Assembly: GCA_002269645.1 (NCBI GenBank)
Contig: NIVC01000095.1
Coordinates: 124,001-188,000, forward strand
Direction: 5' to 3'
DNA from: Macrostomum lignano
Lineage: Eukaryota
DNA: 64,000 bases
The notes beneath the pieces are model-generated. The model was given only the letters and a program-made list of their open reading frames with translations, did not search any database and was not told where the DNA came from. Of this stretch, positions 1-64,000 are shown one piece after another. A program made the position numbers and the translations under genes. Numbering within the stretch: the stretch's first letter is position 1; every line of letters begins with the position of its first letter.

Positions 1-569
1 CAGCGCGGATCTCGCGAGCCGCGCCGACGATCGGGGCCGAGTTGCTTCCGCTGTCGGCCAGTCTGCTGCTGCTGCTGTTGCTGCAGGTCGAACACGTCGT
101 CATCATTCTCGTCGTCTTCTTCGTTCAACTGCCGACAGTAATTCCGACCGACGAAGTTCCTGGCCGTGTCGCAGCCGCCGCCGCCGCCGCTACCGCCGCT
201 GCTGCTGCACAGGTGCTTGTCAATAACGCTGTCCCAGCTAGAAGCAAGGAACACAGAGTCTTTGCGCTCTCGGCGTGGTCGTCGACTAGGTCTGTCGCCG
301 CCTTCGGAGCTGTCCCGAGCGTCGCTAGCCAGCCAAGGAAACGGGTTGGAGTCGGACAGGGAGGGGAAATGAAAGTGCTCGATAGACAGGCTGGGGTGCC
401 GGTGAAACATGCCGTGAGACAGGATGGTTGGATGGCAGTTGCGCTGCTGCTTGGACGAGCGCTTGCTTTTGGAACCGGCTTTTGAATTTGCAGAATCTGC
501 AGTCGCCGCTGCTGCCGCCGCTTTGTTCCGCTTGGCAACGGACGAGAAACACGGATCTAATTGAGATCT
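1..569 (-). CDS. Probable coding exon of an unidentified low-complexity protein (runs off the window start)
   Basis: The minus frame antisense to ORF 42..485 is open from an AG acceptor (aagCAG|AGA TCT CAA at 570-572) to position 1. It reads RSQLDPCFSSVAKRNKAAAAAATADS...RRERKDSVFLASSWDSVIDKHLC...EEDDENDDDVFDLQQQQQQQ. GC-rich composition like the other exons. Confidence 0.6.
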
Positions 570-1029
570 CTGCTTGGATTGCATATTGCGACCTATTTTA
601 TTTTCGCCTAAGACCTTTTAGCTTATTAGGGGAGCCGTTAGAATCGGTTCAATAAAAGCAGCAAAATCCACAGGAAGGCAAGAAGGCAGAGAAAAAATCA
701 GGTCGCATCTAAATTCAAGTCTCGTGTCGCTCGGTCGTCAGAGGCTTTATTATAAAAAAGGAAATTAGCATGCAAATTAGAGAATTGGAACTGCTTGTAA
801 AATTCTGCTATGGGTCTTCAGCTGTTGCTGGGGGTGTTGTTGACTTTCCTGTCACGACGCTGTAACTTTATATTGCCTATAGCTTTCGCCAGTTTAAGTT
901 GTGACTTGAATTAATTACTTATTTGCCGTGTGCTAACAGCTGTTGTGACAGATGCGGTCCAGGCCTATCACGGTTGTATTTTGTTATTCACAGAACTGCC
1001 ACTTCACGTTTTCTATACTCTTAACTATA

Positions 1030-1305
1030 GAATAATAAAATAATAAATTGATTACACCTGCTCTCTAATAATGAGCAGATGTGCAACCGACAGCTCAGCC
1101 GCAGCTATTGCGCGGCGCATCTGAGAGCTGCGTACGGCTGTTCAGTCCAAGGACTGGGGGATCGCCACACACACCCTCAATTACCCCAGCATTACAGAGT
1201 TAAGTGTCTTGCTCAAGGACACAGCTAGATTGTTCCGGGTGAGTCGAGAATCGAACCCAGACCTTCCAGTCGTAAGTCCGACGCTCCAACCACTGACTAC
1301 AACCC
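1030..1305 (-). mobile_element. tRNA-derived SINE with CORE/V-type central domain
   Basis: Minus strand starts GGGTTGTAGTCAGTGG (A box) ... GGTTCGATTC (B box), then GTGTCCTTGAGCAAGACACTTAAC (1199-1222), which resembles the CORE/V-SINE conserved domain. TTA-rich 3' tail near 1030-1050. Confidence 0.75.
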
Positions 1306-1430
1306 TAAATATAGAAAGAATGTTCATACATGTACGAGAGTAGTTCTAATCTTCGCTTTCTATTTATTGATTTTGTCAAGGCAAAGTAGGAAAGTGCAGT
1401 GGAAACTGGCAAGTGTTAACATCGTATACT

Positions 1431-3520
1431 GTATTTGTGCCATAGACACTATAGTGAATATCGTGCATTCGTGCCATAGACACTATAGTGAATATCGTGC
1501 ATTCGTGCCATAGACACTATAGTGAATATCCTGCATTTGTACCATAGACACTATAGTGAATATCCTGTATTTGTACCATAGACACTATAGTGAATATCCT
1601 GCATCTGTACCATAGACACTATAGTGAATATCGTGCATTTGTGCCATAGACACTATAGTGAATATCGTGCATTCGTGCCATAGACACTATAGTGAATATC
1701 CTGCATTCGTGCCATAGACACTATAGTGAATATCGTGCATTTGTGTCATAGACACTATAGTGAATATCGTGCATTCGTGCCATAGACACTATAGTGAATA
1801 TCGTGCATTTGTGTCATAGACACTATAGTGAATATCGTGCATTTGTGTCATAGACACTATAGTGAATATCGTGCATTTGTGTCATAGACACTATAGTGAA
1901 TATCGTGCATTCGTGCCATAGACACTATAGTGAATATCGTGCATTCGTGCCAAAGACACTATAGTGAATATCGTGCATTTGTGCCATAGACACTATAGTG
2001 AATATCGTGCATTTGTGCCATAGACACTATAGTGAATATCGTGCATTCGTGCCATAGACACTATAGTGAATATCGTGCATTTGTGCCATAGACACTATAG
2101 TGAATATCGTGCATTCGTGCCATAGACACTATAGTGAATATCGTGCATTCGTGCCATAGACACTATAGTGAATATCGTGCATTCGTGCCATAGACACTAT
2201 AGTGAATATTGTGCATTTGTGCCCATAGACACTATAGTGAATATCGTGCATTTGTACCATAGACACTATAGTGAATATCCTGCATCTGTACCATAGACAC
2301 TATAGTGAATATCCTGCATCTGTACCATAGACACTATAGTGAATATCGTGCATTTGTGCCATAGACACTATAGTGAATATCGTGCATTCGTGCCATAGAC
2401 ACTATAGTGAATATCCTGCATTCGTGCCATAGACACTATAGTGAATATCGTGCATTTGTGTCATAGACACTATAGTGAATATCGTGCATTTGTGCCATAG
2501 ACACTATAGTGAATATCGTGCATTCGTGCCATAGACACTATAGTGAATATCCTGCATTTGTACCATAGACACTATAGTGAATATCCTGCATTCGTGCCAT
2601 AGACACTATAGTGAATATCGTGCATTTGTGTCATAGACACTATAGTGAATATCGTGCATTCGTGCCATAGACACTATAGTGAATATCGTGCATTTGTGTC
2701 ATAGACACTATAGTGAATATCGTGCATTCGTGCCATAGACACTATAGTGAATATCGTGCATTCGTGCCATAGACACTATAGTGAATATCCTGCATTTGTA
2801 CCATAGACACTATAGTGAATATCCTGCATTTGTACATAGACACTATAGTGAATATCGTGCATTTGTACCATAGACACTATAGTGAATATCGTGCATTTGT
2901 GCCATAGACACTATAGTGAATATCGTGCATTTGTGTCATAGACACTATAGTGAATATCGTGCATTCGCGCCATAGACACTATAGTGAATATCGTGCATTT
3001 GTGTCATAGACACTATAGTGAATATCGTGCATTTGTGCCATAGACACTATAGTGAATATCGTGCATTCGTGCCATAGACACTATAGTGAATATCGTGTAT
3101 TTGTGCCATAGACACTATAGTGAATATCGTGCATTCGTGCCATAGACACTATAGTGAATATCGTGCATTTGTGCCATAGACACTATAGTGAATATCGTGC
3201 ATTCGTGCCATAGACACTATAGTGAATATCGTGAATCGGTGCCATAGACACTATAGTGAATATCGTGCATTCGTGCCATATACACTATAGTGAATATCGT
3301 GAATCGGTGCCATAGACACTATAGTGAATATCGTGCATTAGTGCCATAGACACTATAGTGAATATCGTGCATTCGTGCCATAGACACTATAGTGAATATC
3401 GTGCATTAGTGCCATAGACACTATAGTGAATATCGTGCATTTGTGCCATAGACACTATAGTGAATATCCTGCATTTGTGCCATAGACACTATAGTGAATA
3501 TCGTGCATTTGTGCCATAGA
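1431..3520. repeat. 34-bp minisatellite (CATAGACACTATAGTGAATATCGTGCATTCGTGC), about 61 copies
   Basis: Exact 34-nt period; contains the perfect palindrome CACTATAGTG; no unique spacers. Confidence 0.97.
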
Positions 3521-4093
3521 GACAATCTACTCTGTTACTAAAATACCTATGTAACTTTGATAAAGAATGGAGATTAAGGTGAGTTTCATGAAATTAAAAG
3601 AGTCATAGGAATAGCCACGACGCATGCACTTAGGTCACCATATATGAAAAGCTTCCAGACGCTTCATAATGCTATTTAATGCAGAGCTGATATGGCTGCA
3701 ATATCTGCTGCTAGCTACTGTAATTCGGGATCCAGTCATGATACTCCACGGCCAACTGTACTGTTTATCAAGGGCCGCAGTAGGAATTCAACTACTATAT
3801 AGGCAGCACCCTTCCCCTCTCCCCCCTAAAAACTATATTGAGCTCCCTCTGTAAATGACGCCCTGGACACATCTGATGATCATGTTAATATATAAGTTTG
3901 CTCACTGCAAACCAATAAAACTCATTGTACTGTATGAATCAAGTGGAGTGGAGAGGAGAGCAGCTAGAGCAGAGCAGAGAGGCAGATGGAGACGGGAGAG
4001 GAAGAGGGAAAGATTGGGGGGGGGCGCCAGGACAGGTGGAATCCAGCGTTAGCCATCAAATTTCAATATTTCATGCACAATTCTCTTTGTTGG

Positions 4094-4128
4094 CCAATGA
4101 GGAGCAGCAGTTCTCTAGCTTATATAAA
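4094..4128 (+). promoter_or_regulatory. CCAAT box and TATA box upstream of the plus-strand ORF
   Basis: CCAAT at 4094-4098 and TATATAAA at 4121-4128, about 85 nt before the ATG at 4214. Confidence 0.45.
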
Positions 4129-4213
4129 TATCTTACACTGGTTGAGAATCGACAAAATCAGAATCTCAGAGGATACACACGAATCCAGCTTCAATAATAC
4201 ACACGAATCCAGC

Positions 4214-4852
4214 ATGCCGCCAACGCCGCTATCGATATCCGATCAAGCCACAGTTGCTCAGCTGGTGACAAGTTACCGCGGCCACAACGCCATCTGGCTG
4301 GTGCACTTGGCCATCTTCGCTACCCTGGTGATCCTGCTGACAATGTCGTTTCTGCACTACAGGCAGAGAAGGCGCGCGGCCGCGCAGAATCGAACCTACA
4401 GCGCTCTGACGCGCAGTCTGCATCGTCAGGCCGAGATTGAAAACAGACTCAAACGGATGCAGATTAACAGCCGTCAGCAGCAGCAGCAGCAGCCGCAGCA
4501 GCAACTACTGGAGACTGCGCGAGACCGACAGTACGAAGGACGAGACGGTTGCATCGGATATCTGGTTGGTCGCTGCTGCTGCTGCTGGCGCGGTCGCAAC
4601 TTCGACAACGATGGAGCTCGGCCGAGAAACCAACTGCAGTTGCAGCAGCAACAGTTCGAGAGGCACAGTCAACAGTCAGCGGCCGCCAGCCGATCGCATG
4701 GCGGCAATGCAGCGGGACGGAGCACAAATTTGATTTTTTCAGCATTCAGGTCGCACCAAGCCACGACTGCAGGTGCTGGAGCTCATCGCAGCGGTGCGCA
4801 GCAGTGCAGCAACGTCTACACGCTCGGTAGTAGCGGGATGTGCGACTACTGA
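4214..4852 (+). CDS. Intronless single-pass membrane protein (212 aa) with poly-Q tracts and a CCCC cluster
   Basis: In-frame ATG at 4214 within ORF 3986..4852. Hydrophobic segment AIWLVHLAIFATLVILLTMSFLHY is followed by RQRRR (positive-inside pattern). Downstream poly-Q and GRCCCCWRG. Confidence 0.7.
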   Translation: MPPTPLSISDQATVAQLVTSYRGHNAIWLVHLAIFATLVILLTMSFLHYRQRRRAAAQNRTYSALTRSLHRQAEIENRLKRMQINSRQQQQQQPQQQLLETARDRQYEGRDGCIGYLVGRCCCCWRGRNFDNDGARPRNQLQLQQQQFERHSQQSAAASRSHGGNAAGRSTNLIFSAFRSHQATTAGAGAHRSGAQQCSNVYTLGSSGMCDY

Positions 4853-5499
4853 CCGAAATTTACTTGACTTGGCTAGATTACATGCAAAGTGTAAGTACGT
4901 GTATGGTACATGGACTTACGTCACTTCATCTGCGTCACTTCATTTTAAGATGACTGAATTAATTTAACCAATTCCGTTGACTCAAAACTGGAGTTCAAGA
5001 AAAAGCTGCTATATGACGTCTCGTTCCTCTTAAATGATCCTAATTGCATGCACTATGATATTAGGATATTTATACCACAACCACATATCGCTTGCTTAAA
5101 TTGCTTGAACTGACTATACCACCTTTTCCCATTTCAGTTTTGAACTACAGCTGCAACCAATTTTAATTTTCTTCCACTCGATTCCGATGCTAGTGTCTAT
5201 TATCTAATTGTCTTAATCGATTTAAAAGAGTCGGAATTAAATTTGCGGGATACAAATTTCAACCAGAAAAACGATAATGCGCAGGCTCTTGCTTTCACTA
5301 GCAAAGAAGCAAAGAGCAAAAATTTTTCATGCAAATCCATTAAAAAGCACATTTTCTTAAGAACCGTTCCTTCTTCAATTTTATAAATCACCTTATTTAA
5401 GTAAAATTGTCTTAGACAATGATGTTTGCTATGGATCTCTTTTTCTTAAAGTAACAAAAAAAGCCTTCACAAAGATAATGTGCATTCCCCCTAAATATA

Positions 5500-5757
5500 A
5501 AGCATCACCCAGATAGCAAGCATCCCTGGATAGCAAGAGTCCCTTGTTAGCAAGCATCCCTGGATAGCAAGAGTCCCTTGTTAGCAAGCATCCCTGGATA
5601 GCAAGAGTCCCTAGATAGCAAGCATCCCTGGATAGCAAGCATCCCTGGATAGCAAGCATCCCTGGATAGCAAGCATCCCTGGATAGCAAGCATCCCTGGA
5701 TAGCAAGCATCCCTTGATAGCAAGCATCCCTGGATAGCAAGCATCCCTGGATAGCAA
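5500..5757. repeat. 17-bp minisatellite (GGATAGCAAGCATCCCT), left part of an array split by the LINE
   Basis: 17-nt period; shares unit variants (GAGTCCCTTGTTAGCAAG) with the array at 9626-11880. Confidence 0.95.
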
Positions 5758-8700
5758 ACAACAACAACAACAGAGTACGCTGCCGGGTCGTAAAAAGCAA
5801 CGTCAGATGGCACGCTTCGAAGCTTGGGCGCGAACAAAGGCCGCACCGCCGGCAGAGTCCGGGGCGCCGGCGTCAGCCAGCAGACAGTCGACGTAGCGCC
5901 GTGTCCTCGCTTGTCCCCGCCGGTAGGGTGCCTGCAACGTAAGTAGCAGCACCTCCTGCACCGGCTCCGGACAGTAGGCCTCGGCGCGGATGACGTGGCC
6001 TGCCAGCTGGAGTCGCCGACGGCGCAGCAGATCGCTAGGACGGGCCAGGCCGGCGCGATGGTAGAGCGCCGTGTTGGTGACTCGCTCGTTGCCGATCTTG
6101 AAGGCGGCGCGCAGCAGGCCAGCGTGCGCCGCGTCGACTTGAGCCTCGAGCGAGTCTGTCAGCGTCCAGGTCTCGGCGTTGTATAACAGGACGGTTTCGA
6201 TCACCGCCTGGAACAGCGCCGCCCTCTGGCGGTCCGGTAGGGCCTCGGACTGCAGGACTGACCTTATAGAACGAAAGGCAGCCCAGGCAAGTCCTCGGCG
6301 ACGCCGCAGATCCTCGCGAACGTCGGGAACCAGACCGCCGAGGTAGACGAACTGCTGACATCTTGGAAGCTCACTCGCCTGTCCGTCAGCGCCTCGGCAG
6401 AAGATTGCAGCCTCGGTGTCGTCCGGCACGCATAGCACGACGGTCTTCTGCGTGTTGACCACCAGGCCGACGCTCGCCGCAACGGCAACCAGCCTATCCA
6501 GCTGTCGTTGGGCGCCCTCGACGGTCGAGGACAGCAGGGCGAGGTCATCGGCGTAGCCAAGCACGCTGAGCCGTCTCTCCGGTTGGCGTCGACCCACGCG
6601 TCGCCGCAGCAGGAAGCCGTCGTCGTTGGAAGGCAGAGCAGTCCGTAGCACCCAGTCAAGCACCAGAATAAATAGGAACGGCGCTAGCGTATCTCCCTGG
6701 AGCACCCCGGAGGATGTCTCGAAGAAATCCGATAGGCCGTCCGGTGTTGAGACAGCAGCCGTCGTGCCGTGGTACAGCGCCATGACAGCAGAAATCAGCA
6801 GCTCTGGCACGTTGTACGCACGGAGCACCTCTGGGAGCGCGTCCCTCACGACCGAGTCGAAGGCCTTCCTGAAATCGACGAAGATCAGGATGAGGGTCAA
6901 CTGGCGGATGCGCGCCTCCTCGATGACTCGCCGAAGAGCCAGGATCTGCGTCACTGTGCCGCGATGGGGCCGGAATCCGTTCTGCTCAGGCCGCAAGTAC
7001 GGGTCCAGCACAGGCTGTAGCCGCGATAGCAGCATGCGGTTGAACAGCTTCGCGGCGCAGGACTGTAGGCAGATGCCTCGATGCTCCTCGAGCTTGGTGG
7101 TGCCCGGCTTCTTTGGAATGGCGACGATGTGCGCCGTGGTCCATTCGTTTGGCGCCACCTCACCGGAAAGCACGCGGTTCATCACTCTGGCGACCTCAGT
7201 GGCCACGCAGTGGATCCGCAGCGCCTCGGTGGGCACCTCGTCCGGACCAAGCGCTTTGCCGCCCGGCGACTGCCGAGCGAACTTCACAACGTCGGCTGTG
7301 CTGACTGGGGCAACGTTGAAACTCTCCTCCGCCGGCAACGGCGTCTCCGGCGGCAGCCTCAGATTTTCTGGAAGCGGAGGGGGCGGCGCGTTGACAATGG
7401 CGGCGAAGAACTCGCGCAGCTCGTTCCTGCGCTCATCCGGAGTGTCGCCTGCCAGGTTGAGCGCAATGCGCCGCTTTCGCCCCGTCAGAGTGTTGATGAT
7501 GGACCAGGCCACGCGCCCTCTGGCATCGGGCCCTGCGGCAGAGACGGCTTGGATGGCGTCATCGACAGCGGACTGCTGCCGCTGCAGGTAGACAGCCGCC
7601 AGAGCCTCCTCCGCCTCGCGAGTTTGCCGCCCACTCAGACGGAGCCTCTCCAGATCTTCCCTCGCTTCGTCGATCGCGGGGTCGTCCTGCCAGACCGGCT
7701 GCCCGCGCTGGGCCGGTCGCATCAGCGGGACTGCTTGCTCCGCAGCGGCTCGAACTGCAGCGCTCACCTCCGCGTACTCGGCTCCTCCACGCTTGTCGCC
7801 CAGCGCAGTGACAAAGGCACCGGCAAAGCGACGTCGCGTCTCGGCGTCCCTGAGCGCGCGTAGTAGCGCCGCGGTGGCCGCTTTGGCGGACGGTAGAGCG
7901 GGTCCCGAAGCCGAAGGTCGCAGATGAGCAGTCGATGGTCGGACCGCAGAGCCAGCGGTGTAATGGTGCGGCAGTTGGTGACGCGGCGGCGCTCACGAAA
8001 GCGCACAAGCACGTGGTCGAGCTGTGCCAGCCTCCGCGTAGCGTTCCGGCCGCGCGCGTTCCGCCGCCTCCGCTTGCAGCCCACGAAGGTCGCGAGCCTG
8101 CCCGGTGACTTGCGGAATCTGGTGTTGGCCGACACCATGTCCTGTCTCTCCAGGAAGTCCTCTAGCGCTCCGGTGTTGCCGTTCTCGCGCGCTGTCACGA
8201 AAAGCGATCGCTCGGACCTACGCAGAACTGCGTTCAGGTCTCCGAGAATGACCACTGTGTCACGTTGCGCCATCTCCTCCACCCGCACCGAGAGTTGCTC
8301 GAAGAAGGCCTGAGCCTCATCGGAGCGGGTAGCAGGCGGCGCGTACGCGCAGAACAAACGGGCGTTCCGGCCGCGAAGCCGGACGTCGACCCGAAGCAGC
8401 CGAGAAGACAGGGAGACGCAGCGACAGCTCTGCTGCAGCCTCGGTCCGATCAGTGCTCCAACTCCTCCACGGCCTCGCTCATCCGCTGAGGTGTAACAGA
8501 GTGTCCAACCGGCGCCCAGGTCCTCACAGTGAAGTCCGGGGTCGGCTCTGATAGACACCTCCTGTAGTGCGATGACATCACAGCTGAGGTCGAGCGCTAG
8601 CCTCGCCAGCAGCCCTCTCCGCCATGTGGCCTTGAGAGTGCGGCAGTTCAGCGTCCCGACCCGAAGCGTGCCCTCTGGTACGGCTGGGGCTCGATGCTGG

Positions 8701-8945
8701 TGAGCCTCATGGTCCCCGGCGCCACACGGAAGATCCAGTTGGGCCAGCGCAGCAGCAGCTCGGCGGGCGGCGCCACGTTGCCGACCTCGCCAGTTTCGCT
8801 CGCGACGACGTTCGACTCGCCGACGCGCGCTCCGCTGCCCTCGCTTGGTCCTGCCGCATTTGGCCGCCGCAGCAGTTAAGCGCGGCTCTCCGCTCTTACC
8901 ACGAGGAGGTAGCGGCATTTATCTGCACCGTGGTGCAAATAAATT
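5757..8945 (-). mobile_element. Non-LTR retrotransposon (RTE-clade-like LINE), near full length, one frameshift
   Basis: Single long ORF with APE and RT domains, about 30-nt 3'UTR and (TTG)n tail at 5757-5772. C-terminal RRRRLQLAGHVIR and RRGQARTRRYVD motifs are typical of RTE elements. Confidence 0.9.
5803..8918 (-). CDS. APE endonuclease plus reverse transcriptase polyprotein, split by a 1-nt frameshift near 7860
   Basis: APE motifs GTLNCRTL, IALQEV, VILGDLNA, QLDHVLV, SDHRLL in ORF 7764..8918. RT motifs FVDFRKAFDSV, GVLQGDTLAPFLF, YADDLAL in ORF 5803..7767. Restoring one base after RRYY joins them (RALRDAETRRRFAGAF...). Confidence 0.9.
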
Positions 8946-9629
8946 AAGACTGCAAATAAATTAAGACTGCAAATAAATTAAGACTGCAAATAAATTAAGA
9001 CTGCAAATAAATTAAGACTGCAAATAAATTAAGACTGCAAATAAATTAAGACTGCAAATAAATTAAGACTGCAAATAAATTAAGACTGCAAATAAATTAA
9101 GACTGCAAATAAATTAAGACTGCAAATAAATTAAGACTGCAAATAAATTAAGACTGCAAATAAATTAAGACTGCAAATAAATTAAGACTGCAAATAAATT
9201 AAGACTGCAAATAAATTAAGACTGCAAATAAATTAAGACTGCAAATAAATTAAGACTGCAAATAAATTAAGACTGCAAATAAATTAAGACTGCAAATAAA
9301 TTAAGACTGCAAATAAATTAAGACTGCAAATAAATTAAGACTGCAAATAAATTAAGACTGCAAATAAATTAAGACTGCAAATAAATTAAGACTGCAAATA
9401 AATTAAGACTGCAAATAAATTAAGACTGCAAATAAATTAAGACTGCAAATAAATTAAGACTGCAAATAAATTAAGACTGCAAATAAATTTAGACTGCAAA
9501 TAAATTAAGACTGCAAATAAATTAAGACTGCAAATAAATTAAGACTGCAAATAAATTAAGACTGCAAATAAATTAAGACTGCAAATAAATTAAGACTGCA
9601 AATAAATTAAGACTGCAAATAGACTGCAA
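8934..9629. repeat. 17-bp tandem array (GACTGCAAATAAATTAA), about 40 nearly identical copies at the LINE 5' end
   Basis: Exact 17-nt period; one internal substitution seen (near 9490). Confidence 0.97.
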
Positions 9630-11880
9630 GCATCCATGGATGCTTGCTATCCCTGGATAGCAAGCATCCATGGATAGCAAGCATCCCTGGATAGCAAGCA
9701 TCCCTGGATAGCAAGCATCCCTGGATAGCAAGCATCCCTGGATAGCAAGCATCCCTGGATAGCAAGCATCCCTGGATAGCAAGCATCCCTGGATAGCAAG
9801 CATCCCTGGATAGCAAGCATCCATGGATAGCAAGCATCCCTGGATAGCAAGAGTCCCTAGATAGCAAGCATCCCTGGATAGCAAGCATCCCTGGATAGCA
9901 AGCGTCCCTGGATAGCAAGCGTCCCTGGATAGCAAGCATCCCTGGATAGCAAGCATCCCTGGATAGCAAGCGTCCCTGGATAGCAAGCATCCCTGGATAG
10001 CAAGCATCCCTGGATAGCAAGCATCCCTGGATAGCAAGCATCCCTGGATAGCAAGCATCCCTGGATAGCAAGCATCCCTGGATAGCAAGCATCCCTGGAT
10101 AGCAAGCATCCCTGGATAGCAAGCATCCCTAGATAGCAAGCATCCCTAGATAGCTATCAGCAGAGAGCTAGTTAGAACTGATTGAGATAGCAAGAGTCCC
10201 TAGATAGCAAGCATCCCTGGATAGCAAGCATCCCTGCATAGCAAGCATCCCTGGATAGCAAGCATCCATGGATAGCAAGCATCCCTGGATAGCAAGCATC
10301 CCTGGATAGCAAGCATCCCTGGATAGCAAGCATCCCTGGATAGCAAGAGTCCCTTGTTAGCAAGCATCCCTGGATAGCAAGCATCCCTGGATAGCAAGAG
10401 TCCCTAGATAGCAAGCATCCCTGGATAGCAAGCATCCATGGATAGCAAGCATCCCTGGATAGCAAGCATCCCTGGATAGCAAGCATCCCTGGATAGCAAG
10501 CATCCCTGGATAGCAAGAGTCCCTAGATAGCAAGCATCCCTGGATAGCAAGCATCCCTGGATAGCAAGCATCCCTGGATAGCAAGCATCCCTGGATAGCA
10601 AGCATCCCTGGATAGCAAGCATCCCTGGATAGCAAGCATCCCTGGATAGCAAGCATCCCTGGATAGCAAGCATCCCTGGATAGCAAGAGTCCCTAGTAGC
10701 AAGCATCCCTGGATAGCAAGCATCCCTGATAGCAAGCATCCCTGGATAGCAAGCATCCCTGGATAGCAAGCATCCCTGGATAGCAAGCATCCCTGGATAG
10801 CAAGCATCCCTGGATAGCAAGCATCCCTGATAGCAAGCATCCCTGATAGCAAGCATCCCTGGATAGCAAGCATCCCTGGATAGCAAGCATCCCTGGATAG
10901 CAAGCATCCCTGGATAGCAAGCATCCCTGGATAGCAAGAGTCCCTAGATAGCAAGCATCCCTGGATAGCAAGCATCCCTGGATAGCAAGCATCCCTGGAT
11001 AGCAAGCATCCCTGGATAGCAAGCATCCCTGGATAGCAAGCATCCCTGGATAGCAAGCATCCCTGGATAGCAAGCATCCCTGGATAGCAAGCATCCCTGG
11101 ATAGAAAGAGTCCCTAATAGCAAGCATCCCTGGATAGCAAGCATCCCTGGATAGCAAGCATCCCTGGATAGCAAGCATCCCTGGATAGCAAGCATCCCTG
11201 GATAGCAAGCATCCCTGGATAGCAAGCATCCCTGGATAGCAAGCATCCCTGGATAGCAAGCATCCCTGGATAGCAAGCATCCCTGGATAGCAAGCATCCC
11301 TGGATAGCAAGCATCCCTGGATAGCAAGCATCCCTGGATAGCAAGCATCCCTGGATAGCAAGCATCCCTGGATAGCAAGCATCCCTGGATAGCAAGCATC
11401 CCTGGATAGCAAGCATCCCTGGATAGCAAGCATCCCTGGATAGCAAGCATCCCTGGATAGCAAGCATCCCTGGATAGCAAGCATCCAGGATAGCAAGCAT
11501 CCCTGGATAGCAAGCCCTAGATAGCAAGCATCCCTGGATAGCAAGCATCCCTGGATAGCAAGCATCCCTGGATAGCAAGCATCCATGGATAGCAAGCATC
11601 CCTGGATAGCAAGCCCTATTAGCAAGCATCCCTGGATAGCAAGCATCCCTGGATAGCAAGCATCCCTGGATAGCAAGCAATCCTGGATAGCAAGCATCCC
11701 TGGATAGCAAGCATCCCTGGATAGCAAGCATCCCTGGATAGCAAGCATCCCTGGATAGCAAGCATCCCTGGATAGCAAGAGTCCCTAGTTAGCAAGCATC
11801 CCTGGATAGCAAGAGTCCCTAGATAGCAAGCATCCCTGGATAGCAAGCATCCCTGGATAGCAAGCATCCCTAGATAGCTA
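9626..11880. repeat. 17-bp minisatellite (GGATAGCAAGCATCCCT), right part, interrupted at 10150-10185
   Basis: 17-nt period; source of the spurious MLSRDACYPG ORFs. Confidence 0.97.
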
Positions 11881-11992
11881 TCACCCCCCGCCAGAGAGCT
11901 AGTAGGTTAGAACTGATTGACTTTTGTCAAAAGTGTACGTAAACTGTCGTTGGTTGCAGGTAGTTTAAAACGGAAAGTGAACCAGTTGTAGC

Positions 11993-12180
11993 CATGGATG
12001 AATGAATAGAATGGATTGCTATTCTGGCTCTGACTATTTTCGTTTTTGACTCTTTTGCATCCGGTTCCCCCCGTGCCTTTTCATTGGTTGATGATTGCCA
12101 TAGACAATTGTCAGTTATTTCAGTCAAAAACGAAAATAGCCAGAGCCAGAATAGCAATCCATTCTATTCATTCATCCATG
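11993..12180. mobile_element. 188-bp MITE with about 59-bp TIRs and 8-bp TSD (P-element-like or hAT-like)
   Basis: Termini CATGGATG...CATCCATG; arms differ by one base. TSD GTTGTAGC at 11985-11992 and 12181-12188. Confidence 0.85.
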
Positions 12181-12337
12181 GTTGTAGCACACTCTGTTAT
12201 CTATACTCAACAAAATTTAAAAAGTCGCCACCTTTGAGAGAGCGCAGTAAATTCCAGCTCAGTGTTGACTTTTGAGTGACGCAACTTGCGCCACGCGACG
12301 CAGAGTTGGGCTTGAAGAGTTCGCTTTAGCACACTAG

Positions 12338-12350
12338 AGAGAGAGGGGGG

Positions 12351-12382
<32 letters not shown>
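12338..12382. repeat. (GA)n microsatellite
   Basis: Direct reading. Confidence 0.9.
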
Positions 12383-12386
<4 letters not shown>

Positions 12387-12460
12387 ATGTCTATTGTCTA
12401 AACACTCGAACTCCCACTTCCAGACCCTAAGCCTGGGAACAAAATGTAGTGATCACTTAC

Positions 12461-12589
12461 TGTTGCGGGCTCCTCTTCTTTGTTGGGCAGGTTCTCCGAG
12501 CTCGTTTCTTCGAATCCTCTTCTTTGTCGCGCGCGTCTGTAGAGCTTGTCTTCGCAGATCTGTTCCTCCCGGGTTGGTCTTCTTGAAGT
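12461..12589 (-). CDS. Candidate 129-nt internal coding exon (phase 0-0)
   Basis: Acceptor ctttcggccgattcTAG| and consensus donor ACA|GTAAGT; reads TSRRPTREEQICEDKLYRRARQRRGFEETSSENLPNKEEEPAT. Confidence 0.5.
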
Positions 12590-12637
12590 CTAGAATCGGC
12601 CGAAAGTGAGAGCGTAACAATTAAATCGACGTCGCAG

Positions 12638-12857
12638 TATTTCCTCGAGTGCAGAAATCAATATATTCCTAGAGTGCAGAAATCAATATATTCCTCGAGT
12701 GCAGAAATCAATATATCAATATATTCCTCGAGTGCCGAAATCAATATATTCCTCGAGTGCAGAAATCAATATATTCTCCGAGTGCAGAAATCAATATATC
12801 AATATATTCCTCGAGTGCAGAAATCACTATATTCCTCGAGTGCAGAAATCAATATCA
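12638..12857. repeat. 25-bp minisatellite (TATTCCTCGAGTGCAGAAATCAATA), about 8 copies, some with an 8-nt insertion
   Basis: 25-nt period. Confidence 0.9.
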
Positions 12858-14828
12858 ACGATGCGCCCTGATAACAAAATCAACTTCTACATTTGTATAA
12901 CACGAGGTCCTCCAAAAAGGGCGTCTTCCTCTAGAACTAACGGAATGCTCCTATCGGTTAATCTAGGATAATCCAAAATCAATCACTCAATAATCCTCTA
13001 AGGGTATCGGAATCGGTCCGCAGATCCTATCCAATCCCTTAGGAAAATGCGAGGCCTCAAATTCAATGAACTCAGTTAAATCAAGTCTGGGATTTGAGTC
13101 TGATGAGTCTGAGATTTTTAGCTCGGATTTTGGCTTGTATTTATAGTAAACTTTTGGGGTATACAGGTTATTTTGGGAAGGTGACTCATTTGCGTCTTGG
13201 AATTTTGACCTCTCGAAAATTTAATAGAATACATTAGGTTTTGCGCATCAATACCATATTTGGAATTCTATTTTTAGATGTTACATAAGATGACCACTTG
13301 TTGTTTTCGTGTTCTTCTAAAAATGGAGTGTGACCACTTGGTGTTTTTAGATTTTTAAGTTTTCGCATTTTTATGTTGCTACCTGGTACTTATAGTAGTT
13401 TACTTTGTATCGTATTAGGAGATTCTACATTATTTAGTTTTGCATTTTCACGTTACTACTTATAGTACTTACTTTGTACCATATTTGGAGATCTCTACAG
13501 GCTGGGTGAGCAGAGCGAAGGTCAAAGATTGAATGGATTGAGGCTTCCGCCCGGTTTTAATTGTTTTTATCAAGCATTTTAAATATCACAATTGTTGCCC
13601 AGGTGATAAACGCTGGTCGAAAGGCACTGCTTACTGGGGCAAAGGATGGCGACTTTTCAATGTTGCTGAGTATACTTCGACAAACAATCCTTTTTGTAAC
13701 TGTATGAGCCATCATAGACCAAAAAAGTAAGCAACACAGCCGCACAATGAAAGATGAGATTATATTACTTTTTCCTATTTTCGATTTTCATTTTTTAGAC
13801 AACCCTCGTACGAGTATCATACAAGTGCAGAGTTTACCAGATCAGACCAGATTAAAGTAAATTAAGACAATCTAATTTCATTCTAATTACACTTATCCAA
13901 GTTTTAACTGAGCTGTGGGCCTACCCTCTTTAGGTTGTTAATTTTAACAAATTACAAAGATAAATGAGTATTTATTCATAGTGAATTTTTTAAATGTAAT
14001 TATAGCTATTGACAAAGACCAGATGTAATGACAAATGTCTAAATTGTTCGTGCATTTAATAATTAATTGTATATTGAGTGTAATTTATAATATTGTGTGT
14101 ACCGGAAAAACAGAGCGAACCAGTTAAACAAAAGACTATCTATTGTAACTATTATAATCAACTACAAAACAACAAAGCTAACATAAAACTATAATAAAGA
14201 AAACAACATTAGCAACATTAATAATATTTGATTATAACAAATTTTATACACAAAATCTAGCTAATGTATAAAATGCTGTAATGTACTTTTAAAAAATATT
14301 AACCAAGAGGTACAATAGCATATAGAATAGGTTTTATACAAAACAATCGTACAAGCGTACGTTGATAGCTGACAAAAAATCAATTATTATAAACAATTTC
14401 AATGCCTCTTTACTTTACAAATGGAATAGTTAAAGTCGAATAACATAACGCTCGCAATGATAAAGGTAACAAGATTTTTTTACCGAATACAAGTTGGAAT
14501 AGAAATATTAATAGTTTAAAACTTGTGAGAAAAAAGTTCTGTGACTGCTCAAATTAATAAATGACAAAGAAAGGGAATACGAGTAATGTAAGAAGCAATT
14601 ATAACAAAATAAAATAGCTCATAAATGTTATCAATCTTTTTTATTGTGATACACCATTTTAGGTTTACTAAAGTACTTTTTTTCACTAGAGATTGACTAA
14701 AACATGTTAAATCAGTTATCAAAAGCAAAATATTAATTTTGACTTTCAACGCCTCAAAACAAAAAATATGATTTGACCATAGCCAGTAAAAGTCAATCAA
14801 GTGGATAATTAAACTAAAAGCTGTGATA

Positions 14829-15040
14829 GTGGCTTTGATTAGCTTTATTGTCTATGGCCGAGAGCAGTTCTGTGGCAGTGGCTTTGATTGGCTTTATTGT
14901 CTATGGCCGAGTGCAGTTCTGTGGCAGTGGCTTTGATTAGCTTTATTGTCTATGGCCGAGAGCAGTTCTGTGGCAGTGGCTTTGATTGGCTTTATTGTCT
15001 ATGGTAGAGAGCAGTTCTGTGGCAGTGGCTTTGATTGGCT
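14829..15040. repeat. 49-bp tandem repeat, about 4 copies
   Basis: Unit GTGGCTTTGATTAGCTTTATTGTCTATGGCCGAGAGCAGTTCTGTGGCA. Confidence 0.9.
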
Positions 15041-15324
15041 AATCAGTTCTTAACAAAGAATACCGAGCTAATACCGAAGGTCAATATTGATATTAAAGCT
15101 GAAGCTAAAATCCCAAATTCTCGGGCTCCTACTTTTCCACCATAGAGAAAAGTCTGCAACTTGAAATGTCTCTGCTTCTCCTTCACCAGTTTCTCTGAAA
15201 GCGATATGGATGCTAAAGGGAAGCAAAACGTATAATGGGAATTCCTTAGACTAGTCGTTAACTCTCGCTGACAGCTGCCCAAATTCATCCACACATTATA
15301 GAATGAAAATGTTTGCATAGTCGC

Positions 15325-16050
15325 TCAGGATGACACAGCATTGTGACCAATGTGCAGCTGAGGCTGTTGCTGCTGTTGCTGTTGCTGCTGCTGCTGCTGC
15401 TGCTGTTGCTGCTGCTGATGTTGCATAGCTCCAATAGGAGCCAGGCTCACCTGTATCGGCTGGCCAACGCTATGAGCAGCGGCAAATCCGTGAGGCGGAG
15501 CCGCCTGATGATGATGCTGCGGATGATGCTGCGGACGCTGCTGCTGCTGCTGATGATGCTGAATCAACTGATGCAGCTGGGGTCCCTGGATTAGATGAAC
15601 AATGTGAGCCGGACGAATTGGATGCTGTTGCTGATGCTGCTGCGGATGATGCTGAGGATGCTGCTGGTGTTGCTGTTGCTGCTGCTGCTGCTGAAAGAAA
15701 CGATCAAGCGACGCCCGCTGATCCAGAGCGATAAACTGCGGCTGACGCAACTGCTGGTGCGGCTGCTGCTGATTTTGCGGATGCTGCTGGTGTTGCTGCG
15801 GCTGCTGATGATGCTGGTGATGTTGTTGCTGCTGGTGCTGTTGCTGCTGCTGCTGTTGCTGTATCAATGCGTGCATCTCACCTGGCGGCTTCTGTTGGAT
15901 AGTGATTGGCACACCAATATTGACAGCCCCGTGCTGGGTGACCACCACGCGGGAGAGGCCGACCCCAGCTGTACCAGTTGGCTGGGGCGGTAGCGGCTGC
16001 AGCGGCTGCTGCACTTGCTGAACCTGCTGCTGCAGCTTCACTGGGTCCAC
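15325..16050 (-). CDS. Poly-Q/His-rich coding region without its own upstream ATG (exon of a larger gene or downstream cistron)
   Basis: 816-nt open frame (track start is GTG). Phase-0 acceptor candidate cccccctctattcatcAAG|GTG at 16051. Internal consensus donors CCAG|GTGAGA (15881) and CAG|GTGAGC (15450). Confidence 0.6.
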   Translation of the reverse strand: MDPVKLQQQVQQVQQPLQPLPPQPTGTAGVGLSRVVVTQHGAVNIGVPITIQQKPPGEMHALIQQQQQQQQHQQQQHHQHHQQPQQHQQHPQNQQQPHQQLRQPQFIALDQRASLDRFFQQQQQQQQHQQHPQHHPQQHQQQHPIRPAHIVHLIQGPQLHQLIQHHQQQQQRPQHHPQHHHQAAPPHGFAAAHSVGQPIQVSLAPIGAMQHQQQQQQQQQQQQQQQQQQPQLHIGHNAVSS

Positions 16051-16193
16051 CTTGATGAATAGAGGGGGGGGGGCAGACGGTCTATCAGTTATGCCAATTC
16101 GCGTGACCCCCGAGTATAATTCGCCAAATTTTCCGGACACTAGCTATACTTTCTACTAATCAAGTAGTAGATGTGGAAGTTCTGCATCTATTC

Positions 16194-17008
16194 TTAGACA
16201 GCGGAAACTGTCGATTCAGTAGTATTTGAACATCTGCTTCCTTGAGTCCTGTAACACTTTTCCTGAAGGCATGTAGAAATATGGGGTTAAGAATCAACAA
16301 CAAGCATTTAACTCGATGTACACAAGTAAACCCAAGACAAATGAATATCAGCCTAGGGCAGGCCCAATCTACTCAGCCAATGAGAGAGGAGAGAGGTTAA
16401 AGCCAGACGGACGAAACAGTCCAGGGGGCAGGTCTAATCTTGCTCAGCCAATGAGAGAGCAGTAAGGACAGAGGTTAAAGTCAGACGGACGAAATTCAGT
16501 CCAGGGGGCAGGTCTAATCTTGCTCAGCCAATGAGAGAGCAGTAAGGACAGAGGTTAAAGTCAGACGGACGAAATTCAGTCCAGGGGGCAGGTCTAATCT
16601 TGCTCAGCCAATGAGAGAGCAGTAAGGACAGAGGTTAAAGTCAGACGGACGAAATTCAGTCCAGGGGGCAAGTCTAATCTTGCTCAGCCAATGAGAGAGC
16701 AGTAAGGAAAGAGGGTCAAAGTCAGACGGACAAAACTCAGCCCAGGGGCAGGCCCAATCCAGCTCACCCAATGAGAGAGCAGTTAGGAGAGAGGTCAAAG
16801 CCAGACCTCTTTCGGTGCCGCTTTTCTCTCTTGCTCTGGATTTGGGTATAGTTTCAAACTGGGTGAAGATGCTTGCACAACACTTTTAGGACAAAAACGC
16901 TTATTATGCTACTGAAAAAAGAGAAGATAAGCGCATTTTTGCGGGACCAACTGACCATTTTGCCTCGACTGCGCATATAATCGCCAAGAATTTTTTCCAT
17001 CTGCGACG

Positions 17009-17039
<31 letters not shown>

Positions 17040-17522
17040 AAGCAACTTCGCCGAGTGCAGGCCGCCCCGTGGACGCAGCTGAGGCGCCGCGGCCACCGCA
17101 GTCCCGGCGCCAACAGTCGACGATCCAACAGCGGTAGAACCCGCGCCGACTAGACTGTCGCCTTCAGGAGCGTCGCTAAATTCAAACGGATTGGCTGTGG
17201 CAGCGACGGCGGCTGTGGAAGTTGACGAAGTGCTCGCAGCACTTGCACTTGTCGTTGCAGTTGACACATTGGCCGTCGATTCCGTAGCAGATGAAGCGGC
17301 ATTGTCGCCGGCAGTCGGAAGCTGAGGCCGTTTCCATTCTAGTTTGAGTTCGCCGCCGCTTTTGCTGATCTCTTCAAATAGTTGCATCATCATGCCGTCT
17401 GGCGGACCGCCAGATTCTTTGTAGAGTCGATTAGGCGATTCTTCATCGCTGTCGCTAAATGAGAACTCGTCTGGCTCGGAGACTGAGGCGGCTGATGAGG
17501 CTGCGGCGGCGGCGGCCGACAT
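16194..17522 (-). CDS. PAGR1: PAXIP1-associated glutamate-rich protein 1 (PA1)-like; exons 17522-16956 and 16262-16194
   Basis: Motifs PPDGMMMQLFEEISKSGGELKLEWKRP, PFEFSD and QMEKILGDYMRSRGKM|EKCYRTQG match recalled PAGR1 blocks ([41 protein letters not shown]). Donor ATG|GTCAGT and acceptor ccttCAG| are in phase. Confidence 0.65.
16280..16875. mobile_element. Dispersed element carrying an internal 80-bp tandem array (about 6 copies)
   Basis: 80-nt period (CCAGGGGGCA at 16421, 16501, 16581). Unique left and right flanks are also shared with 58408-58830. Confidence 0.7.
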
Positions 17523-17698
17523 GCGTAAAATTGTGGCTAGGGTCGTTGCGTGTCGTAAAAATTTATAATTCGCAGTTCACTCCGCTTTGAAGATTGCAAC
17601 AGATCATGAAATTAGAAGATTAAAAAACGAGGTTTTGTGGTGACTGAACTAATTAACTCCGGACTTTATGGAAGATATTTTAAGACAATTTGGGATTT

Positions 17699-18780
17699 TA
17701 TCTAAGGTAGATTTAGGGGAGATTATCTAAGGTAGATTTGGGAGTCTAGCTTAGGTAGATTTGGGAGTTTATCTAAGGTAGATTTGGGGGATTATTTGAG
17801 GTAAATTAGGGAAATTATTTAGGGTAGATTGTGAGTTTATCTGAGATAGATTTGGGAGTTTATCTAAGGTAGATTTGGAAACTTATCTAAGGTAGATTTG
17901 GGAGATTATCTGAGGTAGATTTGGGAGATTATCTGAGGTAGATTTAGGAGATTATCAAAGGTAGATTCGGGAGATTCTCTGAGGTAGATTTGAGAGATTA
18001 TTTATAGTATATTTGGGAGATTATCTGAGGTAGATTCGGGAGATTATTTAGGGTATATTTGGGAGATTAGATTATCTGAGGTAGATTTGGGATTTTACCT
18101 AAGGTAGATTTGGGAGATTATCTGGAGTAGATTTGGGAGATTATCAAAGGTAGATTCGGGAGATTCTCTGAGGTAGATTTGGGAGATTTATTTATGTTAT
18201 ATTTGGGAGATTATCAAAGGTAGATTCGGGAGGGGGGCCGTAGCCCAGCGGTAGCGCAGCTGCTCTGGTGTGCCAGCGACCCAGGCTCGATTCCAAGTGC
18301 AGTCACATTAATTTGGGGCTGAATTGGAATCTTGGTTTGGCGCTGCTCGTGCAATTAACGGCCTTGAGAGCCAACCCCCTAAGGCGCAGTGAAGTGTACA
18401 TGCCTAACAATTGATAAAGTTAGGGCCGCTGTACACTCCTGTGTGAGTGTGTGCCTGCGTACGTATCCGCGCGCTTGTATGCCTGCTCAGGGGAGTCGGC
18501 GGAATGGGCAGTAATGCCTCTCGCCGGTTGTGTGCCTATGTCGCTTAAAGTGCGCCAGGGTGCACACAACCCCCCTGCCTCTAATAAAAAAAGGTAGATT
18601 CGGGAGATTCTCTGAGGTAGATTTGGGAAATTATTTAGGGTATACTTGGGAGATTATCTGGGGTAGATTTGGGAGATTATCTGGGGTACTCGTAGATTTA
18701 GTAGATTATTTGGGCTAGATTTGGGAGTTTATTTGGAGTAGAATTGAGAGACTATCTGAAGTAGAATTGAGGTATTATCT
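17699..18780. repeat. Degenerate ~22-bp minisatellite (AGGTAGATTTGGGAGATTATCT) interrupted by a SINE
   Basis: Recurring unit on both sides of 18233-18589. Confidence 0.9.
18233..18589 (+). mobile_element. Young tRNA-derived SINE with 17-bp TSD
   Basis: A box TAGCCCAGCGG, B box GGCTCGATTCC, AATAAAAA tail. TSD AAAGGTAGATTCGGGAG at 18216-18232 and 18590-18606. Confidence 0.9.
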
Positions 18781-18891
18781 AGTTTAAAATATTTGTGGGA
18801 TATTTCATGACTTGACAGTATACAAAAGAAAAAAGTCATAAAAAACCGACATAGGATTGCACAATAAGCACAGACAAGTGTAATAATATAC

Positions 18892-18933
<42 letters not shown>

Positions 18934-19707
18934 ACTGTGTCGAGCGAATAATTTCAAAAAAATTAATTATCAATTAATTATGTAATAAATATCTAGAATA
19001 AAAAAATCGTTGATCTTTGACAAAAAGATCTTTCAACAATCAATTGAATTTTGTTGGAAAATAGATCGACCTTAATCAGAGAGACACAATTCTTGTTAAA
19101 AAATTATTGCAAAAATGTATTGCACAAAAATAGCAACAATTCGCTACATACTACTTTATCAAGCCCTAATCAGTAGTTGATTCAAAAGTTGACTTAGAAG
19201 GGACAATTAGGACAGGTGACAAAAATTAGCTAATAAATGAAGCGAAATAAAAAAGCAAAAAGCCTGGAGTGCCTACTAATCAATTAAGGGTAAATTTACT
19301 TCAGTTTTACTGTAAACTAACAAAAACAGCTATAGAGAAAGTAACTATATTTTTAATTAACATAATAAATGACAATTTTGCGAAGCATAGTATTGCAGCA
19401 GTAGGTCGGTTATAATATAAGCAAAGCAAGCAACAGTTGCTTATACTACTGTAAGTAGTTGCTATCAATATACACAAAAGCACACAACTTAAATAAAAAC
19501 TCGATTGCAATAATTCATAATTAATTGTTTGTTAAGCAAGCGACAAATTGATAACTAATATTTTCGTCGGTAAAAATTGGACACAGAAACTTCAATAACT
19601 AAACGCTGAACATGTTTGATTAGTTGATGTAAAACTAAGTAGTACACCTAATGCTCACAGTACATCAGTGACCTACACAATCTAGATTGATACCCAACAT
19701 AATATGA

Positions 19708-20250
19708 TAGATCAATGACCTACCGCATCTGGTAGATCAGTGACCTACAGCATCTGGTAGATCAGTGACCTACTGAATCTGGTAGATCAGTGACCTACTG
19801 AATCTGGTAGATCAGTGACCTACTGAATCTGGTAGATCAGTGACCTACTGAATCTGGTAGATAAGTGACCTACTAAATCTGGTAGATCAGTGACCTACTG
19901 AATCTGGTATATCAGTGATCTACTGGATTTGGTAGATCAGTGACCTACTGAATCTGGTAGATAAGAGATCTATATTATCTGGTAGATTAGTGACCTACTG
20001 AATCCGGTAGATTAGTGACCTACTGAATCCGGTAGATTAGTGACCTACTGAATCTGGTAGATCAGTGACCTACTAAATCTGGTAGATTAGTGACCTACTG
20101 AATCTGGTAGATCAGTGGCCTACTGAATCTGGTAGATCAGTGGCCTACTGAATCTGGTAGATCAGTGGCCTACTGAATCTGGTAGATCAGTGACCTACTG
20201 AATCTGGTAGATCAGTGACCTACTGAATCTGGTAGATCAGTGGCCTAAGG
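19708..20250. repeat. 25-bp minisatellite (GGTAGATCAGTGACCTACTGAATCT), about 21 copies
   Basis: 25-nt period. Confidence 0.95.
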
Positions 20251-20593
20251 AATTTGGTAAACAGTAACTAAATAGATTTCAAGAGCATGGTAGATCGATG
20301 ACTAACTGAATCTGATATTCAGAGAGCAAAAATCAATAATTAAAACAAAGATCAAGCATATATTAATAAAGTTACAATGCTTTAACGTTTCAACAATTCA
20401 TAATAATAGTACAATGGACAGAACAGGAGACACGTGTGAAATCTTTGCTAATGAAAAATATAACAGTTTAATAAACTAATCCAAACTACACTAGAAAAAT
20501 AGCAAGTACAAAAGCCGAAAAAACAGACCCGAAAATCAATAATGAATCAAGTTATTAACCCAGCTAAAAGAGATTTCAAAGCATAAAATTAGT

Positions 20594-20806
20594 TTAAAGA
20601 AGAACGCAGGAGCGCTTGGGATTGAACGGATTTTCCTTGGCTGGATGCAGCAGATGGTCCTCATTGGCGTGGTCCTTGATGTACTGCAGTATCTGGGGTA
20701 TGGTTTCAGACGATTTCATTCGATTCATTTGATATTCGCGAGTCACAGAGGCCAAATCGCGTTCAAGTTTGGCAACGTGTTCTTTCCTGTGCTCGGGGAC
20801 TGGCAT
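20594..20806 (-). CDS. GNG: Heterotrimeric G-protein gamma subunit (70 aa, GGL domain)
   Basis: MPVPEHRKEHVAKLERDLASVTREYQMNRMKSSETIPQILQYIKDHANEDHLLHPAKENPFNPKRSCVLL has the D-x-LL...NPF motif and C-terminal CAAX (CVLL). Acceptor tatcttgCAG| lies 17 nt upstream of the ATG. Confidence 0.9.
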   Translation of the reverse strand: MPVPEHRKEHVAKLERDLASVTREYQMNRMKSSETIPQILQYIKDHANEDHLLHPAKENPFNPKRSCVLL

Positions 20807-21037
20807 GTTGCCTGATTTTGGGTCTGCAAGATAGCACACATTTTGCTTCATGTTGGTGAATAATTATGTGAAATATTCAACTTTCCTTTCAAGATAGGAG
20901 CAAAGATGCCAGCTGGCATCAGTCAAAAAATATGAACATCTCTACACTACCTTACCACTTACATTGTTAAGCCTTTCTGACCTAAAGAAGTTGCACAATG
21001 CAAATGTCTTGATATCCAAAAAAATATAGAACTATGT

Positions 21038-21395
21038 GGGGTTGTAGCCTAGTATGGTATATTGATTCAGCATCCTGTGTGCAAGCAGCCCAGGCTTGAT
21101 TCCAAATAAAGTCATATTAATTTGGGGCTAAATTGGAATCTTGGCTTGGGTCTACTTGCACCCTTGAAGACCAACCCCTTAAAGGCACAGTGAAATTTAC
21201 ACACCTAACAATAAATAAAGTTAGGGTTGCTAACACTCCAATGTGAGTATGTGCCTATGTATATTGACTGCATATATCTGATATGGTTGTGTACCTGCTC
21301 AGGTGAGTTAAAAGAATAAGCAGTAATTTTTCTTGCTAGTGGTGTTGACAACATTGCTTAGAATGCTACAATATACAGCCTCTGCCTCTAATAAA
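21038..21395 (+). mobile_element. Old, CpG-depleted copy of the 18233-18589 SINE family
   Basis: Collinear over about 357 bp (e.g. ATTAATTTGGGGCT.AATTGGAATCTTGG, CCTAACAAT..ATAAAGTTAGGG, TGCCTCTAATAAA). Confidence 0.85.
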
Positions 21396-21819
21396 GTCTG
21401 GAATGTTTTGGCAAATAACAATTATAATAATAAGTACAAAAAACTTCATTCATGGGATAAAAAAGTATTGCTATAATTATGATACAGCCTATTAGACATT
21501 GGCCCTATTGGAATAAAAAACAATGTACGGATAGTACCCTATAAACATAAAGCTAAAGGTGGCAAAGAAAGAAACCCACTCAAAAAATGAGTAAAAAGAC
21601 AAAATTAATTTAATTTAAATAATAACTTGACAATTAAGACAAATGTGTTTTGAAGATCTTGTGATATTGTATCAAGTTTGCTTGTATTGTATATTGTATT
21701 GTAATGTTGATCTAGATTCTTTGGATTTTCTAGAATAGAAATAGTATATTACTAGCAATGTATACCCCCATTAGAGAGCAAAGAAAAAATGTAATGATGT
21801 AATGTAGCAAGAAATAAAC

Positions 21820-21945
21820 CCCCTAGACAGAAAGAATCTACCAGACAGCAAGCATCCCCTAGACAGCAAGCATCCCCAGACAGCAAGCATCCCCAGACAG
21901 TAAGCATCCCCCATATAGCAAGCATCACCTAGTCTTAGCAAGCAC
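21820..21945. repeat. Short diverged array related to the 17-bp GATAGCAAGCATCCC family
   Basis: Unit GACAGCAAGCATCCCC(T)A repeated about 6 times. Confidence 0.75.
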
Positions 21946-22559
21946 CTGAGACCAGGGACCTTATGCCTGGCCTAAACAGTCATAGTGCCTACAGTGCGGC
22001 TACTCCACCTATTGATTGGAGGGTTAGAATATTAGCCATATATGCTTCAGCACTGCAGTCAAATACATAGCAGCAATAGGCTGCTCAGTGTGCAGGCAGA
22101 GCCAATGCATAGTTGAGTGAAATCTATAAATAGCAATTGTGTATGCAGTCCGCCAATTAGCCAAGATCAGAATATACACACACAGCCACTCAGCATTTTT
22201 TTCCCTTGCATATACTTTCAAATATTTAATTTTTATAGCTTGTAGCATCAGCTCAAGAAATTGAAGTTTAGTCTATGGCCCTAGACATATTGAGCTCTCA
22301 CTGCAAAAAAACACCAATTAGAAAGGGGGGCTAGATAGGGAAAATATAGTTTTTTGATATTTAATCTATTTAGCAATAAGCTAGAGCTTAATAAAAATAT
22401 ATGTACCAAGCCAGGCACATTTGACATCTCTTGGCAAAGAAACGGAGAAAATTGGTTGACCTATTTGGGAGAAAATTGATTGCATACAAGCTAGAAACTT
22501 TTTGTTTTTAGTATACTTACGAGGCCAACTCCTCCTCTGGAGGAGAAAGGGGAAGAATT

Positions 22560-23010
22560 CCCATCACCGGAACTCCATTCCCTGAAATGCCATTCCCTGA
22601 ATCCCATCATCTAACTCCTCTCCGCGAAACTGAACATCATCGAAATCTTCTCCGTAAAAGAGAACTCCATCAAACACCTCTCCGTGAAACTGACATTCAT
22701 CAAAATCCCCTCCGAGAAACAGAAATCCTCTCCGTGAAACTGGACTCCATGAAAATCCTCTCCGTGAAACTGACATTCATCAAAATCCCCTCTGAGAAAC
22801 AGAAATCCTCTCCGTGAAACTGGACTCCATGGAAATCCTCTCCGTGAAACAGACATTCATCAAAATCCCCTCCGAGAAACAGAAATCCTCTCCGTGAAAC
22901 TGGACTCCATGGAAATCCTCTCCGTGAAACTGACATCCATCAAAATCGTCTCCACGAAACAGAAATTCTCTCCATTAAACTGGACTGAATCGAAATTTTC
23001 TCCGTAAAAA
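22560..23010. repeat. 80-bp higher-order repeat built from 30+30+20-bp subunits
   Basis: CAAAATCCCC at 22701, 22781, 22861; subunits share AAATCC(T/C)CTCCG(T/A)GAAAC. Confidence 0.9.
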
Positions 23011-23035
23011 AGAATCAACTCTCAGGATTTAGTGG

Positions 23036-23059
23036 TTAGGGTTAGGGTTAGGGTTAGAG
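23036..23059 (+). repeat. Interstitial telomere-like repeat (TTAGGG)3 TTAGAG
   Basis: Direct reading. Confidence 0.7.
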
Positions 23060-23321
23060 CTACAACGCAGCAGCGTGTTGAACCAATTGAATTAATTGAA
23101 TGCGCAACCGATTTCACAGTCAGTCAGTATCAGTCTCGGTAAAAGTTAACAAAAAGATTGCGCAAACTAAATCAACCCTCCAATACACAGCGACTGACCC
23201 CCTTCCAATATGCAGTGGCAATTAAAAGTTGAACCCCCCTCCCACCAACTGTTGGGGGGTTGGTCGAACCCCCATTGAACTCCAAAATGAGTACACTGCC
23301 GAAAGTTAAAAGTATGGAAAT

Positions 23322-24107
23322 GGCTCATTCCATATAAGCATGGTCGTAACATGACAGGTTATTTTTACTTATAAAATGAAATCTAATAATAGAATATACT
23401 AAACCAATATTTTAAATGAAAGATTATTTTGTCTAGAATATATTTTTAGAGTTTCATATAGATATCATCATTAGTATAGATGCTATTAAACCTTAAATGA
23501 CACTTATGGTCGTAACAACAGGATTTTTGACATATAGAAACTAAAAGGTAAAAGTCTTATAACATTTTTCATTTTTGATATTTTGCAATACATTTTTAAA
23601 ATTTGACTAAGAACATCTTTAGAAATCATACTCTTTTATTAGAATATATAAACTCAAAAGGCAACAAAGATACAAAAGAAAAGGCAGCCTTATGGTCGTA
23701 ACATTATGGTCGTAACATATTTTTTTCTGTCAATTCAGTAACTTTGAGGTACTAATACATTAAAAATATAATAGATTATTTGGTCACCAATGCTTTTATC
23801 TGATGATGCAAGTACTATACTTTTATCTATAGTTTGTTTCAACCTTCAAAAGCTTTCTATTTGTTTTTAAAAGGTACAAAATCTTAATGATGTCTTTTGC
23901 TTCGAAAAATGTCCAAATTTTTACAAAAATGACTTTTTGCCAATTGATAACATACTAATCCAACATTTTACCATTCCTTTATTCTTAGATTGTATATATT
24001 GCACAATATAAACATTTGGTAAAAAAATAGGCTAATTAGGCAATGGCAAGCAAAAATATTGACTTTTTTCTATTTTCCAAATATGTCCATCTTATATGGA
24101 ATGAGCC
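23322..24107. mobile_element. 786-bp non-autonomous DNA transposon, Sola1-like
   Basis: Perfect 17-bp TIR GGCTCATTCCATATAAG / CTTATATGGAATGAGCC and 4-bp TSD AAAT (AWWT type). Internal ATGGTCGTAACA occurs four times. Confidence 0.8.
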
Positions 24108-25366
24108 AAATAGTTTTTTAAATGCTGTGCTTTTTGTTTTCACATTTAAAGCAAACAACTTATATCCCTGAACTCAGTATTGCAAGATCTTTCCAGTAAT
24201 ATAAGTCTCTCCTCTGAAAGTTTAAAACTCGAGGAACAGTTAGCGCTTGAAATTTCCTGATTTAAAGCATTAAAGTATCGAGTGTACGTTCACAGCCTGC
24301 TAAAGAGGCTCGCAAGTTTATTCATTAAATTTTACTGCCCAGCAAATACACATGGCTGCCTATTGAATGCCGCCGATAATAAAACCAATTAAATCTCGAC
24401 ACAGTCCTAGCTATCTCCTTACACTGTACAACTGCTATGTACACTCAGCCCAAGCCCAACCCCCTCCCATTCCGGGGGAATCGTTAAATTTAATTGAACC
24501 CCCAACACGCGGGGGGGGGGTTATTTGCATTGAACGCGGAACACGCGCACCCACCACCCCTCAATACACGGCGGCCCGCGGGCGGAGGTTGGGGTGGCTA
24601 TTTTTACAAACTGGCTACAGCCCCAGGCAGAGTGGCCAAAGAAGGTTATTGAGGGTTAAAAAACAGTTTTCTGCTTTTTTAGGGATCTTAAAATGTAAAA
24701 ATGAAAGATTAAAATAGCTATAAACCCAATCCGGAAAATTTGCAGTTTTCCCATATAAGTTTCAACGCTGACTTGCCAGTAGTTTAGGAGAAAAATTGCA
24801 ACACACAAACAAACATCGCATCAGTTTTAGTATTAAGAGACTAGCTAATTAGAGCTATCTGCCAGCATCTAGAAGTTTTATTATATCCCACTTTTAATGG
24901 TTATACAATACAAGTTAAATAGAGTAATTATCAGGGTAGTGGGGCGCAGTGAGTTTTCTTATCAGTTGGCCTTTGATAATCTCTTTAGCAATGAGCTAGA
25001 GCTTAATAAAAATTCGTGTACTAGGCCTATTGTCTATCCCTAACACATTTGATATATTTTGGCAAAGAAACAGCAAAAGTTGGTTGAGCTTTTTGGGAGA
25101 TAATTGATTGCATATAAGCAAGCAAACAACTTTTTCATTTTTAGAATACTAGATTATAGAAACTATAGAATTGATAGGCCTTATCTATATATAGGAAAGC
25201 CAAGGGCCCTAAGGCCTTGGGATAGGCCTAAAGATAAATTGTCTAGCCAAAAAAGTTTGATGGCAAAATGGCCAGAATTTGTTAATACTCCCATGTTCCA
25301 TACTCCCAACAATACTGTTCTAGAGAAAATTCTTGCATGCAACATAGTCCTAGGCAGTCTATCTAG

Positions 25367-28300
25367 TTCCCAGTGAGCTCCGCGAAACCCACAAACCCAA
25401 GGACACGCGCGAAGCGCGTGTCCTTGGGTTTGTGGGGTGAGCGGAGCGAACGCGCGAGGCACAAAGTGCCGAGCATGAGGAACAAACAGCCAGCCAATGC
25501 GCGAAGCGCATTGGGTGGTCTGGCTTGTGACGAATATAATAATATGAGACGTGTGCATCGAAAAAATGACAAGAAAAATCTCACAAAAACTGCTGTAACT
25601 TCAAAACTACAAGTGCGAATTTCACAAGTGAGGTGTCATTTTAAAGAGAAGAATCTGATCTATTTAACGAGTATAGTTTTGTATGGATTCACTGCGGAGA
25701 AAAGGAACAGGCTTCAGTTGAAATGTTTGTCTTAAGATTATGTCTTTACAAAAGTGCATTTCCTCATGCACATTAAAACTCGAGCTAAAAATGTTCGAGG
25801 GTTATAGGTGCGCCTTACTAAGATGCATAACATTATTGGGTTGTTTTTTTCAATTGTATCAAAAAGTTGGCACTTTGGTTGCAAAAAATGCAAAAATTGA
25901 AAATGTACTTTTACAGTTTTTTGCATTTTTTTCTATACTGCTAATAGTTAAGCATACATACTATGCACCAATTGATGCGCAATTCAAAGATACACAAGTG
26001 TGGAAGTTTTCAATTCTTAAACATTTGAAATCAGAAAGTTATCGACGAAAGACTAAAAATCATGATCTCAAACTGATTTGAGGAAAAGTGCTCATTATAA
26101 TTTTTGGAATATGGAAGAAACAATTCAACGCCGTCATCTAATTCCAAACTAACTGTACTTTAAGGTACTGCGATGATTTTTTTATTGAAAGAGCGAAACC
26201 TGTTTAAATATTTGAAAAAATGGAAAAAAAGTACCTTTTTTCATAGAAATACACTCTTTTGACTGCTTAATCCGATTTCCAACAACAAAATAGTTGCTTT
26301 CCTGCTGGTGCAAACCGTTATTAGGGTGAATTTTCAAAATTGCATACTGTGCCAAAAGTAAACTGAAGCTTAATATTTATAAACATTAGAAACGGGACCA
26401 CTAATGGGTATTTTACTTTGGTTACTTACTATGGACTAAACTGGCACTGGCAGAGACAGATTTGAGAGAAACTAATTGCTCCATTGTATTTGTATTTGGC
26501 TCCAGCGTTACAAATTACAATAGCTATTTCGGGGTCTAACCGGCTAAGTTATCAAAAAAGCTAGATACCAATCACCAGTTTCATCATCAGCTATACCTAC
26601 CACGATTTTATAGTCACATGCAACAGTAATACCCTCCTTTAAAAGTTTTCAATATCTAAAATGATGTGTTAAATTTTATAAAATTTCATAAACAGTGAAA
26701 TTTTAGCTGTTTACGTGCTGGTGGTTTGAACGTAGCTACTTTGTGCGAAAATACACTGTCATTAATACCGTACCTATTATTGTATTTATTGTATTGAAAG
26801 TTGATGTGTAAATTGTACTTTTCTATTTTTTTGTCATTCGTTATCGCACTCGGGCCGGCCTGCCTGCCTTGTGGGGTGTGGTGGCCTTGGCCACTTTCTC
26901 CCCCTTCTGCTAGGATCCAAAGCAAGCTTTCAAGTGTACATTTAATATTATCGATCGATTATTTAAAACAAGCCTCTAGTGGCTGGTGTTGAGAGTGAGT
27001 GGCCTTGAGTGTACGCGAAAGCAAGAGGAAGCCCATGGGCGGACTATATGAACCTTCCTTTAGTGGAAAGTTGGGCCTTGTGCATTGGATAGTGTACGCT
27101 ACACAAGACAGAAGGTAAAGAAAAAGAGAACGACAGGCTAGCCAATAGCGATAGCATGTGCTTCTTTCTCTCCAGTCCACTATGGTAGGGGGGGGGAGGG
27201 GGTGTCAGACGGCCCAACTCTAACCCCCATACCCAAAACAGCGTACATGTAGAATAAGAAGGGATTGGGTCCAGATAAGTCTTCCCAAATGTACATGTAT
27301 GTACAAAGACAAACACAGACAAGAAAAATGGCTCTAAAAACCATTGTTATTGTTACACTGTGTGTCTATTTTTATTAACTTGACTTTGACTTGTCTTTAC
27401 TCTAGCATGGTCAAGGATAATTACTGTTACTTCATACCTAATTTACAATTAATTGCATAAGATTAAGAAGGAATAATACAATCGAGGTCGAACCCATGAT
27501 CACTTGACCCACCCACCCATGATCACTTCTGATTCTGACCTACATGTATCTACTATATCCTGCCAGTTTCTCCAGTTTTATGGGTCTTGGTGTCGGTGAT
27601 TCGAGCAATTCCATTACATTTTATCGGTGCAGTGCGTCTATTAATGCTTAGCTACTTGTATATGTGTTGCAGAACTTATGCTCGTAGTTTCCCTTCTAGG
27701 GATGTTGACCCCGGGAGTGCTCCCCGGGGAGCTTGTCGGGGAATACTCTCCGGGGAATTTAACCGGGGACCCTGGGGAGAAAAAATATGAAAAAATGCAT
27801 TTGTAACTTAATTTTTGCCATTAAAATAAGAAACTGATTCACAGAAAGCTGATTGAAACTCTGTCTATGCTCTTTTACCGCATAATTGCTTATTTCAATG
27901 CATTACATGTATAATTTGAAACACAACACACGTTTGATTGTTTTTTCACTAATAAGTCATTCAATCAAGCAAATTGCACGTAGAAAAGAAACCCGTCAGG
28001 AAAAAGAAGCCTTACTGACTAGTGACTGCTGTGCTGGTCTGCGTTGACGGCTTGACGCAGGCGCAGCGCTGCGTCATGCGTCAGGCACTGACGCATAGGG
28101 GGGTGTCATACATATACTCCCTATTAGACAAGGACAAAATGGTGATTTACATATATATGCAAGAAATAAAATTCCGATTATAAAAACAGTCTCATTCATT
28201 AATTATCCTCTCACGAGCGTAGCTGTTTAGCATGCATTCCAACAAATGCACTTTTCCGATAAAGGTGCGCGCACGATTTCGTGATGCCACATTGTCAAAT

Positions 28301-28701
28301 ACAGTTTAAAAAAACATTGTTTAAAATTTTTACCCCTGCGCCTTGAACATGTAGTACAAAGCTTAAATCAAAGTTTAAAAAATTCCACTTACAATTTAAG
28401 TGATCCGCCGTTTTTACTTATTTTTTCTTTTCACCGGGGTCCCCGATAAGATAATTCCCTGGGGAATCGACATCCCTAATTCCCTTCCTATAAATCATTT
28501 GACGTTAGAGACATTTTACAACTCTCGCCCTACTTTATCTATTAGGCTAACTTTATGTATGACACGACGCAAAATATTAGGAGCATCAGCGTTAATAATG
28601 CCTTGAAAGAAAGTCTTTAAATAATCGATACAACACTAGGTATTATAAAATTCCAACCCCAAAGCTCACTGGGGCGAAAAGACTTTGTCTTCATTAACTA
28701 G
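25367..28701. mobile_element. 3.3-kb non-autonomous Helitron/Helentron-like element, copy 1
   Basis: Near-identical to 32683-36018. Asymmetric sub-terminal inverted repeat CCCAGTGAGCT (25369) / AGCTCACTGGG (28663), terminal hairpins, CTAG at both boundaries, no long ORF. Confidence 0.75.
27697..28478. mobile_element. hAT-like MITE nested in the 3.3-kb element (also at 35014-35795)
   Basis: Termini TAGGGATG...CATCCCTA (Ac-like). TTCCCTTC direct repeat at 27689-27696 and 28480-28487 (one extra base). Sub-terminal CCGGGG repeats. Confidence 0.75.
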
Positions 28702-31700
28702 TACCACATCTTTGGCATGCATCAAGAAGTTAAAAAGTTTTTTGCATGCTTCACATAGCAGTGTAGGCTATAGCAGTTAAAAAGAAAAAATGCATGGCAT
28801 CACAGTTGGAGCTATCCAAAAGCTATGCCAGACAGAAAATATTCAGTCATTTTAGGAAAGAGGCCTATAATATTTATCACACTTAAACTTTAAAAGTGAA
28901 CATTATATATTAATGGAAAGAGTAAAGAGAGACAGTAGTAAATATAACTGAAAAGCAAAGAAATGTATAAAAGTAGCAAAACGAAAGCATTTCTATAACC
29001 ATAAGCATTGTTTACTGGCAGTCTTCTGTGAAAAATAGTTTAAAATAAAAAAGTTTTTTATTGTTTAAATGTTTTATTGTTGATATACTTCAAAACAGAC
29101 CAGTAAGAAATAAATTATTGAAGGCCTAGCTAATTAAGGAAATAAGATTTGGTATTAATGATTAGTAATCATTAATCATTTTAAATATTAAAATTGAGAA
29201 TTATTACTTCAAATAGTAAAAGTTTAAAGGATTGTCAGGCTTCTCCAAATAAATACGGGTGATTCTCATCGAGAGGTTTCGGAGGTTTTGAGGTTTTTCA
29301 GAGGTTTCATTTCGAACAAATATTTTTGCACAAAAACTTTAATACTGTAAAAAAATTGAAATCTTACTGAAATTTACCAATGAATACAAATTTTCTTTAG
29401 AAAATAGCTTGGAGGTTCTGGATTCTTTTTAGTTTTGCTTTTAATAGGCACGCGCGGAAATTATTTAACTTAGGCAACTATTTTCATGCTTGAAAGTGGT
29501 TTTTTTAAACACTACGCAACACAACACACTGGTAATGTCATCGTTGCCATTGGCATTTACATTCAAGGTGCATAAATAAAATAAAAAAATATTCGACTTG
29601 AAGGCGCTGCTTGAAATATACTGAAAACATATAGACAGCTGTTTCATCCGTTTCCCGTTTTTACTTTCGAGTGCTGCTGCTGCTGCATACCATTTTGCAT
29701 TCGAATTATGTTATGACATTGATGTGATGTTATGTTATGTTAAGACATACTACCTCACAGAAGTAAATAGCAGAATTATTGTTGTCTCAATGTTTTTTAT
29801 AAATATCTAAGGGCCTGGAATTACAAGTATGCATTTTACTTTTAATTACTTAAAGCCGAACATTTTACTTTTAATCATAAAATTAATTTCAATCACTGAA
29901 AGCTATTAGCTTTTCTCTCATAAATAACACTAGTTGCACAACTGTTACTGCTGACAAAAGCTCTAACATGTTTGAGTTAGTTCTTATACAAACAAAATGC
30001 TTACAGTAAGACTTTGCACATGTATTGCACCACCTTTGTTTGATGCTAAAAATCTATGTTGAGCAATAAACTAGATAGCTGATACCAATATATTTACTAG
30101 AGTTAAAACTAAAACGTCATTGGACACATTTTTGGCATTGTTTATTTTAAAATAATATAATTTCTTCAATATAAATGTATTGGCATCTTTAAAGATTGCA
30201 AGAATAAATGTATAGGAAAATCATTATGTCAAATCATATTGACTTTTAAAATTGATTGTTTATAAAAAGTTATAGATGAAAGTAATCAATACCTTTTATT
30301 TCAACATGCTTTGTTTCAGCTGCCAATACCATGCCTGAACTACCGCTTGCCTGGTCTCCTGCCTGCATTCTGAGCCTGTATCCTACATCGTCAAGACCAC
30401 CGACGTGATCGAGACCTCAATATTGTAGGGTGAGGAACATAGGCGATGCTTCTCCAGTGCGTGGTTTCCGCTACTGCCAGCAAAGTGCAATCGGGCAGTC
30501 GCATTATGTCAGTTGTAGTGAGTTCCATTTGGATCAGTAACACTCGGCTGCTGCTGCTGGACAAAAATGATTGGTGTGAGTTCCCTTGGCACAATTCCCA
30601 CAGGGCAATCAGGTGGGCTGCAAATTCCTCTCCAAGATTGGCACCAGCATGTCTGACATTGCCTTTCATGGCCTCCAATTGAGACTATCGAAACAGTTGA
30701 TTTTTTATGCTGGAAGCCCAAAAATGGGACAATGGGACTCGAGTGATGCAATGATGAGCAAAAACGCTGAAGTCGAGCCATGCCGAAAGCATATCGCGCC
30801 AACTGCGCTGCGACTTCTAGAAGCATATCATCATGAGCAATGGTATTTTAGTAGGCCATTGCTTTGTACAAATTTCCATAGTTTGATGGGTTCTGGAAAG
30901 ATGGCATGATTGAGAAATACAATGTTAGTCTTATTTTAGACTAAGATATTTGATTTTAGACTTTAGACTAGAAGATTTTAGACTAATGATATTATTTTAG
31001 TATATGGGTCTAGTGTAAGTACTTAACATCATAAGAAAATCTAAAGATTTAGAGCCTTCTCCCCAACATGGTTGGCACCATGCATTTCATTGGCATGATA
31101 ACTACTGTGGATGATAAGAGAGTATATTTGTTTAATATTAAAACAATTTACTTATAAAGTAAATTAAAAATTGAATAAAAATGTGATGACTAGGCATACA
31201 TAAGTACAAGCTACTATTTACTTTGAATATTTGCATAAAAAGACAAAAACTAAAGCAAGTTACTAATGTAAAAGAGTAATAGAAATGGGCTGGTAGCGAT
31301 GCTCGTTTAAAAAATAATAGAGAAATGAAGGCCAACACCAACATATAATAAATTATTATAATAGCCAACGCGTTTCGACACAAGCAGTCATCTTCAGGGA
31401 ATAGAAATTGTACTCGACTATATCAGCTTAAATTATGACTGAATATAAAGCTATTAACAAATTATAGGCCTATTTAAAATTAAAAGCATAAAAATTTCAG
31501 ATCATTAGAGCTTTCAATTTTATAGGTAGAGGTAAAGCAGTAAAAAAAAAATTGCCATTTTTAAAGCTTTGTGAAGAGAATTATTCACTAGTATTAGAGG
31601 CTTGGCTTAGGTAATAAATTTTTATCTTATGTGCATTGTGTGTTAGGATTTAGGATGATGATGTAAAAATAGTAAATAATAGAAAATAGAAAAATAAAAG

Positions 31701-32682
31701 TTTTAGTATAATGGATGTAAAATAAAAAAAGAATATCAAATAAGTGAAAAAATAATTATATTTTACATTATAGATGCCTAGTAAAATACTTAGGGCCTTT
31801 AGTTAGTTAGACTAACAATCTATATTAAATAGCGACTGATACTGACTTGATGAAAAAAATACTGACTTGGTCTTGTTAGTCTTAATTTTCTGGCTTAAAA
31901 ATTGATAGCTTTTTTGACCAAGTCAAAAACAATCTGAAATTCGTATTGGTAAATAGTGTCTGTTTTTAATTACATGGACAGGTCAAGTAGAAATTAGGAT
32001 AGTTACGAATATGCATTGAAATAGAACAACACACACTTGTGACTATTCGCAACTTTGCGCTTGTGAAATGAAAAGGAAGCAATGAAAATGGCATGGCATA
32101 AATTGTGTCAGAAGGACCCTACCACTTCGCATAAAAACAGTTAAATAATTTCCGCGCGTGCCTATCAGAAGCAAAATTAAAAAGAATCCAAAACCTCCGA
32201 GCTATTTTCTAAAGAAAATTTGTATTCATTAGTAAATTTCAGTTAAATTTCAATTTTTGTACGGTATTAAAAATTTTGTGCAAAAATATTTGTTCGAAAT
32301 GAAACCTCTGAAAAACGTCAAAACCTCCGAAACGGGTCTGTATAAAAGCAGGGCACCATTGGCACATTGGACACCCCTTATGTTAACAAAAATCGAGTTT
32401 TGATCGTTGTTTTGCTTGAATAAATATACTTTGGCTTTCGAATAAAAATGTAAATATTTATTTATAATTGCACTTTTTCATATACTTCTAACAACCATGA
32501 GATTGGTAGTATCAACAAGTTTTATTCTACATTTAAATTCATTTCTTATCTTGCTTTATTGTCGAACTACTTTCGGTACGTCATTTTCATTTACCTAGTT
32601 GGTGCACTTACAGAAAACATAGAAACATTAAATGCCGTTTCTTGTCCTCAATAAACGTTGGAAAAAGTGAGCAGCAGACTAG

Positions 32683-35600
32683 TTCCCAGTGAGCTCCGCG
32701 AAACCCACAAACCCAAGGACACGCGCGAAGCGCGTGTCCTTGGGTTTGTGGGGTGAGCGGAGCGAACGCGCGAGGCACAAAGTGCCGAGCATGAGGAACA
32801 AACAGCCAGCCAATGCGCGAAGCGCATTGGGTGGTCTGGCTTGTGACGAATATAATAATATGAGACGTGTGCATCGAAAAAATGACAAGAAAAATCTCAC
32901 AAAAACTGCTGTAACTTCAAAACTACAAGTGCGAATTTCACAAGTGAGGTGTCATTTTAAAGAGAAGAATCTGATCTATTTAACGAGTATAGTTTTGTAT
33001 GGATTCACTGCGGAGAAAAGGAACAGGCTTCAGTTGAAATGTTTGTCTTAAGATTATGTCTTTACAAAAGTGCATTTCCTCATGCACATTAAAACTCGAG
33101 CTAAAAATGTTCGAGGGTTATAGGTGCGCCTTACTAAGATGCATAACATTATTGGGTTGTTTTTTTCAATTGTATCAAAAAGTTGGCACTTTGGTTGCAA
33201 AAAATGCAAAAATTGAAAATGTACTTTTACAGTTTTTTGCATTTTTTTCTATACTGCTAATAGTTAAGCATACATACTATGCACCAATTGATGCGCAATT
33301 CAAAGATACACAAGTGTGGAAGTTTTCAATTCTTAAACATTTGAAATCAGAAAGTTATCGACGAAAGACTAAAAATCATGATCTCAAACTGATTTGAGGA
33401 AAAGTGCTCATTATAATTTTTGGAATATGGAAGAAACAATTCAACGCCGTCATCTAATTCCAAACTAACTGTACTTTAAGGTACTGCGATGATTTTTTTA
33501 TTGAAAGAGCGAAACCTGTTTAAATATTTGAAAAAATGGAAAAAAAGTACCTTTTTTCATAGAAATACACTCTTTTGACTGCTTAATCCGATTTCCAACA
33601 ACAAAATAGTTGCTTTCCTGCTGGTGCAAACCGTTATTAGGGTGAATTTTCAAAATTGCATACTGTGCCAAAAGTAAACTGAAGCTTAATATTTATAAAC
33701 ATTAGAAACGGGACCACTAATGGGTATTTTACTTTGGTTACTTACTATGGACTAAACTGGCACTGGCAGAGACAGATTTGAGAGAAACTAATTGCTCCAT
33801 TGTATTTGTATTTGGCTCCAGCGTTACAAATTACAATAGCTATTTCGGGGTCTAACCGGCTAAGTTATCAAAAAAGCTAGATACCAATCACCAGTTTCAT
33901 CATCAGCTATACCTACCACGATTTTATAGTCACATGCAACAGTAATACCCTCCTTTAAAAGTTTTCAATATCTAAAATGATGTGTTAAATTTTATAAAAT
34001 TTCATAAACAGTGAAATTTTAGCTGTTTACGTGCTGGTGGTTTGAACGTAGCTACTTTGTGCGAAAATACACTGTCATTAATACCGTACCTATTATTGTA
34101 TTTATTGTATTGAAAGTTGATGTGTAAATTGTACTTTTCTATTTTTTTGTCATTCGTTATCGCACTCGGGCCGGCCTGCCTGCCTTGTGGGGTGTGGTGG
34201 CCTTGGCCACTTTCTCCCCCTTCTGCTAGGATCCAAAGCAAGCTTTCAAGTGTACATTTAATATTATCGATCGATTATTTAAAACAAGCCTCTAGTGGCT
34301 GGTGTTGAGAGTGAGTGGCCTTGAGTGTACGCGAAAGCAAGAGGAAGCCCATGGGCGGACTATATGAACCTTCCTTTAGTGGAAAGTTGGGCCTTGTGCA
34401 TTGGATAGTGTACGCTACACAAGACAGAAGGTAAAGAAAAAGAGAACGACAGGCTAGCCAATAGCGATAGCATGTGCTTCTTTCTCTCCAGTCCACTATG
34501 GTAGGGGGGGGGAGGGGGGTGTCAGACGGCCCAACTCTAACCCCCATACCCAAAACAGCGTACATGTAGAATAAGAAGGGATTGGGTCCAGATAAGTCTT
34601 CCCAAATGTACATGTATGTACAAAGACAAACACAGACAAGAAAAATGGCTCTAAAAACCATTGTTATTGTTACACTGTGTGTCTATTTTTATTAACTTGA
34701 CTTTGACTTGTCTTTACTCTAGCATGGTCAAGGATAATTACTGTTACTTCATACCTAATTTACAATTAATTGCATAAGATTAAGAAGGAATAATACAATC
34801 GAGGTCGAACCCATGATCACTTGACCCACCCACCCATGATCACTTCTGATTCTGACCTACATGTATCTACTATATCCTGCCAGTTTCTCCAGTTTTATGG
34901 GTCTTGGTGTCGGTGATTCGAGCAATTCCATTACATTTTATCGGTGCAGTGCGTCTATTAATGCTTAGCTACTTGTATATGTGTTGCAGAACTTATGCTC
35001 GTAGTTTCCCTTCTAGGGATGTTGACCCCGGGAGTGCTCCCCGGGGAGCTTGTCGGGGAATACTCTCCGGGGAATTTAACCGGGGACCCTGGGGAGAAAA
35101 AATATGAAAAAATGCATTTGTAACTTAATTTTTGCCATTAAAATAAGAAACTGATTCACAGAAAGCTGATTGAAACTCTGTCTATGCTCTTTTACCGCAT
35201 AATTGCTTATTTCAATGCATTACATGTATAATTTGAAACACAACACACGTTTGATTGTTTTTTCACTAATAAGTCATTCAATCAAGCAAATTGCACGTAG
35301 AAAAGAAACCCGTCAGGAAAAAGAAGCCTTACTGACTAGTGACTGCTGTGCTGGTCTGCGTTGACGGCTTGACGCAGGCGCAGCGCTGCGTCATGCGTCA
35401 GGCACTGACGCATAGGGGGGTGTCATACATATACTCCCTATTAGACAAGGACAAAATGGTGATTTACATATATATGCAAGAAATAAAATTCCGATTATAA
35501 AAACAGTCTCATTCATTAATTATCCTCTCACGAGCGTAGCTGTTTAGCATGCATTCCAACAAATGCACTTTTCCGATAAAGGTGCGCGCACGATTTCGTG

Positions 35601-36018
35601 ATGCCACATTGTCAAATACAGTTTAAAAAAACATTGTTTAAAATTTTTACCCCTGCGCCTTGAACATGTAGTACAAAGCTTAAATCAAAGTTTAAAAAAT
35701 TCCACTTACAATTTAAGTGATCCGCCGTTTTTACTTATTTTTTCTTTTCACCGGGGTCCCCGATAAGATAATTCCCTGGGGAATCGACATCCCTAATTCC
35801 CTTCCTATAAATCATTTGACGTTAGAGACATTTTACAACTCTCGCCCTACTTTATCTATTAGGCTAACTTTATGTATGACACGACGCAAAATATTAGGAG
35901 CATCAGCGTTAATAATGCCTTGAAAGAAAGTCTTTAAATAATCGATACAACACTAGGTATTATAAAATTCCAACCCCAAAGCTCACTGGGGCGAAAAGAC
36001 TTTGTCTTCATTAACTAG
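32683..36018. mobile_element. 3.3-kb non-autonomous Helitron/Helentron-like element, copy 2
   Basis: Same sequence as 25367-28701 (offset 7316, then 7317 after a 1-nt indel in a G run); different flanks. Confidence 0.75.
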
Positions 36019-36963
36019 TTGCAGAATTTTATTGCCGGACATGGCATATTTGACTATTTGCAGCTGCTCTGGCTTGTTTACTGCCTTTCCATAAATCAAC
36101 AGCAATGGTGAAAGTGAATCTAATCCTTCTCTCTCTCTCTCTCTCTCCCATAATGTTAATGTTTGATTTGCTGTTAATATGGATTTTTAAAATCCCCCGT
36201 GTCTTAAATAAAAAACGAATAATTTTTTAAGTTGTGATTTCCATCAAAATGCAATTAATTAATGTTTTAAAAACATTTAAACTCAATAAATTATTTATTC
36301 TCTTATCAAATAGAATCCAACTCTAGAATCTTTTTCAAGGAAGGAATACTAACTATCCTTAATATTCAATATGCATGATAATAAAGCAGTGCATTACTTT
36401 TTCAATTTAGAGAATCTAACAAGGAAATAAATATAATTTAGTACAGTACCATTGTAAGCAAAAAACCATAAGTTTACAGGTACAATTTTTTGTAAAGATA
36501 GATACAGCAGAAAATTAAAATTTGACAAAAGAATACCACAAACACTAAAAATGGGGAGAAAAAGTATTACAAACATTGGCATTAATAAAAAAGTAATAAA
36601 TATTGCAGCTGAGCAAATGAAATTAGCAATTAAACAATGCAATGAGTTAAATGATAAATAACAAAGAAATGCTAAATAACATCTAGCAATGTATATTAAA
36701 GCAATTGAAGTGCACTCTGAGTTGAAAGGCTTACAACTCATAAAGTACAGTTTAAATGCAATGTAACTTTTTATTTATTTGTAACTTTATAACAATAGAA
36801 ATCATTACCATAAGCAATTGTATGAAAAGTTGCTATTAATAGTCTTATGTACTTTATCTCTACTCTAAGAGCTAACTTTCTATAAATATATATGATTCCT
36901 TGTATAAAATTAGGGATTCTTTAAAAAATTCATGCTGCAATATGCATATATCACACTCTTGAC

Positions 36964-37893
36964 TAGGGATTCCAAAATCCCGACATTTTACAATCCCGGG
37001 ATTGAATAGTCCCGAAATCCCGATGCTGTTGAAATCCCGGGATTCAAAATCCCGGAATCCCGGTGCTTTTGCAATCCCGGGATTAAAAATCCCGGGATTC
37101 GATTCCAAAAAAAATCCCGGGATTCAAATCCCGGATTTTTGGCCCCAATCCCGGGATCCCGGGATCCCGGGATTGGAATCCTAAGACGGACTGTGCGGCG
37201 TGCCGCGTGCAGTAGTCATGGTCTCGCGACTCTCAGAGTCTCAGGGCCTTTTCATGTTACCAATTCCAGAACCAGAATCGGTTCGGAATTCCAAGAAAAA
37301 CAGCAGTATAACTATTAAACTCTGTTAATATTTGACTGCCTTAACAGCCTCACTTTGCACGATTTTTCACTTTCTTTTTGGCGACTGTCATTCAATAATA
37401 AAAACTTTATAGCACGTATCTCCCTATAGTTATGGAGACAAAAAGTTATACTTCACAAATTGGTTCTGCTTCTGGAACCAGAACAAGCACTATGAAAAGG
37501 CCCTCAGTCTCGTCTCGTGGTGGAAAACGAAAAAAGTTAAAATTATCTATCATTTACAGTTCACATTAACAATTTTTAGATCAATTAGGACAGGAGCTTT
37601 GCAAATGTTTAGCGTTTCATTGAGAAACAGCAAAAACAAATAAATGTTTTATTATTCAAATAAACGTTTAGACTTTAAATTATCTAATTTAGGCATTGAA
37701 AGGTTGTTCTAATCCCGGACCAATCCCGGGATTAAGGCCTTGAAATCCCGGGATCCCGATCCCGGACTTTTGCAATCCCGGGATTAAAAATCCCAGGATT
37801 CGATTCCCAAAAAAATCCCGGGATTCAAATCCCGGATTTTTGGCCCCAATCCCGGGATCCCGGGATCCCGGGATCCCGGGATTGGAATCCCTA
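36964..37893. mobile_element. 930-bp composite hAT element
   Basis: TIR TAGGGATTCCA / TGGAATCCCTA. Exact 8-bp TSD CTCTTGAC at 36956-36963 and 37894-37901. Dense ATCCCGGGAT sub-terminal repeats. Confidence 0.9.
37244..37503. mobile_element. 260-bp PIF/Harbinger (Tourist-like) MITE nested in the hAT element
   Basis: TIR GGGCCTTTTCAT / ATGAAAAGGCCC; 3-bp TSD TCA at 37241-37243 and 37504-37506. Confidence 0.8.
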
Positions 37894-40612
37894 CTCTTGA
37901 CCCAAGAAAATTATTGAAAGTGGTCAACCAATTAGCACAAAAAAATTATAGACGGCTGTAATGGTGCAAGTGGTGTTTCGGCACACCACTTAAATTAAAG
38001 TTGAAATTTTTGGAGCAGTTACACTAAAGAAAATTATTATTTTATAAAATTAAGAGAGGCTAATAAAATTAGTAGGGCTTGAATTGAATAATATGCTGTG
38101 AAGACTCAAACTTGTAAGCCAAGAAGGCTAGAATTAGGGTTAGCAATTAGGCAATTAGGCGAACTATAGACATTAAGGAATGTGTAGGTATTAAATAAAT
38201 AAATCATGCAGGTGCTAATAGTAGCTTAAAACCTATCACTTGGTCCCTTAGAATGCCATAATTTTGGACATTAGAATTAAAATATAGTGTTTTACTGATT
38301 GGGAACTTGTTCTTATTGGAAAACTTCTCATAAATATAGAAATATTAATATAAACAATACGAATAAATTTGCCTATTAAAACTTTGTGGCATTTGTAGGA
38401 TTTTAGAAGAAGGAAGTATACCCTGCAACATACGTGCAGAATATTTATGTGCTAAAGGATTTAGGTCTGAAATAAATGACAATAAATGTTATGTGAAGAT
38501 GGTTTATATGTTGTTTTTTCAAAGCGTCACATATAAACTTTCAGTAAAAAGACTTCTTGGTCTGTGAGGTAGATTTTTTACTTATATGCTTGCATTTTTT
38601 AACTCATAATTTAAATGATTAGCACAATTTCTTAAATATCATGACTTGGCAAATTATTCATAATAATGTTTTCTTAAAAGGATTGTATATAAAGAAGAGA
38701 CTGTAATTTGAACTTTCACTGAGTAGCTATTCCTTTTTTTGTTGGTTGAAATCATACAAAAAGTAATTGAACTAATAAAAGAAGAAGCTTGGAAATTATT
38801 AATTTAATCATCATCTTACAAAGTAAAAAAAAACTTTTTGGGTGCAATTTTTTCATCAAATAATCTGCCAATGTATTAACTTTTTTAATATAGAAATACT
38901 TGCAATTTGGAATATCCAAAGTTCGTTCTTCATGAAGTAATCCTAACAAAATAAGTTGTGGTTTTTTGATAAGAGCAGAATGCTTCATCATTTTATGGAA
39001 AATTGAGTTCTGACTATTAGTTTGATCATTTCATATATCAGGCATATTTAGCATTAAATCGGTACGCCTGTAGTACAGAACCTTCGGGGTAGTAAAATCA
39101 CAGTGTAATAGCATTGCAAGCTGCAGTTTTTGCATGTGCGATTATTTTAAAAAATCGAATGCCAAATTAAACATGTACAAAAAACGATAATACAAAGAAT
39201 ATTTAACAAATCATCTATCACGAAAGCAAGGATGTCATTTCTATTATTATCAATTTTTTAAATTATTTAAAAGTATCTCCGCAAGTTTATTCTGCATTTT
39301 CATATCTAATTTTGTTATAAAAAGGGGTGTCCAATGTGTCCAATGTGCCAGTGCCAGCTTTTATACACACCCCCTCCGAAACCTCTCGATGCAGAATCAC
39401 CCAATAAATACTAAATTAAATTCAAGTTTTATACTTACCGGAATTAACAAAATATAAGCAATAAAAGTTACCACAAAGATTAAGTAAAAATTAGACTGGT
39501 TTTTGATACAAGCGTAAAGCGTTTTTTAGGAGCAAAATAAGCAATTTGACACGACGGGACATTTACTTTACATGGCATAATTCAAACCCAGATGTCATGA
39601 ATACGAGCTGCCAATTCAATTACCACTGTATAGTTTTATACTGCTATTATACAGTGGTCCTTGGGCAAATTTGTGATAAATTATTTGATAAACAATATAT
39701 CTGACAAAGAAAGTTGAGTATTTCTTCTGCCAGGAACAGATAAAGCGCTCAGAAGCATTATATCTTAATCAGGATTTAGTAGGATTAATAAATATGTATT
39801 TACATTGTGCAGCGCACTGTGCACGCACGAGCTATTTCGACTGAAATTCCTAAATACATGTCAAAAATACCATATGCAGACAGAAGCCTTGCAATAATCG
39901 CTGGAGCCCAATGCTAGTAAATCCGAATCCGAGTTTGAATTGTTATTTCAAAATCAATCTTGAAAACAGACCTGCAATAAGGCACGTAGTATATTAATAG
40001 TGGAATAAGTGTAATAATAACTGGTTCTCATTCTGCTGATTTTCTATATCGTACCGTGTCGCTACGTAGGTGCTTTTAATATTTGTCTGTTCTGTTAGCT
40101 GCTGCATGGACATGCATGCACATGCACAAAACCGTACGCTTTAGTGCACGAAACAAAACGAAGATAGCAATCAATCAGTTTTAGGATAGAAAAATGAAAT
40201 ATATTATAAATAATTAGACAGAAATTATTCGTTTATTATCATAACTAGTAAAACGTCAAGTAGAAATTTTGTAATAAATAATTGCAAAAAGATTTTTTAC
40301 TACAGTGAAACAATTAAAGATTTTGCATGCAAAACAGGGGAAGATGGAAAAAAGTAAGCATATTGCAAGAAATTTATAATTAGTTCTGAAGAATGGCGCT
40401 CGATATAGCTTAAGAATGAAATAACAAAACGTGATACACACAACTGGAAGCAGTTCTTCTCAAAAATATAGTTGACATAGAAATTCCTAATCTTTTTAAA
40501 TGATTTACAGAACGATAAATATTCAAATTTTGGACAAAATAGCATAAATTAAGTTCTTTTTGGAATATTTGTGACTTAAAATTCGAGAAATAAATTCGTT
40601 TTTAAATCATCT

Positions 40613-43583
40613 TCAAGCGTCGGCTTTTCCACCACGTTTAGCGAACCACTCGGCGCTTTTGTCGCCGGCCATAGCCTCGTCGAGCAGGCTATCAGCCTTG
40701 GGATCGACCTGCGACAGCTGGCGAAATGCCTCGTCGCCGACAAAACAAATCTCGTGTCCGTCAGGATCGGCTAGGATGACCACCTGCGATAATTTATTTT
40801 AAAAATGCAGTATGCCGAATTGACCTACTTATAGTAGAACGACAAGAAAAAAGTAACATATTTTACAGAAAATCTACAGAAATGATGCAATTGTATCAAA
40901 GTATCAAATTTAAGGTCAGGTTTTATTCTCTAAAATTTACCTGCACAGTAGCTTTGCCAGGCGTGTCCAGACTGAGCAGCGGAGTGAGCACCTTCTGTCC
41001 GGCTCGCTCGCTGGCTGCTTGAATGCCTGGCAGGGCGTCAGCCGGACAAGAGAAGGCCACTCGGCCGTAGGCTTTGGCTCGCTCCACTGTAGGGTTGGCG
41101 CCCGGCAATTGGAAGAATTCTAACCGGCACTGCCCGGCACCAGGCTGCAGAGTTGCCTTGGCTGCGTCTCTGGCGTTTGAGCGAATTAATTGGTTAATTA
41201 GGTGGTGGCTCTTCTAGAGTGTGTACACTAGCTGATGGACAGCCAGTGTACATTGCTAAGGCAGTTAGAAACTGGTAGTGTACTGACGGGAGCTTAGTGT
41301 ACATTGGTGAGGGATGTTGGGGTGGCTGTCGGGGGCTAGTGTACATTAGTGAGGGATATTGGGGTGGCGTCGGGAGCTAGTGTACATTGGTGAGGGATAT
41401 TGGGGTGGCTGTCGGGAGCTAGTGTACATTAGTGAGGGATATTGGGGTGGCGTCGGGAGCTAGTGTACATTGGTGAGGGATATTGGGGTGGCTGTCGGGA
41501 GCTAGTGTACATTGGTGAGGGATATTGGGGTGACTGTCGGGAGCTAATGTACATTGGTGAGGGATACTGGGGTGGCTGTCGGGAGCTAGTGTACATTGGT
41601 GAGGGATATTGGGGTGGCTTTCGGGAGCTAGTGTACATTAGTGAGGGATATTGGGTGGCTGACGGGAGCTAGTATACATTGGTGAGGGATATTGGGGTGG
41701 CTGTCGGGAGCTAGTGTACATTGGTGAGGGATACTGGGGTGGCTGTCGGGAGCTAGTGTACATTGGTGAGGGATATTGGGGTGGCTGTCGGGAGCTAGTG
41801 TACATTGGTGAGGGACATTGGGGTAGCTGTCGGGAGCTAGTGTACATTGGTGAGGGATATTGGGGTGGCTGTCGGGAGCTAATGTACATTGGTGAGGGAT
41901 ATTGGGGTGGCTGTCGGGAGCTAGTGTACATTGGTGAGGGATATTGGGGTGGCTGTCGGGAGCTAGTGTACATTGGTGAGGGACATTGGGGTAGCTGTCG
42001 GGAGCTAGTTAGTCTACTACAGTCATATCTAGTTGCGTCACCTCTCCAGCAGGCAGAAGCCGAGAAGATCTCGCCAGTAGGTCACCGTGGCATCCAAGTT
42101 CGAGCTGGCAAGTCGCACAGCCGCAACGCGCGACTGTCCGGCCTTCGAGGAGTCCCCAATCGAATACTGGCTAGCCATGGTCAGCTCGAATCGGTGACCG
42201 TCGGGCGATTGAACAACAACGACATCAGAGGCGCCTTCGGGAATCACGGTTGGCCAGCCGGATTGGAGGGCTCGGTCCAGGTCGGCGCGGGTGGCGCTGT
42301 GGGGTGCAAGGCGATTTTTATAGTAAATTATGGGGCTTTGGGACGATTGTTGAGGTGGTTTGGAGAGGGCGATTGGTGAGGTGGATTGGAGAGGGCGATT
42401 CTTGAGGTGGGTTGGAGAGGGCGATTGTTGAGGTGGTTTGGAGAGGGCGATTGTTGAGGTGAGTTGGAGAGGGCGATTGTTGAGGTGGGTTGGAGAGGGC
42501 GATTGTTGAGGTGGTTTGGAGAGGGCGATTGGTGAGGTGGATTGGAGAGGGCGATTGTTGAGGTGGATTGGAGGGCGATTGTTGAGGTGGTTTGGAGAGG
42601 GCGATTGTTGAGGTGGATTGGAGGGCGATTGTTGAGGTGGTTTGGAGAGGGCGATTGTTGAGGTGGGTTGGAGGGCGATTGTTGAGGTAGGTTGGAGAGG
42701 GCGATTGTTGAGGTGGGTTGGAGAGGGCGATTGTTGAGGTGGGTTGGAGGGCGATTGTTGAGGTGGTTTTGAGGGCGATTGTTGAGGTGGGTTGGAGGGC
42801 AATTGTTGAGGTGGGTTGGAGGGCGATTGTTGAGGTGGATTGGAGGGCGATTGTTGAGGTGGTTTTGAGGGCGATTGTTGAGGTGGGTTGGAGGGCGATT
42901 GTTGAGGTGGATTGGAGGGCGATTGTTGAGGTGGTTTTGAGGGCGATTGTTGAGGTGGGTTGGAGGGCGATTGTTGAGGTGGGTTGGAGAGGGCGATTGT
43001 TGAGGTGGGTTGGAGAGGGCGATTGTTGAGGTGGGTTGGAGAGGGCGATTGTTGAGGTGGATTGGAGGGCGATTGTTGAGGTGGGTTGGAGAGGGCGATT
43101 GTTGAGGTGGGTTGGAGAGGGCGATTGTTGAGGTGGATTGGAGGGCGATTGTTGAGGTGGGTTGGAGAGGGCGATTTAAGTCGGTCGAACGCGATTCGAA
43201 AGAAATTTTCTCAAAGAAGAATTTAAATGCAAACCAACGCCTCTAGAAGCAATCTCTAAGACTGCCTAAAGAATTTGGCATGGCAACTAATAACAACAAA
43301 ACAATCAATCTCACCTAACAACAATGCCGGCAAAGTCGTTACCAGCCGCGTATCGTCCAATGCCATAATTATAGGTGAGCTCCAACACGAAGTGCTCATC
43401 CTCTGGCCCGTAGCCAACCATAGACTTGCTCCACCGACCCTGATAGGGACCGTTGCATGCCGCGGCGCAGCCCTCGGTGAACTCTTCGTGCCTGAGGAAC
43501 CGCATGCCCAGCACTTTGCGGTAGAACTCCGCCGTGCGAAACCGATCGCCAACTTTGAATACGAAATGCAGCGCTCGGATCAT
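40613..43583 (-). CDS. GLOD4: Glyoxalase domain-containing protein 4 (307 aa); exons 43583-43315, 42296-42042, 41169-40941, 40783-40613
   Basis: [96 protein letters not shown]. All introns are GT-AG and in phase; exons total 924 nt. Confidence 0.95.
41290..42010. repeat. 42-bp minisatellite in GLOD4 intron 2
   Basis: Unit GGGAGCTAGTGTACATTGGTGAGGGATATTGGGGTGGCTGTC. Confidence 0.95.
42345..43175. repeat. 22-24-bp G-rich minisatellite in GLOD4 intron 1
   Basis: Unit GAGGGCGATTGTTGAGGTGGGTTG(GA). Confidence 0.95.
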
Positions 43584-43714
43584 GTGGCCGGCGTGGGTCA
43601 AAGCAACGCTGAAAAGACAAAAGAAATTTTAAGCATTGAAATTTCAGCTGCAATTACCTATTCGACTCGATCTCTTATCTTGTCACTTGAGTCTACAATG
43701 TGTCGCACTGATGA

Positions 43715-44800
43715 CTATCTATGACTCAATCTACCGAAGGTGTCATGAGCCTCCCTTCATGACTCAATCTACCAGAGGTTTCATATATCAATGACCTCCC
43801 TCTATGACTCAATCTACTGAATGTCATACCAATGACCCTCGCTCTATGACTCAATCTACTGAATGTAATACCAATGACCCTCGCTCTATGACTCAATCTA
43901 CTGAATGTCATACCAATGACCCTCGCTCTATGACGCAATCTACCGTAGGTGTCATAACAATGAACCTATATGACTCAGTCCTCAAAAGATGTCATACCAA
44001 TGACCTTCTATGACTAAATATTCTGAAGGTGCCATACAAATTGCCCTCTATGACACCCTCTATCTAACCAGAGTGTTATACTAATGACCCTCTATGACTA
44101 AATCTAACTAAAGGTGTCATACTAATGACCCTCTATGACTCAATCTAACTAAAGGTGTCATACTAATGACCCTCTATGACTAAATCTAACCAATATGTCA
44201 TACTAATGACCCTCTATGACTCAATCTAACTAAAGGTGTCATACTAATGACCCTCTATGACTAAATCTAACCAATATGTCATACTATTGACCCTCTATGA
44301 CTAAATCTAACCAATATGTCATACTAATGACCCTCTATGACTAAATCTAACCAAATATGTCATACTAATGACCCTCTATGACTAAATCTAACCAAATATG
44401 TCATACTAATGACCCTCTATGACTAAATCAAATTAAATATGTCATACTAATGACCCTCTATGACTAAATTTAACCAAATATGTCATACTAATGACCCTCT
44501 ATGACTAAATCTAACCAAATATGTCATACTAATGACCCTCTATGACTAAATTTAACCAAATATGTCATACTATTGACCCTCTATGACTAAATCTAACCAA
44601 ATATGTCATACTAATGACCCTCTATGACTAAATCTAACCAAATATGTCATACTAATGACCCTCTATGACTAAATCTAACCAAATATGTCATACTAATGAC
44701 CCTCTATGACTCAATCTAACTGTAGGTGTCATATCAATAATCCTTTATGACTCAATCTAGCCAAGGTACCATATCAGTGACTCTCTATGACTCAATCTAA
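43715..44800. repeat. 41-42-bp minisatellite upstream of GLOD4
   Basis: Unit CTATGACTAAATCTAACCAAATATGTCATACTAATGACCCT. Confidence 0.93.
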
Positions 44801-45489
44801 CGTCTCACGGATTATGATAATTAAAATTAGCAAACAAATAACACAGAAGCAAATATTTTTTAAATTTCACTGCCGCAAAACGGCGCATTAAAGAAGATAA
44901 GAGCAAGTATTTCTTGTTTTATTTAGCAGATTAATCTTTTTCTTGCTATTTCTATTGAAATTGAAATTCTTTGCAGAAGGTTCTGACTCTGATTTTACAA
45001 GTTACACAGACTATTGTAGGATTAAGAAATATAATAGTTTAATATATTATAGGCAAGCTTAAATAATAGAAAAAGCAACTCGCATGACACAGAGGCACAG
45101 GTGCACGCATCGGTGTTTTGTGCACGAATTAATGGCTAACCTGTTACTTTTCAACGTAGAAACAAATAACCTTCCAGACTACATCTATATGAAATTAGTT
45201 TAATGCAGAGATAAGTTGGGGGCTCAGCAAGAGATTCCATAAGATGGAACAGAAAAAAACAACAACAAAAAGGCAAGAAGGCCGAATTTTAGGGAGCAAC
45301 GAAAAACCCAGAAATTAAAGCAAAGGGATCAAATTCAAAGCACAGAAGCCATGGCAACGATAAAATGAGAGCCACCAATTAAGCTAAAAATAGAAATGCA
45401 AAATAATACCTAAAACCGTTCAGATAACAGACAGGAAAGGTACGGTAAAAGCAGCACACAAATACGATATTAATAAAGTTCTAACTTTT

Positions 45490-45880
45490 TAGGGTGGTCA
45501 TTGCGACCCCTTTGCTTTTTGACTCTCAGGGTGGTCATTGCGACCCCTTTGCTTTTTGACTCTCAGGGTGGTCATTGTGACCCCTTTGATTATTGACTCT
45601 CAGGGTGGCCATTGTGACCCCTTTGATTCTTGACTCTCAGGGTGGTCATTGGACCCCTTTGATTTTTGACTCTCAGGGTGGTCATTGTGACCCCTTTGAT
45701 TCTGGACTCTCAGGGTGGTCATTGTGACCCCTTTGATTCTGGACTCTCAGGGTGGTCATTGTGACCCCTTTGATTCTGGACTCTCAGGGTGGTCATTGTG
45801 ACCCCTTTGATTCTGGACTCTCAGGGTGGTCATTGTGACCCCTTTGATTCTGGACTCTCAGGGTTATCAGCGACCCCCTT
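45490..45880. repeat. 37-bp minisatellite, about 10 copies with a degenerate tail to ~46100
   Basis: Unit CTCAGGGTGGTCATTGTGACCCCTTTGATTCTGGACT. Confidence 0.93.
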
Positions 45881-46660
45881 CAATAATACATCTTGAGGGT
45901 AGCTATTGACCCATTAGATCCTACAACTTCAGAGGGGTCATTGCCCACCTTTTATATAATACATCCTGAGGATGGCTATTAACCTACTTTGATTCTACAA
46001 CTTGAGAAGGGTCATAGACCTCTATAACAATATTTAGGGTGGTCTCTTAGCTTCATATACAAGCGGTGGTTACACTGACCCACTCTACATTGTGACCCCC
46101 CTTAAAACCCTATTAGTCATTTCGCATATCAATCGCACAGAAGTGTTAAGTTATGATACAAATTTGAAAAAAAATCAAACAAAAAGGACAAATTTTGGCA
46201 CATTTTTAAATAGCTACTACCAGTATATATTATATTTGTGCATACAACATAACAAATAGCTAATCTTTAAATCGTACACATTTTAACTGAAAACGAATGC
46301 AAATCCTTGGGAGGTTTAATAATGCGCTTCAACAAAAACAAGCGGACTAAAAAACAAAAAAGAAACATTCATTGCCTCAATTCTGGTCCTGCAACCTTAT
46401 GGGAAGACTTTAGAAAAATCTTAGTATAACAATACAGAAAAAAAGGCAGAGACGGTCCTCAACCCACTACTAAACTAATAGTAATGCAAATTAAAAACAC
46501 AAATATTTTGATCGCGAACAAACAATTACAGACAACAAAAACACCAGTAGTTGTTTAATAGACGGCTAAAAGAATCAAAAGGTTCAAAATTTCGACTGAA
46601 TGAAGACTACTTCAAGTAGGCTAAGAGAATGTTTCTATTATAACATTTCAGAATTTCTTA

Positions 46661-49600
46661 TTAGAACTCATCGTGGACAAACTGAAACGGCATTCCGTCG
46701 CCCATGGTGAAGAACTGGCCGCTGCCGTCGTTAATGACAACCCGCTGCCAACCGCCTCCGCCGCCGCCCTCGTCATCGTCGAACTGGTTGCTATGGTAAC
46801 CGTAGAATACTCGAGCTTTATCGCGTTTCTTAGAGTAATGTGTTTTGACGCTTGATTCTAGATTGTAGACTGACTGGCCCGAGAGGTGCTGAAGGAGCTG
46901 CAAGGATAATGAAATACAAACATCTTGCACATGGGAAACTAAGGACTTGGAGGGCTGGCCCAGCAACTGACACTCTGGGAGGCTGGCCCAGCAACTGACA
47001 CTCTGGGAGGCTGGCCCAGCAACTGACACTCTGGGAGGCTGGCCCAGCAACTGAAACTCTGGGAGGCTGGCACAGCAACTGACACTCTGGGAGGCTGGCC
47101 CAGCAACTGACACTCTGGGAGGCTGGCCCAGCAACTGACACTCTGGGAGGCTGGCCCAGCAACTGACACTCTGGAAGGCTGGCCCAGCAACTGACACTGG
47201 GAGGCTGGCCCAGCAACTGAAACTCTGGAAGGCTCGCCCAGCAACTGACACTGGGAGGCTGGCCCAGCAACTGAGGATCTGAGAGGCTGCCCCAGCAACT
47301 GAGGATCTGAGAGGCTGGCCCAGCAACTGAGGATCTGAGAGGCTGACCCAGCAACTGACACTCTGGGAGGCTGGCCCAGCAACTGACACTCTGGGAGGCT
47401 GGCCCAGCAACTGACACTCTGGGAGGCTAGCCCAGCAACTGACACTCTGGGAGGCTGGCCCAGCAACTGACACTCTGGGAGGCTGGCCCAACAACTGACA
47501 CTCTGGAAGGCTGGCCCAGCAACTGACACTGGGAGGCTGGCCCAGCAACTGAAACTCTGGGAGGCTGGCCCAGCAACTGACACTCTGGGAGGCTGGCCCA
47601 GCAACTGAAACTCTGGGAGGCTGGCCCAGCAACTGACACTCTAGGAGGCTGGCCCAGCAACTGAGGATCTGAGAGGCTGGCCCAAAAACTGAGGATCTGA
47701 TAGGTTAGCCCAGCAACTGAGGATCTGAGAGGCTGGCCCAAAAACTGAGGATCTGATAGGTTAGCCCAGCAACTGAGGATCTTAGAGGCTGGCCCAGCTA
47801 CGGACAATGGCGGCTTAACCTGAGGCAATAATTGAATTATAGTTCATAAACTGGGGATCTGGGATCAGCATTAAACCTGTCCGCCTCGTGACTAACGGGC
47901 CGGTCCATTGTTCCGGACTGCTGGCCCATGATAAGCGCAGAGGCGCCGCTGTCTCTCTTGCAACCCAAACTGCCAACTCCGATGCGACACTGTGAGAACT
48001 GCTGTCAATATCAGAGCTCAACTGGGTGCGAATTTGCCTCTGATGGCTGCATATTGAGCAGCTGGAGGCGCAACTACTGATAATGTAAGCTGAGTGGCTG
48101 TTGCACCTGGGTCTGGGAGGGCGGTGGCTGAGCCTGGGGTCTGGGAGGGCGGTGGCTGAGCCTGGGGTCTGGGAGGGCGGTGGCTGAGCCTGGGGTCTGG
48201 GAGGGTGGTGGCTGAGTCTGGGGTCTGGGAGGGCGGTGGCTGAGCCTGGGGTCTGGGAGGGCGGTGGCTGAGCTTGGGGTCTGGGTGGTAGTGGCTGAGC
48301 CTGGGGTCTGGGAGGGTGGCAGTGGCTGAGCCTGGGGTCTGGCAGGGCGGTGGCTGAGCCTGGGGTCTGGGAGGGCGGTGGCTGAGCCTGGGGTCTGGGA
48401 GGGCGGTGGCTGAGTCTGGGGTCTGGGAGGGCGGTGGCTGAGCCTGGGGTCTGGGAGGGCGGTGGCTGAGCCTGGGGTCTGGGAGGGTGGTGGCTGAGCC
48501 TGGGGTCTGGGAGGGCGGTGGCTGAGCCTGGGGACTGGGAGGGCGGTGGCTGAGCCTGGGGACTGGGAGGGCGGTGGCTGAGCCTGGGGTCTGGGAGGGC
48601 GGTGGCTGAGCCTGGGGTCTGGGAGGGCGGTGGCTGAGCCTGGGGTCTGGCAGGGCGGTGGCTGAGCCTGGGGTCTGGGAGGGCGGTGGCTGAGCCTGGG
48701 GTCTGGAGGGCGGTGGCTGAGCCTGGGGTCTGGGAGGGCGGTGGCTGAGTCCGGGGTCTGGGAGGGCGGTGGCTGAGTCCGGGGTCTGGGAGGGTGGTGG
48801 CTGAGTCTGGGAAGATGGTGGCTTTTTACCTTTCCATTAGTGAACAGAGCCACAGAGGGCATAGCCTGAATGCCCTTGGACACGCACAGATCCTGATAGG
48901 GGTCGCAGTCGACTTTGCCGAAATTGGCGTAGCGGCCGAGCTTCTGCAAGGAAAGAAGCGATTTGGTTAGTTTAGGAGTGATTCTTGGGTCAGTTTAGGA
49001 GTGATTCCTATGCCAGTTTAGGATTCTTAGGTCAGCTTAGGAGCGGCGATTCTTAGGTTAGTTAAGGAGCGATTCTTAGGCCAGTTTAAGAGCGATTCTT
49101 AGGTTATTTTAGGAGTGATTCTTAGGTTAGTTTAATAGGAGCGATTCTTACTCGTAGATCACTTTAGGAGCATTCTTAGGTCAGTTTAAGAGCGATTCTT
49201 AGGTCAGTTTAGGAGTGATTTTTAGGTTAGTTTATTAGGAGCGATTCTTAGATCACTTTAGGAGTATTCTTAGGTCAGTTTAAGAGCGATTCTTAGATCA
49301 CTTTGGGAGCGATTCTTAGATTACTTTGGGAGCGATTCTTGGATCACTTTGGGAGCGATTCTTAGATTACTTTGGGAGCGATTCTTGGATCACTTTGGGA
49401 GCGATTCTTAGATCACTTTGGGAGCGATTCTTGGATCACTTTGGGAGCGATTCTTAGATCACTTTGGGAGCGATTCTTAGATCACTTTGGGAGCGATTCT
49501 TAGATCACTTTGGGAGCGATTCTTAGATCACTTTGGGAGCGATTCTTAGATCACTTTGGGAGCGATTCTTGGATCACTTTGGGAGCGATTCTTAGATCAC

Positions 49601-52600
49601 TTTGGGAGCGATTCTTAGATCACTTTGGGAGCGATTCTTGGATCACTTTGGGAGCGATTCTTAGATCACTTTGGGAGCGATTCTTAGATCACTTTGGGAG
49701 CGATTCTTAGATCACTTTGGGAGTATTCTTAGGTCAGTTTAAGAGCGATTCTTAGGTCAGATTAGGAGTGATTTTTAGGTTAGTTTATTAGGAGCGATTC
49801 TTAGATCACTTTAGGAGTATTCTTAGGTCAGTTTAAGAGCGATTCTTAGATCACTTTGGGAGCGATTCTTAGATCACTTTGGGAGCGATTCTTAGATCAC
49901 TTTAGGAGTATTCTTAGGTCAGTTTAAGAGCAATTCTTAGGTCAGTTTAGGAGTGATTCTTAAGTTAGTTTAGGAATTATTTTAAGTCAGTTTAGAAATG
50001 AATTTCAGGTTAGTTTAGGAGTGATTCTGAGGTTAGCTTAGAAATGATTCTTAGGTCAATTTAGGGGCGATTCTCAGCTCAGTTTGATCGCTTTGAACTC
50101 ACGTTGGCAACAGCTTTAAACGTCGGCGCAAACGCCTGGCAGGGCCCGCACCAGTCGGCATAAAAGTACACAACCCAGGGCTCGTCGGAGGCCAATTCCG
50201 ATTGAAACAATGATCGACTATTAAACATCAGTATAGACTGGGGCGAGAAGGTTTCCAGCCAGCTAGCAATGGAATCGCTGTTGCGGAACGGACTGTTGTA
50301 GTCGCTGAAATAAGCAAGCAAATTTCTATGTTTACTGTAAGTAGTGAAGTTAAAAAGCATGCAGTATTAAACGTATCATTATATTTACTGGTAATTTTTT
50401 GAAATTTCTACTATTAGTAGACTACTAGGATTAAAATGCAAAAAAAGTTAATATTGATAGAAACTAAACTGCTTACAAATAATCGTCTGGTCCAGTCTTA
50501 TCCACTGGGTAGGCCCTGATGGTTGGATAGGACCGGATTCCGTTCCTGCTGCACAGATTTGGATGAGTGACGCAATCCACAGCGCCAATGCGAATATGCC
50601 GATGGCCTTGAAAGTTCTGTTGGAGCGAATGGAAAGGATTTTAACTTTCCATAGACAGCTGACGGCAGTTACCAAGCATGTTAGAAGTTTTAAGACTATA
50701 CTAATTTTCCCATTGGGAAATCATCCCGGTTAAAAAATATCCCTTTAAGAAATCATCTATCCGCAGTCCAAAATATTCCATTCGGAAATTATCCATCCGA
50801 TTAAAAAATACCTCATTGGGAAACCATCTATCCCATTCCAAAATATCCTATTGGGAAATCATTCTATCCCACTAGGAAATCATCATATTCCATTCAAAAA
50901 TATCCCATTGGGAAATTATTCTATCCCACTAGGAAATCATCCTATCCCACTCCAAAACATCCCATCGGGAAATCATCCTATCCCACTAGGAAATCATCCT
51001 ATCCCATTCCAAAACATCCCATTAGGAAATCATCCTATCCTACTTCAAAACATCCCATTGGAAAATCATCCTATCCCATTCCAAAATATTATATTGGGAA
51101 ATCATCCTATACCATTCCAAAATATCCCATTGGAAAATCATCCTATACCATTCCAAAATATCCCATTGGGAAATCATCCTATACCATTCCAAAATATTCC
51201 ATTAGGAAATCATCCTATTCCATTCCAAAATATCCCACTAGGAAATCATCCTATACCATTCCAAAATATCCCACTGGGAAATCATCCTATACCATTCCAA
51301 AATATCCCACTGGGAAATCATCCTATACCATTCCAAAATATCCCATTGGGAAATCATCCTATACCATTCTAAAATATTCCATTAGGAAATCATCCTATTC
51401 CATTCCAAAATATCCCACTAGGAAATCATCCTATACCATTCCAAAATATCCCACTGGGAAATCATCCTATACCATTCCAAAATATCCCATTGGAAAATCA
51501 TCCTATACCATTCCAAAATATCCCATTGGAAAATCATCCTATCCCATTCCAAAATATCCCACTAGGAAATCATCCTATCCCATTCCAAAATATCCCACTA
51601 GGAAATCATCCTATCCCATTCCAAAATATTCCATTAGGAAATCATCCTATCCCATTCCAAAATATCCCATTGGAAAATCATCCTATACCATTCCAAAATA
51701 TCCCATTGGAAAATCATCCTATCCCATTCCAAAATATCCCACTAGGAAATCATCCTATACCATTCCAAAATATCCCACTAGGAAATCATCCTATACCATT
51801 CCAAAATATCCCACTAGGAAATCATCATATCCCATTCCAAAATATCCCATTGGGAAATCATCCTATCCCATTCCAAAATATCCCACTAGGAAATCATCCT
51901 ATACCATTCCAAAATATCCCACTAGGAAATCATCCTATCCCATTCCAAAATATCCCATTGGAAAATCATCCTATACCATTCCAAAATATCCCATTGGAAA
52001 ATCATCCTATTCCATTCCAAAATATCCCACTAGGAAATCATCCTATACCATTCCAAAATATCCCACTAGGAAATCATCCTATACCATTCCAAAATATCCC
52101 ACTAGGAAATCATCCTATACCATTCCAAAATATCCCACTAGGAAATCATCATATCCCATTCCAAAATATCCCACTAGGAAATCATCCTATACCATTCCAA
52201 AATATTATATTGGGAAATCATTCTATCCCATTCTAAAATATTCCATTAGGAAATCATCCTATTCCATTCCAAAATATCCCACTAGGAAATCATCCTATAC
52301 CATTCTAAAATATCCCATCGGGAAATCATTCCGATTTTATCCAAAACACCCTAGATAAGAAATTTTCCCCATACATTTATTACACAGTACACACAAACCT
52401 TAGCCAAGGCATTCAGCTCGGGCATAAACTCAACGCACGGCTGGCAATTAACGGAATGAAAGTACACCAGCCAGACGTGAGTCCGCTTGCTGACAGCCAC
52501 CGTGTTCTCGAAGCTATCAGGATTGAAATACACTGCCGCCGGTTTAACAAACGCTTCCGCAAAAGCCAGCATTTGGTGAGCAAATTTTGAGCCGCGAAAT

Positions 52601-55600
52601 TTCACTCGCTTTGAATTGCCCTTCAACAGCAGCAGCAGTGTGGGATAACTATTGATTGAGAACCTGTTGCACAACGCTTTGTCAATAGTGCAGTCGATTG
52701 CGCCGAAGCGTAGACGAACCCCGGCTGGCAGGTCGACGCCCAGTTCGGATTCGTAGAGGCGGGCCGCTTCGCGGAACTGCGGCAGAGCCTTCATGCAGGG
52801 CGGGCACCACTGGGTGGAGGGGTGGGGGTTTTGGTAGGTAGAGATGCACGGTGTGGCCTTGATGGGGACTGGACTGCTAGCACTATACCACTGATATTAT
52901 TGATAACCTGTCTCTCTCCTTGATTCTGCTGCTCGTGTCCCCCCTTCTGTAACACATCTCTTCTATCTTCCTTTCTCATCCATCTCCCCCTACTTCACTG
53001 CTTCTTCTCATCTCTACGTAGGTATACCGGTCTCTCTCATCACCACCTGTCACTCTCATCCCTACCTGTCTCTCTCATCCCTACCTGTCTCTCTCATCAC
53101 CACCTGTCACTCTCATCCCAGCCCCCTCTTTCATCCCTACCTGTCTGTCTCTCTCATCACCACCTGTCACTCTCATCCCAGCCCCCTCTTTCATCCCTAC
53201 CTGTCTCTCTCAACCCTACCTGTCTCTCTCATCCCTACCTGTCTTTCTCATCACCACCTGTCACTCTCATCACCACCTGTCACTCTCATCCCAGCCCCCT
53301 CTTTCATCCCTACCTGTCTGTCTCTCTCATCACCACCTGTCACTCTCATCCCAGCCCCCTCTTTCATCCCTACCTGTCTCTCCCATCCCTACCTGTCTCT
53401 CTCATCCCTACCTGTCTCTCTCATCCCTACCTGTCACTCTCATCCCTACCTGTCTCTCTCATCCCTACCTGTCTCTCTCATCACCACCTGTCACTCTCAT
53501 CCCAGCCCCCTCTATCATCCCTACCTGTCTCTCTCATGACCACCGGTCTCTCTCATCCCAGCCCCCTCTATCATCCCTACCTGTCACTCTCATCCCTACC
53601 TGTCACTCTCATCCCTACCTGTCTCTCTCATCACCACCTGTCTCTCTCATCCCTACCTGTCTCTCTCATCCCTATCCTACCTCTCTCATCTTTACCTCCC
53701 TCTCTGAGCCCTAGCCCATACCTCCCTCTCTTATCCGTACCAACCGTCACTTCGCCCTATAAAAATGCAAGCACTTACCGGAGCAAAAAAAGTCCAAGAA
53801 CCAATAGGTGCCGTCAGGCGCGGAATCCACCAGATTGGCAAAAGTCTCGCCTGTCAGTCCGGTCATTGGATTGGCGATGGCGGCCAATGCGAACTCTTTG
53901 ATGTCCATGTAGTGAACTTCGCCTGAAACGGGTGCGTGACAGCTATATGGTGATCAAGATGCTGAGCTAGGGCGTGGCCAATGACTGGCAATGGCGCTCA
54001 AAAGTTTTGTGCCCTTGTGCTGGCGCGCCAGCACCAAAGGCTTTAGCACCAGGGGCTTTAACACCAAAGGCTTTAGCACCAGGGGCTTTAGCACCAGGGG
54101 CTTTAGCACTAAAGGCTTTAGCACCAGGGGCTTTAGCACCAGGGGCTTTAGCACCAGGGGCTTTAGCACCAGGGGCGCCAGCACCAGGGGCGCCAGCACC
54201 AGGGGCGCCAGCACCAGGGGCGCCAGCACCAGGGGCGCCAGCACCAGGGGCGCCAGCACCAGGGGCTTTAGCACCAGGGGCTTTAGCACCAGGGGCTTTA
54301 GCACCAGGGGCTTTAGCACCAGGGGCTTTAGCACCAGGGGCTTTAGCACCAGGGGCTTTAGCACCAGGGGCTTTAGCACCAGGGGCTTTAGCACCAGGGC
54401 TTTAGCACCAGGGGCTTTAGCACCAGGGGCTTTAGCACCAGGGGCTTTAGCACCAGGGGCTTTAGCACCAGGGGCTTTAGCACCAGGGGCTTTAGCACCA
54501 GGGGCTTTAGCACCAGGGGCTTTAGCACCAGGGGCTTTAGCACCAGGGGCTTTAGCACCAGGGGCTTTAGCACCAGGGGCTTTAGCACCAGGGGCTTTAG
54601 CACCAGGGGCTTTAGCACCAGGGGCTTTAGCACCAGGGGCTTTAGCACCAGGGGCTTTAGCACCAGGGGCTTTAGCACCAGGGGCGCCAGCACCTCAGCA
54701 TCTCTATCACTCTCATCTGTATCTGTGCAACTCTATCAACAGTCTCACTCACCATAATAAACTTCAAAATCGCCAGTTCGTTTGATCAGCACCGCGGCAG
54801 GCTGGTGCTGCTGTTTCTTGGCACTGCGAAGAATTGGCAGTCGCTGACACAGATTGCGAGTCGATTGATCAGCTGAGTTACCGCAGGCGAGACGAGCAAC
54901 TCGAATTTTATGAGGCTTCAGCAACGGCTCCAGGCGTTTGAGCTGGGCGTCGGCGTTCGACGAAGTGGATGATGAAGCTTCGTCGAGTAGTAGCAGGTGA
55001 GCTTGGCGGAGAGAACCGCCCTAGAGACAAAGGCGGGAATAAAATACGGTTTAAACATCCTCTGCTTTTGCACATCCCCATGCATTAAAATTTTCCAATC
55101 CCATCGGAATCCCTTTTATATCCTGTTCTCAAAAAGATGGAGTCTCTTTCACGCAGAATCCAGCCATCCTTTCAAAATCACCCCATTCCCTCAGCAACTC
55201 CTTATCCGTTCAGAATCCTCCCCATCCCCTCAGAATCTCCCCATCCCCTCAGAATCTCCCCATCCCCCCAGAATCTCCCATCCCCTCAGAATTTCCCTAT
55301 CAATTCAAAATCCCACTACTCCTCAGAATCCCGCCGTCAAAAACAACTCACATCAAACACGGCAGTAGCTAGTCGGTCAGCAACCCGTCCTTCAACAGCG
55401 GGCAGCGGCGGCAGCAGCCTCAGCACTCCGCGCACGGTCTCCTGAGTGTGCAGCGATGTCACAGGCAGTCCGGCAGCTCCGAGAGCGTCCAGATCTACGC
55501 CGCCGCTGTTGGCGTTCACAAACAGGCGAGCAGAGGGCGCGTGCGCTCCATCAGCTCCGGCGCCGCTAGTGGCAGATGACGCCGGGTTCAACCGACTACA

Positions 55601-58600
55601 CAGGGCGGCGTCTTGACCGCAGTCGACTCGGCCGACGCCAACGTAGCCGTGGAACACGAAGGCCAGCTTTTTTAACGTTCTCTGACTGAAACAGTCCACA
55701 GCGCCACGACCGCCGCAGAAAGTCACAAGCCAGTGCGCCGGGGCCGATTGATCGGACAGGCGGCTCAGTACATTCGATTCGGTTAGTTCGACGTGGCTTT
55801 GTTCGATACGGCGCAGAGCGGCGTCCAATAAAGACTCTTTTGTTAGCGGGCCCGTGTACATGCGGTGGCCCTGCGGGTCAATTCAGATTGCGCAAGATGA
55901 GTTGCTATGCTAATTGAAATATCTAAATTTGTCTCGGTCAGGCAGTCTGCTTGAGTGTCCTGGACTTGTCTGTCTGTCTGTCAAAGTGTCTATCGAATTG
56001 TCTGTCTGTCTTAGTGTCTGTCTACTTGTCTGTCTGTCTTAGTGTCTGTCTACTTGTCTGTCTGTCTGTCTGTCTTAGTGTCTGTCTACTTGTCTGTCTG
56101 TCTGTCTTAGTGTCTGTCTACTTGTCTGTCTGTCTGTCTTAGTGTCTGTCTACTTGTCTGTCTGTCTTAGTGTCTGTCTACTTGTCTGTCTGTCTGTCTT
56201 AGTGTCTGTCTACTTGTCTGTCTGTCTGTCTTAGTGTCTGTCGACTTGTCTGTCTGTCTTAGTGTCTGTCTACTTGTCTGTCTGTCTTAGTGTCTGTCTA
56301 CTTGTCTGTCTGTCTGTCTGTCTTAGTGTCTGTCTACTTGTCTGTCTGTCTGTCTGTCTGTCTTAGTGTCTGTCTACTTGTCTGTCTGTCTGTCTTAGTG
56401 TCTGTCGACTTGTCTGTCTGTCTTAGTGTCTGTCTACTTGTCTGTCTGTCTTAGTGTCTGTCTACTTGTCTGTCTGTCTGTCTGTCTTAGTGTCTGTCTA
56501 CTTGTCTGTCTGTCTGTCTGTCTGTCTTAGTGTCTGTCTACTTGTCTGTCTGTCTGTCTTAGTGTCTGTCTACTTGTCTGTCTTAGTGTCTGTCTTAGTG
56601 TCTGTCGACTTGTCTGTCTTAGTGTCTGTCTTAGTGTCTGTCTACTTGTCTGTCTGTCTGTCTTAGTGTCTGTCGACTTGTCTGTCTGTCTGTCTGTCTT
56701 AGTGTCTGTCTACTTGTCTGTCTGCCTGTCTGTCTGTCTGTCTTAGTGTCTGTCTACTTGTCTGTCTGTCTGTCTGTCTTAGTGTCTGTCTACTTGTCTG
56801 TCTGTCTGTCTGTCTTAGTGTCTGTCTACTTGTCTGTCTGTCTGTCTGTCTTAGTGTCTGTCTACTTGTCTGTCTGTCTGTCTTAGTGTCTGTCTACTTG
56901 TCTGTCTTAGTGTCTGTCTTAGTGTCTGTCTACTTGTCTGTCTTAGTGTCTGTCTTAGTGTCTGTCTACTTGTCTGTCTGTCTGTCTTAGTGTCTGTCGA
57001 CTTGTCTGTCTGTCTTAGTGTCTGTCTGTCTGTCTGTCTTAGTGTCTGTCTACTTGTCTGTCTGTCTGTCTTAGTGTCTGTCTACTTGTCTGTCTTAGTG
57101 TCTGTCTTAGTGTCTGTCTACTTGTCTGTCTGTCTGTCTTAGTGTCTGTCGACTTGTCTGTCTGTCTTAGTGTCTGTCGACTTGTCTGTCTGTCTTAGTG
57201 TCTGTCTACTTGTCTGTCTTAGTGTCTGTCTACTTGTCTGTCTGTCTGTCTTAGTGTCTGTCTACTTGTCTGTCTTAGTGTCTGTCTTAGTGTCTGTCTA
57301 CTTGTCTGTCTGTCTGTCTTAGTGTCTGTCGACTTGTCTGTCTGTCTGTCTGTCTTAGTGTCTGTCTACTCGTCTGTCTGTCTGTCTTAGTGTCTGTCGA
57401 CTTGTCTGTCTGTCTGTCTGTCTTAGTGTCTGTCTACTTGTCTGTCTGTCTTAGTGTCTGTCGACTTGTCTGTCTGTCTTAGTGTCTGTCTACTTGTCTG
57501 TCTTAGTGTCTGTCTACTTGTCTGTCTGTCTGTCTTAGTGTCTGTCTACTTGTCTGTCTTAGTGTCTGTCTTAGTGTCTGTCTACTTGTCTGTCTGTCTG
57601 TCTTAGTGTCTGTCGACTTGTCTGTCTGTCTGTCTGTCTTAGTGTCTGTCTACTTGTCTGTCTGTCTGTCTTAGTGTCTGTCTACTTGTCTGTCTTAGTG
57701 TCTGTCTTAGTGTCTGTCTACTTGTCTGTCTGTCTGTCTGTCTTAGTGTCTGTCTACTTGTCTGTCTGCCTGTCTGTCTATACAGACACACAATTTAAAC
57801 AATTACTAATTGCCTAATTACAGGATAGAAAAAAAAGACGGGCGGCTCGGCGTTTCGCAGTTCGGGAATATTCTCGCACAGGTAGCCGGCCTCTTGGCAG
57901 TCGATTGCAGCCACGCGGATAACGTCCTCCAATTCGTGGCCGACCTCGCGCCACTGCATAATTATAAAAATGATACAAGATAAATAATAAAACAATATTG
58001 TTTATAAAAAGTTAAGTAACAATTCGTTTAACACTGGCAATTGGAAATTTTCTGCTTTGTGTCGACATCTTTTACTAATATAACTTACAATACACTGCCT
58101 TCAGAGTGGACAAAACAATACAACAGAGTTGAGGGACCAATGAAGACCAGAGTGTACATGTCAGGGCCGCTTTGCACCCTGTGTGAGCGTGTGTATGAGA
58201 GCGTGCCTATGTATAGTATTGGAGCGCTTGTGTGCGCTCAACAGTCAGTGGAATGAGCAGAAATAATCTGGGCGCTGCCAGCTGTGCCAGTAGTTGCGAA
58301 AATGTAGTCTACTATTTTTTCAGTAGTTTGTCTGCGCAGCATTATTTAAATTTATTGTGGGAGCAAAAATTTCCCTTCTTGCCTTGCGGTTTGCGGCCTC
58401 AGAGGTACATGGGGTTAAGAATGAACAGCAAGCATTTAATTCAATGTACACAAGTGAACGCAAGACGGACGAAACCCAGCCTAGGGGGCAGGCCCAATCC
58501 AGCTCAGCCAATGTAAGGAGAGAGGTCAAAGTCAGACGGACAAAAATCAGCCTAGGGGCAGAGCGCAGACTCAATCTAGCTCAGCCAATGAGCGAGCAGT

Positions 58601-59516
58601 AAGGAGAGAGGTTAAAGGCAGACGGACGAAACTCAGCCTAGGGGGCAGGCCCAATCTAGCTCAGCCAATGAGGGAGCAGTAAGGAGAGAGGTCAAAGTTA
58701 GTCAGACACGAGGTAAGAGGAAAACCACTCTTTATCGGCCTGGCTGGGGGCTGGAGCGTAACTTTTTTTGCTGCTCGCTATGCACACGCACTGTGGATTT
58801 GAGTGCAGCTTTGAACGGGGTGAAGATGCAAATTTAATCACAGGTCTGCTTGTCGAAAGCCAGATAACTTTGTTGCAGCTTCAAAAACTTTGCATAATCT
58901 TGTAAAATTTATTAAATTTTGTATCTCAAGGCAAGAATTAAGGAAATAAAGATAAGCGAATTTTCCCGAGTATCTGTGATATATCTCCACTAACCATTTG
59001 AGCAAATTTCTCGCTTCGAGTCACTTGCGAAGCGTAGAAATTAACAAACCAAATCTGGCCGTCTCCACCTTCGCCGATATTCCTAGAAACAGATTCGTAT
59101 CTTTCCGGGGTTAGTTTGACAATCTGAGGATCGTCGGCAAACAGACCGCCAGCTTTCTCAGCCCCGTGCGCCCGTTCGTACTGCTGGCCCTCCTCTTCGT
59201 GAGCTTTAATGCCGGCCTCGCCAAATCGATCGTAGCGTTCGCGTAGTTCGGGACTTTTCAAAACTTCATAGGCTCGATTTATTCGCATGAACAGAGCATT
59301 GGCTCCAGGGTCTGCTTTATTCCTATCCGGGTGTTTCTCCATCACGAGCTTTTTGAAGGCCTTTTTAATCTGTGCAGCGGTGGCTGTTCTAGACACGCCA
59401 AGCAAGGTATAATAGTCTTCGCTGCCAGATGCGGCCAATGTTGAAGTGCATAGCAACAACAGCAACAGCAGTGATAGAAGCAGACATGGCCGAATCAATA
59501 ATTTCAAAGTGTGCAT
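46661..59516 (-). CDS. DNAJC10: DnaJ homolog subfamily C member 10 (ERdj5, J-domain plus thioredoxin domains), about 895 aa; exons 59516-58995, 57953-57822, 55870-55352, 55020-54753, 53922-53779, 52809-52399, 50616-50477, 50304-50103, 48943-48830, 46897-46661
   Basis: Signal peptide, J-domain (DYYTLLGV...HPD...RAYEVL...RYDRFGE), Trx motifs WCPPC, CQPC and WCGPC, C-terminal ER-retention-like HDEF. GT-AG junctions are in phase except for one extra base in a T7 run in exon 5. Confidence 0.93.
46950..47800. repeat. 28-bp minisatellite (GGCTGGCCCAGCAACTGACACTCTGGGA) in the last DNAJC10 intron
   Basis: Tandem units with 26-28-nt variants. Confidence 0.95.
48107..48815. repeat. 28-bp G-rich minisatellite (GGCTGAGCCTGGGGTCTGGGAGGGCGGT)
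   Basis: 28-nt period. Confidence 0.95.
48960..50075. repeat. 23-bp minisatellite (TTTGGGAGCGATTCTTAGATCAC), homogeneous core with degenerate edges
   Basis: 23-nt period in 49300-49720. Confidence 0.93.
50710..52330. repeat. 36-bp minisatellite (GGAAATCATCCTATACCATTCCAAAATATCCCACTA)
   Basis: 36-nt period (12-aa repeat in the ORF track). Confidence 0.96.
53020..53665. repeat. ~19-bp C/T-rich minisatellite (CTCTCATCCCTACCTGTCT and variants)
   Basis: Tandem variant units. Confidence 0.9.
54036..54690. repeat. 15-bp minisatellite (GCACCAGGGGCTTTA) with a block of GCACCAGGGGCGCCA variants
   Basis: 15-nt period. Confidence 0.96.
55190..55335. repeat. Short ~19-bp repeat (CCCTCAGAATCTCCCCATC) in DNAJC10 intron 3
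   Basis: About 6 diverged copies. Confidence 0.75.
55960..57785. repeat. Compound (TCTG)n / TCTTAGTGTCTGTCTACTTG micro-minisatellite in DNAJC10 intron 2
   Basis: Fixed core with a variable number of TCTG units. Confidence 0.96.
58408..58830. mobile_element. Second copy of the 80-bp-array-carrying element (about 3 units)
   Basis: Flanks GGGGTTAAGAAT.AACA.CAAGCATTTAA and GGATTTG.GT..AG.TT..AAC.GGGTGAAGATGC match 16280-16875. Confidence 0.7.
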
Positions 59517-60469
59517 CTTTTTTATAACAGTTTAGGCTGCTGAAATATATATTTACATTTTATTAGAGCTCTATTCTTGCCTTTGAGATTATACAGATAG
59601 ATAGGTGCGAGTATCTACTATAAGAGTATTAGAAGTACTTGTTTTTGGCATATTGGGTTAGGCACATTCACTTTAGTATACAATACAACCTGGCACAAAA
59701 GTGACCTGACACCAAAGTATCTGGCACCAAAACATCTAGCATTGAAGTGATAGTAGGTCTATTTAAGAAAGATACCCAATTAGACTTACAATAAAAAATA
59801 GACTTAAGATATAGTTGTAAGAAGACATTGCAGGAATCTAGAAAACTTATGTACTTGCCTGCATATTTCATGGTAAACTTGCCCAACTTTATAACAACAA
59901 GAAAACTTAAAAATGCACGATTGAAGTTGAAAATAAAGCACTTTGCCCCTAGTCTAGTCAGGATAGTGTTTATTTAGAATAAAGATCAGAACTTCCTTTT
60001 ATAGCAAGCTACCATAAAGATGAAGTGGACATGATAAGATTGTTATAGTATGTATGAACATTGTTTTTTATTGTTGCAACCACAAAAAACTTGGCAATCC
60101 TCTAGTTTTGCACATTTGAATATTTTATAATAGATAATCCTAAAACTTGCATGCAACTTTCTGTTCCAAAACTGTCATGCAAAGATTCCATTCTAGTCCA
60201 GGCAAATAATTTCAATTTAAAAGACTATAAATATAACAAGCTGTTGAAACCTGCAGATTTTGAACCCGGCGAATTCCAATCCCTGGAACTATTTTTGCAT
60301 GTATTCTAAAATCTGAGGTCAAACTCAAACAAAAAACTTGTTAATAGTTAGGATAGAGTTAAACATAAAAATAGAGTACATTCGTGTAAAATTAGTATTT
60401 GAGGCAAACATTGATCTTGTTGTCTGGGGTTCTGCGCAGAATGTCAGGCAAACTCTGGTCTCTACCTCT

Positions 60470-61635
60470 GCCTCTCCCTATGTCCCTTGGATTCTTTGAA
60501 ACATCTATTTTCTCTTCTGTTCCCTCTCTTCTCTCCCATCTCTTCTCTCTCTCCTCTCCGCTCTTCTTTCTTCTCCTGTCCCCTCTTCTCTCATCTCTCC
60601 CTTCTCCCCTCTATTCTTTTCTCATCTTTTCTCTCTCATCTCCCTGCTCTCTCCTGTCTCATCTCTTTTCTCCTCTCTAATCTCTCCCCTCTTTCCTCTC
60701 CTCTCTAGTCTTTTCCCCTGTCCTCTCGATTCTCTTTCCACTTCCTCTCTCCTCACTCACTTCTCTCTCCCTTTGTCTCATCTCATCTCTTATTTCTTAT
60801 CTTTCCTCTTTTCTCTCTACTCTCCCATCTCTTGTCTGTTCACTCTCGTTTCTGCTATCTCATTTCCCCTCTCTCATCTCTCATCTTTACTCTCTTATAC
60901 TCGTATGTTGTCTCACCTCTCTCCACTGTACTCTTCTCTTCCCCTCTTGTGACTCCTCTCTCCTTTTTTCTTTTCTCTTCTCTTCCCTCTTCTAAACTCT
61001 CTCCCTCTCTTGTCTTCTCTTTCCTCTCATATATCGTCTGTTCATTCTCATCTTTGCTCTCTCATCCCCCTCTCTCTTCTGTCTCTTCTCTCTCCTGTGT
61101 ATTTTCCCCTCTTCTGACTCCTCTTTCCTTACTCATCTCTTCTCTTTCCTCTTCTATACTCTCTCCCCTCTATTCTCTTCTCTCGTCTTTCTGCACACCC
61201 TGCTCTCTATTCCTTAATGTCTCATTTTTCCTTTCATCTCTCTCATCTCTACAATCTCATCTCTTTCTTCTCTCCTCCTCTTCCTTTCTCCTCTCTTCTT
61301 TCTCAACTCTCTCTCTCCTCTCTCCCCCTCTCATCTCCTCTCTATCCTTTCTAATCTCTCCTCTCGATCTCCTCTCTGTTTTCTCATCTCTACTCTCATC
61401 TCACTCTTCTATACTCTCCTCTCTCATCGATCATCTGTCTTATCTCTCCCCTCTTCTCCCTCCCTCTTCTCACCTCTACTCTTTTCTCTCTCCTCTCTCC
61501 CCTCCTCTCGCTTCTTCCTCCCATATTCTCTGCTCTCTCTCCTCACCACCCTCGTCTCTCCTGTTATCTTCTATCTTTTCTCTTACCCCCCTCTCGCCCC
61601 TCCTCTCTTTCTACCAGTCTATTCCTTCTCCTTTC
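60470..61635. repeat. ~1.1-kb degenerate polypyrimidine (CT-rich) / polypurine tract
   Basis: Strongly C+T-biased plus strand with no fixed period. Confidence 0.9.
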
Positions 61636-64000
61636 CACTCGCATCTGGCCCGCAGCGCAGCCTTGAGCTGGATTCTTTATCTGGCCTTTGAGGTAAAAAT
61701 CTGCCGATCCCTGCTTCGCAGCTTCGAAAGCCAGTTCTTGGGACTTAGTTGTTATCATTTCTCATGCTTTAAGTACCTTATGCGAAACTTAAAGTTAAAA
61801 GATTCGTGGTGTAACTAATTTAGTAGGATTGCATTGTAATCAGTTATTCATTAATTTTTTGCTATTTTTACAAACCATCCCGAATCGCCTTGATTTGCCA
61901 TCCGGCATCCACTGTTAAACTGCTGCAGACTTGTCTATACAGAGGACAGTGGTTTTGAATCTCTCACTAAACTGTCATGGCTAAACGTAGCCTCTCCATG
62001 CGCGGAGATGCAGAGAAGGCTATTAAAAAGTTATTCCGAAACACTGTATAAAATAAACCATACCTTGCGGCATTATATAAAAATTAGAAAATTGGCAATT
62101 AACCATTAGAAGCTAAATAGAAGAAGTGTTATACTTTCTAGAATTCTTAGAAAGATAAGGATATTTGCTAATGCTATGTACATTGAGCCCTATCGCTTGA
62201 CCCTTTGTCTGGGCTGGGGGAATGAGTGAGTGAGCGGCACAAACAACAGAAAAAGCAGACAAACTTCACATGCTTACAGTTTCTGTTCTGATTGAGTTAC
62301 AGAGTTGAAACTTTACATTTAGATAGATAATGAGTCAATGAAGAATTGTGTCAAGTTTGAAGTCAATTGCTTTACGTGGAGCAAACTTATGGTAGCCAAA
62401 AGTTAGTCATTTTAAAACCTATTTACCCTTTGCCCAGATCGGGAAAGAGAGGCAGGCGGGCAGAGGTTAGGCTGGCTGCCTTGCCAAAAAAACAGCCTAA
62501 CTTTAAAAGTGCACAACGCCGTTCAGGATTAACTTTAAGACTTGAAATTTTACACGATTGTGTCAAAATAGTTGGAGATTGATTGTGTTAAATTTGAAGA
62601 CGATAGGTAAAAGTGGAGCGGCGCTATGGAGGATTTAGTGAAAAAATCGCGCATTTTAAGCAGTTTTTTGCACTTTTAGGTGTGAAGACTCAAATTTAGG
62701 AAATTTTAAGGTAGCCTAGACACTTTCTGTAGTGAATTTAGGGTGGGTGCAAAATTTGGTGTAGTTTGACTGAGCGGTTTGGGAGTCCAAAGCAATCAAA
62801 ATTGTTCACACACAGACAGACAGTTTTGATTTTTATATGTAGAGATATAGGCTACATAGGAATAGGGGTTCAAGTGAGAAAAAATATTTTTGAATTCCAA
62901 AATTTTAACCATGCCATGTTGTAGCCCTGTATGTTATGAGTGAAATGACACCAAACTTTTGGAAAATTGATCAAGTAATAAAAAAGTTATAAAGTTTTTT
63001 TTAGTACCCGGCCCGGAAGGAACCCAGAGAAACAGAGGAACACCGAGGTTGGCGAGAACACGGAGGCGAAGCAACAGCCTCCAACAAGACTCGAATGCTT
63101 GTATATTTGGTGACGAACACGGCATTTTATTTTTAAAAGAAGAAGAATAAAAAAAAATTTAGCGAGAGCGAGAACGCAGGAGCTCCTGAGAAAACGGGGC
63201 ATTAAAAACCCTCAGCAGGCGGAGGGGGGAGGGCCGCTGCACAAAGGAGGGTAGAGACACACAACGCACAACCCCCCCCCCACGCCAACCCCGCGCACGC
63301 ACAAAGGCCCAAACCAACCCCCCGGGGGTACTAAAGCTGGTCTGCTCAAAGGCACGCCTCAGAGCAAACCAAGGCAGTTTCAAAAAATGGTGTTTGTTCC
63401 CTATCTCAAATACACTAAAAACTGTGCCATTTTTGGGCAAAAAGCAAGTTTTTTGTAGTAAAATGTCTATAACTTTTTTTATTTCATAATAGATTTTAGT
63501 GTTTAAAATGTTATTTTATAGATTTTTAGATTCAGATATCTCTAGATATCTGGGGATTAGGACAAAAGAGATAAAGAAAAAAATTGCAGGAGTATTATTC
63601 TTTGGCTTTGTCATGGCATACTTTCCATTTACAATATCTTTATTACTTTCATATCAAAGTAGTACTTGTATACAATAATTAATAAGATTCTTGACTTCCT
63701 ACTATAAGAAGTATGCAAATGATTGACCATTATTTCCATGAAAATGTGTCTTCCAAAGTCCATTCTAGATGTCAAGGGTATCTTTAAATATATGTAGCTC
63801 ATGTCAATCTTAACCTATTAAAAAATATGATATGACAAGAGTTGCCAAAATTTTTTTGCAAACAACTCTTTAACTCTTGATGAAAATGTCATCCAAGAAT
63901 TGTTATACTGATGCTTAACTGATGATTTTTATTATGGCCAGAAGTCTATGAGATAGGGGCCTATATTATAAAAAAATAATTAAAAGCAAAATACCCTGTC

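What the first reader, a model, noticed from the sequence alone, without database searches (positions are those of the whole stretch)
5500..11880. RTE-like LINE in a 17-bp minisatellite with a new 17-bp array built from its own 5' end
The LINE splits one GGATAGCAAGCATCCCT array. Its (TTG)n tail joins the target at TTG(CTATCC), and the 5' side joins through GCAA microhomology. Between the LINE ATG and the host array are about 40 almost identical copies of a different 17-mer, GACTGCAAATAAATTAA. That unit contains the right arm of a hairpin just upstream of the ATG (TTTATCTGCACC GT GGTGCAAATAAA, 8918-8943). The new satellite thus has the same period as the host satellite and is seeded by element sequence. 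Inference: either the RT repeatedly re-primed in register with the 17-bp target, or the host array imposed its period on the insert, so the retrotransposon would be generating satellite DNA. The family may also target this minisatellite. Repeat-targeting is established for other LINE clades (SART/TRAS, R1, Tx1), but I know of no RTE case.
Basis: partly seen in the sequence, partly recalled or inferred. Interest (0 to 1): 0.8.

Follow-up and report, generated by a model that had tools for sequence, protein, structure and literature searches.

The report
LINE with its own 17-nt 5' repeats
A nearly intact RTE-like retrotransposon has landed inside a 17-bp host minisatellite, but the second 17-bp array at its 5' end is a repeat that related elements elsewhere also carry, not something the host repeat imposed.

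Summary
A minus-strand APE+RT LINE (5758-8943) with a (TTG)n tail splits one GGATAGCAAGCATCCCT array. Between its ATG and the host array lie 39 almost identical GACTGCAAATAAATTAA units. These overlap one arm of a hairpin that abuts the ATG.

The causal inference fails. Three related elements fetched from unrelated environmental assemblies (L008, L014, L009; 56-64% protein identity to the window's RT region) start with homologous 17-nt monomers fused in phase to the same hairpin. The shared core is TATTT[T/G]CAGT[C/G]. All seven elements examined have the hairpin, with compensatory changes. Relatives whose flanks are visible sit in unique DNA. The host unit resembles the monomers no more than shuffled sequence does.

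So the 17-nt array is an inherited 5' monomer array of this LINE family, and the matching period is coincidence. About 4% of the window is 17-bp-period satellite and 33% is tandem repeat.

The insertion itself looks like ordinary target-primed reverse transcription. It has CAA/UUG priming, TTGC microhomology, and a 17-nt inverted templated insertion at the 5' junction.

Monomer function is unknown. Each monomer carries a CAGT initiator-like motif, which is also a TTNCAG trans-splice acceptor motif. The window's monomer resembles the 3' half of the Macrostomum lignano spliced leader. Copies in the same genome could not be examined.

The parts
5500..5757 (.). Host 17-bp minisatellite GGATAGCAAGCATCCCT, the part 3' of the LINE. 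It ends at unit position 9 (GGATAGCAA).
   Evidence: TRF. Sequence. Phase analysis.
5755..5772 (-). (TTG)n tail of the LINE, reading (CAA)n on the + strand. Positions 5755-5757 are shared with the host unit and would be the priming microhomology.
   Evidence: (TTG)n tails also occur in relatives L001, L002, L009, L010 and L011.
5773..5802 (-). Short 3'UTR of 30 nt between the TGA stop and the tail.
5803..7860 (-). C-terminal two thirds of the single ORF, containing the reverse transcriptase (RVT_1). It is in the -1 frame relative to the N-terminal part.
   Evidence: Pfam. Frame analysis. Alignment to intact relatives. 97-99% identity to Macrostomum lignano gene models P0015 and P0050.
7861..8918 (-). 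N-terminal part of the ORF with the APE-type endonuclease. ATG at 8918-8916. A 1-nt deletion relative to relatives lies next to 7860.
   Evidence: Pfam..
8918..8943 (-). 5' hairpin TTTATTTGCACC/GGTGCAGATAAA whose 3' arm ends on the A of the ATG. It contains one G-U wobble in the sense strand.
   Evidence: Fold with z -4.8. Conserved with compensatory changes in 7 of 7 elements. The sense strand folds more stably than the antisense strand in 6 of 7 elements.
8931..9621 (-). 5' monomer array with sense unit TTAATTTATTTGCAGTC. It comprises the hairpin-fused proximal unit (8931-8947), 39 full units (8948-9610; 38 identical and one with a single mismatch) and one 11-nt unit (9611-9621).
   Evidence: Homologous 17-nt arrays occur in L008, L014 and L009.
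9622..9631 (-). 5' junction: AGTC (9625-9622) follows host GCTTGC (9631-9626). TTGC (9629-9626) is shared by the last monomer fragment and the host unit, and also flanks the 3' end, giving a possible TSD of up to 4 bp.
   Evidence: Sequence. Phase analysis.
9632..9652 (.). Inverted copy of the adjacent host sequence 9655-9675 (21 nt, 100% complementary). It amounts to a 17-nt inverted unit inserted between GGAT repeats, 6 nt from the LINE junction.
   Evidence: Inverted repeats. It is the only + strand match among 141 host units.
9655..11878 (.). Host minisatellite 5' of the LINE. It contains an internal copy (about 10140-10190) of the array's own right flank (11871-11929).
   Evidence: TRF. 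Alignment.

Best explanation
A recently active, nearly intact RTE-like LINE inserted by ordinary target-primed reverse transcription into a host 17-bp minisatellite. The source genome is most likely that of the flatworm Macrostomum lignano or a very close relative. The GACTGCAAATAAATTAA array is not a product of the target. It is the family's own 5' monomer array.

In this family, the monomers are short 17-nt units. Each is a partial copy of the 5' arm of a conserved hairpin that abuts the start codon, followed by CAGT and a variable linker. The array is part of the transcribed, reverse-transcribed element and is inherited, with copy number free to change by slippage. The equal period of host and element arrays is a coincidence.

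Shown:
- the homology and constant 17-nt period of the monomers in four lineages;
- the conserved sense-strand hairpin;
- the in-phase split of the host array;
- the microhomologies and the inverted templated insertion at the 5' junction.

Inferred:
- the bottom-strand nick left a ...CAA-3' end that primed on the (UUG)n tail;
- the 5' end was joined by microhomology (TTGC) after snap-back synthesis on the host strand;
- the monomers act as repeated 5'-end-defining modules, either CAGT initiator-like start sites or TTNCAG trans-splice acceptors, so that a transcript beginning or processed within the array still carries downstream monomers and the hairpin.
For: Family trait:
- L008 (P0016) begins with (TATTTTCAGTCTTAGCA) x8.5 at 100% identity, then the hairpin and ATG.
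- L014 (P0011) begins with (TATTTTCAGTGTTGACT) x7.5 at 100% identity, then the hairpin and ATG.
- L009 (P0006) begins with CATGATATTTTCAGTGC followed by a hairpin-fused unit.
- The arrays stop at 144 and 127 nt at the contig ends. I infer that assembly k-mer length truncated them.
- Registered on the hairpin, the window monomer shares 13/17 with L008 and with L014, and 10/17 with L009. Only 18 of 5000 shuffles reach 13.

Hairpin:
- All seven elements have one, with z from -3.2 to -5.6.
- RNAalifold finds pairs changed on both sides.
- G-U wobbles favour the sense strand in 6 of 7 elements. The 5' arm is therefore transcribed.

Array belongs to the insert:
- The host array is in phase across 5758-9629.
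- The 17-mer occurs nowhere else in the window.

Coincidence is affordable:
- Tandem repeats cover 33% of the window outside the LINE.
- 22 array segments of at least 200 bp have periods of 15-80.
- The 17-bp host array is about 4% of the window.
- Host unit versus monomers is 8-9/17, the shuffle median.

No targeting seen: relatives' flanks are unrelated unique DNA.

Repair-type 5' junction: one inverted host unit out of 141, sitting at the junction.

Family tails are (TTG)n.
Against: - No other copy from the same genome could be examined. The relatives are 56-73% identical proteins from unknown environmental hosts, so subfamily-specific targeting or locus-specific expansion is not excluded.
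- Two relatives (L010, L011) have the hairpin but no monomers. The array is therefore dispensable or easily lost.
- L009 shows only two units.
- A 4% coincidence is small.
- 38 of 39 identical units, and the two shortened distal units that each restart with GACTGCAA on the cDNA strand, fit some array growth during this very insertion.
- The function assigned to the monomers rests on short motifs only.
Confidence: 0.8

Rival explanations
1. The host 17-bp array imposed its period on the insert, or the RT re-primed repeatedly in register with the 17-bp target, creating a new satellite. The family targets this minisatellite.
For: The periods are equal, 17 and 17. The junctions use GCAA microhomology. 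The array is extremely homogeneous.
Against: Homologous 17-nt monomers occur in three relatives from unrelated assemblies that show no trace of this host satellite. Host unit and monomer share no similarity. Relatives' flanks are unique DNA.
Confidence: 0.04
2. The monomer type is inherited, but most of the 39 copies were made during this one retrotransposition event. The RT slipped or jumped on a few template monomers, as it does on the (UUG)n tail.
For: 38 of 39 units are identical, against 93% matches in the flanking host array. On the cDNA strand the distal end reads 17-nt, 11-nt and 8-nt pieces, each restarting with GACTGCAA. R2 5' junctions with added, sometimes reiterated nucleotides are documented (PMC3774820).
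Against: Arrays in L008 and L014 are also perfect over at least 127-144 nt, which fits long inherited arrays equally well. Replication slippage or unequal exchange after insertion would give the same picture. There is no direct evidence for the timing.
Confidence: 0.3
3. The 17-mer array is a separate, pre-existing host satellite. Either the LINE inserted at the boundary between two satellites, or the array is a locus-specific 5' transduction.
For: The window holds more than 20 different minisatellites.
Against: The proximal unit is fused in phase to the hairpin exactly as in L008, L014 and L009. The host array is continuous in phase only if LINE plus array are removed together. The unit is absent elsewhere in the window and in JGI metagenome contigs.
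Confidence: 0.03
4. The 5' end is an HDV-like self-cleaving ribozyme, as in R2 and some RTE elements. Everything upstream of it, array included, would then be non-element sequence created anew at each insertion.
For: Rfam drz-agam-1 hit at 8927..8854, 31 bits, E 0.0034. The P3/L3 segment ACCUCCUCGUGGU is identical to the consensus, and P2-like and P4-like helices are present.
Against: The hit is below the gathering score of 37. I could not form a P1 helix by inspection of the alignment. None of nine relatives gives a hit. The window owes the match to a lineage-specific deletion. Monomer linkers have no template downstream of the hairpin, so they must be inherited through the RNA.
Confidence: 0.04
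5. Assembly artefact: the array or its length was generated by mis-assembly of long reads.
For: The genome is repeat-rich and hard to assemble (PMC5730564). There is one frameshift in a GC-rich run.
Against: The same architecture appears in three independent short-read assemblies. Both junctions are clean and in phase.
Confidence: 0.03

Closest known systems
RTE-clade LINEs (C. elegans RTE-1, BovB, and the schistosome elements SR2 and Perere-3)
   Same: A single ORF of about 1040 aa with an N-terminal APE endonuclease and an RT. No ORF1. A very short 3'UTR ending in a short tandem repeat instead of poly(A). Perere-3 ends in (GTAA)n and carries a structured RNA device at its 5' end (PMC8501958).
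   Different: Here the 5' end is a hairpin abutting the ATG, preceded by a 17-nt monomer array. I found no description of this in the papers searched. Phylogenetic placement in the RTE clade was not tested.
Mouse and rat L1 5' monomers (A, Tf and Gf types)
   Same: Tandemly repeated 5'UTR units that belong to the element, vary in copy number between copies and, in L1, carry the promoter (my own knowledge).
   Different: The units are about 200 bp in L1 against 17 nt here. It is a different clade. No promoter evidence exists here. The period is strictly conserved across lineages whose proteins are only 56-77% identical.
Repeat-targeting LINEs (R1/R2 in rDNA, TRAS/SART in telomeric repeats, Tx1L, NeSL and SLACS/CZAR in SL genes)
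   Same: This copy sits in a tandem repeat. Its tail shares TTG with the target.
   Different: Relatives are in unrelated unique DNA. There is no evidence of a preferred target beyond a CAA-3' primer. One third of the window is tandem repeat, so landing in one is expected by chance.
Stacked relict spliced leaders at the 5' ends of dinoflagellate retrogenes
   Same: Tandem, fixed-length partial leader copies accumulate at the 5' end through rounds of trans-splicing and retroposition (PMC6050394). The window monomer aligns to M. lignano SL nt 17-33, and the SL's only AG lies 17 nt from its 3' end.
   Different: The monomers are not identical to the SL, having 2 mismatches and 2 indels. No full SL is present at the array's distal end. 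Relatives' monomers do not match this SL.
Satellites derived from transposable elements (reviewed in PMC6947457)
   Same: Internal tandem repeats of a mobile element are dispersed with it and can seed arrays.
   Different: Here the array is still attached to an almost intact element. No free-standing array was seen.

Membership tests
RTE-clade non-LTR retrotransposon | Single ORF encoding an N-terminal APE-type endonuclease followed by a reverse transcriptase, about 1000 aa | tested here: met
   Exo_endo_phos E 6e-9 and RVT_1 E 3.5e-29. One frame apart from a 1-nt shift near 7860. Intact relatives are 1036-1049 aa.
RTE-clade non-LTR retrotransposon | No ORF1/gag. No RNase H or C-terminal zinc-knuckle domain. 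| tested here: met
   Only two Pfam domains are found. The ATG lies directly after the hairpin with no upstream ORF.
RTE-clade non-LTR retrotransposon | Very short 3'UTR ending in a short tandem repeat rather than poly(A) | tested here: met
   30-nt 3'UTR plus (TTG)5-6. The same is seen in relatives, with (TTA)n in L008.
RTE-clade non-LTR retrotransposon | RT groups with RTE reference elements in a phylogeny | not tested
   No reference LINE set was available in the tools. Named hits were uninformative.
Target-specific (repeat-targeting) LINE | Independent copies lie at the same position in the same target sequence | tested here: not met
   The 3' flanks of L001, L002, L003, L008, L010 and L011 are mutually unrelated and are not the 17-bp satellite. 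Same-genome copies were not retrievable.
LINE with a 5' monomer array (as in murine L1) | Tandem units directly upstream of the ORF that belong to the element and recur in independent copies or lineages | tested here: met
   The window has 39 full units plus the hairpin-fused and shortened units. L008 has 8.5 copies, L014 has 7.5 and L009 has at least 2. All have period 17, a shared core, and the same phase with the hairpin.
LINE with a 5' monomer array (as in murine L1) | Monomers have promoter activity | not testable with these tools
   Only a CAGT initiator-like motif is seen in every monomer.
HDV-like ribozyme (Rfam drz-agam-1) | Score at or above the family's gathering threshold | tested here: not met
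   31 bits against a threshold of 37.
HDV-like ribozyme (Rfam drz-agam-1) | P1 helix pairing the nucleotides after the cleavage site with the strand 3' of P3 | tested here: not met
   The aligned strands UGCAGAU and AAGAGC cannot pair. No GCUCUU-like partner lies upstream (inspection of the alignment).
HDV-like ribozyme (Rfam drz-agam-1) | Conserved in related elements | tested here: not met
   No hit at E<=1 in L001-L004 or at E<=5 in L008-L014.
Relict spliced-leader array | Units match the host SL downstream of an internal AG, with a full SL at the distal end | tested here: inconclusive
   15/18 alignment, with 13 of 2000 shuffles as good, and the AG register and 17-nt length fit. However, no SL is found in the window, and the relatives' hosts and SLs are unknown.

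The most novel reading that the evidence does not exclude
The 17-nt monomers may be trans-splice acceptor modules that originated from, and are replenished by, the host spliced leader. The LINE would be read through from host promoters, SL-trans-spliced at a TTNCAG in its array and retrotransposed. The captured SL 3' half (17 nt after the SL's only AG) would become a new monomer. This would be a LINE counterpart of the stacked relict leaders of dinoflagellate retrogenes, and an alternative to the ribozyme 5' processing used by R2, RTE and Perere-3.
Probability: 0.15. Interest if true: 0.8.

Novelty: new variant of a known kind. Interest (0 to 1): 0.42.

Why it matters
The striking claim, that a target satellite can dictate the period of new satellite DNA made by a retrotransposon, does not hold, so no new mechanism of satellite birth is needed here.

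What remains is a modest but real addition. An RTE-like LINE family found in a flatworm genome and in marine and other environmental eukaryote DNA carries very short 5' monomers. Their 17-nt period and CAGT core have been kept while the proteins diverged to about 56% identity. The monomers sit next to a conserved sense-strand hairpin at the start codon.

This bears on an open question: how promoter-poor LINEs define and regenerate their 5' ends. It also shows a route by which minisatellite-like DNA is dispersed in a genome that is already rich in tandem repeats. If the link to spliced-leader trans-splicing is real, it would be a new way for a LINE to obtain a capped, defined 5' end.

Tried and rejected
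- Same-genome copies. Exact-protein look-ups of the window's APE ORF and of the M. lignano model P0015 found nothing on record, so these copies could not be fetched.
- Exact search for the 17-mer dimer in JGI metagenome contigs: 0 hits.
- Protein-pattern scans:
  - metagenome contigs gave only 3 loci, none with a 5' end of this subfamily;
  - bacterial/archaeal genomes and viral contigs gave none.
- Degenerate two-monomer pattern: 0 hits in viral contigs. It gave 4 hits in bacterial MAGs. These are short AT-rich direct repeats in bacterial context with no LINE, close to the roughly 1 hit I estimate by chance.
- HDV-like ribozyme. I followed the weak Rfam hit and rejected it, as set out under rival explanations and the membership test. 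No twister, hammerhead or other ribozyme family appeared at E<=1.
- Host satellite as a diverged derivative of LINE monomers: rejected, because identity equals the shuffle median.
- TATA-like spacing in the array: the -30 sequence is not conserved between lineages, so I dropped the idea.
- M. lignano SL searched in the window and in all loci: absent.
- Literature searches for Macrostomum RTE elements, and for LINEs combined with SL trans-splicing, returned nothing.

Full report
**What is there**

The region contains three period-17 tandem arrays:
- 5500-5757 and 9626-11878 share the unit GGATAGCAAGCATCCCT and the same variant units.
- 8934-9621 has the unrelated unit GACTGCAAATAAATTAA.

That second unit occurs as 39 full copies at 8948-9610. 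Of these, 38 are identical and one has a single mismatch. A hairpin-fused variant lies at 8931-8947. The unit is found nowhere else in the 64 kb, and shuffles expect 0.38 matches.

Between the arrays lies a GC-rich (66% against 41% for the surroundings) minus-strand non-LTR retrotransposon:
- ATG at 8918.
- An APE endonuclease and an RT in one reading frame. The frame is interrupted only by a 1-nt shift next to 7860, where relatives read ...PPRRYY-RALRD....
- TGA stop at 5803-5805, a 30-nt 3'UTR and a (TTG)5-6 tail.

It is the only copy in the window.

Its RT region is 97-99% identical to fragments embedded in Macrostomum lignano gene models (P0015, P0050). The window is therefore most likely from that flatworm or a very close relative. 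The published genome is described as unusually rich in simple and tandem repeats (PMC5730564). Here, tandem repeats cover 33% of the window outside the LINE.

**The insertion**

In element orientation, the host array ends at ...AGGGATGCTTGC before the insert and resumes at (TTGC)TATCC after the tail. The host repeat is therefore exactly in phase if 5758-9629 is removed as one piece. A possible target-site duplication is at most TTGC, or that plus whole units.

On the strand that primes reverse transcription, the host ends in ...GCAA-3'. This is complementary to the (UUG)n tail.

Six nucleotides upstream of the 5' junction, a 17-nt inverted host unit is inserted between two GGAT repeats. Positions 9632-9652 are a perfect inverted copy of 9655-9675, including its CCATGG variant. 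It is the only inverted unit among 141 in the window. I read it as snap-back, microhomology-mediated synthesis during 5' end joining. This step is an inference.

The array's distal end consists of an 11-nt unit and an 8-nt unit that overlaps the host by GCAA. On the cDNA strand each restarts with GACTGCAA. Variable, microhomology-based 5' junctions with added nucleotides are well documented for R2 (PMC3774820).

Same-genome copies could not be fetched. Relatives from environmental assemblies could.

| Locus | Protein, identity to window RT region | 5' end |
|---|---|---|
| L008 | P0016, 56% | contig opens with (TATTTTCAGTCTTAGCA) x8.5 at 100% identity, then ATATTTTCAC-TGCG-GTGGAAATAT-G with the ATG |
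| L014 | P0011, 58% | opens with (TATTTTCAGTGTTGACT) x7.5 at 100% identity, then hairpin and ATG |
| L009 | P0006, 64% | opens with CATGATATTTTCAGTGC followed by a hairpin-fused unit |
| L001 | P0002, 73% | starts at the hairpin |
| L010 | P0003, 68% | hairpin with no monomers upstream |
| L011 | P0007, 65% | hairpin with no monomers upstream |

The 144-nt and 127-nt array lengths at the contig starts of L008 and L014 look like k-mer limits, so the true arrays are probably longer. This is an inference.

When registered on the hairpin, the monomers are:
- TATTTGCAGTCTTAATT (window)
- TATTTTCAGTCTTAGCA (L008)
- TATTTTCAGTGTTGACT (L014)
- TATTTTCAGTGCCATGA (L009)

All are 17 nt and share 10-13 positions pairwise. 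Only 18 of 5000 shuffles reach 13 even with free rotation. The host unit matches them at 8-9 of 17, which is the shuffle median.

The relatives' 3' flanks are unrelated unique sequences after (TTG)n or (TTA)n tails. A second subfamily with a different N-terminus (L002, L004, L012) has an ordinary 5'UTR and no array.

**The hairpin**

All seven elements of the subfamily have a 10-16 bp hairpin whose 3' arm runs into the start codon. Free energies are -10 to -17 kcal/mol, with z from -3.2 to -5.6.

The stems differ in sequence: GCACC/GGTGC, CACACCC/GGGTGTG, ATACGCC/GGCGTAT and others. RNAalifold counts pairs changed on both sides.

G-U wobbles make the sense strand more stable than the antisense strand in 6 of 7 elements. 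This argues that the hairpin acts in the sense RNA and that its 5' arm is transcribed.

Each monomer repeats the first 8-10 nt of that arm and then reads CAGT where the hairpin copy reads CAC. It is inherited rather than made to fit the target, because the linker has no template elsewhere in the element.

**Ribozyme lead**

Rfam gave a sub-threshold drz-agam-1 (HDV-like) hit at 8927..8854: 31 bits against a gathering score of 37, E 0.0034. Its P3/L3 segment is identical to the consensus.

I reject it for four reasons:
- No P1 helix can be drawn.
- The match depends on a deletion peculiar to the window's lineage.
- None of nine relatives gives a hit.
- Cleavage there would remove monomers that are evidently inherited.

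The alignment does show a conserved nested structure. UGCCGC at the start codon pairs with GCGGCA about 110 nt downstream, enclosing two stem-loops. Its meaning is open. Coding constraint on the GEPR...AAAAK peptide may contribute.

**How it most likely works**

Shown: the element carries a variable-length array of 17-nt units plus a hairpin as its 5' end.

Inferred: transcripts that start, or are processed, inside the array keep the downstream monomers and the hairpin, so the 5' end can be regenerated after retrotransposition. Copy number changes by slippage, either during reverse transcription (as at the tail) or during replication.

Two motif-level readings of the conserved core cannot be separated here:
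- TCAGT/GCAGT resembles an initiator, with A as +1. The array's distal end begins AGTC right after the host TTGC.
- ATTT(T/G)CAG matches the [T/C]TNCAG motif enriched at M. lignano SL trans-splice acceptors (PMC8629364).

**Spliced-leader resemblance**

The window monomer aligns to the 3' half of the M. lignano SL: AGACTCAATTTA-TTGCA against AGTCTTAATTTATTTGCA, 15 of 18 positions. Only 13 of 2000 shuffles do as well. The SL's only AG lies exactly 17 nt from its 3' end.

Stacked relict leaders made by cycles of trans-splicing and retroposition are known in dinoflagellates (PMC6050394).

Against this reading:
- The monomers are not identical to the SL.
- No SL is present in the window or the loci.
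- Relatives' monomers do not match this SL, though their hosts are unknown.

I keep it as the most novel reading not excluded, at about 15%.

**Comparison and verdict**

By architecture the element is RTE-like: one APE+RT ORF, no ORF1, and a tiny 3'UTR with a trinucleotide-repeat tail. It resembles flatworm Perere-3, which has (GTAA)n tails and a 5' RNA device (PMC8501958). Clade placement by phylogeny was not done.

It works like monomer-bearing L1s in having element-owned 5' tandem units, but the units are about 12 times shorter and their period is strictly conserved.

It is not shown to be repeat-targeting. Landing in a tandem repeat has a prior of about one in three here. Landing in a 17-bp-period repeat has a prior of about 4%. 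That is an acceptable coincidence for a finding picked out because it looked odd.

The period-imposition and targeting inference is not supported. What remains is a new variant of a known kind, of moderate interest.

Noticed in passing
window 10128-10200 and 11861-11935: The host minisatellite contains an internal copy of its own right-hand flank (AGATAGCTATCA...CAGAGAGCTAGT...TTAGAACTGATTGA). Array plus flank seems to have been duplicated as a unit, perhaps because the satellite is the internal repeat of a larger mobile or duplicated element.
   Followed up: partly
window 11992-12181: An inverted repeat with 60-nt arms, 98% complementary, 70 nt apart, lies immediately beside the host array. 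It has a foldback or MITE-like structure.
   Followed up: partly
window 21820-21932: A short array of a 17-18 bp unit, CCCCAGACAGCAAGCAT, which is a diverged relative of the host unit and shares AGCAAGCAT.
   Followed up: no
window 8800-8918 (minus strand), and L001, L008-L011, L014: A conserved nested RNA structure starts at the start codon. UGCCGC pairs with GCGGCA about 110 nt downstream and encloses two stem-loops, with some compensatory changes. It overlaps the conserved GEPR...AAAAK coding sequence. The weak drz-agam-1 hit lies here.
   Followed up: partly
window 8948-9610 compared with the M. lignano spliced leader: The monomer aligns with SL nt 17-33 at 15 of 18 positions (13 of 2000 shuffles do as well). 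The SL's single AG is 17 nt from its 3' end, the same length as the monomer. Every monomer carries the TTNCAG trans-splice acceptor motif.
   Followed up: partly
window 5803-8918 compared with the rest of the window, and relatives L001-L014: The LINE ORF is 66% GC in a 41% GC neighbourhood. Relatives (54-67% GC) come from marine and other metagenomes, including a Tara Oceans sample. This points to a widespread lineage that is compositionally foreign to this host, possibly transferred horizontally.
   Followed up: no
whole window: More than 20 different minisatellites with periods of 15-80 bp cover about one third of the window. This is extreme even for a repeat-rich genome.
   Followed up: partly
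protein P0057 (M. lignano gene model): A gene model fuses a fragment of this LINE family to an N-terminal run of FLIIKSKVTR repeats, corresponding to a 30-nt tandem repeat. Other copies may therefore also lie next to tandem repeats in that genome.
   Followed up: no
L015 about 2900-3000 and L017 about 2700-2760 (bacterial MAG contigs): Three to four direct repeats spaced 17 nt apart and containing TATTTTCAGTG occur in bacterial context with no LINE. They are probably iteron-like repeats that match the degenerate pattern by chance.
   Followed up: partly
window 58938-59516 (minus strand): An ORF with a DnaJ domain (E 4e-23), presumably a host gene or exon.
   Followed up: no
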